Below, in pieces: positions 1 to 64,000 of a stretch of 64,000 nucleotides of DNA. The DNA is from Nitrospirota bacterium (lineage in GTDB: Bacteria; Nitrospirota; UBA9217): assembly GCA_963751455.1 (NCBI GenBank), contig CAVVUN010000001.1, positions 256,001 to 320,000 of the forward strand, in the 5' to 3' direction. Every line of letters begins with the position of its first letter. Within the stretch, counting starts at the first letter, position 1. Made by a program: the position numbers and the translations under genes. Under the pieces are notes generated by a model that was not told the origin of the DNA, did not search any database, and saw nothing but the letters and a program-made list of their open reading frames with translations.

Positions 1-633
1 ACGAACGCCCCATTCATTTAATTCGAAATATTTATTTAACCATTCATCGCCGCCGGTGGATGTAATTACAATTTGATTAAGAATAAACTGGGCCTTTCGC
101 TTATGCACATAGAGGGTGACCCCGGCTGATAAATCCTTGGCGATTTCCGCACCTAAGGAAGGACCGAAATTGAAAGTGTTGTCCTCGTTATTAAAGTTGA
201 TAATATAGCGCGATATGGTGCTGGACAGATTATAAAAAGATTGGTCCTGATCTTCATTTATACTGTCCGGGACCGCGTAGGAAAAACCGAATTTAAACTT
301 GCCCAGGGGTTGGACTATGCCGAAATAATTCGGCAGGAGGGCCGATGAATTTCTCTCCCAATCATAACCGCTGATAGCGCCTTTATAGGTCTTGGTCACG
401 TTGTAATAGGCGTTTACGCTGGCAGACAAGTTTTTCCCGCTTGAATACACAATTCCGCCTGGATTGTAGTAGAGCCCTGTTGCATCGTCGGAAATTGCGG
501 TATAAGCGCCTCCCATCCCCGACGCTCGGTCTCCGATCAGCGCGTTATTATAATGGAACTCATCGGCACTCGCGATACCGCACATGGTCAAAATAAAGGC
601 AAACCCCGAAATAAGGCGCTTCACGCTTTTCAT
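1..633 (-). CDS. Outer-membrane beta-barrel protein, FadL/OmpP1/PorV-like (partial, runs off window start)
   Basis: Manual translation from ATG at 633: MKSVKRLISGFAFILTMCGIASADEFHYNNALIGDRASGMGGAYTAISDDATGLYYNPGG; signal peptide plus GxRAxGMGGAYTAxxDDxxxxYYNP motif. Confidence 0.75.
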   Translation of the reverse strand, partial: MKSVKRLISGFAFILTMCGIASADEFHYNNALIGDRASGMGGAYTAISDDATGLYYNPGGIVYSSGKNLSASVNAYYNVTKTYKGAISGYDWERNSSALLPNYFGIVQPLGKFKFGFSYAVPDSINEDQDQSFYNLSSTISRYIINFNNEDNTFNFGPSLGAEIAKDLSAGVTLYVHKRKAQFILNQIVITSTGGDEWLNKYFELNEWGVR

Positions 634-685
634 TCCATCCCCCGAGCTTAACTTTAACGTTAAATAACCTTCACATACATAAATG

Positions 686-1525
686 TTATTTCAGATTTTT
701 AATCTCTGCAGCAAAGCGTTTCTTGTTCGTTTTCATGCCGGCCCCGTCTATGCCTTCGCCGCTCATCGTGTTCCTGATCAAAGCCGTCCTTGTATCGAAT
801 GCCGGATGCGTTCTGTCGATAATTTCTGTGGCCTTGCCCTTGATGGCGCCAATCCTTTCAAGGTACCGTGCCAGTCCGCCTGAATCATAACCGGTCAGGG
901 CCGTGATGATCACAGAAACTTTATCGGCCTGAACCTCGTCCTCTCTCTTATATCCTTCAAGGAAAAGCATGCCGAGGGCCTTGTCGACAGCCTGCGAAAA
1001 AGCAAGCCTCGCGGATTCAGAGCTGCCGCCAACCAGCCTGGCAAGACCTGACGTGGCCGAATCTTCGCTTCCTTTTATGTTCAGTTCTTTTACCACGTGT
1101 TTTTCGGTTACATGGGTGATTTCATGGGCCAGTACGCCGGCAAGTTCCGATTCGTCCTTCATCAACTGCAGGGCGCCCTTGGTGACGAAAATGTACCCGC
1201 CCGGTGCCGCATATGCGTTGATGTCCTCGGTGTCGAGTATCATGAATCGAAACTCCAACTCCGGCCTGCCCGCATTGCGCGTCAGGGAAAGCCCCACGAG
1301 ATTTACATACTTCAGCAGAGAAGTCTCATTATACGCTTTATATCTGCCAAGGATTCTGGCCGCGACTTCTCTGCCGAATTCTATTTCCGCTGTTATATCG
1401 CTCGTGGTTACGACTTCTCCGGATGAAGGCCTCTGCCGCCAGTTTTCGTCCGCGGCCAGCGCCGGCCCAAAGGAAATCAGCATTCCGATCAGAAATAGTA
1501 AAATCGAGAAAATGCCTTTTTTCAT
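686..1525 (-). CDS. M48 family metallopeptidase
   Basis: Signal peptide, INAYAAPGG, HEITH zinc motif, EVQAD, THP. Confidence 0.85.
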   Translation of the reverse strand: MKKGIFSILLFLIGMLISFGPALAADENWRQRPSSGEVVTTSDITAEIEFGREVAARILGRYKAYNETSLLKYVNLVGLSLTRNAGRPELEFRFMILDTEDINAYAAPGGYIFVTKGALQLMKDESELAGVLAHEITHVTEKHVVKELNIKGSEDSATSGLARLVGGSSESARLAFSQAVDKALGMLFLEGYKREDEVQADKVSVIITALTGYDSGGLARYLERIGAIKGKATEIIDRTHPAFDTRTALIRNTMSGEGIDGAGMKTNKKRFAAEIKNLK

Positions 1526-2010
1526 TACCTGCCCCCCTCGATGAACCTGGTCACTTCATCACTCGTGAAAGTTACAGTCTCCATCTTTTCCACAGCGGCA
1601 TAATTCACTTCTTCTTCGGTGCTCAACCGTTTGCGATCTTCGTGGGTGAGGCCCCTGGCCGCGGCTGCGCTGGTATACGTAGAGGCCCGCCGCCGGACGC
1701 CCTGGTTTATTTCAGAATCACTTGCCTTGATCATGGAGGTTTTCTGCAGCGGCGGCTGCGACGAAACCAGCAGGCCGGCTACATATCCCTGCATGCCGCC
1801 ATAGGTTACCTTGATCCAGGTGCCTGTTTTCACTGAAGCACTCAATTTGAAACCCTTGCCGATTTCCGCGATAACCTTCGACTTGAAGGATGGCTCGGAC
1901 ATCACTTTTGCCTTCATGCTCTGCACGTAGTAAATTTCATCCGCCTGAGCAATTGAAACGGTAAGGACCATTACGAATGCAGCAAGAATGAATAAACTTT
2001 TTTTCATCAT
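1525..2010 (-). CDS. Exported SH3-domain protein
   Basis: Signal peptide, bacterial SH3-like WIKV...GYV; TAATG coupling with the M48 gene. Confidence 0.7.
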   Translation of the reverse strand: MMKKSLFILAAFVMVLTVSIAQADEIYYVQSMKAKVMSEPSFKSKVIAEIGKGFKLSASVKTGTWIKVTYGGMQGYVAGLLVSSQPPLQKTSMIKASDSEINQGVRRRASTYTSAAAARGLTHEDRKRLSTEEEVNYAAVEKMETVTFTSDEVTRFIEGGR

Positions 2011-2029
2011 GCACCTCCTGTTTCAGTTT

Positions 2030-2105
2030 GTAAAGTTTCTTTGGTTTCTTTGTTCGTTCGGTTTAAACCAAACAACCAGATGAACCAGACAAACCAGATA
2101 AACCG
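2030..2105. repeat. Palindromic ~9-nt-period repeat (AACCAGAYR family)
   Basis: gtttctttggtttctttgtt ... aaccagatgaaccagacaaaccagataaacc. Confidence 0.55.
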
Positions 2106-2107
2106 CA

Positions 2108-4036
2108 TTATTCCAGCGTATAGATCGTCACCGGCTGTTCCCTGCCTTTTACTTTCACGTTCCCGATAAGTTTGCAGTCGAACTTGTCCTTTACCTTTTC
2201 ATATGTATATTCGGAGAAGATCAGAGGACTTTTATATTCCTTCGTTATGCTTTCGAGCCGCGACGCAAGATTTACCGTATCGCCCACCACCGTGTAGTTC
2301 TTCTTTTTTTCGGATCCGATTTCACCGATCGTCGCAACGCCGGTATTTATGCCGATGCCGATCTTGACTTCCAGTTCGAACCCCCGCTCCTTAAGAGTTC
2401 TGTTTACATCTTTGAGAGCGGCCAGCATTTCCCGGCCTGCCAGGACGGCCTGTTCGGGATGATTGTCCGTCTTTACCGGCGCGCCCCAGAAAGCCATGAT
2501 CGCATCGCCTATATATTTATCGATAGTCCCGTTATGTTTCAGGATGATATCGGCCATAGCGGAAAAATGAACATTCAGCATTTCAACGATCTTTTCAGGA
2601 GGCGTCGTCTCAGACATGGTAGTAAAACCTCTGATGTCCGAGAAGAGCACTGTCATATTAATCTTCTGTCCGGCGCTCGATTTCTGGTATTCCTTGTAGT
2701 TATGCAGTACCTCGTGCAGAACGTCCTTGGAAACATATTGGGTGAACAGGTGCGAGACGCGGCGCTTCTCTGCTGCTTCCGTGAAGGTAAGGTAGCCGAA
2801 AGAAAGGAAGCTGCTCGACACGGTTGAAAAAATGAAGGGCACGGCATCCATGATAAGATTCGCTTTAAAAGCAAAGAAGGAGTAACCCACATACGATGCG
2901 AGCATGAAGAGCGGGAAGAAAGCGCGGATTACGAACCGCTTGGTATAGAACACGATCCACGGCGTGAGGCAAGCCCCGATAAATATAGTAAGAAACGTAA
3001 TCCGGCGGTCAGCGGGTTTCAGAAAATCATTCTGGAGATAGTTCCCGGCCAGCGCCACATGGAGAATCACGCCGGGAGTGCTCGATGCGAGCGGCGTCGC
3101 CTTCAAGTCCGACGCCCCTACCGCGCTCGCACCGATAAATACGATGGCGTCCTTGAATTCTTCCGGGTTTACCATGAGGTTTTCGATCTCGCCGTTTCGT
3201 ATCTTCTGCAGTGATGCGAATATCCCGCCTATGGAATACGGCTGCACTTTATCGATGCCCACCATATTGATGAGGTAATTGCCTTTTTCATCAAGGGGAA
3301 GAATGCGGTCATTGATGGCAATTGAATGTTCCCCGATGGAAACCTTCGTCTTTTCATCGATAAACGGCGCTAGCCCAAGCACCGGGTAAAGCCTGCCTTG
3401 ATATTCCCGAAGCGGCCTGGTTCTTCTGAGCACGTTGTCGCTGTCGGGCGTAAACTCGACCACTGCAATGTTTTTTGCCGCAGACCTGACCGCCTCAAGA
3501 GGCAGGGTAAAGTCGTTGTTCTGGCTGTCGCTTTTTACGCCCAAAGAACCTGAAAGAACTTTAATTGCGTTCCGCTCGACAAAATCAACGGGCATCGGCA
3601 GAGCCAGTTGCATGTTGTTTCGCCGCTCATCGTCCGCTGTTTCCCGCTTTATGATCATGCTGTGGTAGACATTCCGGGCAGCCGCCGTGGCTTCAGCAAG
3701 CGCCATGTCGCTCGTTTCATCCGTGCGCTCCGTAAACAGGATATCGAAGAGCACGGCTCGGGGTCCTCCCAAAGAGAGGAATTCAAGAAGATCGGCCCAG
3801 ATAGCGCGCGGCCACGGCCACCGTCCTGCAATAGCCTCCAGCGCCTTGAGCGATGCGTCGTCAACGAGGATTACCTTTATATTGTTTGGAGGAAGTTTAT
3901 CGGACCGGAAGAGCTTGGATTTTACATCATACAGGAACAACTCCGGCTTTTCAAATAAGCCGGGCACATACAAACCAATAGTAATAAGCAGAATTACTAC
4001 GGATACAAGGACCGCGATGATTGATTTTTTTTCCAT
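2108..4036 (-). CDS. CHASE2-domain class III adenylate/guanylate cyclase
   Basis: GRWPWPRAIWA and DILF CHASE2 motifs, TM helices, FSDIRGFT, DKYIGDAIMAFWGAP, GDTVNLASRLE; start set at MEKKS. Confidence 0.92.
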   Translation of the reverse strand: MEKKSIIAVLVSVVILLITIGLYVPGLFEKPELFLYDVKSKLFRSDKLPPNNIKVILVDDASLKALEAIAGRWPWPRAIWADLLEFLSLGGPRAVLFDILFTERTDETSDMALAEATAAARNVYHSMIIKRETADDERRNNMQLALPMPVDFVERNAIKVLSGSLGVKSDSQNNDFTLPLEAVRSAAKNIAVVEFTPDSDNVLRRTRPLREYQGRLYPVLGLAPFIDEKTKVSIGEHSIAINDRILPLDEKGNYLINMVGIDKVQPYSIGGIFASLQKIRNGEIENLMVNPEEFKDAIVFIGASAVGASDLKATPLASSTPGVILHVALAGNYLQNDFLKPADRRITFLTIFIGACLTPWIVFYTKRFVIRAFFPLFMLASYVGYSFFAFKANLIMDAVPFIFSTVSSSFLSFGYLTFTEAAEKRRVSHLFTQYVSKDVLHEVLHNYKEYQKSSAGQKINMTVLFSDIRGFTTMSETTPPEKIVEMLNVHFSAMADIILKHNGTIDKYIGDAIMAFWGAPVKTDNHPEQAVLAGREMLAALKDVNRTLKERGFELEVKIGIGINTGVATIGEIGSEKKKNYTVVGDTVNLASRLESITKEYKSPLIFSEYTYEKVKDKFDCKLIGNVKVKGREQPVTIYTLE

Positions 4037-4179
4037 AGTGGAAAACGTGCTGTTTACTTGTAGTATTTTCTCTAACAAAAGTATGATATATAATCTAACA
4101 CCAATTTGCAATAATTTCTAGTTTTTTTTAGCCTCGCAACCGAAGAACCGACATCGACTGGATTTATTGTAAGGGAATC

Positions 4180-4221
4180 AAAATCAAAAGGCCAGGTACT
4201 ATTACCCGGCCTTTGATTTTT
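4180..4221 (-). terminator. Intrinsic terminator after lpdA
   Basis: aaaatcaaaaggcc...ggcctttgatttt inverted repeat with A/T tails. Confidence 0.6.
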
Positions 4222-4246
4222 GTGCAGGTGTTGTTTAATCATTTTC

Positions 4247-5647
4247 TTACTGTTCGGACTTCAGAACGTGAATAGCGTTTCCATGAACGTCCTCGGCCGC
4301 CTCCATGAGCGCCTCCGAGAGAGTCGGGTGAGCGTGAATCATGCTGCCCAGTTCCCTGGCGGTCGCACCGGCCTTCATGGCAAGCGCCCCTTCGTGGACG
4401 ATGTCCGACGCGTGTGCTCCGCACACATGGACCCCGAGCAGTTTATCGGTTGCGGAATCGGCGATTACCTTCACCATCCCAACGATCTCACCCATTGCAT
4501 GGGCTTTTCCGAGTGCGCGGTACTGAAAACGGCCGATCTTCACCCTGACCCCTTTCTCAAGCGCCTGGTCCTCTCTCAGTCCCACGCTCCCGATTTCCGG
4601 CATGGTAAAGATACCGGCGGGAATAACACTATAATCCATTTTTGCATCGCCTCCGAGAGCGTTCTCAGCGGCAATGAGACCCTGGTGCGATGCAACATGC
4701 GCGAGCATCATTTTCCCGGTTACATCGCCGATCGCGTACACGGTCGGCACATTTGTCTGCATCTTCTCATTAACCGATATCTCGCCTCGTGCGCCCTTGG
4801 CCACGCCGGCTATTTCCAAACCGAGCCCTTCAGAGTTCATACTCCTTCCGATCGAAACAAGGACGCTTTCGGCGTTGATTTGACTGCCGTTGCTGAGCTG
4901 CGCCCTGATCGATCCGTCCCTCTCCTTCTCAAGCCTTTCAACCCGCACTGAAGCGATCAGCTTGATTTTAGCTTTTTTGAATTCACGCTCGATGAGAGAC
5001 GATATTTCGGGGTCTTCCGTGGACAAGGCCCGGGGCATCATTTCAAGAATCGTTACCTGTGAACCGTAGGTTCCGTAAATGAAGGCGAATTCGGAGCCGA
5101 TTACACCTGCGCCGATAATGATCAAACTTGTCGGGATTTTATCAAGGCGCACTGCGTCATCGCTGGTCATTATATCTTTGCCGTCGAAATCAAAGCCGGG
5201 CAGTTTCGCCGGTCTCGACCCTGTGGCGATAATTATTCTATCCGAAGGAATTTCCTCATGTGTTCCGTCCGTCCGCCGCACACCAACCAGGCCGGCTGAA
5301 AGAAGAGAACCGCGTCCGTCGACCAGCGTAATTCCATTGCCCTTGAAGAGAGCTTTGATGCCCTTGACCTGAGTAGAAACCACCTTGTTCATGCGTTCCC
5401 TGATCTTTTCCAGGTTAAAGGAGACATCTCCGCTAAACACCAGCCCGAACTGGGCGCCGCTCCTCGCATGCGTCAGGGCCTGCGCCGACGCAATCAGTGT
5501 TTTGGTCGGGATGCACCCGCGGTTCAGGCAGGTGCCGCCGACCTCGGCGTCTTCGACGACAGTCACCTGAGCTCCCATCTGAGCAGCGCGGATCGCTGCT
5601 ACGTATCCGCCCGGTCCCGCGCCGATGATCGTCAATTTTAGCGGCAT
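4247..5647 (-). CDS. lpdA: Dihydrolipoyl dehydrogenase
   Basis: GAGPGGY, GGTCLNRGCIP redox disulfide, HAHPTLSE. Confidence 0.96.
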   Translation of the reverse strand: MPLKLTIIGAGPGGYVAAIRAAQMGAQVTVVEDAEVGGTCLNRGCIPTKTLIASAQALTHARSGAQFGLVFSGDVSFNLEKIRERMNKVVSTQVKGIKALFKGNGITLVDGRGSLLSAGLVGVRRTDGTHEEIPSDRIIIATGSRPAKLPGFDFDGKDIMTSDDAVRLDKIPTSLIIIGAGVIGSEFAFIYGTYGSQVTILEMMPRALSTEDPEISSLIEREFKKAKIKLIASVRVERLEKERDGSIRAQLSNGSQINAESVLVSIGRSMNSEGLGLEIAGVAKGARGEISVNEKMQTNVPTVYAIGDVTGKMMLAHVASHQGLIAAENALGGDAKMDYSVIPAGIFTMPEIGSVGLREDQALEKGVRVKIGRFQYRALGKAHAMGEIVGMVKVIADSATDKLLGVHVCGAHASDIVHEGALAMKAGATARELGSMIHAHPTLSEALMEAAEDVHGNAIHVLKSEQ

Positions 5648-5744
5648 ATGTGCACCTCTCTGAAAATCATTTTACTTGCTTTTCTTTGTACAGGGATGAG
5701 GTTTTCATGCGCGAAAGAACGTTAAGGAGAGGGTGAATCTCCAC

Positions 5745-5958
5745 CTAGTGTAGTGTCTCACAAACGACTGGTGTTATCATAGCGCGGCAGTAGGCCGCAG
5801 CCAAACTTGTAGGGCAAGGCTTTAGCCTTGCTGAAAGCGCCGGAACAGCAGCAACCCTAAAGGGTCGCCCTACAAATTCATCAGCAAATATTTATGCGAA
5901 GATAAGTATTCGATGAGAAATCATCATAACACCGTCCATTTAAGAGACACTACACTAG
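5745..5958 (+). mobile_element. MITE family A copy 1 (CTAG-bounded, carries REP doublet)
   Basis: TIRs CTAGTGTAGTGTCTC...GAGACACTACACTAG; near-identical copies at 40858 and 62357 in the opposite orientation. Confidence 0.9.
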
Positions 5959-6055
5959 GTTGAGCGCCACAACGATAGAGGGTAGATTCCCCCTATTGGA
6001 AAAGAGGTTAGGAGGATTTTTTGACGGCATTGTTCCGTCTAAGTTGTACAGAGCG

Positions 6056-6082
6056 AAAAAAAAGGAGAGCAATAAACTCTCC
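6056..6082 (-). terminator. Intrinsic terminator after gcvH
   Basis: GGAGAG/CTCTCC stem with a U8 tail on the minus strand. Confidence 0.6.
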
Positions 6083-6126
6083 CGTTGGGCGCTTTCGTGC
6101 AGACCTTGAGAAGTACAGCCCGCTTC

Positions 6127-6525
6127 CTATTTACCCTCCTCTTCCTTCAGAAACTTCTCATACTCGGCTTTCGTCATGAGGTCGTTCAATTCTGAGGAAT
6201 CGGTCATATCGAGCACAATCAGCCAGCCATTGCCATAGGGATCCTCGTTTATAATTTCAGGAGAGTCGGCAAGGTCTTCATTTACTTCCAGTATCGTACC
6301 GGATATCGGGCTTACTACCGGTGATGTGGCCTTTGTGGATTCTATTTCGCACAGTTCCGAGTCGGCATCGACTTCGGTATCAATTTCGGGCAGGTCCACA
6401 TAGACAATGTCCCCGAGCTGCTGTTGCGCGAAGTCGCTGATTCCAACTGTAGCCTTTCTTCCTTCCGCGCGCACCCACGCATGTTCTCTATGATACTTTA
6501 TATCATCAGGGTTCATGTCTGCCAC
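6127..6525 (-). CDS. gcvH: Glycine cleavage system H protein
   Basis: EHAWV, VGISDFAQQQLGDIVYV, IESTKA lipoyl lysine, NEDPYGNGWL. Confidence 0.95.
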   Translation of the reverse strand: MADMNPDDIKYHREHAWVRAEGRKATVGISDFAQQQLGDIVYVDLPEIDTEVDADSELCEIESTKATSPVVSPISGTILEVNEDLADSPEIINEDPYGNGWLIVLDMTDSSELNDLMTKAEYEKFLKEEEGK

Positions 6526-6624
6526 CTCCGGGAATAGTATATCATGATGAAGAGTGAATTTGTTTTTATCTTAAGCAGTTTATTTTGTCAAGAAAAAAAA
6601 CCGGCAAGAAACCGGTATACCAAT

Positions 6625-6651
6625 AAAAAAGGGATGCATAATCGCATCCCT
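6625..6651 (-). terminator. Intrinsic terminator after rnf operon
   Basis: GGGATGC/GCATCCC stem with U6 tail on the minus strand. Confidence 0.6.
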
Positions 6652-6697
6652 GGAATGGTAGCACTTATATTGAGGCCGCTGGTCGCGACTGCCGGCG

Positions 6698-7861
6698 TTA
6701 TGCCCCGACCGGCTGATGTTCTTTTTTTTCTTTCTTTCTCACCGCGCCGGCCGGCACAGCGACCATGGTGATCGCTTTTTTCGCGCAGCGCGCTTCACAC
6801 ATCCGGCACCCGATACATTTTCCCTGATTCACGACATGCCCTGCTTTCACGTCTCCGGAAATCGCGCTGACCGGGCATACCTTCTTACAAACATCTATCC
6901 CCGCGCATTTTGCCGGATCGATATATGCTTTGGGACGGACCGGGATGTAATCCCTGATAGCGTTCGTTGGGCATTTTTTAACGCACAGCCCGCACACGAT
7001 GCATTTGGCGTGGTCTATCCGGGCGACATTATTATCCACCTTGATTGCGTCTACCGGACATGTTTTTACGCAGATGCCGCACCCAATACACCCTACCTGG
7101 CACTTCTTCTTCGTATCTACGCCCTTGTCCCTGCTGTGGCAGCTGATTACGACTGCCTTTGACGCCTGCGCCAGTTCTATCACCTGTTTCGGGCAGGCCG
7201 CAACGCATTTTCCGCAGGCAGTGCACTTGTCCGGATCGATGAGCGGCAGCTTGTCGGCGCTCATCGTGATCGCTCCGAAAGGACAGGCCCGCATGCAGGT
7301 CCCGTATCCGAGACAGCCGAACTCGCAGGATTTGTCTCCGCCGGCGGCAAGCACCGCTGCGGTGCAGTCCTGAACGCCGGTATAAATAAATTTCCTCTGA
7401 GTGAGCGAAGTTCCGCCCTGGCAGAATACGCGCGCGATCTTCGGTTCAACCTTCTCGGCTCTTTTGCCGGTGATGTCGGCGATCTTCTCGGCCACGGCCG
7501 ATTTGCCCGGGGCGCACATATTTACCGCAACGTCGGGATTGCCTGCGACCGCCTCGGCATATCCCATGCAGCCCGCAAATCCGCAGGCGCCGCAATTTGC
7601 GCCCGGAAGCGTTTCGCGAACCTTCTCTACCTTCGGATCGACTTTCACGACGAACCTGGCAGCTACAATGGCCAGCGCGATGCCGAAAATGATTCCAAGT
7701 CCCGCAAGCACGACCAGCCCGAATCCTACGTAGTCCCAGGGCACAAACTCGAGCGACTCAGCCGAACCGCCCACGCCTACCTGGGGGACCAGTCTGTTTG
7801 CGAATATGCTCAATGTATCGAAAAATATTTTGATCAGGAGATTGCTTAATTGTTCATACAT
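6698..7861 (-). CDS. rnfB: Rnf complex subunit B (polyferredoxin type)
   Basis: LPGANCGACGFAGC plus many CxxCxxCxxxCP motifs; last gene of the rnf operon. Confidence 0.93.
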   Translation of the reverse strand: MYEQLSNLLIKIFFDTLSIFANRLVPQVGVGGSAESLEFVPWDYVGFGLVVLAGLGIIFGIALAIVAARFVVKVDPKVEKVRETLPGANCGACGFAGCMGYAEAVAGNPDVAVNMCAPGKSAVAEKIADITGKRAEKVEPKIARVFCQGGTSLTQRKFIYTGVQDCTAAVLAAGGDKSCEFGCLGYGTCMRACPFGAITMSADKLPLIDPDKCTACGKCVAACPKQVIELAQASKAVVISCHSRDKGVDTKKKCQVGCIGCGICVKTCPVDAIKVDNNVARIDHAKCIVCGLCVKKCPTNAIRDYIPVRPKAYIDPAKCAGIDVCKKVCPVSAISGDVKAGHVVNQGKCIGCRMCEARCAKKAITMVAVPAGAVRKKEKKEHQPVGA

Positions 7862-7943
7862 GGTTTTGTACCTTTATTTACCGCCACCACCGCTTTAACC
7901 GCATATCTTGTTTTCTTCGCGTCTTCGTGGCAGAATTTTATTA

Positions 7944-8528
7944 TTACAGCGTGATCATTCCGGAAAAGCCTAAAAATGCGAGAGCGATCAGCCCGGTCAG
8001 GACGAACGAAATCGGAAGGCCCTGAAACGACTTCGGAACATCCGCCAGCTCCAGTTTTTCCCTGATGCTGGCCATGATAATAAGAGCGAGGCTGAAGCCG
8101 AGCCCGGATCCGGTTGCAAGCGCCATGCTCTCGAACAAACCGTAGTGTTCATCGGCATTGATAAGGGGTACCGCGAGAATGATGCAGTTCGTCACAATCA
8201 GCGCAAGGTAAATCCCGAGTTTATAATACAATGCCGGCGTAACTTTTTTCATGATGGTGTCCGCTGCCTGGACAAAGGCCGCGACCACGCCGATGAAAAT
8301 AACGATTTTCAAGAACCCGAGATGGAGAGGGATCATGATATACTGGTAGATGAACCAGTTCAACGCCGCCCCGATCAACATCACGGCTGTAAAGGTAAAA
8401 CTCATCCCTACCGCGGTCTCCATTTTCTTGGTGACTCCGAAAAAGATACAGAGACCGAGATATCGGGAAAATACGAAATTATTGATGAGCGCAGACGCTA
8501 TGAATATCGTTAAAACTTTTTCCCACAT
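7944..8528 (-). CDS. rnfA: Rnf complex subunit A
   Basis: NNFVFSRYLGLC, LGIYLALIVTNC. Confidence 0.92.
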   Translation of the reverse strand: MWEKVLTIFIASALINNFVFSRYLGLCIFFGVTKKMETAVGMSFTFTAVMLIGAALNWFIYQYIMIPLHLGFLKIVIFIGVVAAFVQAADTIMKKVTPALYYKLGIYLALIVTNCIILAVPLINADEHYGLFESMALATGSGLGFSLALIIMASIREKLELADVPKSFQGLPISFVLTGLIALAFLGFSGMITL

Positions 8529-8552
8529 GAATAACCCTCCGTGCTAAAAAAC

Positions 8553-8645
8553 ATTTCAAATTGCAAAATGCAATTGTAAATTGCATACTGAAATCAGAAG
8601 CCAAATATTTTGAATTTTGCAATTTTCAATTTACAATTTCCAATT
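8553..8645. repeat. Palindromic heptamer-period repeat (AT-rich family) inside rnf operon
   Basis: atttcaa attgcaa aatgcaa ... ttttgca attttca atttaca atttcca. Confidence 0.7.
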
Positions 8646-8660
8646 ACGCGTTTCTCAGCG

Positions 8661-9290
8661 TTAATGTCCTCCGCTGCTCGCTCCTGTCCCGCCGAAGAAC
8701 TTCCGATCGATCCAGTTCAGCCAGCCCATCATGAGACCCATGGCAAAGAACCCGCCTGTGGGCAAGATCATGATAAGAAGCGGCTTTTGTCCGAGGATCG
8801 GGTAACCCCAGAGAGAACCCTTTCCGAGAAACTCCCTGAACACTCCGAGCAGCACCAGCGCAAGAAGAAAGCCCAGACCCATCGCAGCCCCGTCAACCAT
8901 CGAGGGTAGGAGTTTGTTCCTGCTCGCGAACATTTCCGCGCGGGAAAGCACGATGGCAAAAGCAACGATCAGCATGATGTAGAGTCCCATGTCCTTGTAA
9001 ACCGCCCTTTGGGTGGCTGCCATCACCTGGTCGGTGACCGTGACCCATGTGGCGATGATGAACATATACGAAGGAATGCGGACTTTCGGATTAATATAAT
9101 TTCTGAGGAGGGAAACGGTGCCGTTGACCATGGTCATAACGAAGAGGACGGCCACGCCCATGAGAAAGCCGTTCTTTACTCCGCTGGTAACGGCCACGGC
9201 CGGACAGAGCGAAAGAGCAAGGCGAAAAACCGGGTTTTCACCGAAAATGCCGTTTTTGAATATGGTCCCGTAACTGACCGTATTGCTCAT
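8661..9290 (-). CDS. rnfE: Rnf complex subunit E
   Basis: ENPVFRLALSLCPAVAVT, ILPTGGF. Confidence 0.92.
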   Translation of the reverse strand: MSNTVSYGTIFKNGIFGENPVFRLALSLCPAVAVTSGVKNGFLMGVAVLFVMTMVNGTVSLLRNYINPKVRIPSYMFIIATWVTVTDQVMAATQRAVYKDMGLYIMLIVAFAIVLSRAEMFASRNKLLPSMVDGAAMGLGFLLALVLLGVFREFLGKGSLWGYPILGQKPLLIMILPTGGFFAMGLMMGWLNWIDRKFFGGTGASSGGH

Positions 9291-9877
9291 TTTGCCACCT
9301 CCTGTGCGGCAGTCGTAAGACCGGATGCGTATTTGTCCACAAGCGTCTGCACGGCGTCTTTAACGCCGTTCGTAACAGCCCGGCTCGATATCGTGGCGCC
9401 CGATATTGCTTGAATATTCTCCTTGGTCTCTCCTTTTATGAGGACGATCTGCGAGAGGGCTTTTCCTTTGAACTGGTCGAGGAACAGCAGTCTGTCTTCA
9501 ACCTGGTCTCCCAGGCCCGGCGTTTCGGCGTGATGCAGGATCTTAATGTCCCTGATCTTCATCTCGTTATCGAGAGATACGAGCATCTGGATATAGCTTG
9601 AATACCCTTTCCCGGCCGTGCTCGCGATAAAGGCTACCGGTTTCCCGGCCGCTGTAGCCGAGAAATACTCGTATTTTTTTTCATGGGCCGACCAGGTGCC
9701 CGCAACCTTGATAGGGTCGGTAGCATCGGGTGCCATTTCCTTGAGCGCCAGTTCTTTTTCTCTTTTTTCGGCCTGGTATCTCACGGGCGACGTGTATTTA
9801 TATGTAAGACCCATGATCAAGCCGGCGCCGATAAAGATCAAAACAAGGCTCAGGGTTATTTTCAGCATCTCCTTCAT
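9287..9877 (-). CDS. rnfG: Rnf complex subunit G
   Basis: ETPGLG and ISGATISS FMN-binding motif. Confidence 0.93.
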   Translation of the reverse strand: MKEMLKITLSLVLIFIGAGLIMGLTYKYTSPVRYQAEKREKELALKEMAPDATDPIKVAGTWSAHEKKYEYFSATAAGKPVAFIASTAGKGYSSYIQMLVSLDNEMKIRDIKILHHAETPGLGDQVEDRLLFLDQFKGKALSQIVLIKGETKENIQAISGATISSRAVTNGVKDAVQTLVDKYASGLTTAAQEVAK

Positions 9878-10905
9878 TTCTTCACCCCCTTGGCCTCTGC
9901 TTTCCCGAAGACACTGCTCTTCATGCCGCGGTCAAGCAGCGGCGCAAAACAGTTCATCAGGAGAATGGCGAACATGACGCCTTCCGGATACCCGCCTTTG
10001 ATACGTATCAATACGGTAAGGGCGCCGCACGCAATGCCGAATACGACCTGTGCGCTTCGAACCGAGGGACCCGTTACATAATCCGTAGCCATGAAGAAAG
10101 CGCCCAGGATAAGGCCTCCGGACATCATATGGAAAACGGCATCGCCCGTGAAAAGACCTTCCTTGCCGCCCACAATCCATGAAAGAAGGCCGACCGTTGC
10201 TATGAACGAAACAGGGATATGCCATGTGATGTACCGTTTCAGCAGGAGGAAACCGGCCCCCAGGAGCAGCGCGATCACGGACGTCTCGCCCAATGAACCT
10301 GCCCGGTTGCCGAGGAACAGGTCACGATAAAGATCGGCCTTGGTATGGAAAATTTCGAGAAGTCGGGCCATGCCTTCCTCCTTCAGGAGGACAAGCGGGG
10401 TGGCAGTTGTCTTGGCGTCAACTCCCATGAAGTTTGCCACCGGAGCCGCATAGGTGGTCATGAGTTTCGGAAAGCTGATAAGCACAAATGCCCTGCCTAT
10501 CAAGGCAGGGTTGAAGATGTTGGACCCCAGCCCGCCGAAGAGGTGCTTGGTTATGAAGATCGCTACGAACGCCCCCACAAACGGGATGTAGAGCGGCACG
10601 TTCGAGGGCAGGTTCATAGCCAGAAGCAGGCCTGTCAGAAAAGCGCTTCCGTCCGAAAGCGTGAGCGGTTTCTTTAGTATCCACTGAGAACCCGCCTCGG
10701 AAAGCAGTGCGGTCACAATGCAAACGAGTATGACCATCGCAGCCGGCACGCCGAAATAATACACGGACATCAGGGCCGCGGGAAGAAGAGCGCCGCTGAC
10801 GGTCCACATGATCTTAGCGGTACTTTCCTCGGCGCGCATGTGCGGCCCGATCGAGACGATCAGTTTTGGCTGTTCTTTATCTGCAGGTTTTACGGCTGCT
10901 TCCAT
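9874..10905 (-). CDS. rnfD: Rnf complex subunit D
   Basis: FGGLGSNIFNPA, TTATPL, GSLGETS, FFMATDYVT; start at MEAAV after GGAG RBS. Confidence 0.94.
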   Translation of the reverse strand: MEAAVKPADKEQPKLIVSIGPHMRAEESTAKIMWTVSGALLPAALMSVYYFGVPAAMVILVCIVTALLSEAGSQWILKKPLTLSDGSAFLTGLLLAMNLPSNVPLYIPFVGAFVAIFITKHLFGGLGSNIFNPALIGRAFVLISFPKLMTTYAAPVANFMGVDAKTTATPLVLLKEEGMARLLEIFHTKADLYRDLFLGNRAGSLGETSVIALLLGAGFLLLKRYITWHIPVSFIATVGLLSWIVGGKEGLFTGDAVFHMMSGGLILGAFFMATDYVTGPSVRSAQVVFGIACGALTVLIRIKGGYPEGVMFAILLMNCFAPLLDRGMKSSVFGKAEAKGVKK

Positions 10906-10917
10906 CTCTTTAACTCC

Positions 10918-11040
10918 TCCAAATTCCAAAACTCAAACAAATAATATCCAAATTCAAATTATCAATTTCAAAAAATTTGCTATTTGGTGCTTGCTGCGTC
11001 TACTTTATTTGTTATTTGATGCTTGGGATTTGGTGCTTGT
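10918..11040. repeat. Palindromic heptamer-period repeat between rnfC and rnfD
   Basis: tccaaat tccaaaa ... atttggtgctt, atttgatgctt gggatttggtgctt; related to 13468-13602. Confidence 0.65.
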
Positions 11041-11047
11041 CCTCAAT

Positions 11048-12376
11048 TCAGTTCTTTTTCTTCGCAAGTTCCTTTTTCGCCTTCTTGACCCACTGCACCA
11101 TCGGCCGGTTTGCCGGACATCCGAACGAACAGGAACCGCATTCGAAACAATCCATCAGATTATACAGCTTCGCATCTTCATAATGGCCCTTCTCGATATA
11201 CAGCCCGATTATGGAAGGCTGCAGCTTCATCGGGCATGCGTCTATGCACCTGCCGCAGCGGATGCAGGGGCCATAGGACTTCGTATTGACTTCCGATTTC
11301 GGGAGAACCGTGATGCCCGAGGTTCCCTTGATAACCGGGACTTCCAGCGTGTACTGGCTCATTCCCATCATCGGTCCGCCCGCGATCACCTTGGCAGCTT
11401 CCTCGGTCATTCCGCCGGCTTCATCAATGAGCTGGGAAAAAGGCGTGCCGATCCTGGCCAGAAAATTCTTCGGATCCTTGACCCCTCTTCCGGTCACGGT
11501 GACGTAACGCTCGATGAGAGGCCTTCCATAGCGGACCGCGTTATAGATAGCCTCGGCAGTCCCGACGTTCTGGACCACTACGCCTATATCCATCGGCAGT
11601 CCGCCTGCGGGCACGGTCCTCCCCGAAATAGCCTTTATCAGCATCTTCTCGGCGCCCTGCGGGTACTTGACCTTGAGGGGCCATACCTTCACTTCCGGAG
11701 ACTCGGCCGCAGCCCTAGCCATGGTCTCAATGGCATCGGGTTTGTTGTCTTCAATGCCTATATAGCCTTTTGTCACGCCGAGTATCCTCATGAGGATCTT
11801 CAGACCTTCGATGATCTGTTTCGGCCTTTCGAGCATCAGGCGGTGGTCGGACGTGAGAAACGGTTCGCACTCTGCGCCGTTCAGAATAAGGACGTCGATC
11901 GGTTTTTCCTTCGGTGGCGCCAGTTTGACATGCGTTGGGAAGGTCGCACCGCCCATGCCTACGATGCCGGCTTCCTGGACGATTTTCTTGAGTTCATCGG
12001 GACTCAGCACGTTGTAATCCGCGTTTTCCTTCAGCCCGGAAATCCATTCATCCTTGCCGTCGCTTTCTATGACAACGGCCGGAATGTTTATACCGAGCGA
12101 ATGAGGAAACGCGCCTAAAGCGACCACTTTGCCCGAGATGGAAGCATGGACAGGCGCGGAAACAAAACCGGTTGTCTCAGCTATCTTCTCGCCCTTTTTT
12201 ACTTCCTGTCCGATTACGACGAGTGGCTTGGTGGGCGCTCCGATGTGCTGACTCAAGGGGATAACAGCTCTTTTGGGGATTGCAGCGGGAATTGCGGGCT
12301 TCTGTGCGGTAAGGTATTTGTTGTCAGCGGGATGCACGCCTCCGCTGAACGTCCCTTTTTGTGTAGTGGCTTCCAT
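11048..12376 (-). CDS. rnfC: Rnf complex subunit C
   Basis: QHIGAP, GIVGMGGATFPTHVKL, NGAECEP, YPQGAEK, two 4Fe-4S motifs. Confidence 0.96.
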   Translation of the reverse strand: MEATTQKGTFSGGVHPADNKYLTAQKPAIPAAIPKRAVIPLSQHIGAPTKPLVVIGQEVKKGEKIAETTGFVSAPVHASISGKVVALGAFPHSLGINIPAVVIESDGKDEWISGLKENADYNVLSPDELKKIVQEAGIVGMGGATFPTHVKLAPPKEKPIDVLILNGAECEPFLTSDHRLMLERPKQIIEGLKILMRILGVTKGYIGIEDNKPDAIETMARAAAESPEVKVWPLKVKYPQGAEKMLIKAISGRTVPAGGLPMDIGVVVQNVGTAEAIYNAVRYGRPLIERYVTVTGRGVKDPKNFLARIGTPFSQLIDEAGGMTEEAAKVIAGGPMMGMSQYTLEVPVIKGTSGITVLPKSEVNTKSYGPCIRCGRCIDACPMKLQPSIIGLYIEKGHYEDAKLYNLMDCFECGSCSFGCPANRPMVQWVKKAKKELAKKKN

Positions 12377-12444
12377 TCTGTCTCACCTGCCATAGGTTAT
12401 AAAGATCGAAAATTATAACTTGAGAATTTCGTAAAGCCGCAGAG

Positions 12445-12473
12445 TTTATATCAGAACAAGCTTCAGGTGTCAA
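12445..12473 (-). promoter_or_regulatory. Sigma70-type promoter of rnf operon
   Basis: TTGACA-17 nt-TATAAA on the minus strand upstream of rnfC. Confidence 0.6.
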
Positions 12474-12688
12474 GCAATTTCTTGTGAAAACTCCGCGCTG
12501 AACGGCCTGTATGAATTGAATTTGTTTAGGAAAAAGCCGCCACCTCTGACAAATTCAGTTCTTTGTTGAAACATGATAATGATAATAATAACGAACGGAG
12601 GCGAGAACCGATATTGATGCTATATCGTTCTCCCTCCGTTTATCGGACTGGAGTTCGGAAAGGAATTTTGATATTCCACAATGGCGGT

Positions 12689-12913
12689 TTACGCGACCTG
12701 GACAACTTCCTTTACTTCCGCAACTTCCTGTTTCAGCATCTTTTCAACGCCCATTTTCATCGTCATCGTGGACATCGGGCAGGACCCGCAGGCGCCTTTC
12801 AGGCGCACCTTTACGACGCCTTTTTCATCGACACTCACGAGTTCTATATCCCCGCCGTCTCTTTGCAGCGCCGGCCTTACCTTTTTGAGCGCTTCTTCGA
12901 CTTTTTCTTTCAT
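12689..12913 (-). CDS. NifU/NfuA C-terminal domain Fe-S carrier
   Basis: [15 protein letters not shown]...GACGSCPMS. Confidence 0.92.
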
Positions 12914-13086
12914 CCGGATAATCTCCTTGTAGTGAATTTATTTACCACAGTATACATCTTTTTATGCCTCTTTAACAGTTTTTTCTATGACGTCGCAGTT
13001 CATCATATTTGGTTGACTTGGTGTTCCCCTTCTGATACCTTTTCCGTTGTCAATGCGACCATCAGCTGTCTTTTAAAGGTATTATT

Positions 13087-13461
13087 ATGGTAAATGTTCT
13101 TATTGTGGGCATAGGCGGGTTCCTGGGTGCAGCGGCCCGGTACGGGCTTTCGCTCTGGATCGGAGGACGCTGGGGACGCAGTTTTCCCCTGGGCACCTTC
13201 GTCATTAATATTACCGGCAGCTTCCTGATTGGCCTTCTGATGACACTCATGACGGAACGGTTTACTGAAAATCCGCAATGGCGGCTCATGCTTGTTGTCG
13301 GATTCCTCGGCGCATACACTACCTTCTCGACATTTGAGTACGAGACCGGCGCATTGCTCAAGGATGGTGAATGGCTCTACGCCGGCATGAACGTGATTCT
13401 GAGCGTTGTGCTGGGATTTATCGGTTTAAAAGCGGGTGAAATCATCGCGAAGAGCATATAA
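13087..13461 (+). CDS. crcB: Fluoride efflux channel FluC
   Basis: GGFLGAAARY, FPLGTFVIN, GFLGAYTTFSTF. Confidence 0.95.
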   Translation: MVNVLIVGIGGFLGAAARYGLSLWIGGRWGRSFPLGTFVINITGSFLIGLLMTLMTERFTENPQWRLMLVVGFLGAYTTFSTFEYETGALLKDGEWLYAGMNVILSVVLGFIGLKAGEIIAKSI

Positions 13462-13467
13462 GAGAGG

Positions 13468-13602
13468 AACAAATTTCAAATAGCAAATCACAAAATGCCA
13501 AATAATATCCAAATTCGAAACTCCAATGTTCAAAAAGTTAGGATTTGGTGGATTTTGCTCTTTGGAGCTTATTTGATATTTAGTGCTTTAAATTTGGGAT
13601 TT
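13468..13602. repeat. Palindromic heptamer-period repeat between crcB and DUF190 gene
   Basis: caaattt caaatag caaatca ... atttgat atttagt ... atttggg. Confidence 0.65.
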
Positions 13603-13632
13603 TCTCTCTCGGTATTTACTTAAGGAGAGATC

Positions 13633-14007
13633 ATGGTAAAGAGCGGCCCGGCCAAGAAGCTTACAATATATCTCGGTGAGGCGGACAAAATCCACGGGAA
13701 ACCCGTGTACGAGGTATTGCTGGACATATTTTATAAAAGGAAGATAGCCGGCGCAAGCGTGTTCCGTGGTATCGAGGGATACGGAAGCGACGGCGTGTTC
13801 CATACCGCAAAAATTCTCGAACTATCAACGTCTTTGCCGGTAAAAATCGAGGTTGTGGATTCGGAAGAGAAGATTAACGGGATTTTGGATGAAGTGACCT
13901 CTATTGTGGAAAAGGGGGTCATCGAGGTGAGCGATACGAACGTGATTAAATGCTGCGTGAGAGAGGCGGCAAAGGATAAGGCGCATAGCGCAAAGAGCAA
14001 AGAGTAA
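13633..14007 (+). CDS. DUF190 (PII-like) protein
   Basis: LTIYLGE, GASVFRGIEGYG, LPVKIEVVD; usual partner of crcB. Confidence 0.88.
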   Translation: MVKSGPAKKLTIYLGEADKIHGKPVYEVLLDIFYKRKIAGASVFRGIEGYGSDGVFHTAKILELSTSLPVKIEVVDSEEKINGILDEVTSIVEKGVIEVSDTNVIKCCVREAAKDKAHSAKSKE

Positions 14008-14045
14008 TACGCCCCTACGCTATGCTCCATGCCCTCTGCGCTGTA

Positions 14046-14690
14046 TCATTCCTTCCATCCATGCGCGCCGATAAGAGGAACGAACACACAGGGCATGCTC
14101 TTCTCTGCAATAAAACCCTTTGCTGTTTTTACAATTTTGAGCAGCCGCTGGGTATGGCGTTCTCCGACGGGGATCACCATCCTCCCGCCCACTTTGAGCT
14201 GTTCCACCAGCGGCGGGGGAACATCGGGTGAGCCCGCAGTTACGAGGATAGCATCGAAAGACGACATCTCCTTCCAGCCGTAGGTCCCGTCATAGGTCTT
14301 GATCGCCACGTTCCGGTATCCCAGGCGGTCCAGCGCAATCCGTGCCTTTTCCGCTACCGTCTTGATCCGCTCCACGGTATAGACTTTTTCACACAGCTCT
14401 GCCAGGACCGCAGCCTGGTATCCGGACCCGGTCCCTATCTCGAGCACGCGTTCCGTGCCGCTCAGCGCGAGCATTTCAGTCATTGAGGCTACCATATAAG
14501 GCTGCGACATGGTCTGGCTCTCGCCTATCGGAAGGGCGTTGTCGGCATAAGCCATGCCGCGCATCGCTTCGGGCAGGAATTCGTGGCGGGGCACTTTGCG
14601 CATTGCGGCGAGAACCCGCCCGTCGGCGATACCCCGTCCGACCAGCTGTTCATCCACCATACGATTACGTTCTTTCCCGTAATCGATCAA
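14046..14690 (-). CDS. pcm: Protein-L-isoaspartate O-methyltransferase
   Basis: VPRHEF, SQPYMVA, VLEIGTGSGYQAA. Confidence 0.95.
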   Translation of the reverse strand: MIDYGKERNRMVDEQLVGRGIADGRVLAAMRKVPRHEFLPEAMRGMAYADNALPIGESQTMSQPYMVASMTEMLALSGTERVLEIGTGSGYQAAVLAELCEKVYTVERIKTVAEKARIALDRLGYRNVAIKTYDGTYGWKEMSSFDAILVTAGSPDVPPPLVEQLKVGGRMVIPVGERHTQRLLKIVKTAKGFIAEKSMPCVFVPLIGAHGWKE

Positions 14691-15463
14691 TCGCTGCTCC
14701 TGTGTATCGATGTTTCAAGGTAGGTCATTGTTTCAAGCGATTTAAGCTTCTCGAAGGATGAGTAATCTGTGAGATCGAGATGCAGCGGCGTGATCGAAAC
14801 CATGGATCGGTCCACGGCATCGAAATCCGTGCCCTCTTCCCGTTCCCAGTCGGGCTCGCCTCCGCCAATCCAGTAATACTTTTTCCCGCGAGGATCGACC
14901 CGTTCCACGGTCATTTGATGGTAGATCCTTTTGCCCAGGCGGGTAATAAGCGTTCCCCGGATTTCCGAAAGCGGCTTGTTCGGAACATTGATGTTCAGAA
15001 GAGTTCCCGGCGCCATGCCTTTCTCCAGTGTCCGAACCACGGCCCTGAGCGTCACCTCTGCAGCCTCAGGGAACAGGAAATCGTTCCTGGCCACGACCGA
15101 TACGGCGATTGAAGGGATGCCGAGCAAGGTCCCCTCAATGGCGCCCGCCACCGTTCCCGAGTAGGTAATATCGTCTCCCAGGTTTGGCCCCTTGTTGATG
15201 CCCGACACAACGAGCCTCGGCGTCTCTTTCAGAAGGCCCTTTACCGCGATGTTTACGCAATCGGTGGGAGTGCCGTTGACGCTGTATATAGAGGGTTTGA
15301 TCTCCTCGATGAGAAGAGGCCGATGAAGGGTCATGGAATGCCCGGCAGCGCTCCGTTCGCGATCAGGGGCGACAATCACAACGTCGTCGAGTTCGCGAAG
15401 GCGCCTGGCAAGGGTCTGGATTCCCGGGGAATAAACCCCGTCGTCGTTCGTGAGAAGAATCAT
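14687..15463 (-). CDS. surE: 5'/3'-nucleotidase SurE
   Basis: ILLTNDDG, NGTPTDCV, SGINKGPNLG, YSGTVAGA. Confidence 0.96.
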   Translation of the reverse strand: MILLTNDDGVYSPGIQTLARRLRELDDVVIVAPDRERSAAGHSMTLHRPLLIEEIKPSIYSVNGTPTDCVNIAVKGLLKETPRLVVSGINKGPNLGDDITYSGTVAGAIEGTLLGIPSIAVSVVARNDFLFPEAAEVTLRAVVRTLEKGMAPGTLLNINVPNKPLSEIRGTLITRLGKRIYHQMTVERVDPRGKKYYWIGGGEPDWEREEGTDFDAVDRSMVSITPLHLDLTDYSSFEKLKSLETMTYLETSIHRSSD

Positions 15464-15587
15464 GAGGATATGAACAGCAGGTAATCAGAATGCGGACGAG
15501 CAAACCGAATTACATATCCCCTCATCTTTGTCCCCTCTCGCAGGAGAGGTTTGAGGTGAGGGTTGATTCACGTTTACCGGCCTGTCG

Positions 15588-16439
15588 CTACTTTTTCTTT
15601 ATTTCAGCTTCAATGACGTGCTCAACATCCTGGAGGCTGCGGAGTTGAACCAGTTTTCCGTTTACGAACAGGGTCGGTGTTCCGGGGACTTCGGCCTGGG
15701 CGCCCTCGTTCATGTCCCTGGCAATGATCTTTTGTATCTCCGGGTCGTTCAGGTCGCGCTTGAACTTTTCCATGTTCAGCTTGAGTTCCTTGGCGATGGC
15801 CTCAATCTTTGTCTCATCCAGGCTGCTCGAGGATTCGAACAGCTTATGGCTGAATTCCCAGAATTTGTCCTGGCGAAACGCCGCAAGGGCGGCTGCGGCT
15901 GCTTTTTTCGCGAACGAGTGCATCGGAAGAGGATAATTCTTCATGACCAGCTTTACATCTTTGGGATATTTTTCCAGCAACTGCTGGAGAACCGGCTCGA
16001 GCCGGCCGCAGTATGGTCATTGGTAATCGCTGAAGACCGCGATGGTAACCGGCGCATTGCGGGGACCTTTGAACGGCAATCCCTCGAACGAAAACTGCTG
16101 AACGAGTTCGAGCTGTATCATTTTCAGCGTCTTTTCGGTGCTGCTCGATACGATTACTGTATTGTTCGAAGGCGAAAAAGCGACCCTGTCGAATATTTTT
16201 TCCACCGGGATGCGGTTTAACACCGTTTCATTTGCAACGGAAAAAACCAGAAGTTGACCGCGGGTAAGAATATACATCAATTTTCCGTCCGGGGCCGCGG
16301 CAATGTCCAGGGCGGATGCTTCCAGATTGAGCTGTTTCTTGAGGCTCCATTCAACCGACGCCTCGGCGCCGGCCAGCCGCGGAAGAAACGCCGTCGGCGA
16401 CAAAGCAACTACGAGCAATAGCAGTAAGAACCTTTTCAA
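15588..16439 (-). CDS. DsbA-like thioredoxin-fold selenoprotein (UxxC), single CDS through TGA at 16017-16019
   Basis: ORFs 16017-16439 and 15588-15980 are in frame; readthrough gives FSDYQ-U-PYCGRLEPVLQQLLEKYP; GTPT cis-Pro motif; hairpin just 3' of the UGA. Confidence 0.85.
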
Positions 16440-16629
16440 GTGATACTCCTTTCAAATGGTGAAAGTTGATATAATGAATGGGAAAAATGGAAAAAAGATT
16501 TGCGATTGATAATTATTTTATAACAGACAGCCCATTTATGCAATCGTTATTTCAAATACGACAGCTTATGGCAAATCAATTGTCGTAAAGATACCGGCAG
16601 GCCGCGTCCGTATCGCCTGAACAAAGATG

Positions 16630-16662
16630 AAAAAAAGCCATAACGTATTACGCGTTATGGCT
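16630..16662 (-). terminator. Terminator after tRNA-Pro
   Basis: AGCCATAACG/CGTTATGGCT stem plus U tail. Confidence 0.65.
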
Positions 16663-16668
16663 GTAAAA

Positions 16669-16745
16669 TGGTCGGGGCGAGCCGATTTGAACGGCCGACC
16701 ACTCGCACCCCAAGCGAGTACGCTACCAGGCTGCGCCACGCCCCG
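16669..16745 (-). tRNA. tRNA-Pro(GGG)
   Basis: CGGGGCG acceptor stem, CTCGC-TTGGGGT-GCGAG anticodon arm, GTTCAAATC T loop, 3' CCA. Confidence 0.95.
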
Positions 16746-16814
16746 AAACCGTTAAGAACTGACTATTTCAAATTTCAAATTGCAAATATCAAATTGCATA
16801 ATTTTGAAAATATT

Positions 16815-16982
16815 GTAACTATTCAGCTTCTTTTCAGAACAGCATTAAGACAAATCTAAGAAAAAGCCCTTCTATCCGCAGATTTCGCAGATTGACGCAG
16901 ATTCTAAAACCGGAATTCTGGTTTTGTTTTTATCTGCGAAATCTGCGTAATCTGCAGATAAAAAAATGACCTGAGTAGTTAC
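16815..16982. mobile_element. 168-bp MITE with 8-bp target duplication
   Basis: TIR GTAACTATTCAG...CTGAGTAGTTAC flanked by AAAATATT direct repeats (16807-16814, 16983-16990). Confidence 0.85.
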
Positions 16983-17052
16983 AAAATATTAAACCATACT
17001 ATCACTCAAATTTGCAATTTTCATTTTGCACTATGCAATATGCAATAAATCT

Positions 17053-17382
17053 TTATTTCAATATCTCCAATATCTCCCTGAGTTCCTTTTTGACCGTTTC
17101 CAGGACAGCGTCCATGTCCTGATCCGCCCTGCCGTTCAGTTTCTTTCTGGCCCCCGTAATAGTATATCCTTCTTTATATAATAGCTGCTTGATCTGAAGA
17201 ATATGATCGAGGTCCTTTTTCTTGTACAATCGCTGGCCGGAACTCCCCTTGTCCGGCTTGAGCTGGGGAAATTCGGTTTCCCAATAGCGGAGCACGTACG
17301 GTTCCAGCCCCGTAAGGCGGCTGACCTCGCCAATGCGGTAGAAAAGCCTACTCTGCTGTGGGGATTGTTGTTTCGATGACAT
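17053..17382 (-). CDS. MerR-family HTH regulator
   Basis: FYRIGEVS...[15 protein letters not shown]; standard ihfA-merR-tRNA-Pro context. Confidence 0.92.
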
Positions 17383-17644
17383 GCTCTTTGAAAATCATGC
17401 TGGGCCTGAAACTGACAACCTTCCTCGGGGTGATTTCTATTTCCTGGCCGGTCTTCGGGTTGCGGCCCTTTCTCGAGTTCTTCTTCCGGACGACAAAATT
17501 CCCGAAACCCGAAAGTTTCACTGTTTCACCCTGTCTCAGAGTGTCTTTGATTAAATCCAGAATCATCTCCACGAGTTCCTCAGCATCCTGCTTGGGCAGG
17601 CCGACCTTATCGAAAACTTCGGAGATGATATCTGCCTTGGTCAT
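17348..17644 (-). CDS. ihfA: Integration host factor alpha
   Basis: MTKADI..., [16 protein letters not shown]; GGAGG RBS. Confidence 0.9.
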
Positions 17645-17668
17645 AGATACCTCCTGTAGAATTGGATA

Positions 17669-17697
17669 ACTATAGAGCATAGGCGTTTCAAAGTCAA
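17669..17697 (-). promoter_or_regulatory. Sigma70-type promoter of ihfA
   Basis: TTGACT-17 nt-TATAGT. Confidence 0.6.
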
Positions 17698-18121
17698 GGC
17701 AAAATTTGTTCTATATTGCTGAAATCACGAAAGATTATTAATATGTACAAAAGCACTTTTATCGGAAGATCATCCAGACGTAAACAGATTTTATAGGTAG
17801 TTAAAAGCGTTATCCCCATATTTCGCAGATATACGCTGATTTTAAAGAAAGAATAAATTCAAGGCGGGTTTTTTATCAGCGAATCTGAGATGATATAGAG
17901 ACTGGCACTGCGTTCAAATATTGTCGTGTAAAGTACTCACACAGTTTTTTAAAAAAGAACAAATTAGCCTCGTTTTTATCTGCGAAATCTGCGTAATCTG
18001 CGGTTATATATCAACTCTTGGTTCTTCACTACAGTTTGACATCATCCTGGTTTGCCGTTAATATAACCAAAGTAATAAGATAAGGCAAGATTGCCAAGGG
18101 TATGCGCTTTGATTATTCCTC

Positions 18122-19573
18122 ATGACCTATAAACTGATTAAAATTTCCGTTCTCCTTGTGTGGCTGGTCCTGTTCGGAATTCTGATCGAGCGCACCTATC
18201 TGCGTCCTTCGTCGGTCATCGCTCTCGATGTGATAGCCGAGGAAGGGATCCGGGCATCCGACGAGTGGTCCGGCATTTACCAGCACGGCAGTAAGATAGG
18301 ATATGCGCACAGTGTTGTAAAACGCGAGGCGGATGCCTATCATCTTATCCATGAATCCGAACTCGACGTGCTGCTCCTGGGATCAATCCAGCGCGTCAGG
18401 ACAAAGATCGACAGCTACACCACACTCAATTTCCTGCTCAAGTACTTCAATTTCACGCTGGAGTCCCCAAACAGCTCGATGGAAATCAAGGGCGCAGTGC
18501 TCGGGAAGAAACTGATGCTGGACATCCTTACTGCGGGACAAACGCGAAAGGAGCAGATCATCCTGACCGAGCCGCCCTACCTTTCTCCCAACATCAAACC
18601 CGCTCTCGTGCTGATGGGGCTGGAGCCCGGAAGGAAATACCGTTTCCCGCTTTTCAATCCTGCCACATTGAACACTGAGGACGCGTCCATATCCGTCGAA
18701 GCGAAGGAAAAGATCAAGGTTGGAGACGCTGAACAAAGCGTGTATAAATTAAAGGAAACGTACCAGGGAATGGAGGCCTTTTCCTGGATCACTGAAGAAG
18801 GCGAAACAATAAAGGAAGAAAGCCCGCTCGGCTACGTGCTGTTAAAGGAAACCATGTCCGAGGCGCTGAAGCGTGACAAGCAGGGCCCGATCGTAGACAT
18901 CATATCCCTGGTAATGATCCCGTCGGACCATATAGAAGACCCGAGCAAAACAAAGTATCTCAAAGCCAGGCTGACAGGAGCGCAGCTCAACGGATTCGGT
19001 CTTGACGGCGGCAGGCAGGCGTTCAAGAATAACGCCGTTGAAGTAAGCGTCCGGGCCGCGAATACCGCGTACAGCCTGCCCTACTCCGGGAAAGATATGG
19101 GCGAAGCCCTTCGGCCTGCCCCGCTGGTCCAGAGCGATGACCGGCAAATACAGGACCAGGCGCGGAAAATCGTGGGCAAAGAACGGGACGCTGCGAAAGC
19201 CGCGCGACTGCTGAACGAATGGGTGTACTCCGCGATCCGGAAAAAGCCGGTCGTCAGCATCCCAAGCGCCGTCGAAGTCCTGAACCAGCGCATCGGGGAC
19301 TGCAACGAGCACACGACGCTCTACACAGCGCTCGCCCGCGCTTCAGGAATACCCGCGCGCATGGCTGCAGGCATCGTATACCTGCGCGACGGCTTTTACT
19401 ACCATGCCTGGCCGGAAATATGGGACGGCCAGTGGACCGCCGTGGACCCGACTTTTAACCAGTTCCCCGCTGATGCCACGCACATCCGGTTCGTCACCGG
19501 CGACCTGGCACGGCAAGCGGATATCCTGAAGCTGGTCGGGAAACTGAAGGTGGAGGTTTTGGAGTATAAATGA
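18122..19573 (+). CDS. Membrane-anchored transglutaminase-like protein
   Basis: N-terminal TM, GDCNEH, YHAWPE, DPT catalytic triad motifs. Confidence 0.88.
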   Translation: MTYKLIKISVLLVWLVLFGILIERTYLRPSSVIALDVIAEEGIRASDEWSGIYQHGSKIGYAHSVVKREADAYHLIHESELDVLLLGSIQRVRTKIDSYTTLNFLLKYFNFTLESPNSSMEIKGAVLGKKLMLDILTAGQTRKEQIILTEPPYLSPNIKPALVLMGLEPGRKYRFPLFNPATLNTEDASISVEAKEKIKVGDAEQSVYKLKETYQGMEAFSWITEEGETIKEESPLGYVLLKETMSEALKRDKQGPIVDIISLVMIPSDHIEDPSKTKYLKARLTGAQLNGFGLDGGRQAFKNNAVEVSVRAANTAYSLPYSGKDMGEALRPAPLVQSDDRQIQDQARKIVGKERDAAKAARLLNEWVYSAIRKKPVVSIPSAVEVLNQRIGDCNEHTTLYTALARASGIPARMAAGIVYLRDGFYYHAWPEIWDGQWTAVDPTFNQFPADATHIRFVTGDLARQADILKLVGKLKVEVLEYK

Positions 19574-19603
19574 GATGGGAAATCTCAGATGTACTTTGAT
19601 CTT

Positions 19604-19732
19604 ATCCGCAGATAAACAAATATAACGTCCGTGTAAAAGCAGTCTAGCCGCAGATTACGCAGATGGACGCAGATTTTAAACCATAAATTAACGTTCGGCT
19701 TAATCTGTGGAATCTGTGAAATCTGCGGATAA
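19604..19732. repeat. Palindromic CGCAGATT-family repeat (also 16875-16960, 17812-17890, 17977-18005)
   Basis: ccgcagattacgcagatggacgcagatt ... aatctgtggaatctgtgaaatctgcgg. Confidence 0.7.
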
Positions 19733-19767
19733 AAAATAGCTGATATAATTTATTTATATACTAAAAT

Positions 19768-20496
19768 ATGATCAAACTCATCAACCTCACCAAGCGTTAC
19801 GGCAATCTCACGGCCGTGAACAACATCAACCTCGAAATCGGGCAGGGAGAAGTGTTTGGTTTCCTCGGGCCGAACGGCGCAGGCAAGACTACCACCATAA
19901 AAATGATGGCGGGCCTGCTGCAGCCCACCTCCGGGAATGCGCTGATCGGCGGCTATGATATTCAGAAGGATCCTCTTCGAGCGAAATTCATCACCGGGTT
20001 CATACCCGACCGGCCTTTTCTGTATGAGAAGCTGACCGCAATGGAATTTATGCAGTTCGTTTCGAAGCTGTATGACATGAACAGAGCCGAGAACCGCATC
20101 GCGGAACTGCTCGAGTTGTTCAGTTTATCGGAATGGGCAGATGAGCTGGTGGAAAATTTTTCTCACGGCATGAAGCAGCGTCTCGTGATGGCCTCGGCCC
20201 TGCTGCACCGTCCCCGGGTGCTCGTGGTGGACGAGCCCATGGTCGGTCTGGACCCGCGCGGCGCCCGGCTGGTAAAGGACATCTTCAAGGAAATTTCGTC
20301 TGCGGGAGTGACTGTTTTCATGTCCACCCATACGCTCGAAATCGTGGAGCAGATGTGTACGCGGGTGGCGATCATCAACAAGGGCGAAATTATTGCGGAA
20401 GGAAGCGTCGCGGACCTCGGCCGCATGGCGCGCATGCCTGACAGCCGTCTTGAGCCAATATTCCTGAAGCTGACCGGCGGAGATGAAGGGATATGA
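19768..20496 (+). CDS. ABC transporter ATP-binding protein
   Basis: GPNGAGKTT, FSHGMKQR, VVDEP. Confidence 0.95.
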   Translation: MIKLINLTKRYGNLTAVNNINLEIGQGEVFGFLGPNGAGKTTTIKMMAGLLQPTSGNALIGGYDIQKDPLRAKFITGFIPDRPFLYEKLTAMEFMQFVSKLYDMNRAENRIAELLELFSLSEWADELVENFSHGMKQRLVMASALLHRPRVLVVDEPMVGLDPRGARLVKDIFKEISSAGVTVFMSTHTLEIVEQMCTRVAIINKGEIIAEGSVADLGRMARMPDSRLEPIFLKLTGGDEGI

Positions 20497-20626
20497 ACAG
20501 AAATCACGAATTTAAAATAACAAGTTCGGTTCCAAAGTTGATGCAGTCAAAATCCACCGCCGAGACACGGAGACACAGAGATAAAAACGAGTCTCTTACG
20601 GTTCTCACAAGCTTTCCCATAACCCG

Positions 20627-20801
20627 CTGCATCCCGTGAACAGCGTTCGCGCTTTACATGACCGGAATGCGAGCCGGTAAACCACAAATCGTGCATGCGC
20701 GTGCGTAGCGCAGCGAAGCTCAGCGCTATGGATAGCTAAGTCGATTGGAAGAACATAAGATAATCTGGCATGTTTGCGCGGCGCTGTGAACGGCGGTGCA
20801 G
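20627..20801. ncRNA. Candidate structured non-coding element, copy 1
   Basis: Homologous to 56204-56368; long closing stem and internal hairpins; strand unknown. Confidence 0.45.
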
Positions 20802-20871
20802 AAAAAAAACAAGGATCTTGTACTTCCCTGAAGTGTTTGTCCGTTGTTCATTGGAGATGATCAAATAAAAG

Positions 20872-22560
20872 ATGTTTTTACTTCTCACTCCCCGATATCA
20901 CGCGATAAAAAACAAACTGCTCAGGCTCGCGCCGGGCGACGGTCTCAAGACGTTCGTGCTCGCCTGCCTCGGTCTCGCCTTCTGGGCCTTCCTGTTTATC
21001 ATTTCCTATCGGGTGCTTTCCTATTTCAGGACCATCGAAGGACTGGGAGACCTGCTCGCGCTCCGTCTGCTGTCCATGGTCCTCCTCACGTTCTTCTCGA
21101 TCCTGGTGTTCAGCAATATTGTAACGTCCCTTTCAACGTTCTATCTCTCGGGGGAGCTCCAGATCCTGCTATCAGCGCCGGTAAGGACGGAGAGGCTCTT
21201 CCGCGCCAAGTTCATCGAGACAATCGCGGATTCGTCCTGGATGACACTCATCTACGGTCTGCCGGTCTTCATCGCCTACGGCGCGGTATTCAAGGCCCCG
21301 CTTGCCTATTACGGGGGGCTCATCTTTACGATCATTCCGTTCCTGGCGATTCCGGCCGGCATCGGCATCATCTTCACCATGCTGCTGGTGAACGCCTTCC
21401 CCGCGCGAAGGGCAAAGGACTTGATCGTGCTCCTCGGCCTGCTGTTCTTCGTATCCCTGTATATTTTATTCCGGATGCTCCGCCCCGAAAAGCTTGTGGA
21501 CCCGGACGCGTTTCCCACGCTCGTCCAGTACCTTACAGCAATGCGCGGACCGGTATCGCCGCTTCTTCCCAACTACTGGGCTGCGGAAACCCTCTCCCCG
21601 CTTCTTCGGAACACGCTGGGCGAAGCCCCCTTCTACCTCCTGATGCTCTGGAGCACGGCAGCCGCGCTCTTCGTTATCAGCGAATGGGTGTGCGGGAAAA
21701 TCTATTACCCGGGTTGGTCCCGCTCGCAGGAGGGGAAAAAGGCCGCCATATCGCGCTCGCGCGCGGCGGACCTGTTCTTTTCGATGGTCGCACGTCCGTT
21801 TCGCGGCAAGATGCGTGCGATCGTGACGAAAGACGTGAAGCTCTTCTTTCGCGACACCTCGCAGTGGTCGCAGCTTTTTCTTCTGTTCGCGCTCATGGTC
21901 GTTTATATTTACAGCTTCAAGCTTCTTCCCCTGGAACGGGCGGCCATGCCCAGCTTCTTTCTGCAGAACCTGATCTCCTTCCTGAATCTCGGCATGGTGG
22001 GGTTCGTGACTTCGGCCCTGGCTGTGCGCTTCGTATTCCCTGCCGTGAGCCTGGAAGGCTCCTCCTTCTGGATTGTCCGTTCAGCACCCCTGACGATCAG
22101 GGATTTTCTATGGTCCAAGTTCTGGAGCAGCCTGCTGCCGCTCGTTATTCTTTCAGAAATCCTGCTGGTGCTTTCGAATACCCTGCTCAAAGTTACTCCC
22201 TTCATGATGGGAATCGGCATTGTTACCGTATTTCTCATGACTTTCGGCATAACGGCCCTCGGCATCGGACTGGGCGCAGCGTTTCCTAAGTTCAAGCATG
22301 AAAACGTCGCGCAGATTCCGTCCGGCTTCGGCGGAATAGTGTATATGCTGATGACAATGCTGTATATCGGCCTCGTGGTCTTGCTCGAAGCCTGGCCCGT
22401 GTACCGCATTTTTTCGGCCCAGACCTTCTCGGCACAGATATCAATCGCCGGGTGGATAATGATAACTTTTTCGTTTATTCTGGTTCTGATAATCAACATC
22501 CTCGCCGTGTTTTTACCGATGAAAATCGGCCTGAAACGGCTTATTCAGAGGGAAATTTAA
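20872..22560 (+). CDS. Putative ABC exporter permease (duplicated TM halves)
   Basis: Polytopic membrane protein after the ABC ATPase; LLSAPV...KF and SLEG...SAP...SKF repeats. Confidence 0.8.
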   Translation: MFLLLTPRYHAIKNKLLRLAPGDGLKTFVLACLGLAFWAFLFIISYRVLSYFRTIEGLGDLLALRLLSMVLLTFFSILVFSNIVTSLSTFYLSGELQILLSAPVRTERLFRAKFIETIADSSWMTLIYGLPVFIAYGAVFKAPLAYYGGLIFTIIPFLAIPAGIGIIFTMLLVNAFPARRAKDLIVLLGLLFFVSLYILFRMLRPEKLVDPDAFPTLVQYLTAMRGPVSPLLPNYWAAETLSPLLRNTLGEAPFYLLMLWSTAAALFVISEWVCGKIYYPGWSRSQEGKKAAISRSRAADLFFSMVARPFRGKMRAIVTKDVKLFFRDTSQWSQLFLLFALMVVYIYSFKLLPLERAAMPSFFLQNLISFLNLGMVGFVTSALAVRFVFPAVSLEGSSFWIVRSAPLTIRDFLWSKFWSSLLPLVILSEILLVLSNTLLKVTPFMMGIGIVTVFLMTFGITALGIGLGAAFPKFKHENVAQIPSGFGGIVYMLMTMLYIGLVVLLEAWPVYRIFSAQTFSAQISIAGWIMITFSFILVLIINILAVFLPMKIGLKRLIQREI

Positions 22561-22572
22561 GAAATGTTTAAA

Positions 22573-22656
22573 CCACTATATATTGTATGTGTGGATAAAA
22601 ATAATACCTTACCTTGTAATTTTTGCCTTTACAATACCCCCTTCTTATGATATAAA
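22573..22656 (+). promoter_or_regulatory. smc upstream region: NrdR-like boxes, DnaA box, sigma70 promoter
   Basis: CCACTATATATTGTAT (22573), TGTGGATAA (22590-22598), weaker box at 22604, TTTACA-17-TATAAA (22628-22656). Confidence 0.55.
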
Positions 22657-22861
22657 CGATCCCAGAATTCCGGGGATAACAAGACGGAAAATCGGCCCCA
22701 ATTAACTGTACGGGACGACGGACGTCCGCTCACCTCGGTTCGCTAGGACGTTGGACGCTAAAGACTTTTCATCCTTCGTCCTTCGTCCCTCATCTCCGGC
22801 TTTTTACGCGCCTTCTCACGCCCATCGCTTCATACGCGATCCGCATATTATAAGGAGACCT

Positions 22862-25800
22862 ATGCAGCTCAAAACCCTCGAAATGACCGGCTTCAAGTCC
22901 TTCTCTGACAAGACGATCGTCGCATTTCAACCCGGGATAACCGCAGTGGTAGGACCGAACGGATGCGGCAAGAGCAATATCTCGGACGCCATCCGCTGGG
23001 TGTTGGGCGAGCAGAGCGCAAAGCATCTGCGCGGCGAGAAGATGGAAGACGTGATTTTCAACGGGAGTGAAAACCGCAAGCCGCTCGGTCTGGCCGAGGT
23101 GGTTCTGAAGCTCTCGAACGCGGCCGGCGGCCTGCCGTCCGATTTCGGTCAATACAGCGAGATCGAAATCACCCGCCGCCTGTATCGCTCGGGCGAAAGC
23201 GAATATTTCATCAACAAGATCCCCTGCCGTCTGAAGGATATCCGCGACCTCATGATGGACGCGGGCGTAGGCGGCAAACTGCACGCGATCATCGAGCAGT
23301 CCAGGGTCGACCAGATTCTTTCTTCAAAGCCGCAGGACCGCCGTTTTCTCTTCGAGGAAGTTGCGGGCGTCATGAAATACAAGGCGCGCCGCCAGGAAGC
23401 GCTTTCCAAACTCGAGGCGACCCAGCAGAACCAGCTGCGGATAAACGACATCATCATCGAGGTAAAACGGCAGGTCAACTCCCTGGACCGGCAGGCAAAA
23501 AAAGCGGAGCGCTATCAGAAGCTGCGGGCCGAAATGAAGGATTCGGAGTTCCGGCTGGCCTCGGTTGAATATTCCAACCTGGGCATCGAATGGACCTCTT
23601 CGTCCGAAGAGTTCAGGAAGCTCGAAGACGAAGTTACCGGGCTCCACGCGGCGCTTGGCAGGATCGAGTCGGGGATCGAGGAAACCAGGGCGGCGGCCTT
23701 GTCTTCGGAGCGCGAGCTCGCGACGCTCCAGAACAAAATCCACGAAACCGAATCAGCGCTCAGCCGGGCCGAACACCGGGTGGAGATGTCCAAAAGCCAG
23801 ATCACATCCCTGACCGAACAGAGCGGCCGCGACAGCGCCGACATAGAATATCTCAAACAGGAAATGGTCCGAACGACGGATCAGAAAAAGCAGCACGAGG
23901 AGGAAGCGCGGTCTCTCGGCGAATCGATCGAGGAGAGAAACAGGGTACTCGTTCAAAAGGTGGAGGATATCGAGTCCGTTGCCCGTGCGCTCCAGGAAAA
24001 GGAACTGTCTCTTGAAGAGACCAGGAACGGGATCCTGAGCGCCATGAATCAATCGGCTGCTGAAAAGACCAGGGTATCGAACCTCAGGGCCAGGGTCTCT
24101 CAGATCGATGAGCAGGATGAGCGCGCATTGAAGGAAAAACTGGAACTGGAGCGGAAACTCGGGGAGCTTAAGGTCCTGCTCGCCGATAAAGAGCGCGAGC
24201 TTGAAGACATCGCGCGCCGCCGCGTCTCTGCCGAGGATGAACGGACACAGGTCTCGGCCAGGCTGGAACAGGCGACAGCAAACAGAAAAGGGCTCGAAAC
24301 AGGGCTCAATGAAAGCAGGAACAGACTTGCGGCACAGAGTTCGCGGCTCCGCTCCCTTCTCGAACTGGAACAGAGCCTCGAAGGTTATCAGAAAGGCGTG
24401 CGTACCGTGATGTCGGCCCGCAAGGAAGGCGCAGCCGAACAAAACCTCGGCACGATTCACGGAATCGTTGCCGATATGATCGAGACCGAACCCAGATACG
24501 AGGTGGCGATAGAGGCAGTGCTCGGAGACCGGCTCCAGTACGTTGTGGTCGATTCGCAGCACGATTCTCTCAAGGCCATCGATTATTTGAAGACTAGGAG
24601 CGGCGGTCGGAGCACCTTTGTTCCGAAAACGCCGCGGGAGGTCCGGTCAGAGCCGTTCATAAAGAACGGCCATGCAGGCGTGATCGGTCCGGCGCTCGGC
24701 GTTGTCAGATGCAAGGAGAACTACAGCACCGTCGCCCAATACCTGCTCGGCGACGTGGTGGTTGTCGATACCATGGACACCGCCCTTTATTTATGGAACA
24801 AGAACGGTTTTAACAAAACGGTTGTAACTCTTTCCGGCGAAATCGTGGATCCGTGGGGTGCGGTCACAGGGCGGAGCCGCAGACGCGGGCGGAGCCGGCA
24901 TGCTGACGAAACGCCGGGAGATCAAGGACCTTGAGCATGAAGTGTCCGTGATCACCGCTCAGGCGGCGAAGCTCGAAAGCGAACTTCGGACGGTCGAAAC
25001 GGCGATTGCTTCGGACACCAAAACCGAGGCGGAGCTGTCGCAGATAGTGCACCGCCTGGAGATCGAACACGTCAACGGGGAAAAAGATTGCACCGCGGTC
25101 AGCGAGGAGATCGGCCGCTCGACAGAGCGTTGCACCGTGTTGGAAGCCGAAGCCCGGGAACGGGAAACCATGCGGCATGCGCTGAACGCCGATATCCAAA
25201 AATCGGAGGTGGTTTTGAGGGACCTGGAGACGGGCCATTCGAATGCGCAGGCAAGCGCGGAAGCCCTTCAGGCTGAGCTTTCCCGTACGAAACAAACGCT
25301 TGAATCAGCGCGCGCCGAGATCATGGAACTCCGCATGCAGCTCGCAGGCCTGCAGGAAAAACAGGCCGCGTCAGCCAGGAGCATCGACGCTTTACTCAGG
25401 ACAGAGGCGGACCTCATGGACCGTATCGGGAAGCGCGAGGCGGGAATCGCCGGCGTTGCCTCGCGCCTCGCGGAGCTGCATGCGTCCATACAGGAAGCTG
25501 AAACCGAGATCAAAGGCCACATCACGACGCTTGAAGCAGACCGCACGGTCCTTGTTGCGCTGCAGGAAGCCCATTCCGTAAAAGCAGCTTCGCTCCAGGC
25601 GGCCGACGAACAGGCACGGCAGACGCGGCACGATATCGATGCCGGCCAGAAGCAGCTCTCCGCAAACGAAGTGAAGCGCACCGAGCTCAGGATGAAGATC
25701 GAGCATTTGAAGGACCGGATCTGGAGCGCATATCACAGCGACCTGGAAACCGTTGTTCAGGAGCTGGGAGTATTCGAGCTCAACCTCGAGGAATCGCGCC

Positions 25801-26444
25801 TCCGGCTGGACGAACTGCGCCAGAAGATCGACCAGCTCGGCCCGATCAACGTCGATGCGCTCCAGGAATACAACGAGCTGAGAGAGCGGTACGACCTGTT
25901 GAGCGCCCAGCAGAACGACATCAACGAATCCATCAACAACCTTAAAGCCACGATCGCAAAGCTTGACGGTGAAACCAAAGAGCTTTTCAGCGACGCCTTC
26001 AAGGCGATACAGGAAAAGTTCACCGAGGTCTTCTCTCTCCTGTTCGAGGGCGGCAGAGCCGAGCTTGTTCTGCTGGACGAGTCGAATATGCTGGAATCGG
26101 GGATCGAGATCATCGCGCAGCCGCGCGGCAAGAAGTTTCAGGCAATCTCGCTCCTGTCCGGCGGCGAAAGGGCGCTCACTGCCATCGCCCTGCTCTTCGC
26201 GGCATTCCTGGTCAAGCCGAGTCCGTTCTGCATGCTCGACGAGGTCGATGCGCCCCTCGATGAAGCCAATGTGACCCGCTTTACACGTCTTCTCCGGGAG
26301 ATGAGCAGCCGGTCGCAATTCATTACGATTACCCATAATAAACGGACAATGGAGATGGCCGACGCGCTCTATGGCATCACCATGGAAGAGCCCGGATGCT
26401 CCCGTGTGGTATCCGTCCAGCTGCGCGAAGCGGCCCTGGTATAA
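22862..26444 (+). CDS. smc: Chromosome segregation protein SMC (frameshift near 24870, likely sequencing error)
   Basis: GFKSF, GPNGCGKSN, hinge, LSGGERAL, LDEVDAPLD; removing one G in ACAGGGCGG joins the two ORFs. Confidence 0.93.
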
Positions 26445-26464
26445 GCCGGAAAACAATTTCGTTT

Positions 26465-26732
26465 TAACCACGGATTAACACGGGTTCGGCTTCGCCGAAC
26501 AACACGGATAAAGCAGGAAGCTTTTCCGTTTTAAAACCGAGAAAAAAGATTTTAACCTGTGTTTATCTGTGCCTTGCCCGAGGGACAACGCGTGGTCATA
26601 GCATATTTTGTAATGTAACTACAGATGAATACTGATAAATTCTAGTCTCTAATTATCGATTTTTATTAAAACCGTGTCTATCCGCCTGCGGCCAGCGCTT
26701 ATCGTGCGAAGCGCGAATGCAGGCTGTGGTTA
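26465..26732. repeat. Cluster of CACGGAT-family palindromic repeats
   Basis: aaccacggattaacacgg...acacggata...tgtgtttatctgtg...ccgtgtctatccg...tgtggttaaaa. Confidence 0.55.
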
Positions 26733-26774
26733 AAATAGTTTCTCGCTTTTTGCCACCCCTGCTTTTCTCTTTTC

Positions 26775-27800
26775 ATGGCGATTCCTGTGTGGTATTCTGT
26801 CCGCATGCTCACCGCTGTTAGAAGTACTCATTCATACAGGATTCTTCTCGCAGCCGTAATCGTTTTTGTTTTCCTTTATCTGTCCCCGTTCCCGGTCTCT
26901 GCCGCAGAAGCAGGAGATGACGCACAAGCAGGTAATCCAGCGCCCGCCGCAAGCGAACCCTTCAAAAGGTTCGAAGTGGAGTTCGAACCGGACGCTTACT
27001 ACACCTATATAGAATTCATCGTTTCCCTCACCAAAGATCCGATCCCCCACGTCGGCGAAAAAACAGAATCAGGAATATACCGGACGTTACTGTCGCGGGC
27101 GGCTCTTCTTCCGCGGTATGTGTTGTTCGAGGCGAGCATAAACCCTCTGCCCTACCTCGGCGCATACATCAAAAGAAACGAGCGCGGTTTTTACGATGAT
27201 GCCCAGATATCGGGAAGCTTCAACTGGGTGAAGGCCGTTACAGCGGGATTCGAGGAGCCCTATGCCGTTTCCCTCTTCGCCGGGAACGTTGTGGGCTTCG
27301 ATGTCCCGGGAAGCAAGGAGATAACCGGGAACGGCTACAGCGGATACCTCTACAGCGTGGGCAATTACCACATCAAGGACAACGTGCTGATTCATGACCG
27401 GTGGCAGGAAGTGGAATGGAAAATCAAGGGGGACCGGAAGTCCCCGGTGAAAAAGCTGAGCTGGAGTTTCCGGATCGGAGGCAAATTTCACGGGAATGTC
27501 GACATCACCGATATCTTTTACCTGTCCTTCAGGAGAAGCAGGCTCGATTACAAATCAGAGGGCTCTTCTCTCCTGAATAACAGCGGCTTTGAATACACCT
27601 ATGACATGGACAGGAAGGACCTGAGAGGAATGAGGCACTATTTCACGGTGGATAAAAAATGGCCTCTCGAGCAAAGGCGGATGGCACTCACCGTAGCGCT
27701 CGGTTTTGTGTGGGAATCGGCCAGGAAGTATACCGGGGAACTGGCAACCGCGACGGGCAGCAATTTTGAGTTCATCCTCCGGCCGAACATAGAGTTTTGA
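26775..27800 (+). CDS. Hypothetical exported protein, possibly outer-membrane beta-barrel
   Basis: Signal-like N-terminus, alternating beta-strand pattern, C-terminal Phe; start uncertain. Confidence 0.55.
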   Translation: MAIPVWYSVRMLTAVRSTHSYRILLAAVIVFVFLYLSPFPVSAAEAGDDAQAGNPAPAASEPFKRFEVEFEPDAYYTYIEFIVSLTKDPIPHVGEKTESGIYRTLLSRAALLPRYVLFEASINPLPYLGAYIKRNERGFYDDAQISGSFNWVKAVTAGFEEPYAVSLFAGNVVGFDVPGSKEITGNGYSGYLYSVGNYHIKDNVLIHDRWQEVEWKIKGDRKSPVKKLSWSFRIGGKFHGNVDITDIFYLSFRRSRLDYKSEGSSLLNNSGFEYTYDMDRKDLRGMRHYFTVDKKWPLEQRRMALTVALGFVWESARKYTGELATATGSNFEFILRPNIEF

Positions 27801-27837
27801 AATTGTTGTATGCGGGGGAATTTATACAACCGCTTTA

Positions 27838-27930
27838 AACTACTTGATGGATGATGGACGATCGCTTACAGGGTCGCTAGGATGATGGACGATTTTGCGT
27901 CCCTCGTCCCTGGTCTTTTCGTCCCTCACC
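27838..27930. repeat. Palindromic GGACGAN heptamer family (also 22710-22795, 29158-29250, 38975-39100)
   Basis: aactacttgatggatgatggacga...gctagga...ttttgcgtccctcgtccct nearly identical at 27838 and 38996. Confidence 0.75.
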
Positions 27931-27942
27931 TCTCTTGCCGGT

Positions 27943-29100
27943 TCAATGTTTTTCCCCATCAACAGCAAGGATGATCTGCTCCGGAGCGACCTCCTCCGGT
28001 GAAATTGTTTCCAGAAATAGGCCGGCCGCGTTAAAACCCGCAGATTCGACCTTGTCCAGAATTGCCGCTTCCTTCCCGGGAGTACAGACGAGGGCCATTA
28101 TCTGATTTCCCTGCTTCAGCACGGATATCCTGCCCGGAGGAAAATGCTGATTGTTGTCAGTAACGGCATCTTCCAGGCCGTTCAACTCATCCTGAATTTT
28201 TTTATCGATGCTGGTCCGTATGGTCAGCCCCCCGCGATAGAGCGCCTGGTCTCCGAGCGCCCCGAGCAGCATCCCCTCAAGCGCCTGCTGGCAGCAAGGC
28301 CTTCCTCCGGCGGATTTCAGCGCTGAGAAATCGAACTTGCCGGAATTCTGCTGCCTGAGATTGAAGGGTGAATTTATCGATGCACCGAATGTTTCCTCGT
28401 CAATCAATTTTCCCTGGAGCATGTTCTTCAGCACCCGTTCCTGGCGGCTCCTGGCCTTCTCGGGTCTTTTGTAAGGGTTATAATAACGCGGGTTGGGCAG
28501 CATGCCGGCAAGCAGTGCAGCCTCCGCGGCGTTCAATTCGAAGACATGTTTATCGAGATAAAAGCGGCTTGCCGCTTCTATTCCGTAGATATTGTCCCCC
28601 CACTCCACTTCATTCAAGTAGAGCTCCAGAATTTTGCGTTTGGAAATCACCTGCTCGGCCTTGCGGGCGAGGACGTATTCCCGAAGCTTGCGGCTGATCG
28701 TTTTTTCACGGGACAGCAGCACGTTCTTGATCATCTGCTGCGTGATCGTGCTCCCACCGCGCGCAAAACGACCTTTTTGAACATCGTGCATGAGCGCTTC
28801 CCAGGCAGCCTTGTAGTTGACGCCCTCGTGCTGAAAAAAAGTGTCATCCTCTGCGGTCAATACCGCCCTTACTATGATCTCGGGAATAGTGGACATGGGG
28901 ACCCATATCCTGAATTTTCGATCGTAATACTGTGTCAAAACACTGCCGTTGCGGTCGAGAACGTCCGAAGCGGATGCCGGGCGGTAGTGTTTCAGTCTTG
29001 TCACGTCGGGGAGATCTGAAAGAACACGAAGAGCCCAAGCAACTACAAGAAGCGCACTGAGGGCAAACACGGCTATCGCCGCTAATATGATCTTTTTCAT
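27943..29100 (-). CDS. Peptidoglycan transglycosylase (GT51) domain protein
   Basis: AEDDTFFQHEG, GGSTITQQ, RKLRE, YLNEVEWG, YGIEAAS; no full transpeptidase domain. Confidence 0.88.
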   Translation of the reverse strand: MKKIILAAIAVFALSALLVVAWALRVLSDLPDVTRLKHYRPASASDVLDRNGSVLTQYYDRKFRIWVPMSTIPEIIVRAVLTAEDDTFFQHEGVNYKAAWEALMHDVQKGRFARGGSTITQQMIKNVLLSREKTISRKLREYVLARKAEQVISKRKILELYLNEVEWGDNIYGIEAASRFYLDKHVFELNAAEAALLAGMLPNPRYYNPYKRPEKARSRQERVLKNMLQGKLIDEETFGASINSPFNLRQQNSGKFDFSALKSAGGRPCCQQALEGMLLGALGDQALYRGGLTIRTSIDKKIQDELNGLEDAVTDNNQHFPPGRISVLKQGNQIMALVCTPGKEAAILDKVESAGFNAAGLFLETISPEEVAPEQIILAVDGEKH

Positions 29101-29258
29101 AACAAAGGGTGCTTCTCTCCAGAGTAACGACAAGGGGAAAAGGCGGATGGTCTGGTTGAACTGCTCGATGGACGATAGACGACCGTTCGCTTCGCTCACT
29201 CGGACGATGGACGAAATGTCCCCTTCACTTCCCTACGTCCCTCGTCCGTTTACCCGCC

Positions 29259-29801
29259 TTACCGTGCCGGCGTAATCAGATCCTGCAGGGCCTTGACGGT
29301 TGCGGGCTGGGTCCAGTCCCTAGCCCCGATTACTTTATATTTCACCATCCCGTTACGGTCGATAATATAGGTCTCGGGAAATTTAAAAGTGCCGTAAAGC
29401 TTTGAAATGGACTTCCGCGGGTCGAGCAGCACGGGAAGAGTCAGCCCGTTTTTCGCCATGAATCCGGTTACGACATCGGCCCCCCCCTCATCCACGTTTA
29501 CGGTCAACAGCTGAAAATCCGGACCGGAAAGCGCCTTGTAAAGCTTTTCCAGCAAGGGCATCTCTTCGACACAGGGAGGGCACCACGTCGCCCAGAAATG
29601 TACCATAACGACCTTGCCCCGGTAATCAGAGAGGCTCACCTGACCGCCGTTTGCTCCGGCGAGACTGAATGAGGGCGCCTGGTCTCCTTCCTGTATGATT
29701 TTAGCGGTCTTTGGGCCGCCTTTTGCAAGTATAATCAGAACAAATATCACGACGCCGGCAATGATAACCGCCGCCATAATGCCTTTCTTAACCGGGCTCA
29801 T
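29259..29801 (-). CDS. TlpA/ResA-family thiol-disulfide oxidoreductase
   Basis: TM anchor, FWATWCPPC, FPETYIID. Confidence 0.9.
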   Translation of the reverse strand: MSPVKKGIMAAVIIAGVVIFVLIILAKGGPKTAKIIQEGDQAPSFSLAGANGGQVSLSDYRGKVVMVHFWATWCPPCVEEMPLLEKLYKALSGPDFQLLTVNVDEGGADVVTGFMAKNGLTLPVLLDPRKSISKLYGTFKFPETYIIDRNGMVKYKVIGARDWTQPATVKALQDLITPAR

Positions 29802-30143
29802 CGTCGCCCCTCCCGCTTTTTGGTTCATAACTTTCACCCTGAACGAGACTGGATTTTGGACTGCGCATGTTCTGCTCGGCGAACGGAACGGATTATACTC
29901 TGTTCTCCTGCCGAGGGCAAGCTGATTTCATAAGGCTGCAGCAGCAGAACCGCAAAGGAGGAACATACTGCTTTTTAGTTTTTAGTTTATAGTGACTTCT
30001 GCGCATTTGCGGCAAAAAACCTTTGCGGTTCGCGACTTTTGCCTGCGCCAGCCTGCACCCGGAGTTCACAGTGCGCTTTGCGCGTGTACAGGATACCTTT
30101 TTTGTTTGAAAATACAAGGCACTCTGATATAATGATCATTGCC

Positions 30144-31958
30144 ATGATTCATGAAATAAAACTGCACGGAAAAGCAAACGAAAAGCTGGATTATTACGTA
30201 ACGATCACCGGCGCGGACTTGAGCGGCAGGTATTTTTACGAATGCCTTCCCGATGGCGACCGTTTCTTCTCGGGCGGCAACGAGTTCGTGATCCAGCCTA
30301 CCGGCGTCCGTTATATGGGAACGGGCGGGAGCCTGTGCGAATACATGTTCGGCGTCGATCTTCCTCTGAAGGACCTTCTCAGAAAAGATGTTTCCAACCG
30401 GCTCGTGATGTACGGCGCATTCTACGATAAGACGGACAATATAACGTTTACAAACAACACGACGGGAGGCGAGTCCTACGATCAGCTGTTCCTTTCCGGC
30501 AACGCCGTTTCGAACTATTATTTCTTCATCCATGCCGGTCAGAAAACGGAAATCAGGGACATGCAGCTGGAAATCATCAAGTCGATCGGCAAACAGATCA
30601 AGCGCAGCGAAACCGTCGGGACCGGCGACGACAGCCTTCTCTGCCGGGAAATCTTCGACACGCTCGGCGATACAAAGGCGCTCGTGTTCCTGTTCAGGCT
30701 GGTAAACCGCCATAACGAGGAGTACTTCCGCACATTCAACCGTCTCTATGCGGAGCAAAAAACGGTCGGTGGAAGTCCTGTTCTGGATACCCTTGCCCAG
30801 AACTATAAAATCATTCCCTACCAGCAGGAGCGCATCAAGATTGACGGAATGTACAAGCTCCCCGAAAACAAGAAGGTGGTCGATGAATACAAGGATATCC
30901 TGATAACGGTGTCCGAAAAGGGTGATGTGACTCCCTCCGAACTCGCGAAGCTGTCTCGGCTGCGCACACTCAGCCTGCGTCTCAACATCCCGCATACGCT
31001 GTTTGACACGCTCGACGAGCTTCTGTTGAAGGACATGCATATTGTGGAGGTCGAGGAACCGGACTACATCAGGGAGACTCGCGCCATCTTCGAAGGACTT
31101 TTCTTCCAAGCCGACAAGATCAGAGGCCACCTCTCAACCGAAGACCTCATAAAGCTTTTGAAAGCAAAGCAGAAATCGACGACGCATCGCGACCCGGCGT
31201 TCGAAAGTCTGCTCCTGGATACAGTTCGTGCCTGCGATGAAAACGCGAGGGACACCAACGACATGACCGTTCTCGAGACCATGAGCCGCATCCTCACGTA
31301 TTTCGACCGTTACGACAGTTCGGCCACGTCGATCAACAGCCTTGCCTTTATGGAGAATTCGGCATTGACTGAAGACAATATCAGGAGCCTGTCAGGCAAT
31401 AAGGAAATCTTCGACAAGATCGACGGCAGTCTTTTCCTTGAGCTGTTCATAACCAGCCTCCTGGAAAACCAGTACCTGACCCGGTATGGGCGAAAAAAGA
31501 TAGAGATGCTGAGCCGGGGCCTCCTGGATATCAAAAGCGGCGATTCCACGTACCGGGAACTCTCCGCCGCGCTCAGCAAGATAAACGAGGAAGACAAGCT
31601 CTATACGAGCATCCATCGCTATATTAAAACACGCTTCAAGAGCTTCTACGCCGAATTGAACTCCAAGGAAGACCAGGAGATCTTTATCCAGGACCTGAAC
31701 AGGGAGATACAGTCGAAAGGCATCGTTCAGGGCCCGGTGCCGCACACTGTTTTCGAGGAGATCATCCTGGACATCAGGAAAGAGTCCTTCTATCTGAACA
31801 ATCTGTTGCCGCATATCATCGTTTCCCGGGACAGCCGCGTTCGCGAAGACTTCCTGGTGAACAGCGGACTCGACCGCTTCTACGTTGAGGAACTTGAAAA
31901 AGACTACTTCGAGATGAACCGGATCGAACAAGATGTCCTTGAGGAGATCAGGAAGTAA
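30144..31958 (+). CDS. Conserved hypothetical protein upstream of lptF (recalled as TIGR04442-like)
   Basis: Long ORF coupled to lptF (TAATG); family name from memory, not verified. Confidence 0.6.
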   Translation: MIHEIKLHGKANEKLDYYVTITGADLSGRYFYECLPDGDRFFSGGNEFVIQPTGVRYMGTGGSLCEYMFGVDLPLKDLLRKDVSNRLVMYGAFYDKTDNITFTNNTTGGESYDQLFLSGNAVSNYYFFIHAGQKTEIRDMQLEIIKSIGKQIKRSETVGTGDDSLLCREIFDTLGDTKALVFLFRLVNRHNEEYFRTFNRLYAEQKTVGGSPVLDTLAQNYKIIPYQQERIKIDGMYKLPENKKVVDEYKDILITVSEKGDVTPSELAKLSRLRTLSLRLNIPHTLFDTLDELLLKDMHIVEVEEPDYIRETRAIFEGLFFQADKIRGHLSTEDLIKLLKAKQKSTTHRDPAFESLLLDTVRACDENARDTNDMTVLETMSRILTYFDRYDSSATSINSLAFMENSALTEDNIRSLSGNKEIFDKIDGSLFLELFITSLLENQYLTRYGRKKIEMLSRGLLDIKSGDSTYRELSAALSKINEEDKLYTSIHRYIKTRFKSFYAELNSKEDQEIFIQDLNREIQSKGIVQGPVPHTVFEEIILDIRKESFYLNNLLPHIIVSRDSRVREDFLVNSGLDRFYVEELEKDYFEMNRIEQDVLEEIRK

Positions 31959-33133
31959 TGTGCAGAGTCCGGATACTGGACCGATACCTCTTCCTGGAGA
32001 TCGTAACGCCTTTTTTCCTCAGTCTGGGGGCTCTCACTCTCGTTCTGTTCCTGCAGAAAATGTTCAGGCTGGCCGAACTGATCGTATCCAAGGGAGCAAC
32101 CGTATGGTCGAGCGCCAAACTGCTTCTCTACATCCTGCCCAGTTTCCTGGTGCTCACCATTCCCATGTCGCTGCTCGTGGGCACCTTGACCGCCTTCACC
32201 CGGCTCTGCTCGGATTCTGAAGTTACGGCCATGAAAGCCTCCAGGGTCAGCCTGTATGAAATGATCCGCCCGGTCATGCTGTTCGCTGTCTTCGCCTTTC
32301 TGATTACAGCCTCAACCTCGCTGATCATCGCTCCTGGCGCAAACCATGCCCTTAAGATCCATTTGTTCGAGCTTGTAAAATCTCGCGCCATGATCGGCAT
32401 CGAACCGGGAATCTTCGGCAGCACGTTCGACGGAATGGTGATTTACGTCGACAAAATGAATTCCCTCGACGACATGCGCGGCATTTTTATCTCCGATGAG
32501 CGGTCCGCCAGGGAGCCCTATGCCATCGTCGCCCAGACCGGAAAGCTTATCGCCGACCCGGACTCGCTCAACATGACCCTCTCCATGAAGCAGGGTGAGA
32601 TCCACGCGAATCCCCGGGACGAGCAATCGTACTCGCTCATGGGGTTCACTGCGGGGAATTTATACCTTGATATCAGTCAGGCGCTTATTCAGAAGGGGCC
32701 TTCCGACCGTAACCTGAACGAGATCGGGAGCCTTGAATTGTATCGCGACGTGAGAAAGGCCCGTGCGGAAAAGAAGCGCGCCATCAAACTTGAAAGTGAA
32801 CTGCATAAGCGGGTATCGATTCCGTTCGCGTGCCTGCTCTTCGGGCTTATCGGAGCTCCTCTCGGGATCAGACGGACCCGTTCGGGAAAGTCCGCCGGCA
32901 TCAGTATCGCCCTGCTCGTTTTCCTGCTCTACTATATGCTCCTTGCCGCCGGCACAAACCTTTCGGATAACGGCAAGCTCCCTCCGGCGGTCGCGTACTG
33001 GATGCCGAACGCTGTCATGACGGCCGGGGCGGTCCTCCTGGTTCTAAAAAAGGGCCGGGAAATTGATTTTAAAATTATTGCCTCTCTCAGGAATGTATTT
33101 AAACGAAGCGGCATAAAGAAGAACATCGGGTAA
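31958..33133 (+). CDS. lptF: LPS export ABC permease LptF
   Basis: RILDRY, LTIPMSLL, DSEVTAMKAS, ELHKRVSIPF. Confidence 0.88.
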   Translation: MCRVRILDRYLFLEIVTPFFLSLGALTLVLFLQKMFRLAELIVSKGATVWSSAKLLLYILPSFLVLTIPMSLLVGTLTAFTRLCSDSEVTAMKASRVSLYEMIRPVMLFAVFAFLITASTSLIIAPGANHALKIHLFELVKSRAMIGIEPGIFGSTFDGMVIYVDKMNSLDDMRGIFISDERSAREPYAIVAQTGKLIADPDSLNMTLSMKQGEIHANPRDEQSYSLMGFTAGNLYLDISQALIQKGPSDRNLNEIGSLELYRDVRKARAEKKRAIKLESELHKRVSIPFACLLFGLIGAPLGIRRTRSGKSAGISIALLVFLLYYMLLAAGTNLSDNGKLPPAVAYWMPNAVMTAGAVLLVLKKGREIDFKIIASLRNVFKRSGIKKNIG

Positions 33134-33140
33134 AACTGCC

Positions 33141-34226
33141 ATGAAGATAATCAGCAGACACATTTTTAACGAATTCATCCGCATTTTTTTTATAGTGCTG
33201 CTCGGCATCCTGACGGTCTACCTCTGTATAGACTTTCTTCAACGGGCTGACGAGTTCATCAGTTTCAAAGCGTCGATGTTCCAGATCTCTGCCTATTTTC
33301 TCTACAGCGTTCCGGCGATGGCCTCGTCCTCTCTGCCGATTGCGTCGCTTGTTGCGACCCTCCTGTCGCTCGGAAACCTGTCCCGGCACAACGAGATCAT
33401 AGCAATGCGCGCAAGCGGGGTCAGCCTCACAAAGATTATCACGCCCGTCCTCGCCGGCGGGCTTCTCGTATCGGTCGCTGCATTCATCAATAACGAATTT
33501 ATCATGCCCAGGTATACCATGCGCGCAAACTTCATCAGGAACGTCGAAATCGAAAAGAAACAGCAGCGGGTTGTCTTCCAGCAGCGCAAGCTTTGGCTCC
33601 GCGGTCCGGAGAACAGCATCGCAAATATAGAACTGGTTTCTCCCGACCGGAACGAATTGATCGGCATCAATATTTTCAAGTTGAATCCCGATTATACGAT
33701 ACGCGAACGAATCACGGCAAAAAGCCTGCTGTGGGAGAACGGAGCCTGGCGTCTCAAGAACAGCCGTAAATACATGTTTAAGAATAATGAAGTCGAGACC
33801 GCGACGGGTGATGGTGAAACCTACAATGTCGTAGACAGTCCGCAGGACCTCGGCATGATCGCGAAAAGCTCCGGGGAGATGAACTTCATGGAGTTGTTCG
33901 ACTATGTCAGACGGCTCAAGATGAGCGGGTACAAGGCAGCGCGCTACGAGGTGGACCTCTACAATAAACTGGCATTCCCCCTTTCTAGTCTGCTGATGGT
34001 CCTTATCGCGACCCCGCTTTCGCTCCAGAAGGTAAGGAGCGGAGGCTTCGGCAAAGGAATTGCGATCGCGATCCTGATCGCCTTCGTCTATTGGGCGCTT
34101 ATGAGCGCCGGTACTGCGCTTGGTCGTTCGGGCGCGCTTCCCCCTTTCCAGGCAGCGTGGCTCGCCGACGTCCTGTTTGGTTCTTCTGCGTTCTATATTC
34201 TGTACCGGATGCAGAAAAGTGATTAG
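33141..34226 (+). CDS. lptG: LPS export ABC permease LptG
   Basis: NEIIAMRASGVS, KLAFPL, follows lptF. Confidence 0.88.
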   Translation: MKIISRHIFNEFIRIFFIVLLGILTVYLCIDFLQRADEFISFKASMFQISAYFLYSVPAMASSSLPIASLVATLLSLGNLSRHNEIIAMRASGVSLTKIITPVLAGGLLVSVAAFINNEFIMPRYTMRANFIRNVEIEKKQQRVVFQQRKLWLRGPENSIANIELVSPDRNELIGINIFKLNPDYTIRERITAKSLLWENGAWRLKNSRKYMFKNNEVETATGDGETYNVVDSPQDLGMIAKSSGEMNFMELFDYVRRLKMSGYKAARYEVDLYNKLAFPLSSLLMVLIATPLSLQKVRSGGFGKGIAIAILIAFVYWALMSAGTALGRSGALPPFQAAWLADVLFGSSAFYILYRMQKSD

Positions 34227-34281
34227 CGGTCTCATACGTAGAACGGACATCCCCATAACGTTTTTAAACTATCCTCCAAAG

Positions 34282-34336
34282 CGTCATTCCGGGCTTGACC
34301 CGGAATCCAGTCGCTTTTTGGTTATATCCTGGATTC
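34282..34336. repeat. CGTC-type REP doublet (dRS3-like)
   Basis: CGTCATTCCgggcttgacccGGAATCCAG...CTGGATTCCtgctttcgcaGGAATGACG. Confidence 0.75.
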
Positions 34337-34485
34337 CTGCTTTCGCAGGAATGACGAGCTAGAGGGTACAGACTATTATAAGACCATTGATAAGTCCTTG
34401 AGCCCCCTCTTTCGTCTCTCGTAAAGAAGGGTACAACGAGCCTGAGATCTTCTCCTGTTCCTCAATGCAGAGGCTTTATATTACT

Positions 34486-34845
34486 ATGACTAAAATGTTT
34501 TTCTCACAGCGAATTCTCGATTCCCTGACCGGCGAAAATAAAATCAGGCTTGACGGAAATATCATTACCCTGCTGACGCCGGACATGCCTTCATTCGAAC
34601 TCGAACCCGCCTACCGGATAATCAGAACGGCGGACAACGGTCCGGACCCGCACGGCCTGGTCGACAAGATAAAATACGAGAAGGAGCTGAAGGCGATCAA
34701 CGCCGAACTCTATCTGGACTCGTTGATCTTCGGGGATACGGCCTATCAAGTGGAACCGGGCTTCATCGGAGAACAAAAGGAGCTGATCGACAAGTTGTCC
34801 GACACAGAGCTGCTGACCCGGTTTCTGCTGGATTCCCTGCTGTAG
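34486..34845 (+). CDS. Hypothetical protein
   Basis: Clean ORF with host-like codon usage. Confidence 0.65.
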   Translation: MTKMFFSQRILDSLTGENKIRLDGNIITLLTPDMPSFELEPAYRIIRTADNGPDPHGLVDKIKYEKELKAINAELYLDSLIFGDTAYQVEPGFIGEQKELIDKLSDTELLTRFLLDSLL

Positions 34846-34850
34846 GAATC

Positions 34851-34940
34851 TATGGCATAGCGCATAGCGCAAAGAGCATAGCATTCAAACAAAGACTTAG
34901 TCCTGCGCCATGCACCATGCGCCATGCACCATGCCCTATG
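34851..34940. repeat. Palindromic GCATAGC/GCATGGC heptamer family (also 37885-37975, 13978-14042)
   Basis: gcatagc gcatagc gcaaaga gcatagc - aacaaagactt - gcgccat gcaccat gcgccat; spacer shared with 37885 copy. Confidence 0.75.
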
Positions 34941-34985
34941 CAGCATGCGGCGTTGTCCGGGTCAGGCAGTAAGGGGTCTTCAAAC

Positions 34986-35663
34986 ATGCTCAAGCGATTC
35001 ATCAAAATTCTGACAGGCCTCCTGTTCCTCCCCTTATGCCTCGGTTTTACCTGGCACTTCGGCGCAATGGTCTTCAGCATCGCGTATAAACCGCAGCTGC
35101 CGTACTATTTTTTGGCGGGCGGGCTGACCTATCTTACCGCGCACGTTCTCTTCAGGAAACCGATCCTTGCCTACGTTTTCGGACACGAATTGACTCACGC
35201 CCTTTTCGCCATGATCTTCGGCGGAAGCGTTACATCATTCCATGCCAGCGATCGCGGGGGACGGGTGACGATCACGAAATCAAACTTCCTCATCACGCTG
35301 GCCCCGTATTTTTTCCCGTTCTACACGTTCATCGCACTAATCCTGTATGCGCTCGCCATAGTTACTGAAGCGCGCGGGGCGGCAGGGTCGATCATCTTTA
35401 TCTCGGGCGCCACGTTTTCATTCCATATCGTTTTAACTCTGGTCTTTCTGCAGACCGATCAAACCGACATCAGGGAGCAGGGAGCATTTTTTTCCTTCCC
35501 GCTGATCTACCTCTTCAACATCGTGTTCGCGGCATTTCTCATCCAGCTGCTGCTCGCCGAAAATCCGGGTTTCCTCGCTTTTATGGCAGGTGGTATAATA
35601 AAAAGCGTGCGCATGGTCTACTTTTTCTTGAGTGAAGTCTACGCTATTATCAACCGGTATTAG
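34986..35663 (+). CDS. M50B-like membrane metallopeptidase
   Basis: HELTH in TM context, ITLAPYF. Confidence 0.6.
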   Translation: MLKRFIKILTGLLFLPLCLGFTWHFGAMVFSIAYKPQLPYYFLAGGLTYLTAHVLFRKPILAYVFGHELTHALFAMIFGGSVTSFHASDRGGRVTITKSNFLITLAPYFFPFYTFIALILYALAIVTEARGAAGSIIFISGATFSFHIVLTLVFLQTDQTDIREQGAFFSFPLIYLFNIVFAAFLIQLLLAENPGFLAFMAGGIIKSVRMVYFFLSEVYAIINRY

Positions 35664-35688
35664 CGCCCCGGAGGACGGACGGCACCCT

Positions 35689-36303
35689 ATGCTCATAATC
35701 GGATTAACCGGCGGCATCGCAAGCGGAAAGAGCCTTGTTGCCCGCGTTTTCAAGGACCTGGGAGCGCATCTCATCGATGCCGATAAGATAGTCCATGGCC
35801 TGCTCGAGCCCGGGCAGAGCTCCTTTGAAGAGATTGTGGGCCATTTTGGCCCCGGAATACAGAACCCCGATAAGTCAATCGACCGCAGGAAGCTTGGGGA
35901 GATAATATTCAACAACCCCGAGGGGCGGATATGGCTCAATCAGTGCCTGCATCCAAGGGTCTTTGAGGCATATTCCGCACAGGTGAAACACATACGCGAA
36001 AGACAACCGGACGCGATAATCGTGCTGGATGCGGCCCTCATGATCGAGACAGGGTATCATAAGAAAATGGACAAGCTGGTCGTGGTTTTCGCGGATGAAG
36101 AACAACAGTTGAAGCGCCTTATGGAGCGAGACGGGCTCAACCGGGAACAGGCGCTTGCCAGGATACGGAGCCAGATGCCGCTGTCTGATAAACGAATGCA
36201 TGCGGACTACGTGATAGACAATCGCGGAAGCCGTGAAAACGCCGAATGCATGGCCAGGACTGTCTTTACAGAACTGAAAAGCGTAGCCGGAAAAGAGGAT
36301 TGA
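35689..36303 (+). CDS. coaE: Dephospho-CoA kinase
   Basis: IGLTGGIASGKS, IDAD, DRRKLG, RIRSQM. Confidence 0.95.
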   Translation: MLIIGLTGGIASGKSLVARVFKDLGAHLIDADKIVHGLLEPGQSSFEEIVGHFGPGIQNPDKSIDRRKLGEIIFNNPEGRIWLNQCLHPRVFEAYSAQVKHIRERQPDAIIVLDAALMIETGYHKKMDKLVVVFADEEQQLKRLMERDGLNREQALARIRSQMPLSDKRMHADYVIDNRGSRENAECMARTVFTELKSVAGKED

Positions 36304-36773
36304 GAGTGCCTGCCCTGAAGATGGCGCTTATGACAAAAGCGCATATCCCGGAATGCGAGGCTATCGTTGCCGGATCAGAGCCCTGGAAACGCCTGAATGA
36401 GGGGATAGATTTCCGGGGCATCATCGCGGCGAACAGAACGCACACGTCCGCGTATGTCTGCCTTGCTGATGGGAAACCTGCCGGTTTCATTTTATTCATA
36501 CCGGAACCCGTGTTCGCCCGGGGCGGATATCTCCGCGCAATTGCGGTTTCACCATCGTTCCGGGTAACGGGGATCGGGACCATGATGCTCTCATTCGCCG
36601 AAAAGAAGACCGCACGAAAGGCGTCGCACTTATTTCTCTGCGTTTCATCCTTTAACCGCCGGGCGCATCTGTTTTACGAAAAACGCGGCTACACCAGGGT
36701 GGGAAGGCTGCCCGGCATCATCATGCCCGGCGCCTCGGAATTTATCTATTGGAAACGACTAGCAGGCTGTTGA
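36300..36773 (+). CDS. GNAT-family acetyltransferase
   Basis: IAVSPSFRVTGIG acetyl-CoA motif, N..A..FYEKRGY; start uncertain (TTG 36300 or ATG 36321). Confidence 0.8.
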   Translation: MRVPALKMALMTKAHIPECEAIVAGSEPWKRLNEGIDFRGIIAANRTHTSAYVCLADGKPAGFILFIPEPVFARGGYLRAIAVSPSFRVTGIGTMMLSFAEKKTARKASHLFLCVSSFNRRAHLFYEKRGYTRVGRLPGIIMPGASEFIYWKRLAGC

Positions 36774-36896
36774 AAAAGGTCTCAAAACGTCAAAACGCAC
36801 CCTAAAGGGTGCGGCTACCAATTATAATATCAATGCGTTACGATTTGGTAGTCGCAGGCTTTAGCCTGCGTAATTAGTTTTTCAACAGCCTGCTAG
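36759..36896. mobile_element. MITE family B (CTAG-bounded, REP pair inside)
   Basis: Perfect 19-bp TIR CTAGCAGGCTGTTGAAAAA...TTTTTCAACAGCCTGCTAG. Confidence 0.85.
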
Positions 36897-37172
36897 TGTA
36901 CTGTAAAACTAATTCTTGATTGTATTGCACCTTTAGCCGGGTCCAGTAGTCAGTTACAAATCGAATTCCTCTCAAAACGGCAGGAACATTTACCGCGAAG
37001 TCGCGAGGAACGCGAGGAAAGCGAAATTCCCGTAATATGCCACAGGATAGTATTGCCTTCCTGGCGACCTTTGCGCCCTCGCGGTTCAATCTTTTTAGTT
37101 CCGGCTTGTTGGCTTAAAGCACACCGTAATGACGTCGTGGAACTATTAACAACTAGGTTTACGTTGTACTAG
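36893..37172. mobile_element. Degenerate CTAG-bounded element abutting MITE B
   Basis: Imperfect TIR ctagtgtactgtaaaactaatt / aactaggtttacgttgtactag, with a nested CGCGAAG palindromic repeat. Confidence 0.45.
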
Positions 37173-37206
37173 GAGCTCAAATCGGAAAACGAGGGGGCAG
37201 GAAACC

Positions 37207-37884
37207 GTGAATGCGAAAATACTGAAGAAGATAGAGCTGTTCAAGAACCTTTCTGATGACGAGCTTAAGGAATTGGAGCCGTATCTGCTTAACGCGACAT
37301 ACCAGAAAAAAGAGGATATATTTTCTGAAGGAGATCAGCCTGAATGGTTTTATATTGTTTCGAGGGGCAAGGTTAAAATCACCAAGATATCCGCTGACGG
37401 GAAGGAGATAATTCTGGAGATCATATCGCCTACAGATATTTTCGGAGGTGTGGCGGTCATCCGCGGTTTCCCCTATCCGGCCAATGCAGTGGCGATGGAA
37501 GAGTCGGAAGTCCTCAAAATCAGCCGCAAGAACCTGATGCGCCTGGTCGACCGTTTCCCGAACCTGATGTACTGCATCGCCCTTCAGCTCGGAGACCGCA
37601 TGAAAAGCTCCTACGAGTCCCTGAAAAACATAGCCCTTGAAAGGGTCGAAGCACGGATCGCGGCGCTGCTCCTGAAGCTCTCAACCAAGGTGGGCGTAGA
37701 GACCCGGGAAGGCCTCCTCATCGATATGCGGCTCACAAAGCAGGACGTCGCGGACATGGTTGGCACCACGGTCGAGACCTCGATCAGGACCTTCAGCAAG
37801 TTTAAGAAAGAAGGCCTGCTGACCGATACAGACGGCAAATTTCTGATCAAGGACCGGAAAGGGCTGGCTGAGCTTTCGTCTTAA
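37207..37884 (+). CDS. Crp/Fnr-family transcriptional regulator (HcpR/Dnr-like)
   Basis: cNMP domain, YPANAVA, HTH LTKQDVADMVGTTVETSIR; no FNR Cys cluster. Confidence 0.92.
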   Translation: MNAKILKKIELFKNLSDDELKELEPYLLNATYQKKEDIFSEGDQPEWFYIVSRGKVKITKISADGKEIILEIISPTDIFGGVAVIRGFPYPANAVAMEESEVLKISRKNLMRLVDRFPNLMYCIALQLGDRMKSSYESLKNIALERVEARIAALLLKLSTKVGVETREGLLIDMRLTKQDVADMVGTTVETSIRTFSKFKKEGLLTDTDGKFLIKDRKGLAELSS

Positions 37885-37977
37885 AGAGCCGCATAGAGCA
37901 TAGCGCAAAGCGCATAGCGTTCGAACAAAGACTTTACAGTGCTGCGCCATGCCCTATGCTCCATGCGCTATGCGAAC

Positions 37978-38391
37978 CTAATGCGCCGGCTCGTGCTTTG
38001 TCAACAGCGTCATCAGCATATTGTAAAAGAAAAGAAAGACGGTAAAAGCCTGGATTATGCCGAACGCCACGGTTAATATACCGAATGTTCCGCTCGGGCT
38101 GAATGCATTTATGGAATAGAAAATCATGAGCAGCGCGAGCGAGATATTAGACAGGTAAAATTGCACCTCTCCAAGCCTGGCACTGTAAACCGGTCTGCCC
38201 ATAAAGCGCGGCAGAATGTGGTAGCCGACGCCGTAGATCATCATCGATACCCATCCGAGCATATTGAGGTGGGAATGCACAAATTTGAGCGCCGTCAGGT
38301 GGGGGGATGCAAGCATGCCGATTCCCATAATCGTCGAGATGCCAAGATACACAATGCTCATAACAATAAAACCCTTCACAAACCTGTCCAT
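37978..38391 (-). CDS. Small 4-TM protein resembling part of heme-copper oxidase subunit I
   Basis: HSHLNMLGWV and GYHILPRF motifs. Confidence 0.6.
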   Translation of the reverse strand: MDRFVKGFIVMSIVYLGISTIMGIGMLASPHLTALKFVHSHLNMLGWVSMMIYGVGYHILPRFMGRPVYSARLGEVQFYLSNISLALLMIFYSINAFSPSGTFGILTVAFGIIQAFTVFLFFYNMLMTLLTKHEPAH

Positions 38392-38449
38392 ATCATTCCC
38401 TCCTCTATTTTAAGATATCACTATTATAGACAAAGTGAAGCGGCAGCGT

Positions 38450-38499
38450 TATGATATCCCTCATATAGGATAAAAAAGAGAAGTATGACGCAGGTCATA
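38450..38499. promoter_or_regulatory. Two Crp/Fnr-type boxes in a divergent promoter
   Basis: TATGA-tatccc-TCATA (38450-38465) and TATGA-cgcagg-TCATA (38484-38499). Confidence 0.65.
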
Positions 38500-38544
38500 A
38501 TGCGGTTTTAATATTTGTGTTAAAGTAACATCAAGACTGAATGA

Positions 38545-38592
38545 CCCCCTCACCCCACCCTCTCCCCTCTGGGGAGAGGATAAAGGTGAGGG
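38545..38592. repeat. CCCTCACCC...GGGAGAGG palindromic repeat (related copy 15517-15563)
   Basis: cccctcaccccaccctctcccctctggggagaggataaaggtgagggg. Confidence 0.65.
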
Positions 38593-38612
38593 GCAATATA
38601 AGGAGGCTTGCA

Positions 38613-38825
38613 ATGGTTACAGACAAAAAGAAAATAACGAAAGATGCGATCATCGGCGACGTGATAAAAATGAGCCCTGAAGCCAAGAAAGTGATCAAGA
38701 AATATTTCGGAAACGGGTGCTTTACCTGCGCGGGAATCAATATGGAATCCATCTCGTTCGGTTCTATGATGCACAACATGGACCCGAACAAGATCGTGGA
38801 CGAAATCAACGCACTGGAGGGATAA
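38613..38825 (+). CDS. DUF1858-domain protein
   Basis: ITKDAIIGDVI...P...GCFTC...ESI...H; AGGAGG RBS. Confidence 0.8.
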   Translation: MVTDKKKITKDAIIGDVIKMSPEAKKVIKKYFGNGCFTCAGINMESISFGSMMHNMDPNKIVDEINALEG

Positions 38826-38826
38826 T

Positions 38827-38964
38827 ATGGCCGGCAAAGAAATCAAATGCTTCGTATGCGGATCCGATGATGAAACCAGGACCTACCTGCCCTGCATTCA
38901 TGAAGGCAAGGAAAAAATAGTATGCACCAGGTGCCTTCCCATGCTGATCCATGGGGCGCACTGA
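38827..38964 (+). CDS. 45-aa CxxC...CxxC small metal-binding protein (below ORF track cutoff)
   Basis: MAGKEIKCFVCGSDDETRTYLPCIHEGKEKIVCTRCLPMLIHGAH; GGAGG RBS; starts 1 nt after the DUF1858 stop. Confidence 0.75.
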   Translation: MAGKEIKCFVCGSDDETRTYLPCIHEGKEKIVCTRCLPMLIHGAH

Positions 38965-39159
38965 TATCACGAGTGACGATGGATGTCCGCTCTCGAACTA
39001 CTTGATGGATGATGGACGACCGCTCACAGGCTCGCTAGGACGAAGGACGATTTTGCGTCCCTCGTCCCTCGTCTATCGTCTCTCGATTTTATCCGTCCCT
39101 CCTCCCTATGCTGCCTGAAACCTCTGGAATTTTTCTTCTGAGACTGGTAGACTGGCTCT

Positions 39160-39846
39160 ATGAAAACGGAACTCGCAATTGTACTTCTCAGCGGCGGCAT
39201 GGACAGCTGCGCAACGGCCGCACTGGCCGATCATGAATATCGTCTTGCCCTGCTTCACGTGAATTATGGACAAAGGACCGAAGCTCGTGAGCTCAAGGCC
39301 TTCAATGACATGGCTGACTTTTATAAGGCTGAAAAGCGCCTTTCCGTCAGTCTGGAACACTTGAAGGTTATCGGCGGCTCAAGCCTGACAGACGATAACA
39401 TGCCTGTGCCCGACGCTGTTCATTCCGCAATCCGCAATTCGAAATCCGCAATTCCAACAACCTACGTCCCCTTCCGCAACGCCCATCTTCTAGCGATAGC
39501 GACTTCGTGGGCAGAAGTTATTGGAGCGCATAAAATATTCATTGGCGCTGTAGAGGAAGACAGCTCCGGCTATCCAGACTGCCGTGAGATATTTTACAAG
39601 GCCTTTAACGAGGTCATCCAAACCGGAACGAAGCCGGAGACGCGCATTGAGATCATTACTCCTCTCATCCACCTGAAAAAATCAGAGATCGTGAGAAAAG
39701 GAACGGACCTGAAAGCACCCTTTCACCTCACCTGGAGCTGTTATCAGAACAGCGACAAAGCCTGCGGCAGATGCGAGAGCTGCGTGCTGAGGTTGAAAGG
39801 CTTTCGAGAAGCAGGAGTTGAAGACCCAATTCCATATAATACGTAA
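39160..39846 (+). CDS. queC: 7-cyano-7-deazaguanine synthase
   Basis: LSGGMDS, YGQR, TYVPFRN, GYPDCR, TWSCY...CGRCESC. Confidence 0.96.
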
Positions 39847-39863
39847 ATCAAAAAAGCTGTCTC

Positions 39864-39974
39864 TCGCAAAGCCGCAAAGGATGCAAAGGGTAGACCAATC
39901 GAAGCAAATTCTTAAGAATCGATGCCCTGTTTTAATTTTAAAACTTTTCTTAGCGGCTTAGCGCCTTTGCGAGA
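39864..39974. repeat. Palindromic CGCAAAG 9-nt-period repeat
   Basis: tctcgcaaagccgcaaaggatgcaaag ... cttagcggcttagcgcctttgcgaga. Confidence 0.7.
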
Positions 39975-40018
39975 GATAAGTATTGCGCTTTTTGGTTCTT
40001 TTGCCTCTATATATTCCC

Positions 40019-40675
40019 ATGACACTTACCGAATTCATCAAAGCCTGGCCTATCCTCAGAAAACAAGTAAAAACACTCGACCTTCCCTGGCTCGAGAATT
40101 TTGCAGCCACTGACCGCGATCCGTTTAAGGTCCTGATCTCCTGTATCCTGAGTCTGAGGACCCAGGACAAAACAACAGGACCTGCATCCGAACGCCTTTT
40201 CAAACTTGTATCGGATCCGTATTCCCTCTCACGTCTGCCGATTAAAACCATCGAAAAAGCGATCTATCCTGTGGGCTTTTACCGTGTCAAGGCTCGAACA
40301 CTCAGGGACATAAGCATGGAGCTCATCGAAAAGCACGATTCGAAAGTCCCGGACACGCTTGAAGGGCTTCTTGAGCTAAGAGGGGTAGGAAGAAAGACCG
40401 CCAATCTTGTCTTGACGCGCGGGTTCGATAAATACGGCATCTGCGTTGACACTCACGTGCACCGCATCACAAACCGCTGGGGACTGGTCTGGACTAAAAC
40501 GCCGGATGAGTCGGAACTTGCCTTGCGGGATTTGCTGCCGAAACGATACTGGAAGGATTTGAACGGAATTCTCGTGGCCTACGGCCAGCATGTCTGCCAG
40601 CCCGTGTCCCCTTTCTGCTCTCAATGTCGAATTTACTCTTTGTGTGATAAACGGGGAGTTGTACGAAGTCGATAA
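40019..40675 (+). CDS. nth: Endonuclease III
   Basis: ILSLRTQD, HhH GVGRKTAN, VDTHVHR, C-x6-C-x2-C-x5-C. Confidence 0.9.
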   Translation: MTLTEFIKAWPILRKQVKTLDLPWLENFAATDRDPFKVLISCILSLRTQDKTTGPASERLFKLVSDPYSLSRLPIKTIEKAIYPVGFYRVKARTLRDISMELIEKHDSKVPDTLEGLLELRGVGRKTANLVLTRGFDKYGICVDTHVHRITNRWGLVWTKTPDESELALRDLLPKRYWKDLNGILVAYGQHVCQPVSPFCSQCRIYSLCDKRGVVRSR

Positions 40676-40857
40676 ACGCAGTTCTCTTCGCGCAGCCACT
40701 ACCGCAAGTTGTTTGTCCCGCAAGATGTTTTGGTCGGTCATGTCCTTCAAGTCACCAGGTTCAAAAATAATTGACTTGTTTTTTAAAAAAAAGTAAATTT
40801 CATTCTAATGAATTACAAACCTTCATAATACTCAGGCCGGAATAATTCTCTTTCCGA

Positions 40858-41070
40858 CTAGTGTAGTGTCTCTTAAATGGACGGTGTTATGATGATTTCA
40901 TCGAAAAACTTATCTTCGCATAAATATTTGCTGATGAATTTGTAGGGCGACCCTTTAGGGTTGCTGCTGTTCCGGCGCTTTCAGCAAGGCTAAAGCCTTG
41001 CCCTACAAGGTTGGCTGCGGCCTACTGCTGCGCTATGATAACACCAGTCGTTTGTGAGACACTACACTAG
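40858..41070 (-). mobile_element. MITE family A copy 2
   Basis: Reverse complement of 5745-5958, same TIRs. Confidence 0.9.
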
Positions 41071-41223
41071 CTGGAAATAGCAAAAAAAGAAGGTTGATTC
41101 TGATCCGTTGAGTCTTACATCGCTGTTTCGTGCCTCATCGGCAATGGCGATATCAGTGTAACGTCACGTTGCGATTGGGCTGCTCTTTTTTTTCAATCAT
41201 TGGTTTAACACAGGAGATCGCGT

Positions 41224-42499
41224 ATGGACACTGATCTGGATTCCGCCAACAAATATTTTCTCGGTCGTTCACGGCGGCTGTTGTCTCTGCTGCTGATTCT
41301 CTGCATTTCGGGCTCGGGCCTGGTGGCCGGAATACTGCTGAAGGGCAGCCAGCAGGAAACTTTCGAGGCCGAGAATATAGTCAAGGGCTCCATCCGTCGT
41401 GGAGACACCATTTCATCCCTGCTCGGATCTGTGTTCAGCCCGAAAGAAATACATGACTTGATCCGGCAATCCCGTGAAGTCTATCCCCTTACCAGGATTT
41501 CCGTGGGTCAACCCTACAAGCTGTCTTTGAGCGGAGGCAGCTTCAAACGTTTCGCCTATGACATCGATTCCAACGATCAACTGATAATATACCGTGATGA
41601 TAACGGCTTTTCCGTGTCCCGGGAACCAATCCAGTATATGGTCGAACACGCTGCTGTAAAGGGCACCATCGAATCGAGCCTGTTCCAGGCGGTGGTCGAT
41701 ATCGGCGAAAGCGAAGGGCTGGCCCTTCAGCTTGCGGACATTTTTGCCTGGGACATAGACTTTTTCAATGACATCCGGGTCAACGACTCTTTCGAGGTCG
41801 TGGTTGAAAAACGATACCGCAAAGGTCAGCCGTCGGGTAACGGCCGCCTGCTCGCAGCAAGCTTCACGGTTCAGGACCAGACCTACAAGGCCTTCTATTT
41901 TCAGGACGGCAACCAGGCTCCGGGCTACTATGACGAGAATGGACACAGTTTGCGCAAGGCCTTTCTAAAAGCTCCGCTTTCCTTCAGCCGCATCTCTTCC
42001 GGTTTCAGCATGCGTCGACTCCACCCGGTTACGCACCGCGTCAAGGCGCATCCGGCCATCGACTATGCCGCGCCGTCAGGGACACCCATTCAAACTGTCG
42101 GCGACGGCACCATCACCTTCGCCCGCCTATAAAGGCGACAACGGCAAATGCGTCAAGATTCGACACCCCAACGGATGGATTACGATGTACAACCACCTCA
42201 GCCGTTTCGGCAAGAACATCCAGGCGGGAAAGAAGGTCCAACAGGGTCAGGTTATCGGTTATGTGGGCAGCACCGGCCTGTCCACTGGCCCCCATCTCGA
42301 CTTCCGCATGTACAGAGACGGTAAACCGGTGAACCCCCTGACGATCAAATCGCCCCCTGCAATACCGGTCTCTACCGCGAATCTTGCGGATTTCAAGGCA
42401 ATGGTTGCCGATCGGCTGGCATTCATGGAAACTCAACCGTCACAGATTACTGCAAAGGCAACACTTACCCTGCAGTCTCCCACACCAAACGGGACATAG
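41224..42499 (+). CDS. M23 (MepM-like) peptidoglycan endopeptidase, frameshift near 42123
   Basis: HPAIDYAAP in the first ORF, YNHLS and STGPHLDF in the second; deleting one C in GCCCGCC restores FAAYKG. Confidence 0.88.
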
Positions 42500-42567
42500 G
42501 AGACAGCCTTACAGGATTCCGGGAAAAGGATTCGTAGCGGAGGCAAACTCAAGGCTTGGACGCGGGG

Positions 42568-43191
42568 TCACAACTTAGGGAACCGTATGCGGCTGACCAT
42601 AAGTGAGCCGGAGACCGCGAAGAGCAATAGCGGATGAAGCGTGAAGCCGGCAAGTTTAACCCTTCCAAACCAGAGTGTTTCGTGCAGAGCGCCCTGGGAG
42701 GCAGCAATCCACATCATAATAACCAGCAATAGCGACGTTGGAATGGGAGTTCCTTCGAAGTACTTCACCTTATCTCCGCCTTCAGACAGCGCCTCGGCCG
42801 TAACGTTGAAGCGGGCCAGGCGAGAAACTCCGCAAGCAACGAAAAAGGTCAGGACAATACGGTCGTAAAAGCCCTGCATGCCGCAGCCGTATGCAATCAC
42901 AGCCGGGGCTACACCGAAGGAAACAATGTCAGCGAGCGAGTCAAGGTCTCTGCCCATGGCCGAAGTCTTTTGCCGCCATCGCGCAATCCTTCCATCCAGG
43001 ACATCGAACACAAAAGCAGCAACCACTGACGAGCAAGCAAAGTAGATATGCTTGACGTTGGCCGTTTGCAGGTATGTCATCATAGCAAACAACGCCGACA
43101 TGCCGCAGGCTGCGTTCGCCAGTGTAAACCAGTCGGCAAGATGGAACTCTCGAATCATCGAGAAAGGTTTATTCTTTCCATAAATAGCCAT
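42568..43191 (-). CDS. CDP-alcohol phosphatidyltransferase (PssA-like)
   Basis: DVLDGRIAR...G..LDSLADIVSFGVAP, RLARFN. Confidence 0.88.
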   Translation of the reverse strand: MAIYGKNKPFSMIREFHLADWFTLANAACGMSALFAMMTYLQTANVKHIYFACSSVVAAFVFDVLDGRIARWRQKTSAMGRDLDSLADIVSFGVAPAVIAYGCGMQGFYDRIVLTFFVACGVSRLARFNVTAEALSEGGDKVKYFEGTPIPTSLLLVIMMWIAASQGALHETLWFGRVKLAGFTLHPLLLFAVSGSLMVSRIRFPKL

Positions 43192-43320
43192 GGCTGACAG
43201 TATTCCTTATATGGCAACAACAGACGATGTCTGTCGCTGGCTTTGCAAGCAGAACCAATTCAACATCATCAAGTCCCTTCTCACTTTCCTCAAGGCGCAT
43301 TCTCGCGGCGCGAAGCGCCG

Positions 43321-43373
43321 GGAGAACCGCGCGGGTGAGGCGCCACCCGTCGCGCTCGACCTGCTGGTTAATT
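43321..43373 (-). other. attC-like integron cassette recombination site
   Basis: AATTAAC (overlaps the gene stop)-CAGCAGGTCGAGCGC...GCGCCTCACCCGCGCG-GTT; imperfect palindrome with extrahelical C. Confidence 0.6.
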
Positions 43374-44456
43374 TGAGGAATGTGTTGTGTTTGAGCCAGT
43401 TTGCGTCTCGGAGGGCGCTGAAATATCTTCTGTGTTAGATTCGACGCGCCTGATCATCTGCGTAACTGCATCTTTAGCGTTTATCGGCAATAACTTCATG
43501 TTCGGATGTTGTCTTGCGAAAACTCGAAAAACTTCATCGGCAAACGCTTGGCCGATAGATTCAACATCCTTGAAGTCGAACAATACCGTTTTGAACCGTT
43601 CTATCCGTATCAGTAGCCGTTTCGCTTGTGACCTGGAGACGAGTTGTTCGTTCTCATATTGTGCAAGCCGAACGGGCACAACAGTTTTCGTAAATCCATA
43701 ATCATCGTCAGAATATTTGTTAAAAATCTCTTCAGTTGTTCGTGCCGTATTATTTCTTAATTTCATGGTTATGAACGTGCCATTTTGATATTTCGAAGTT
43801 TGTAATATCCAATCTTCATCCTTATCATATGCATGCGAGAGAAAAACTTCACCAGATAAAATGCTATATTCATCGAACATTCGTGAACTAAAAAAGATAC
43901 CCTCTCCACTGTGACGAGTTGGATCCGTTGTTAGCTTTCCCTTAGTCAGTTCAATTACTGCGTGACGTTCATCAAGAAGGTCCATCGCATTTTTAATTTT
44001 TGTGAAAATGCCTATCCCATTATCCCATATGTACATTTCTGTTGAAGTTGCAGTTTTCTTTATATTAATGGTGACGGTCGTACCTTCGGAGTGGTCAATA
44101 ACATTGTTGAACATCTCTGAAAAGCCATGATTCCAAATAGCAAGTGCCTTATCCGGTAGCGAACTTAATTTTGGCTTTACTTCATTTCGCCAGACCACAT
44201 CCTCAGCACGAGTATTCGTGAGAAAGAATGTTTCATTCCATTCAAACTGTGGATGCAAAGAATAGCGTACACTCTTAGCTTTTCCTTCTCGGATTAAAGC
44301 CTTTTGCTCTATGAGTTGCTTGATATGTTTATTGACAGCTTGTCGTGAAACGGCAAATGTTTCGCCTGTAATATTCACTATATCTTTCGGATTTTTTTCA
44401 ACATTTTCAAGAATAAACTCTCTTATTATTTCACCGCGTTTCCTTAATTTGGTCAT
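43368..44456 (-). CDS. HTH + HATPase-like + STAS-like (DUF4325) protein
   Basis: N-terminal HTH (VSRQAVNKHI), EMFNNVIDHS, DNGIGI, SGEGIFF, C-terminal DFKDVESIGQAFADE. Confidence 0.85.
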   Translation of the reverse strand: MTKLRKRGEIIREFILENVEKNPKDIVNITGETFAVSRQAVNKHIKQLIEQKALIREGKAKSVRYSLHPQFEWNETFFLTNTRAEDVVWRNEVKPKLSSLPDKALAIWNHGFSEMFNNVIDHSEGTTVTINIKKTATSTEMYIWDNGIGIFTKIKNAMDLLDERHAVIELTKGKLTTDPTRHSGEGIFFSSRMFDEYSILSGEVFLSHAYDKDEDWILQTSKYQNGTFITMKLRNNTARTTEEIFNKYSDDDYGFTKTVVPVRLAQYENEQLVSRSQAKRLLIRIERFKTVLFDFKDVESIGQAFADEVFRVFARQHPNMKLLPINAKDAVTQMIRRVESNTEDISAPSETQTGSNTTHSSN

Positions 44457-44479
44457 ATATCAAACCTCAACTACAGTAT

Positions 44480-44533
44480 TTGACAACCTTTACTGTTGGA
44501 ATTGTAAACCTTAATGGTTTGATTGTCAACCTT
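44480..44533 (-). promoter_or_regulatory. Promoter overlapped by three 11-bp direct repeats
   Basis: TTGACA-17-TACAAT on minus; TTGWMAACCTT at 44480, 44502, 44523. Confidence 0.6.
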
Positions 44534-44788
44534 AATATGCTAACCAATTGATTTCATGGCTATTATACTGGAGGGCAATAATGGCAGGCATCGTGCCAAT
44601 CATTGGGAATTAACGTGAAAACTGCGTATAAAACGTTAGAAGCTTAACAAAGCGTTCGAGAACAGCTTTACATGGGCCTCCCAAACTAAACGCTTAGGGC
44701 ATGTTATTGATTAAAAGGAAAATGCCGGGAGGTTTTTGGGCGAGATGGGGTTCGCTTACCGGGTCGGACCAAATTAAGTTATTGTACC

Positions 44789-45009
44789 TCAAAGATTATC
44801 ATTCCAAAAGTAGACTTTTTCAAGGCTTAGAGGCACTTTTTCATGGCCCAAAAGCGGCTTATAAGCTGCCACATCCTCCCGCAACTCATACCTGCCATCC
44901 GTGTCGTATATATCACGGCCCTTGGCCTTTGATTAACGATCCTCTATCCATCCCCGGTAAGCCTCTGCAAGCTCATCCATAGAATTGAAATTCAAACATC
45001 CTTGCAGTC
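44789..45009 (-). pseudogene. 3' remnant of a RAYT-like (REP-associated tyrosine) transposase, cut by IS3
   Basis: Translates LNFNSMDELAEAYRGWIE*/KAKGRDIYDTDGRYELRE...YFWNDNL*, followed by GGTCCGACCC; family recognised from memory. Confidence 0.55.
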
Positions 45010-45083
45010 CCCTCTGTGTCAATATGACTGAGACACCTCCCCTATGGTAAATTAGAGTAGCGGGCGGGGGAGGAAATAACCTT

Positions 45084-45587
45084 ATGATAGCAACAAAGAT
45101 CAAAGCAACCCAGGGAAACGAAGGGGCCCGTAGGGCGACTGAGGTTCCCTGGGACGAGCCCCAGCAAGAAGTCAATTCTCATCAAGGTATGGCTTCGGTC
45201 CTGCCGGACCCCGAGGTTCCGGCCAAAGCCGTGCGGCGACGTTTTACAGCTGAATACAAGCTTCGAGTCCTTACGCTTGCCGATGCCTGCGATGAGCCGG
45301 GGTGCCTTGGTACGCTCCTGCGCCGAGAAGGGCTCTATGCATCGAATCTCAAAACCTGGCAAGGTCAGCGCGACCGCGGCGTACTATCCGGCCTCGCGCC
45401 CAAGAAGCGAGGGCGTAAGGAATCAGTCCGCCATCCTCTCCATGTAGAGAACGAAAAGCTCCGCAAAGAGAATGAACGGCTTACCAATCGTCTCAGGCAG
45501 GCCGAAATTATCATCGACGTTCAAAAAAAAATATCACAGATTCTGGGGATCCCGCCTGCGACCCCGGTGAAAGGAGAGAGCGAATAA
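45084..45587 (+). CDS. IS3 transposase OrfA
   Basis: RRRFTAEYK HTH, leucine zipper, A9 slippery site at QKKI. Confidence 0.9.
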   Translation: MIATKIKATQGNEGARRATEVPWDEPQQEVNSHQGMASVLPDPEVPAKAVRRRFTAEYKLRVLTLADACDEPGCLGTLLRREGLYASNLKTWQGQRDRGVLSGLAPKKRGRKESVRHPLHVENEKLRKENERLTNRLRQAEIIIDVQKKISQILGIPPATPVKGESE

Positions 45588-46603
45588 TGGAAGCCGCTCT
45601 TACTCTTTCCTGTGATATCGGGATCAAATCAGCATGTGCATCGCTCGATGTGCCTCGTTCAGGGTTCTACCGGACGCAGGCACGAAAAAATGCGCCTCTC
45701 CTGGAGCGCAGAAAACGTCCGAGACCTCCTCGTGCACTCTCTTCAGACGAACGGCAAGGAGTACTCGATATTCTCCATGCCGACCGTTTCACCGACAAGG
45801 CACCCCAAGAGGTCTATGCAACCCTTCTGGATGAAGGGGAATATCACTGCTCTATAAGCACCATGTACCGCATCCTCGACGAAAACCAGGAGGTCAAGGA
45901 GCGCAGGAACCAGCTCACCCATCCCGTGTATCAGAAGCCGGAACTTTTGGCCACGGCACCGAACCAAGTCTGGTCCTGGGACATTACGAAGCTTTTAGGC
46001 CCGGCAAAATGGACCTATTTTTACCTCTACGTGATCATGGACATCTTCAGCCGCTACGTCGTCGGCTGGATGATCGCCCCTGCTGAATCGGCTTCATTGG
46101 CGGAAAGGCTCATCAAGGAAACCTGCGCAAAGCAGAATATCGAAAAAGGACAGCTCACGATTCACGCGGACCGCGGCTCTTCCATGAGGTCCAAGCCGGT
46201 TGCCTTGCTCATGGCTGATCTGGGGGTCACGAAGACTCACAGCAGGCCGTATACGAGCGATGATAATCCGTTTTCCGAGTCACAATTCAAGACGCTCAAG
46301 TACCGGCCGGATTTCCCCGATCGGTTCGGCTGCATCGAGGACAGCCGAGGTTTCTGCCAAGTCTTTTTCCCTTGGTACAATACCGAGCATCACCACTCCG
46401 GCATCGGACTGCTTACGCCGGAATCCGTCCATTACGGAGTTGCCGAAGACGTGCAAAAAGCCAGAAGCGTGGTGCTTCTTACAGCGTACGAGGCGCATCC
46501 TGAAAGGTTCGTGAGGAAGATCCCGGTTCCTCCTTCATTACCGGACGCGGTGTGGATTAATAAGCCGAAACCGATCCCTCTGAGCGAGGAAAAAGTACAC
46601 TAA
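45587..46603 (+). CDS. IS3 transposase OrfB (DDE)
   Basis: WSWDIT, DIFSRYVVGW, HADRGS, DNPFSESQF. Confidence 0.93.
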   Translation: MEAALTLSCDIGIKSACASLDVPRSGFYRTQARKNAPLLERRKRPRPPRALSSDERQGVLDILHADRFTDKAPQEVYATLLDEGEYHCSISTMYRILDENQEVKERRNQLTHPVYQKPELLATAPNQVWSWDITKLLGPAKWTYFYLYVIMDIFSRYVVGWMIAPAESASLAERLIKETCAKQNIEKGQLTIHADRGSSMRSKPVALLMADLGVTKTHSRPYTSDDNPFSESQFKTLKYRPDFPDRFGCIEDSRGFCQVFFPWYNTEHHHSGIGLLTPESVHYGVAEDVQKARSVVLLTAYEAHPERFVRKIPVPPSLPDAVWINKPKPIPLSEEKVH

Positions 46604-46758
46604 ATTCGGACGCGGGGTGTCTCAAAGTCATTGACAAATTCCGAGGATCGTTCCTCGCCTTTTTTCCCTACCTTGATTCTTATATTTCCCAAGCCTGCCT
46701 TTTTGTAAAAACAATTATAATCAATTAGAAGGTGAGGCTTGATCTAAATGAGCGACGG

Positions 46759-47303
46759 AAAATAATGCTAAACATGAACATCATAACTTCGTGATACGCC
46801 AATCCCTATTCTAAATTTGAAATGTAATTTTAAACTTGACATATAACTTAACTACTTGTAAAATAACATTATTTATAAATTAAGTAAAAGTTGTTGGATT
46901 GGAAGAAGATCAGAGCGGGCTGACTTTACCGAAAAATATAAATCATAAAGCGATCAAAAAAATAGCAGCGCGTTTTAAATTAAAAATAAAAAGTACTTAT
47001 AATTTTAATAAATAGATATATATCTTATTAATCAAGTATATAAAGTTATAAGATTATAATCTTAAAATGAATTACAAACTTTTATAACCAAGCAATAAAA
47101 TAATGCTAAATTCAAACATCATATTATAGTGAAATGCCAAATCCTATTCTAGATTAATATATGGAGTTTTAAACTTAACAAAAATCTAAAATGCCATAAA
47201 CAAAGGTTATTTTTATACAAAAAAATATAATTGGATTGGAGGAAGAAAAGATCGGGGTGACTTTTGCCGGAAATATATATCCACAAAAGATCCAGAAAAA
47301 GCA
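46759..47303. repeat. Two diverged ~205-nt direct repeats (46759-46966, 47097-47303)
   Basis: Colinear shared blocks AAAATAATGCTAAA, AACATCATA, CCTATTCTA, TTTTAAACTT, TTGGATTGGA, TGACTTT; period 338. Confidence 0.75.
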
Positions 47304-47424
47304 CAATGCCATGCTATTTATGAATAATAGTACATGCGTAACTATATTATAGTTAAAAATAGGTTGATTTAAAAGTTAGAATATGATATAGATTATGCTT
47401 AATTCATTATTCGGAGGAAAAACA

Positions 47425-47847
47425 ATGAGCGATGTAAATGACAACAACTTAAAGAAAAGAATTGTTGCGGAAATGACTGATGATTATTCTAACGCTTTAG
47501 AAAAAAATTTTGAAGAGGCTAAGCGTCTTTTGCGTGTAACAAAAGAAGGCAAAGTAACCGTTTTGTTCAAGGATAAGCTAGCTGGCGAAGAGAAGATTGC
47601 TCTTTATCTTATTGGAAAATTATACGCAAAAGAAGCAGGTTTTATAGAAAAACAGGAGGTAGACAACAAAGAGTTAATGGATGAACTAGGCATCCCAAAA
47701 GGTTCTTTGCTTCCCTGGCTAAAGAATCTCCGAGATAGGAAAAAAGCAAAACAAATAAAGACAGGTCGTAATGTTTTACATACGATACCAGTAAATTTAA
47801 TAGAAAAAACCCTAAAGGAGATTGGGAAAAAACTAGAGACCTTCTAA
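47425..47847 (+). CDS. Hypothetical protein with predicted winged HTH
   Basis: GGAGG RBS; ELMDELGIPKGSLLPWLKNL HTH-like segment. Confidence 0.7.
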   Translation: MSDVNDNNLKKRIVAEMTDDYSNALEKNFEEAKRLLRVTKEGKVTVLFKDKLAGEEKIALYLIGKLYAKEAGFIEKQEVDNKELMDELGIPKGSLLPWLKNLRDRKKAKQIKTGRNVLHTIPVNLIEKTLKEIGKKLETF

Positions 47848-47858
47848 GGAGGATTAAA

Positions 47859-48269
47859 ATGGAGGCATTAAAAGAGATCGCTGAGATTGAAAAAAGAATA
47901 CAGGACCATGAAAAAAGAATATCGGACTTGGAAAAACTACTGCAATCGAAACCCGATGGCATAAAGAAAAAAATGTCGATTAAGGAATTCCTTTTAACAA
48001 AGGGTGCGAAAGATGACCAGCAGCGTACTTTGACTATTGGTTATTTCCTTGAAAAGTACGAGAACATGACTTTATTTAATGCCAAAGATTTGGAGAAAAG
48101 CTTCAGGGACGCGAAGCAAAAACCGCCACAAAATATAAACGATAAGGTTAACAAAAATATACAGAAAGGCTATATGATGGAAGCTTCTGAAGCAAAAGAT
48201 AGCAAAAAGGCCTGGGTTTTAACAAACACAGGAGAGGAAATCGTAGAAAGCAACTTCAATGAGGAATAG
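47859..48269 (+). CDS. Hypothetical protein: N-terminal coiled coil plus predicted wHTH
   Basis: AGGAGG RBS; heptad N-terminus; C-terminal WVLTNTGEE wing. Confidence 0.7.
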   Translation: MEALKEIAEIEKRIQDHEKRISDLEKLLQSKPDGIKKKMSIKEFLLTKGAKDDQQRTLTIGYFLEKYENMTLFNAKDLEKSFRDAKQKPPQNINDKVNKNIQKGYMMEASEAKDSKKAWVLTNTGEEIVESNFNEE

Positions 48270-48272
48270 GTT

Positions 48273-49064
48273 ATGGATAAAGAGCTTATTCAAAAATTTA
48301 AAGAAGTAGATACCTCAACCTTCCCAGACTTTGGGCACTACGACAAGCCTCTCGAAATGAGCTTATGGGTACTCTGGGTTGCAAAGGAAAAGTTAAGCAT
48401 CAAAAAAATGACTGCCGATGATGTCGCAGTTATCATTCGGGACATATATGAAACGAGCATTGAGGCAAAAGCGATATTAAGATCATTTAGCAGGGCTGGA
48501 AATAAAGTTCACACATACCAAGAAACAGAAAATGGAGCGACGCTTCATTATTATGAGATTATGCGTCATGGGAAAGAACATCTAGCCTCACTCGTAAGGG
48601 AGGGTGCGGTCGATGTCGTTTATTTTGAACCGGATAAAAGATACACGAGCAAAAGGTTACTGGCTAAGAATATTCTTGATAAACTTTCAGGGGATTTAAT
48701 GATAGTAGACCCATTTTGTGGAACGGCAACCTTAGATTTATTAAGTAATATTAAGGATAAAAAAATACGTTTGCTAACCAAGACGGAGAAATTACAAGAA
48801 CATGTTCGAAGCCGGTTTTTGCGCGAATTAAAAGATTTCAACCTCGAACATGCTCACGTAGAGTTTAAAAATTATCCTTACGATGATTTGCATGATCGCT
48901 ATGTATTGTCTTCAGATTACCTAGTTATACTGGGGCATAGCATCAAGGACCTTGGCGCCAAAGAGTCCTTTGCAGTTATATTGAACAAAAAAGATAGCGT
49001 TAATCTGATTGAAGCTGTAATAGAAAACTTCAACAGACGCTGGAAGCAGTCGATGGTGCTCTAA
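48273..49064 (+). CDS. Hypothetical protein with N-terminal wHTH-like and C-terminal PLD-like nuclease domain
   Basis: IVDPF...HDRYVLS...LGHSIKDLG...F..RW resembles PLD-fold HxK/HDR nucleases. Confidence 0.65.
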   Translation: MDKELIQKFKEVDTSTFPDFGHYDKPLEMSLWVLWVAKEKLSIKKMTADDVAVIIRDIYETSIEAKAILRSFSRAGNKVHTYQETENGATLHYYEIMRHGKEHLASLVREGAVDVVYFEPDKRYTSKRLLAKNILDKLSGDLMIVDPFCGTATLDLLSNIKDKKIRLLTKTEKLQEHVRSRFLRELKDFNLEHAHVEFKNYPYDDLHDRYVLSSDYLVILGHSIKDLGAKESFAVILNKKDSVNLIEAVIENFNRRWKQSMVL

Positions 49065-49368
49065 TCAAAGTAAGGGGGGAAGTTATAGGTCAAAGGGAAA
49101 TATAGGTTGCACGAGTGTTCGAAAGCGCGTTGAACTTTTTCTTGGCGTACCTGCAATATGGGAAAGGAAAAAATCAGGATAGATCATGGGAGGCAAATGT
49201 ATGTCAGAAGAAAACAATGAAACTAAGCATGGACATTTGTTAAAGAAGCTTAATGAAATGAAACGATTAGTAGATGATTGCATCGCGAGCATAATCGATA
49301 TCGACCCGTCAAATTACACCTTGCAAGAGAAAGCAAAACCGGTAAGCTTTGAAAAGCTTGATTTTAAA

Positions 49369-49928
49369 GTGAATTACCCCGCAGCAGAGCTGCGGGGCAT
49401 CCTAAAACCGGCTAAAACCTAAAATCTATTTGCTCATCATGCTGATATCGAATATACTTTCTGATAACTTCTGCCGTCACTTTGTCGCCAACCGAACGGA
49501 CAAAGTAACCATCATTCCAGAGTTCCCCTCCCCAAAGCTTTTTCTTTATCTCAGGGAATTCGCGAAACATTATCTTTGCGGATATACTTTTGACTATCTG
49601 CACTACCCTCGCTGGAGCATACTTCGGTGGCACAACCCAAAACAAATGCACGTGATCATCCATTACTTCCATCGTGTCTATCTCAAATTCATATTGCTCT
49701 GCGATCTCACGAAATATCTCTTTCAGTCTCTTCGTCATTCGATCGTTGAACAGTTTCTTCCGATATTTTGGAATCCATACGAAATGATACTTCAGATCAT
49801 AGACGCTATGTTTGGTTCTTCTCAATGGGCTCATGGCCCGTATTGTAACAGATTCTCATCCTGACTTCGTCAGGATTGTCCTTTTCATCCCAGCAGTAGA
49901 ACTGCTGGGTATTCAAGGACAGTTTTTT
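49369..49928 (-). mobile_element. IS200-type element (tnpA only, 560 bp)
   Basis: Subterminal hairpins CCCAGCAG/CTGCTGGG and CCCCGCAGC/GCTGCGGGG; TTAT target 5' of left end; right end TCAC. Confidence 0.9.
49412..49834 (-). CDS. tnpA: IS200/IS605 Y1 transposase
   Basis: YHFVWIPKYR, DHVH HUH motif, LWNDGYF, YIRYQ. Confidence 0.95.
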   Translation of the reverse strand: MSPLRRTKHSVYDLKYHFVWIPKYRKKLFNDRMTKRLKEIFREIAEQYEFEIDTMEVMDDHVHLFWVVPPKYAPARVVQIVKSISAKIMFREFPEIKKKLWGGELWNDGYFVRSVGDKVTAEVIRKYIRYQHDEQIDFRF

Positions 49929-50264
49929 ATAAACATTCGTGCCTTCATGAAAAAATATAACAGGAAACAATGAATGCCAAAGCAATAAATGATGCTGCTA
50001 ATTTTTTTCCCGTCAGCTTCATGATATGCTCCTCTCCGCTATATGGATATGTAAGCCCGCCTCATCAGCATTTTTTTCTAATACTTTTTTATACTAGTCG
50101 TATTTTCATAAGGTAATTAACGTAGATAATTTTGTCAACCAAAAAACGATGATTGGGCGGGGTATTTTCGGGTGATAATAATTCTAATTTTAGGCTGGAG
50201 ATTCTATGCAGGGATTGGATATTGCCTATCAGGAATGTTTCGCTCTGCAATAAATTATGTATTA

Positions 50265-51898
50265 CGGAATTTGTCAATGACTTTGAGACACCCCGCGTCC
50301 GAATTTAGTGTACTTTTTCCTCGCTCAGAGGGATCGGTTTCGGCCTATTAATCCACACCGCGTCCGGTAATGAAGGAGGAACCGGGATCTTCCTCACGAA
50401 CCTTTCAGGATGCGCCTCGTACGCTGTAAGAAGCACCACGCTTCTGGCTTTTTGCACGTCTTCGGCAACTCCGTAATGGACGGATTCCGGCGTAAGCAGT
50501 CCGATGCCGGAGTGGTGATGCTCGGTATTGTACCAAGGGAAAAAGACTTGGCAGAAACCTCGGCTGTCCTCGATGCAGCCGAACCGATCGGGGAAATCCG
50601 GCCGGTACTTGAGCGTCTTGAATTGTGACTCGGAAAACGGATTATCATCGCTCGTATACGGCCTGCTGTGAGTCTTCGTGACCCCCAGATCAGCCATGAG
50701 CAAGGCAACCGGCTTGGACCTCATGGAAGAGCCGCGGTCCGCGTGAATCGTGAGCTGTCCTTTTTCGATATTCTGCTTTGCGCAGGTTTCCTTGATGAGC
50801 CTTTCCGCCAATGAAGCCGATTCAGCAGGGGCGATCATCCAGCCGACGACGTAGCGGCTGAAGATGTCCATGATCACGTAGAGGTAAAAATAGGTCCATT
50901 TTGCCGGGCCTAAAAGCTTCGTAATGTCCCAGGACCAGACTTGGTTCGGTGCCGTGGCCAAAAGTTCCGGCTTCTGATACACGGGATGGGTGAGCTGGTT
51001 CCTGCGCTCCTTGACCTCCTGGTTTTCGTCGAGGATGCGGTACATGGTGCTTATAGAGCAGTGATATTCCCCTTCATCCAGAAGGGTTGCATAGACCTCT
51101 TGGGGTGCCTTGTCGGTGAAACGGTCGGCATGGAGAATATCGAGTACTCCTTGCCGTTCGTCTGAAGAGAGTGCACGAGGAGGTCTCGGACGTTTTCTGC
51201 GCTCCAGGAGAGGCGCATTTTTTCGTGCCTGCGTCCGGTAGAACCCTGAACGAGGCACATCGAGCGATGCACATGCTGATTTGATCCCGATATCACAGGA
51301 AAGAGTAAGAGCGGCTTCCATTATTCGCTCTCTCCTTTCACCGGGGTCGCAGGCGGGATCCCCAGAATCTGTGATATTTTTTTTTGAACGTCGATGATAA
51401 TTTCGGCCTGCCTGAGACGATTGGTAAGCCGTTCATTCTCTTTGCGGAGCTTTTCGTTCTCTACATGGAGAGGATGGCGGACTGATTCCTTACGCCCTCG
51501 CTTCTTGGGCGCGAGGCCGGATAGTACGCCGCGGTCGCGCTGACCTTGCCAGGTTTTGAGATTCGATGCATAGAGCCCTTCTCGGCGCAGGAGCGTACCA
51601 AGGCACCCCGGCTCATCGCAGGCATCGGCAAGCGTAAGGACTCGAAGCTTGTATTCAGCTGTAAAACGTCGCCGCACGGCTTTGGCCGGAACCTCGGGGT
51701 CCGGCAGGACCGAAGCCATACCTTGATGAGAATTGACTTCTTGCTGGGGCTCGTCCCAGGGAACCTCAGTCGCCCTACGGGCTCCTTCGTTTCCCTGGGT
51801 TGCTTTGATCTTTGTTGCTATCATAAGGTTATTTCCTCCCCCGCCCGCTACTCTAATTTACCATAGGGGAGGTGTCTCAGTCATATTGACACAGAGGG
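50265..51898 (-). mobile_element. IS3-family element copy 2 (orfA 51321-51824, orfB 50305-51321)
   Basis: Near-identical inverted copy of 45010-46643; flanked by a TTA direct repeat. Confidence 0.93.
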
Positions 51899-52288
51899 TT
51901 AACGATAACTTGTGATGCAGTTGTGGTAAAAGGCTCTATCTGAAAGCTGGCATATATGAAGCAGACGAGGGACAGCTATACTCGAGCGCTCCATACCATA
52001 TAGATAATTGCTAAGGTATGTGTGAAACTAAAGTGAAGATATGCTGGTATTGCGGTATGTCTGCTTGACTCATTTTATTGCAGATAATTGCTTATCTTGC
52101 CGCAATGAAACCTCGAAAAGTGCGGCGATGCCTTTATTGGATGCGCCGATTTTAATACGAAAAAGGACAAAAAAAATCGACTCGTTCGCTCAACGGAACG
52201 ACTTGCGGATGTCGTTTCTAATTGCGATCTGGATTGGTCCCTTTCTGAGTATCTCCAGAATTTAAGCGCTGGACTTGTGCAGCGGGTT

Positions 52289-54974
52289 TTATTTCGCCAG
52301 CCGCCTGAGGATCTCCTCAAGCTTCTTTATCTGCTCGCCGTACCCTGCCCAGTTGCCCTCTCGTTGCAGCTGCAGCGCCCGTTCATAGACGCTCAGGGCC
52401 TGACGCGAGAGTTCTGCCGGGGACACACCCTTCTCTTCCACAATTGTGCGCGTTGCAGGAGCCTGAGTCGGCCGTTTGCCGCCGAACATGCGGAAGAGCG
52501 CCAGTTCCAGGTTGTCCTCCATCACGACTTCGTTCTCGTATGCCACGATGACCCTGCGCAGCTCCGGTAGGCTCCCCTTGTCCGCTGATGCAAGATACAA
52601 GGGCTGTACATAGAGAAGAGAGCGCTCGATCGGGATGATAAGCATGCTTCCCCTGATCACCTGCGATCCCCGCTGGCCCCAGAGCGTCAGCTGCTGCGAT
52701 ATGGCGGAATCCTGGTTGATGCGCGCGTCGATCTGCTTCGGTCCGAAGATCAGCCGGTCCCGGGGGAAGGTATACGCGATGATCTTGCCGTAGTTCGGCT
52801 CGTCGCACCGGGCCGTAATCCAGGCCGCCAGGTTGTCGCGTTTTGCGGGCGTAAACGGCATCAGCAGGATGTACTCTTCCTTCTTTTCGCCAGGCAGCTT
52901 CATGACCGTGTAGGAAGGCTCCATGGGCTTGTTTTCATGGAGCGGCAGCTCCCAGAGGTTCTCCCTGTTGTAGAACACCTGCGGGTCCGTCATGTGATAC
53001 GAGGCAAAGAGCGAGGCCTGGATCTGGAGGAACCGGTGCGGATACCGGACATGACTGCGGAGATCCATGGGCATTTCGGAAAGCGGCTTGAACAGCGTGG
53101 GAAAGATCCGCTGGTAGGTCCGGATAAGCACATCCGCCGGGTCATAGACATAAAAATCAACATTGCCGTCGTAGGCATCCACAACTGCCTTGACGGAGTT
53201 GCGGATGTAATTTATCCGTCCGGAAGGCCGGGAATACGGAAGACGGTCGGACGAAGTGAACGCGTCGATGATCCAGGCAAGCCGCCCGTTTTCCCGGACA
53301 ACCATGTACGGGTCCTGCTCGAAGAGAAGGAACGGCGCGACTGCCCTCACCCGCTCGGCAATGGTGCGATAATACAATATTTTGCTTTGGGGCTGAATAT
53401 CGGAAGACAGCAGGATCTTTTCGCTCTTGAACACAGCCGCAAAGAAAAGCCTCCTTGCGAGCGATCCGACGCTCACTCCGCCCTTGCCGTCATACGTGGT
53501 ATAGATGTTTTTATCGGTGGTCGGATAGCTGAACTCGGGCACCCGGGTCTTGACGATTACGTACTCATTCGACAGTTCCCCGTAGTATATCTCCGGACGG
53601 CTGATCTTCACCTCAGGCGCCTGGCTTATCGGCGGGATGTCCTTTACGATGAATTCCGGCAGGCCTTCCCTGCTGATCCTGCTGACCGGGCCCATGGTCA
53701 GGCCGTTGCCGTGCGTGAAGATGAGCCGCTCGTTGATCCAGTTCCTGCTCGGCAGATCGTTGTACGAAAGCTCGCGCGGCGAGAGCATTACCTGCATGTA
53801 TTTTTTGTTGACCGTATAGCGGTCGTTGTCCACGTCAAAGAATTTGTAGTACGTGCGGATCTGCTGCAGCTGGCTGTACGTCCTGAGCAGCGGCGCATGG
53901 TCCCAGAGGCGAACGTTATCGGTCGTTGCCGCGTTGTCTCTCGATGTCCCTGGACGAAAGCGTGTAATCCACGTCAAACGGTTTGACCTCGATCTTGTCC
54001 AGATCGAAGCCCATGCGGGTAAAGCGGATATTATGGGTAATGAACGGCGTTTCCAGCGCCAGCTCATTCGGCGCAACTTTGAACTGCTGGAGGCCCGAAG
54101 GATAGAGCATCACGCCCACGACGTAGAGGACCCCAACGAGCACCGGCGGCGCCAGTGCCAGGAGCCAGGAGCCCCTCCAGGTCCCGATGACAAGCATAAC
54201 AGCCGCAATTGCGGAGGCAATTGTCAGGATGCGGTATATCGGGAGCCGCGCATACACGTCGGTATACCCTGCGCCGTAGATCACCCCGCTGTCCGAAAAG
54301 AGCAGCCGGAATGTATCGAGGTAGAAACCGACGGCCATATTGAGCAGGATCAAGCCGATCAGTACAGCCAGGTGGCGGATAACCGGCCTCTTTATGGAAA
54401 AGCCGCGCTCGCTCATCGCGATGCCGCCGCGCAGGAAATAGACAAGTGCCGTCGTCGCTGCGGTGAGGAACAGCATGAACCCGATGAAACCGATCAGCGC
54501 CTCTATAAACGAAAGATCGAACAGATAGAACCCGATGTCAGATCCGAGCACAGGGTCCGCCATACCCATGCGCTCTCCGTGCTGAAACAGCAGGAAATCC
54601 TGCCATTGATGAGAGGCCCACTGCCCCGCCATAAGGCCGAATAGGGCGGCAGCTGCCGGCATAAGCAGTTTCAGCAGCCGGTCAGCGGAACCGGTCGTGA
54701 ACGGTCCGGGCGCTCCCTGGATAAAGAACAAATCGCGCTGCGGAAATGCAGCTCTTCGCGCTATCTCAGCATTCACAACAACAAAAACAAACAGCAGAAG
54801 CCCGAATGCTGCGCCGAGGCCTATTTTGACGAAAAGGGTTTTCGTAAATACCGGTATGTATCCTGTCTCTTGAAAAAATAACCAGTCAGCTGCAAGGTCG
54901 AGGAGCGACCACAGGAACGGCAGAGCAAACAGGAGAGCAACTGCGATGAGGAGAAGTATTCTCGGTCTTTTCAT
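52289..54974 (-). CDS. UPF0182 family membrane protein, frameshift near 53937
   Basis: DPVLGSDIGFYLF, GAGYTDV, NVRLWD, YTHG-like FTHG, NYIRNSVKA; one extra base splits the ORF. Confidence 0.88.
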
Positions 54975-55092
54975 GTTATTTCCTTTCATTTGCGGCGCAT
55001 GCCGAGGCTGAACCGCACATTATGCGTCCTCTTTTTTTACTGTATCACAAATTTGATCAAAAGCCAAAAAATATTGATTCTTTGTGCTTCCG

Positions 55093-56111
55093 TTATCCCC
55101 TTCCGCGCAGGACGTAGAGAAGATATACGTTTATAATATAGGCGAGCAGCAGCGCCAGCGCGTCCCAGCCGATTCTCATGAATGCCTTTTTTTCCGTGCG
55201 GTACGTAAGACTCACTATTGCGATACCGGTCATAACGACGGCAATCATGCCCGTCAGTGCATGGTTTACGGACACATCCGATAAAAGCGGGCCCTTCCTG
55301 TAAAGAGATCGTCGATCGCAAGGATAAAAATGTTGAACATGTTGCTTCCAAAAAGATTCGCTATGGCCATGTCCGCGGCCCCGATCCTCAAGGCGGCCAC
55401 GGAAACGACTACTTCCGGAAGCGAAGTGGTGAGCGCGACGAATACCGTGCCGAAAAAGCTCTGTCCGAGCCCTGTTTGCTGCGCGAGCCTGTCGCCGATT
55501 ACCGGCAGCCAGGTTGCCGCGATGACGATAATAAGCGCATTCAGAACATAATTGGTCACCGCGTTCCGGGTAGTAATGTGCTCATACCGGGTCGCTTCCT
55601 TAAGCCCGCTCACGAAATCCGCAATTTTTCTCTTTTCGAACAGGAAAACGCTCCTGATTCCTATAACGTAGATAAGAATTATCGCCGGGGTATAAAGACC
55701 GATGTGGCCGAATGCGAGCTCCAGGGGCGAGAAGATCGATATGGACGCTAATCCAATCAGGATTATACCGAAGCCTGCAGAAAGGATATGTCCGTGCTCG
55801 GCCTTTGAAAAAATGGGCCGCGGACCGTGAAGCAGATCCATCAGCGCGATGATCGACAGATTGAACACGCAGCTCCCCATTATGTCGCCGAGGGCGATGT
55901 CCGGCGTGTCGGCGAAGGTGACCGAGCTTATACCGGTGATCAGCTCCGGAAGCGAGGTCACTCCCGCCATCAGGACCAGCCCGATCCAGGCCCTGCCCAT
56001 TCCCGTCTTTTCCGCGATCACATCCCCGTACCGGGAAAGACTGGTGCCGCAAATCACAATGACAACAGAACACGCTATGAATGCCAGCCACCACAAAGCA
56101 ATCTCCCTCAA
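55093..56111 (-). CDS. Sodium:calcium antiporter (CaCA) family, frameshift near 55303
   Basis: Two alpha repeats TSLPE...GS.VFN / GSNMFN; adding one T restores FYRKGPLLSDVS. Confidence 0.88.
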
Positions 56112-56203
56112 GATAGAGCTTCAGGTTAAGGACTTGATTTATAAGTGTTGATGACTTTCCTATAAGTGCAAATTTTGTCTTTATTCGGCTTTTTCAGAGA
56201 CCC

Positions 56204-56368
56204 CTGCATCCCGTGAGCAGCGACCGCGCTTTACATGACCAGCATCAACTTGGTCAAATCACAAATCGTGCATGCGCGTGCGAAGCTCAGCGCTATGGGA
56301 GGCTGTATTGACAATTATAACTGAAGATATTCTGGCATGTTTGCGCGGCGCTGTGAACGGCGGTGCAG
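56204..56368. ncRNA. Candidate structured non-coding element, copy 2
   Basis: Homologous to 20627-20801. Confidence 0.45.
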
Positions 56369-56585
56369 AAAAAATAAAAGGATCTCGAACTTCCTGGCAT
56401 GACTGTTCAGGCTGCTGTTTTTTTGAATGCCTGCTAATTCTTTCTAAATCTTTGCAATTTAGGGTTATTCGCGAAATTGCTGATAGAGGAAACAATTGCA
56501 ACAATCGCCCGAATATGCTACAAAATACGTACATGAAGGGCTAACTGGAGCTCTATTGAAAACACGAGCACAATGTTTATTCACA

Positions 56586-58307
56586 ATGAAAAATAAAGCC
56601 GTTTTGGACAAAATAAGAAGTATTCCAAAAGGTTGGATATTCCTGTGTCTCATTATCCTCTTCGTTGTGTTCGTGCGCGTCAGGCTCCTGGAAATGCCGC
56701 TTGAGAGGGATGAAGGAGAATACGCCTACATGGGACAGCTTCTGCTGGAAGGCGTACCCCCTTACGGCGAGGCATACAACATGAAATTCCCCGGCGTATA
56801 TCTCATGTACGCCGTTATTATGGCGCTCTTCGGTCAGACAGCTCAGGGCATTCATATCGGGCTGCTGCTGGTGAATTGCGCCGCAATTTTGCTCATGTAT
56901 CTTTTGGCAAGGAAAATGGTTGACGACATGCCGGCGGCTGTTGCCGGGGCGACCTACGGCATCCTGTCACTCAGTCCTTCAGTATTCGGCTTCGCTGCCC
57001 ATGCCACTCACTTCGTGGTGCTGCCCGCCCTTGGTGGAACTCTCTTGCTGCTTCACGCTCTTGAAAAAAGGAAGCTCCTTCTGTTTTTTTTGTCAGGCGC
57101 TTTGCTCGGCATTTCTGTCATCATGAAGCAGCCCGGGATAGTTTTTGTTCTGTTCGGCGCAGCGTACATCGTTTGGCGGCATTTCTATTCGAAGCGGCCC
57201 GGCTTGCCTGTTTTTTTTAATAAGCTCGCCCCATTCTGTCTGGGGGCGCTGCTGCCGCTCCTCATTACCGCGCTCTGGCTCTATTTTGCAGGCGTCTTCG
57301 ACAGGTTCTGGTTTTGGACAGTCGTTTATGCCTCCAAGTACGCCAGCCAGGTCTCCTTTCCCGACGCTTTAGTGCGTTTAAAAAACAGTTTTCTTCAGGT
57401 GGCTGACGGCTTTTTTCTTTTCTGGATAATGGCCGGCCTCGGTCTTGCCGCAATGCTTATCCGTAAAGGGCGCCCCTCTGTCGCAGATTTATCTTCGAGC
57501 AAAATGGACCGGGCCCCGGAGCATCAGCTTGTTATTTCGGACAGGGAAACCGTGATCAAGCCGTTCGTTCTCCTCTTCGCCTTTTTTTCCTTTCTTTCGG
57601 TATTGCCTGGATTCTATTTCCGCAGTCATTATTATATAACGCTGCTTCCGGCAGTATCGCTCCTGTTCTGTATTTTCATCGATTTCCTGCGATCAGGAGG
57701 CTTCTCTTTTTTCAAGGTGCGGCTTCCGAAACGCATCGGCGCGGTGATATTCATTGCCGCAGCCACAATCGGCGTTGTTCACGAAAGGGATTATTTCTTT
57801 GCCGACAATCCAGCCAGACTTTCCGGATTGATTTATTCCGGCAACCCATTTTCAGAATCTTTGAAAATAGCAAAGTTTATCGAAGAGAGGACTACTCCGG
57901 ATGACAGGATCGCCGTGTTCGGTTCCGAGCCGCAGATATTTTTTTATGCCAACCGACGTTCTGCTACGGGATATATATACACCTACAGTCTGATGGAGAT
58001 TCACAAATATGCTTTAGCGATGCAGAAAGAAATGACCGCCGAAGTCGAGGCCTCGAAACCTAAATTCATCGTTGACGTAATTGCCGGGGAATCCTGGTCA
58101 CAGCAGCCGGAATCTGAAACATACATTTGGGGTTGGATGGATAAATATATTGCCGACAGATATAACCTGGTCGGGATTGTAGATATGATACCTCCGAACA
58201 TGTCGCTTTATAAGTGGTACGACGAAGCAAAAAAATACAAGGCACAGTCGCCTTGGTCTTTGCTTATTTACGAGAGGCAAGAGAACACCGCAGTTGGAGA
58301 AACCTGA
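56586..58307 (+). CDS. GT-C glycosyltransferase (ArnT/PMT family)
   Basis: RDEGEYAY, KFPG, multiple TM, MKQ. Confidence 0.85.
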   Translation: MKNKAVLDKIRSIPKGWIFLCLIILFVVFVRVRLLEMPLERDEGEYAYMGQLLLEGVPPYGEAYNMKFPGVYLMYAVIMALFGQTAQGIHIGLLLVNCAAILLMYLLARKMVDDMPAAVAGATYGILSLSPSVFGFAAHATHFVVLPALGGTLLLLHALEKRKLLLFFLSGALLGISVIMKQPGIVFVLFGAAYIVWRHFYSKRPGLPVFFNKLAPFCLGALLPLLITALWLYFAGVFDRFWFWTVVYASKYASQVSFPDALVRLKNSFLQVADGFFLFWIMAGLGLAAMLIRKGRPSVADLSSSKMDRAPEHQLVISDRETVIKPFVLLFAFFSFLSVLPGFYFRSHYYITLLPAVSLLFCIFIDFLRSGGFSFFKVRLPKRIGAVIFIAAATIGVVHERDYFFADNPARLSGLIYSGNPFSESLKIAKFIEERTTPDDRIAVFGSEPQIFFYANRRSATGYIYTYSLMEIHKYALAMQKEMTAEVEASKPKFIVDVIAGESWSQQPESETYIWGWMDKYIADRYNLVGIVDMIPPNMSLYKWYDEAKKYKAQSPWSLLIYERQENTAVGET

Positions 58308-60064
58308 TGAAAAGGTTTAACTCAGCCGAAATGCCGGAAAAATCAGGCATGAACTTCCGGTCCTTATTCGAAACCGCCGTCCAATCGTTAGAGTACCGGG
58401 AAAAGCCGCTTTTGAATGCGGACGGACGGGAAAGAAAAGCGCAGGTGCTATTGCTTGTTGCACTAACCGCTGTTTGCCTTCTTCCGTTTGCCGGGAAGGC
58501 ATTTAATATGGATGACCCGTTATTCATCTGGGTCGCGCAGTTCATTCAGTCAAATCCTCTTGATCCTTACGGATTCAACGTCAACTGGTATGAAACAGTG
58601 TTGCCGATGTCGGAGGTCAACAAGAATCCGCCGCTTGTCTCTTATTTTATCGCTATTGCGGGCTCTGTTTTCGGATGGAATGAACCCGCGCTTCATATTG
58701 TCTTTCTACTGCCGGCGATGGCCGTTGTCGTCGGCACATATCTGATCGCGGGGTATTATTGCGCAAATCCGATTCTGGCAAGCCTCGCTGTATTATTTAC
58801 GCCTGTCTTTCTCGTCTCAAGCACGACCATCATGTCCGATTTGCTGATGCTGGCCTTCTGGGTGTTTGCGGTTTATTTCTGGATTTCAGGCCTGGATAAG
58901 AACTCGAATTTCAGGCTTTTGCTTTCCGTCATACTGGTTGCCCTTAGCGCCTTGTCGAAATATTTTGGGATGGCTCTCCTTCCGATGCTGCTGCTGTACT
59001 CGCTTCTTAAGCGCCGGAATGCGGCACGGTCGGCACTGTTTATGCTTTTGCCGGTTGCCCTCCTGGGTGCGTACCAGTGGGCAACGGGTGAGCTCTACGG
59101 CCGGGGGCTGCTGACGGACGCCGGTGCATATGCTATTGCGGTTCCTTCGGCCTTCGGGAAATTGTCCTTCCCGAAGCTGTTAGTCGGTCTGTCTTTCATG
59201 GGCGGTTGTGTTCTCGTGGTTCTATTTTTCACAAATCTGGCCTGGTCCCGGAGGGAATTCTTTATCGGAGTTATTCTCGCGGCTATCGTCACGATAATAG
59301 CGGGTTCGACCGGGTCGCTTGGAAACTACCGGCTTCCTGAAGAAGACACGGCCCGCTGGATCATCGCCTTGGAGCTTGGCATCTTCATCAGCGGCGGCAT
59401 CAGTTTGCTGGCCATCGCCTTTCTGGATTTGATCCATAGGAAAGACGCTGACTCGAGCCTGTTGTTCGTATGGTTCATGGGAACTTTTGTCTTTGCTGCC
59501 TTTATAAATTGGACCACGGCCGCCCGCTCGATCCTCCCGCTGGTTCCAGCAGCAGGCATACTGATTGCGCGCAGGATAGAACAGCACAAATCGGGGAAGC
59601 GGATTTCCCTGAGGCGAATATTTACACCCTTGATCGGGGCAGCCGTTGTTGCGCTTGCAGTGACCTGGGCCGACTATAGCCTTGCCAACAGCGGCCGCCA
59701 GGCCGCCGCTGACATTCTTGACAAATACATAAACAGAAAAGAGAGTATTTGGTTTTCAGGCCATTGGGGGTTCCAATATTACATGCAGAATTCCGGCGCG
59801 AGGCCTTTTGATAGAGACCTTTCGATACCCGCAGCCGGCGATATCCTGGTTGTTCCCAGCAATAATACAAATGTTGTTGAGCTGCCTTCTCAACTGGTGC
59901 GGCTTCACGAAGTCCTTGAAGTGCCTTCCGGCGGCCGATGGATAACAACGATGAGTTTAAAGACCGGGGCCGGCTTTTACTCAGATACGTGGGGTCCCCT
60001 TCCCTTTGCTGTGGGGAGCGTGCCTTTAGAACAGTATCATGTTTTCGAAGTAAGGGGTTTGTAA
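58307..60064 (+). CDS. GT-C glycosyltransferase (ArnT/PMT family)
   Basis: MDDPLF, NPPL, multiple TM, SKY; TGATG coupling. Confidence 0.8.
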   Translation: MKRFNSAEMPEKSGMNFRSLFETAVQSLEYREKPLLNADGRERKAQVLLLVALTAVCLLPFAGKAFNMDDPLFIWVAQFIQSNPLDPYGFNVNWYETVLPMSEVNKNPPLVSYFIAIAGSVFGWNEPALHIVFLLPAMAVVVGTYLIAGYYCANPILASLAVLFTPVFLVSSTTIMSDLLMLAFWVFAVYFWISGLDKNSNFRLLLSVILVALSALSKYFGMALLPMLLLYSLLKRRNAARSALFMLLPVALLGAYQWATGELYGRGLLTDAGAYAIAVPSAFGKLSFPKLLVGLSFMGGCVLVVLFFTNLAWSRREFFIGVILAAIVTIIAGSTGSLGNYRLPEEDTARWIIALELGIFISGGISLLAIAFLDLIHRKDADSSLLFVWFMGTFVFAAFINWTTAARSILPLVPAAGILIARRIEQHKSGKRISLRRIFTPLIGAAVVALAVTWADYSLANSGRQAAADILDKYINRKESIWFSGHWGFQYYMQNSGARPFDRDLSIPAAGDILVVPSNNTNVVELPSQLVRLHEVLEVPSGGRWITTMSLKTGAGFYSDTWGPLPFAVGSVPLEQYHVFEVRGL

Positions 60065-60076
60065 GAGGTCAAAATC

Positions 60077-60146
60077 CACCACGGAGACACGGAGAAATTA
60101 TTTTAAGAAATATTTCAGGTTCGCTCCGTGCTCTCTGTGGTTAAAA
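60077..60146. repeat. CACGGAGA 9-nt-period palindromic repeat (related 20552-20580, 62570-62636)
   Basis: ccaccacggagacacggaga ... ctccgtgctctctgtgg. Confidence 0.6.
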
Positions 60147-60180
60147 TCCGAATTCCTTGAGTTTTGCAAGGTGATTTTTT

Positions 60181-62352
60181 ATGTCGATGACTGGTTTGTT
60201 TGAAAAGATCCGGAATCATAAACTTTTTTCCAGCCACCAGGCCGTCTGGGCGTTTGTGGTTATACTACTGATTTCGATATGGGTTTTGAATGCAAATCCC
60301 TTTCGTGGCGAGACGATAGGCCCGTTTGATCTGCTGCTGACGCAACCGGGATGGGCAACCGTCGAATGGGACACGGTAAAGAACGGCGAGGCCAGCGATG
60401 TGCTCGACTCAGAGCTTCCTTCCTGGATAAAGATCAAGGAACAGATCCGGGCGGGAAAGGGTGCCCTGTGGTACCCGTATTCGGCCGGAGGGAAGGCCAT
60501 GGATATTGAGCCGTTTAATCCGGCATTCCTTCTGTTTCTTGCTGTTGAAGACAACGCGCTTGCAATTTATATGGTTGGACTGTTAAAGCTCGTGATCGCC
60601 GGTTTTGGAGGCTATCTCCTTCTGAAGACGTTCTTAAAGTGGGCGCCTTCCATGTGGGGCGGAATCGTCTTTATGCTATGCGGTTTCAACGCAGCCTGGT
60701 TTTTAGTAGAGCAGGTTACAACCGCGATGTGGATTCCCTGGCTCCTCGCGGCAACGGTAATGTATCTCAAAACAAATAATATGAAATGGCTGCCTGCAAT
60801 CACCGTCAGCGGAGCGCTGCTTATATTCGGCGGTTTCTTCTCCGTTGCCGCGTTCGGCCTGTATGCATTCGGGATGCTCGTTTTGACCTGGAACGCGTAT
60901 GACTTCTCTCTTGACTATATGCGCGCTTCCCGGAAAGACAACAACAGAATCAAACTATATCTAAAAAAATCAACGCTGCCCATGGTCGCAGTGAGTATTG
61001 CCTTTCTGCTTGCCGCCGTCATCCTTATTCCTTTCATCGACGGGCTACAGGGCGTCAATCTGAGTTACCGGTCAGGAACCGTTTACGGCACAGGAACAGT
61101 TTTTGGGGCGGGCACCAATTTTAAGAACGGGATCATGGACCTGCCGCTCCTGTTTATGTATGAATATCCGCTGCATATCGAGAGAACCGCATTTATCGGC
61201 GTACCGGTCGGCCTATTTGCCTTGTTCGGCATCTTCAGATTTTTCCGCAGCAGTGACGACAACTACAGGAAATTCATATTTTTTCATCTATTGCTTGTCA
61301 TTATAACAACGCTGATAACATTCGGCCTGCTGCCGCATGACTTGATAAGAGCGCTGCCAATTTTCAGTAATAATTCGTGGGGCAGGCTTGTCGTGGTCCT
61401 GCTTCTGGGCTTATCTGTTTTATCTGCCGTCGGTCTGGACTTTGTAATTGCCGAGCTTCCGGCTCTTCTTTCCCGGTATGTAAAGATAACGCCGTTGCTC
61501 GTCCGGGGGACGGTAGTGATCATAGTAATTATCGCGGCGGCGTTTCAGTTCGGCTCGCAAAAGATTTTCTTCAATGATTCTGTTGCAGTAGTCCCCTCTT
61601 CGTGGGTCTATCCCGTGACGCCAAGCATACAATACGTAAAGGAGCGTCTCAAGCCGCTGCAGTCGGTAATTGCCGATAATTCCTTTATGATCTCCGGCAC
61701 TCTCGGAAGTTACGGCATCGGCGAGTGGTACGGACACGCTTTGCGGTCAGAGAAGGAAAAGGAGGTCCTCGGCCATATGGTAATGTTTCCTTTTGCCTCC
61801 CCGACATCGGCCTTTATCGATGCTGCGAATATCCTCTATAATTCTTATTTGATTGATAAGATGGCGATAAAATATGTCCTCGTCGATAAGAATTTTTATC
61901 AAAAATCAGACCGGAACCTGTTCGGCAATAAATGGAATTTGATTGATCTCGAGAAGAACATAGTTGTACTTGAGAATAAAAACGTAACGAACGGCGCCTA
62001 TTTCGTGAAAAATCTTGAAGGGCTGGATGATCAGCCTGATTTTTCTGCAGCTAATGTGAGTTTCCCTTCATCGGACCTTATTAATATCACCTATTTAAAA
62101 GAAGGGGCCGGATGGATCGTCTTGCCCATGCATCTTCACCGGGGATGGAGAGCATATATCGATGACGATGAAGTCAAATATGATACCTATCTTGATATAT
62201 TGCCGGCGATACCGGTGAACGGTCCGGGACGGATAGAATTCAGGTATTGTCCGCCGGCCTTCCGGGCCGGGCTGATCGTAAGCCTGACCGGCTTGTGCAT
62301 CTTGCTCGCTTTTTCCGCGATCTGTTTAAAAAAAAGAGGCCGCGTAACGTGA
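60181..62352 (+). CDS. YfhO-like membrane glycosyltransferase
   Basis: LWYPYSAGG, many TM, C-terminal GWRAYID...IEFRY.P. Confidence 0.75.
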   Translation: MSMTGLFEKIRNHKLFSSHQAVWAFVVILLISIWVLNANPFRGETIGPFDLLLTQPGWATVEWDTVKNGEASDVLDSELPSWIKIKEQIRAGKGALWYPYSAGGKAMDIEPFNPAFLLFLAVEDNALAIYMVGLLKLVIAGFGGYLLLKTFLKWAPSMWGGIVFMLCGFNAAWFLVEQVTTAMWIPWLLAATVMYLKTNNMKWLPAITVSGALLIFGGFFSVAAFGLYAFGMLVLTWNAYDFSLDYMRASRKDNNRIKLYLKKSTLPMVAVSIAFLLAAVILIPFIDGLQGVNLSYRSGTVYGTGTVFGAGTNFKNGIMDLPLLFMYEYPLHIERTAFIGVPVGLFALFGIFRFFRSSDDNYRKFIFFHLLLVIITTLITFGLLPHDLIRALPIFSNNSWGRLVVVLLLGLSVLSAVGLDFVIAELPALLSRYVKITPLLVRGTVVIIVIIAAAFQFGSQKIFFNDSVAVVPSSWVYPVTPSIQYVKERLKPLQSVIADNSFMISGTLGSYGIGEWYGHALRSEKEKEVLGHMVMFPFASPTSAFIDAANILYNSYLIDKMAIKYVLVDKNFYQKSDRNLFGNKWNLIDLEKNIVVLENKNVTNGAYFVKNLEGLDDQPDFSAANVSFPSSDLINITYLKEGAGWIVLPMHLHRGWRAYIDDDEVKYDTYLDILPAIPVNGPGRIEFRYCPPAFRAGLIVSLTGLCILLAFSAICLKKRGRVT

Positions 62353-62356
62353 GCGG

Positions 62357-62568
62357 CTAGTGTAGTGTCTCTTAAATGGACGGTGTTATGATGATTTCAT
62401 CGAAAACTTATCTTCGCATAAATATTTGCTGATGAATTTGTAGGGCGACCCTTTAGGGTTGCTGCTGTTCCGGCGCTTTCAGCAAGGCTAAAGCCTTGCC
62501 CTACAAGTTTGGCTGCGGCCTACTGCTGCGCTATGATAACACCAGTCGTTTGTGAGACACTACACTAG
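62357..62568 (-). mobile_element. MITE family A copy 3
   Basis: Nearly identical to 40858-41070. Confidence 0.9.
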
Positions 62569-62685
62569 ACGATGGATTCGGAGAGTTATTATGCCTGTCT
62601 GCGTTTTTTCTCTCCGTGCCTATGCGTCTCTCGGTGATATTTTTCTGATTTCCTCTTTTCGGAAGTACGTTTGAGGGAGGGCCAA

Positions 62686-63645
62686 ATGAAGCTTATAATC
62701 CAAATCCCCTGCTATAACGAGGCGCGGTCCCTTCATATTACGCTGAAAGAACTGCCCCGGCATGTTGAAGGCTTCGACAGCGTTGAATGGCTGGTCATTA
62801 ACGACGGCAGCGTGGATGGCACGGCTGAGGCCGCAAAGGCAAACGGAGTCGACCATGTGGTCAGTTTCAGCACAAACCGGGGACTGGCCCGCGCGTTCAT
62901 GGCCGGGCTTGATGCCTGTCTTAAACTCGGAGCTGACGTTATAGTCAATACCGACGCGGACAATCAATATAATGCAAAGGACATTCCCCTGCTGGTAAAA
63001 CCGATCCTCGACAAAAGGGCTGAACTTGTTGTAGGCACCAGGCCTATTTCTGATATAAAGCATTATCCGTTTATTAAAAAACAACTGCAAAGACTGGGAA
63101 GCTGGGTCGTGAGATTGGCCAGCAAGACCGGCGTCCCGGATGCTCCGAGCGGATTCCGGGCCATGAGCCGTGAGGCGGCACTACGCTTCAATGTATTCAA
63201 CGATTATACGTACACCCTGGAGACAATAATTCAGGCGGGGCAGAAAAACATGGCGATTGCCTTCGTGCCTGTTCGAGTGAATGAAGATTTAAGGCCTTCC
63301 CGACTGGTAAAGAGCATACCCAGCTATGTGAAGCGATCGGTGCTGACGATTGTCCGAATTTTCGTAGTTTACCGGCCTTTTCGTTTCTTTGCTGTTATGG
63401 GAGCACTTCTCTCAAGCGGAGGTATACTCATCGGCCTCAGATATCTCTATTATTATTTTCAGGACGGCGGCGCCGGGCACGTTCAGTCGCTGATACTCGC
63501 CTCCATCCTTTTGGGAATCGGCTTCCAGACAATTCTGGTGGCCTTCATAGCCGATTTGCTGGCCGTCAACAGAAGGCTTGCGGAAGATGTCCAGTACAGA
63601 TTAAGAAAGAACGAGATTACCGGCAAGGATAAAGCCTCGAACTGA
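62686..63645 (+). CDS. Glycosyltransferase family 2 (polyprenol-phosphate type)
   Basis: IPCYNE, NDGSVDGT, TDADNQY, SGFRA, two C-terminal TM. Confidence 0.9.
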   Translation: MKLIIQIPCYNEARSLHITLKELPRHVEGFDSVEWLVINDGSVDGTAEAAKANGVDHVVSFSTNRGLARAFMAGLDACLKLGADVIVNTDADNQYNAKDIPLLVKPILDKRAELVVGTRPISDIKHYPFIKKQLQRLGSWVVRLASKTGVPDAPSGFRAMSREAALRFNVFNDYTYTLETIIQAGQKNMAIAFVPVRVNEDLRPSRLVKSIPSYVKRSVLTIVRIFVVYRPFRFFAVMGALLSSGGILIGLRYLYYYFQDGGAGHVQSLILASILLGIGFQTILVAFIADLLAVNRRLAEDVQYRLRKNEITGKDKASN

Positions 63646-63649
63646 AATA

Positions 63650-64000
63650 ATGAAATCAATCTGCATGATAACGACAAGCTATCCCGCCTGGAACGAAGGC
63701 CAGAATGAATTCGTGAGGGGAAAATTTGTGCATGATATGGCCAAATCGTTTGCCAAACAGGGAATTGCTGTTTATGTCGTGACGCAGCACGGAACGGGAA
63801 CAAAAGAATTCGAACGGCGGGATGGAGTAAACATTCACCGCTTTCATTATTTCCTTCCCGGATGCGAAACTCTGACTACGGGGTCCGGTGTGCCTGAAAA
63901 TATCAAGTTGCTTAAGAATAAGATACAGGTGCCCTTTTATTTCTTTTCTTTGCTGCTGAATTCAATAAAAGTTATTCGCCGGAATAACATAGAGATAATT
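63650..64000 (+). CDS. Glycosyltransferase family 4 (partial, runs off window end)
   Basis: Manual translation MKSICMITTSYP...GKFVHDMAK...VYVVT...DGVNIHRFHYF. Confidence 0.75.
   Translation, partial: MKSICMITTSYPAWNEGQNEFVRGKFVHDMAKSFAKQGIAVYVVTQHGTGTKEFERRDGVNIHRFHYFLPGCETLTTGSGVPENIKLLKNKIQVPFYFFSLLLNSIKVIRRNNIEII

Follow-up and report, generated by a model that had tools for sequence, protein, structure and literature searches.

Two copies of a hairpin repeat

The window, i.e. the whole 64,000-nt stretch of DNA analysed here, contains two copies of a structured intergenic repeat, termed unit A (Table 1). An earlier note on this DNA had reported both, and both are present, with 78.4% identity over 176 alignment columns. 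As also stated there, the flanking genes of the two sites are unrelated, and both copies are followed by an A-run and then GGATC. Within the 5' frame of copy 1, the part from 20611 on is shared with copy 2. The unit is larger than the size of about 170 nt given for the element, namely about 210 nt with its fixed flanks. The note had missed about 30 further genomic copies, the partner units and the arrays, and had thus described one half of a two-part alternating array. The impression that it matches no known riboswitch or non-coding RNA stands. Rfam gives no match at gathering score for either copy and only a tRNA in the window as a whole; around copy 1, a search at E<=10 adds just three sub-threshold chance matches. 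Seven loci with partner units have no Rfam match either, be it ribozyme or intron.

Table 1. Positions of unit A and its parts in the window
Feature	Position	Strand	Description
Unit A, copy 1	20627..20801	+	175 nt; 34-nt stem arms, two fixed-length spacers, central core; inside ABC ATPase-permease operon
5' frame, copy 1	20608..20626	+	degenerate TTTGCTTTTCCAGARGCCC consensus; half of tail-to-tail linker
5' GA of tandem G.A/A.G mismatch, copy 1	20638..20639	+	partner GA 20788-20789; bulged C 20794
Central core, copy 1	20697..20726	+	GCGC stem, asymmetric loop, GC-GNA-GC tip lengthened by 10-nt (two-pentamer) duplication
3' frame, copy 1	20802..20827	+	A-run, GGATC, GAACTTCC-like; half of head-to-head linker
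Unit A, copy 2	56204..56368	+	165 nt; between Na/Ca exchanger gene (-) and PMT_2 gene (+)
5' frame, copy 2	56185..56203	+	
Central core, copy 2	56274..56293	+	tip is a GC-GAA-GC mini-hairpin
3' frame and decayed palindromic head-to-head linker, copy 2	56369..56424	+	T-run at end; intact linkers elsewhere lead to partner B

The window has further features besides this repeat. A CTAG-bounded element of about 215 bp with terminal inverted repeats (TIRs) of about 39 nt occurs at 5742-5958, 40857-41071 and 62356-62568; its three copies are 97-99% identical and represent a recent classical MITE, separate from unit A. Two identical, inverted copies of an IS with an rve integrase (45010-46643 and 50265-51898) enclose 3.6 kb in a composite-transposon-like arrangement, containing three ORFs without Pfam match (150, 136 and 263 aa) and an IS200-type tnpA. 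The SMC (22751-26444) and UPF0182 (52289-54989) genes are each split over two frames, by a frameshift or an assembly error.

Anatomy and covariation of unit A

Collection of homologues yielded 192 distinct copies, in which unit A is 164-191 nt long with clusters at 165-168, 175-176 and 183-186 nt. Conservation of sequence continues past the stem for about 19 nt on the 5' and 26 nt on the 3' side of the collected copies. Positions -1 to -19 of the 5' frame are mostly 53-92% conserved; the stem foot reads GCCC, CCCC or CGCC at the 5' side and AAAA at the 3' side. The A-run is not a poly(A) tail, since its length is near-constant and consensus sequence continues beyond it. A sigma-54 promoter in the 5' frame was rejected, with the conserved GG missing at the expected place.

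The interrupted closing stem described in the earlier note is recovered. Folded as RNA, the two window copies reach z = -5.3 and -4.0, with none of 200 shuffles as good; as DNA, under a nearest-neighbour model that gives GNA loops no bonus, the values are z = -1.8 and -2.0, with 8 of 200 shuffles as good. The outer stem covaries. Across 40 aligned copies with core 1, its 23 pairs are 92.7% paired and eight of them have changed on both sides; whole-structure measures in these copies are reached by 0 of 500 shuffles, and slid controls are 15-50% paired. These covariation figures are not probabilities, because related copies are not independent. RNAalifold retains the outer stem and pairs the core differently. 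A further covarying pair, 35:132, extends the stem (A-T in 22, C-G in 35, A.G in 14 and C.T in 0 of 73 copies).

Compensatory change, as claimed from the two copies, has to be relocated: it is found in the outer stem and the central core across homologues, not in the inner hairpin ACCGG/CCGGT cited for it. The latter is 58.8% paired in the 40 aligned copies and does not beat the half-swap control; at least 5 bp form in 19 of 73 copies against a control mean of 16.5, and 111 of 500 half-swap controls are as high. The CAC/GTG helix, described as kept, is 70.8% paired with its third pair unpaired in 33 of the 40 aligned copies. GCGC...GCGC is indeed kept (99.4%). The 3' interior, said to diverge freely, keeps a purine-rich consensus and has a fixed length, 69 of 73 core-1 copies measuring 46-49 nt there; on the 5' side, the distance from CATG to the tip is 43-44 nt in 68/73.

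Tandem GA/GA mismatches occur in 40/40 aligned copies and the bulged base is a C in 190/192, both counts being partly imposed by the patterns used for collection; the core forms part of no search pattern for unit A. A kink-turn was considered and rejected, as the GA pairs are, by eye, symmetric and without an adjacent 3-nt bulge. Wobbles comprise 96 G.T versus 22 A.C in 143 de-replicated copies, with the bulge register picked per copy for best pairing. This excess of G.T identifies the + strand as the folded strand. Neither window copy has a promoter-like site on that strand or a terminator call.

Exchangeable cores and the mini-hairpin tip

Three exchangeable cores follow one grammar, consisting of a stem, an asymmetric loop, two C/G pairs and then G...A. 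Four kinds of tip occur: GNA triloops, in which the middle base is free, GNNA tetraloops, not all of them of the GNRA type, GNA/GNA extensions and tandem-GA stems. Copy 1 of the window carries the GNA/GNA extension, derived from its 10-nt duplication, and core 3 (72/192 copies) has the tandem-GA stem in place of the triloop. The pairs closing the tip change from GC...GC to CC...GG. Loops seen are GAA, GCA, GTA and GGA, plus the non-GNRA loops GATA, GTTA and GTCA; on its 3' side, the tip is followed by four bases of mostly GNRA-like sequence (GTAA, GAAA, GGAA, GTGA). Of 120 core-1/2 copies, 116 carry the motif GCG(N)1-2AGC or CCG(N)1-2AGG on the folded strand and 2 carry it on the other.

DNA mini-hairpins have the sequence GCGNAGC or GCGNNAGC according to the sections of the review by Kimoto and Hirao cited here; their RNA counterpart is much less stable, and they occur at priming and promoter sites of ssDNA (PMC13037366). 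That the tip of unit A follows this rule is the main reason to favour ssDNA over RNA.

Alternating arrays and partner units

Unit A is joined to partner units B, C or D through palindromic linkers, of which the frames are the two halves. It alternates in inverse orientation with these homologous partners, in head-to-head and tail-to-tail arrangement; the arrays have a period of roughly 425-480 bp and contain as many as four A units. On the strand opposite to A, the frame of A recurs in B and D, and its three cores in B. A model built from A alone matches B on the opposite strand with 23-60 bits; the reverse strand of A itself scores <=21 bits. Neighbouring cores lie on opposite strands in 77/78 cases or, as the orientation of the C pattern was set after its cores had been inspected, in 48/49 cases (B, D or core-3) counted without that pattern. 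The head-to-head linker forms a hairpin flanked by A- and T-runs, reduced in some arrays to just an A-run and a T-run. Orthologous arrays of close relatives differ in copy number, phase and end points, which are ragged and lack a constant junction. At L067:8500-8700 the end of an array appears to truncate the 3' end of the neighbouring gene; at the orthologous loci L070 and L071 that gene extends further.

A nested second class of mini-element is formed by modules of 40-110 nt with GCCTG...AGGC-type ends and a GNA hairpin of their own (G000 C3:220279, C15:172660, C15:1174544 and many more). They sit in the stems of unit A in either orientation, in its linker and in several unrelated families of palindromic repeats.

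Distribution

The repeat is uncatalogued, gene-less, intergenic and, in the genomes searched, restricted to one family of Nitrospirota. No description of it was found in the literature searched, mainly the main text of open-access papers. The genome of the window has about 30 copies (33 nhmmer hits, which include halves of interrupted copies, and 29 covariance-model matches). The covariance model matches 26 of 63 other genomes of the same family and none of 123 outside it; a degenerate 3'-arm pattern matches 23/63 and, among genomes from other families of the phylum, 0/337. Near-complete family members such as G016, G086 and G111 have no covariance-model match. A metagenome scan adds at least 121 loci, and the genome records matched are assigned to Nitrospirota, Nitrospiria or Nitrospiraceae in 24 of 25 cases, with one assigned to Betaproteobacteria. 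Plasmids and phages match in short chance pieces only, and viral contigs have no match for the A-arm, C-type core and D core patterns.

A 20-nt core resembling that of partner D and a hairpin, TAGTATTAC or CAGTATTAC, lie about 80 nt apart at L244:2501, L246:1851 and L248:197, contigs which we take to be two near-identical inovirus-like and one 2-kb CRESS-like sequence. Three of 12 viral matches show this arrangement; the remaining ones are intergenic palindromes, long and C-like in their 3' part.

Insertion sites and genomic context

Relatives of the genome have empty sites. The ATPase gene still adjoins the permease gene in 22 of 29 loci, with the element in 0/29, so that the copy 1 site is empty at 22/22 orthologous junctions; the gap measures -1 to 216 nt there (713 nt in one case, with another ORF) and 375 nt here. 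The gap holds other, unrelated palindromic repeats in relatives L211, L214 and L224, which marks it as a recurrent landing site. No full unit is found at 21/21 exchanger loci orthologous to the copy 2 site. Two congeners differ at a site with 90-94% identical flanks, which is filled in one and empty in the other, and at one orthologous site the units lie in opposite orientations.

Copies cluster, with 16 of 38 loci less than 10 kb from another (4.6 expected; 1 of 5000 simulations). They are also in excess at convergent sites, as REPs are (8/27 and 33/77, compared with 209 of 1720 gaps or 12%), and have a downstream gene on the same strand in 12/27 and 23/77 cases; these orientation counts rest on crude gene calls. 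There is neither a consistent orientation nor a gene partner among the copies, and their neighbours are unrelated. The IS200/IS605 elements have a described preference for the lagging strand; the copies here, counted by GC skew, show no replication-strand bias (12 vs 15).

A riboswitch or attenuator, i.e. a cis-regulatory RNA serving the neighbouring genes, is suggested by an intergenic, structured and conserved sequence, the more so as copy 1 lies between two co-oriented genes. With a same-strand downstream gene at just these minorities of copies, unrelated neighbours and absence from 43 orthologous loci, such a function is extremely unlikely; inconsistent orientation and neighbours, together with the empty orthologous sites, largely refute the riboswitch.

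Junctions are ragged, with end points inside stems and linkers. Even in the closest pairs of filled and empty sites they are ragged or decayed, and no clean insertion junction was recovered among the sites compared. Inspection of flanks by eye showed no target duplication. This bears on a second alternative, a MITE acting as double-stranded DNA, in which the 34-bp arms would be imperfect TIRs for a DDE transposase and the spacers would place protein sites on one face of the helix. The inverted arms, the tight spacer lengths and unit lengths near 165, 175 and 185 nt, about one helical turn per step, would all suit it. Conservation, however, does not stop at the arms but includes the frames, which form no inverted repeat with one another, and the mismatches are strand-asymmetric, for which recognition of duplex TIRs has no need; with the ragged junctions and the lack of a visible target duplication, we consider a MITE very unlikely.

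Search for a partner enzyme

Matches to Y1 transposases number 33 in this genome, and none of the 29 inspected is flanked by the units; about 0.8 kb separates a Y1 fragment from a 5'-end fragment (C12:256177). A Y2 search returned no match, its controls being silent as well. In the same genome, tyrosine recombinase genes provide no partner for the units, RT and IS110 genes are not adjacent to them, and the nearest of six GIY-YIG matches is about 11 kb away. Pfam finds no transposase, no RT and a single integron integrase in 150 non-redundant neighbours elsewhere, and no partner enzyme in 73 + 150 neighbouring proteins. Clusters of 312 and 528 neighbouring ORFs contain just orthologues, sensor kinases and spurious ORFs through the repeat. 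No run listed as RNA was found among sequencing runs that contain the sequence; by comparison with contigs only, three runs contain 6-8% of words, and one of these is guessed to be RNA.

Many Y1-HTH transposase genes of 270-320 aa are scattered over the genome (G000 C1:184811-186036, C1:546104, C15:1291667 and others). They are TIRtron-like and bounded by short GGGTCA...TGACCC inverted repeats, and one is tandemly duplicated.

An integron integrase gene (TIGR02249 match above cut-off) has one copy of the unit at its 3' end. This would suit a third alternative, an unusual attC-like recombination site for this integrase, as would a hairpin folded on one strand with a bulged base. The unit is present, however, at 1 of 30 integrase loci, and the presence of the gene does not track that of the element: G016, G005, G004 and G012 have the integrase without units, and G021, G133, G054 and G001 have units where the integrase was not found. 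The integrase was rejected as partner on this ground. As the arrays also have no genes between units and alternate in orientation, an attC-like nature is highly implausible. In 34/64 genomes of the family there are matches to integron integrases that measure about 500 aa and carry a long N-terminal extension (L105:916-2466, L257).

DNA or RNA

The earlier note had left a choice between a new structured RNA and a mobile motif folding as ssDNA. Multiple copies, patchy occurrence, orthologous sites without the element, arrays that change, a fold specific to one strand and a tip of the DNA type support the second part of this proposal. The structured RNA is the weaker reading, and unlikely. It would be a selfish or dispersed small-RNA family spread through an RNA intermediate, with A and its partner transcribed from opposite strands towards the A-run/T-run linker as a two-way terminator. 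The hairpin of the head-to-head linker, bounded by such runs, agrees with this, but in some arrays only the runs exist, the folded strand of the window copies lacks promoter and terminator signals, and the A-run is of a kind that does not suit a tail. Nearest-neighbour folding is more significant as RNA than as DNA, which counts against ssDNA; tolerance of G.T over A.C and tandem GA agree just as well with RNA, and the four-base strand beside the tip is mostly GNRA-like. The tip itself points the other way, being either a non-GNRA tetraloop or a triloop whose middle base is free. Moreover, no ribozyme or intron matches A or partner loci, an RT gene is beside no copy examined, and the family is missing from many near-complete relatives.

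The best explanation, with a probability of roughly 0.6, is a gene-less, multi-copy mobile repeat forming BIME-like arrays of long hairpins, which is likely read as folded ssDNA, and likely by an enzyme acting in trans. This value joins two parts: that the repeat is mobile is very probable, and that ssDNA rather than RNA is the folded form is fairly probable. Counting against the ssDNA mobile repeat are the lack of a cognate enzyme in our searches, the even distribution over replication strands, a core 3 without triloop and the failure to recover a clean insertion junction.

Where a region becomes transiently single-stranded, each strand of an array would expose its own folded unit, and the stem irregularities together with the mini-hairpin core may serve as the enzyme's binding site. 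A candidate nuclease or transposase that reads hairpins could, in trans, cut, re-join and locally amplify the units. Strands would be cleaved and transferred within linkers or stems, at sites that are loosely defined, and together with rolling-circle-like extension this would give rise to permuted tandem arrays and solo fragments, by analogy with the model proposed for TnpA-REP on BIMEs (PMC3333891).

A more specific scenario, which we judge quite unlikely, takes the pair of A and partner as a minimal non-autonomous rolling-circle DNA of 430-480 nt, driven by a hitherto undescribed ssDNA enzyme and with a folded initiation signal on each strand; the arrays would be integrated concatemers, the stem the site of the enzyme and the mini-hairpin core a priming signal. 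Contexts of Bacteroidetes, Firmicutes and Proteobacteria type also contain a related core, and another occurrence is next to the nick-site hairpin in small ssDNA replicons. If the scenario is true, the repeat would belong, as a single branch, to a class of structured ssDNA elements that is widespread but has escaped recognition.

Comparison with known systems

Complex intergenic folds are usually read as RNA. The ERIC/IRU and REPIN repeats and other long stem-loop repeats of bacteria, likewise gene-less and multi-copy, are described as single long stems. Mobile or repeat candidates such as MRSC-65-2, in a set of 250, resemble the present family in long stems, covariation, inconsistent orientation and a choice between RNA and DNA that is left open in the cited part of that work (PMC11109978). 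Compared by description only, the family differs from all of these single stems in having several homologous unit types, which change strand from one to the next and exchange three cores. Structured ssDNA more complex than a hairpin would be rare and hard to tell from RNA, as Weinberg et al. state in the passage cited (PMC5737381). The repeat offers about 190 natural variants with a long stem, linkers of fixed length and a swappable core, conserved on one strand and alternating between strands, which make the question of DNA versus RNA directly testable. In practice it is a lineage-specific repeat to be masked or annotated, not to be called a riboswitch.

Tip variants GCGNAGC, GCGTTAGC, CCGAAGG and GCGGAGC match the mini-hairpins given for ssDNA priming and promoter sites of G4, St-1/alpha3, RSF1010 ssiA and N4 in the review sections cited (PMC13037366). 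Only this 7-8-nt motif is in common with those sites, and for the repeat it is known from sequence alone.

In all likelihood the repeat family is not a TIR MITE or an attC site, nor is it an Ssn repeat or an Rfam family. The NTS/dRS3 repeats are, like the units here, oriented hairpins that occur in clusters; read as ssDNA by dedicated GIY-YIG nucleases (Ssn; PMC11893778), they set a precedent for a partner enzyme other than HUH. The NTS/SRM motifs described there measure 20-50 nt and flank the ssn gene (PMC11893778), whereas no unit of this genome has a GIY-YIG gene beside it.

The closest likeness is with REP/BIME-2 and the atypical BIMEs of E. coli and their TnpA-REP (RAYT). As described in the portions cited, these share with the present arrays extragenic location, inversely paired unit types, head-to-head and tail-to-tail linkers, tandem and chimeric arrays with copy numbers varying by locus and strain, irregular stems, enrichment downstream of genes and local clustering (PMC3333891, PMC3733652). 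The repeat works like an oversized REP/BIME, yet it is not a REP, being too long, without the GTAG or CGTC tetranucleotide that a REP has at its stem foot, and without a cognate transposase found. According to the same portions, REPs of E. coli measure 20-40 nt (PMC3333891, PMC3733652), compared with 165-185 nt here and an exchangeable core held on spacers of fixed length. A cognate RAYT gene is flanked by its REP; neither the Y1 matches inspected nor the 150 neighbours elsewhere include such a pair. If the reading as a mobile ssDNA repeat is correct, the enzyme would be a reader of hairpin units that are four to five times as large as a REP, other than a cis-linked RAYT.
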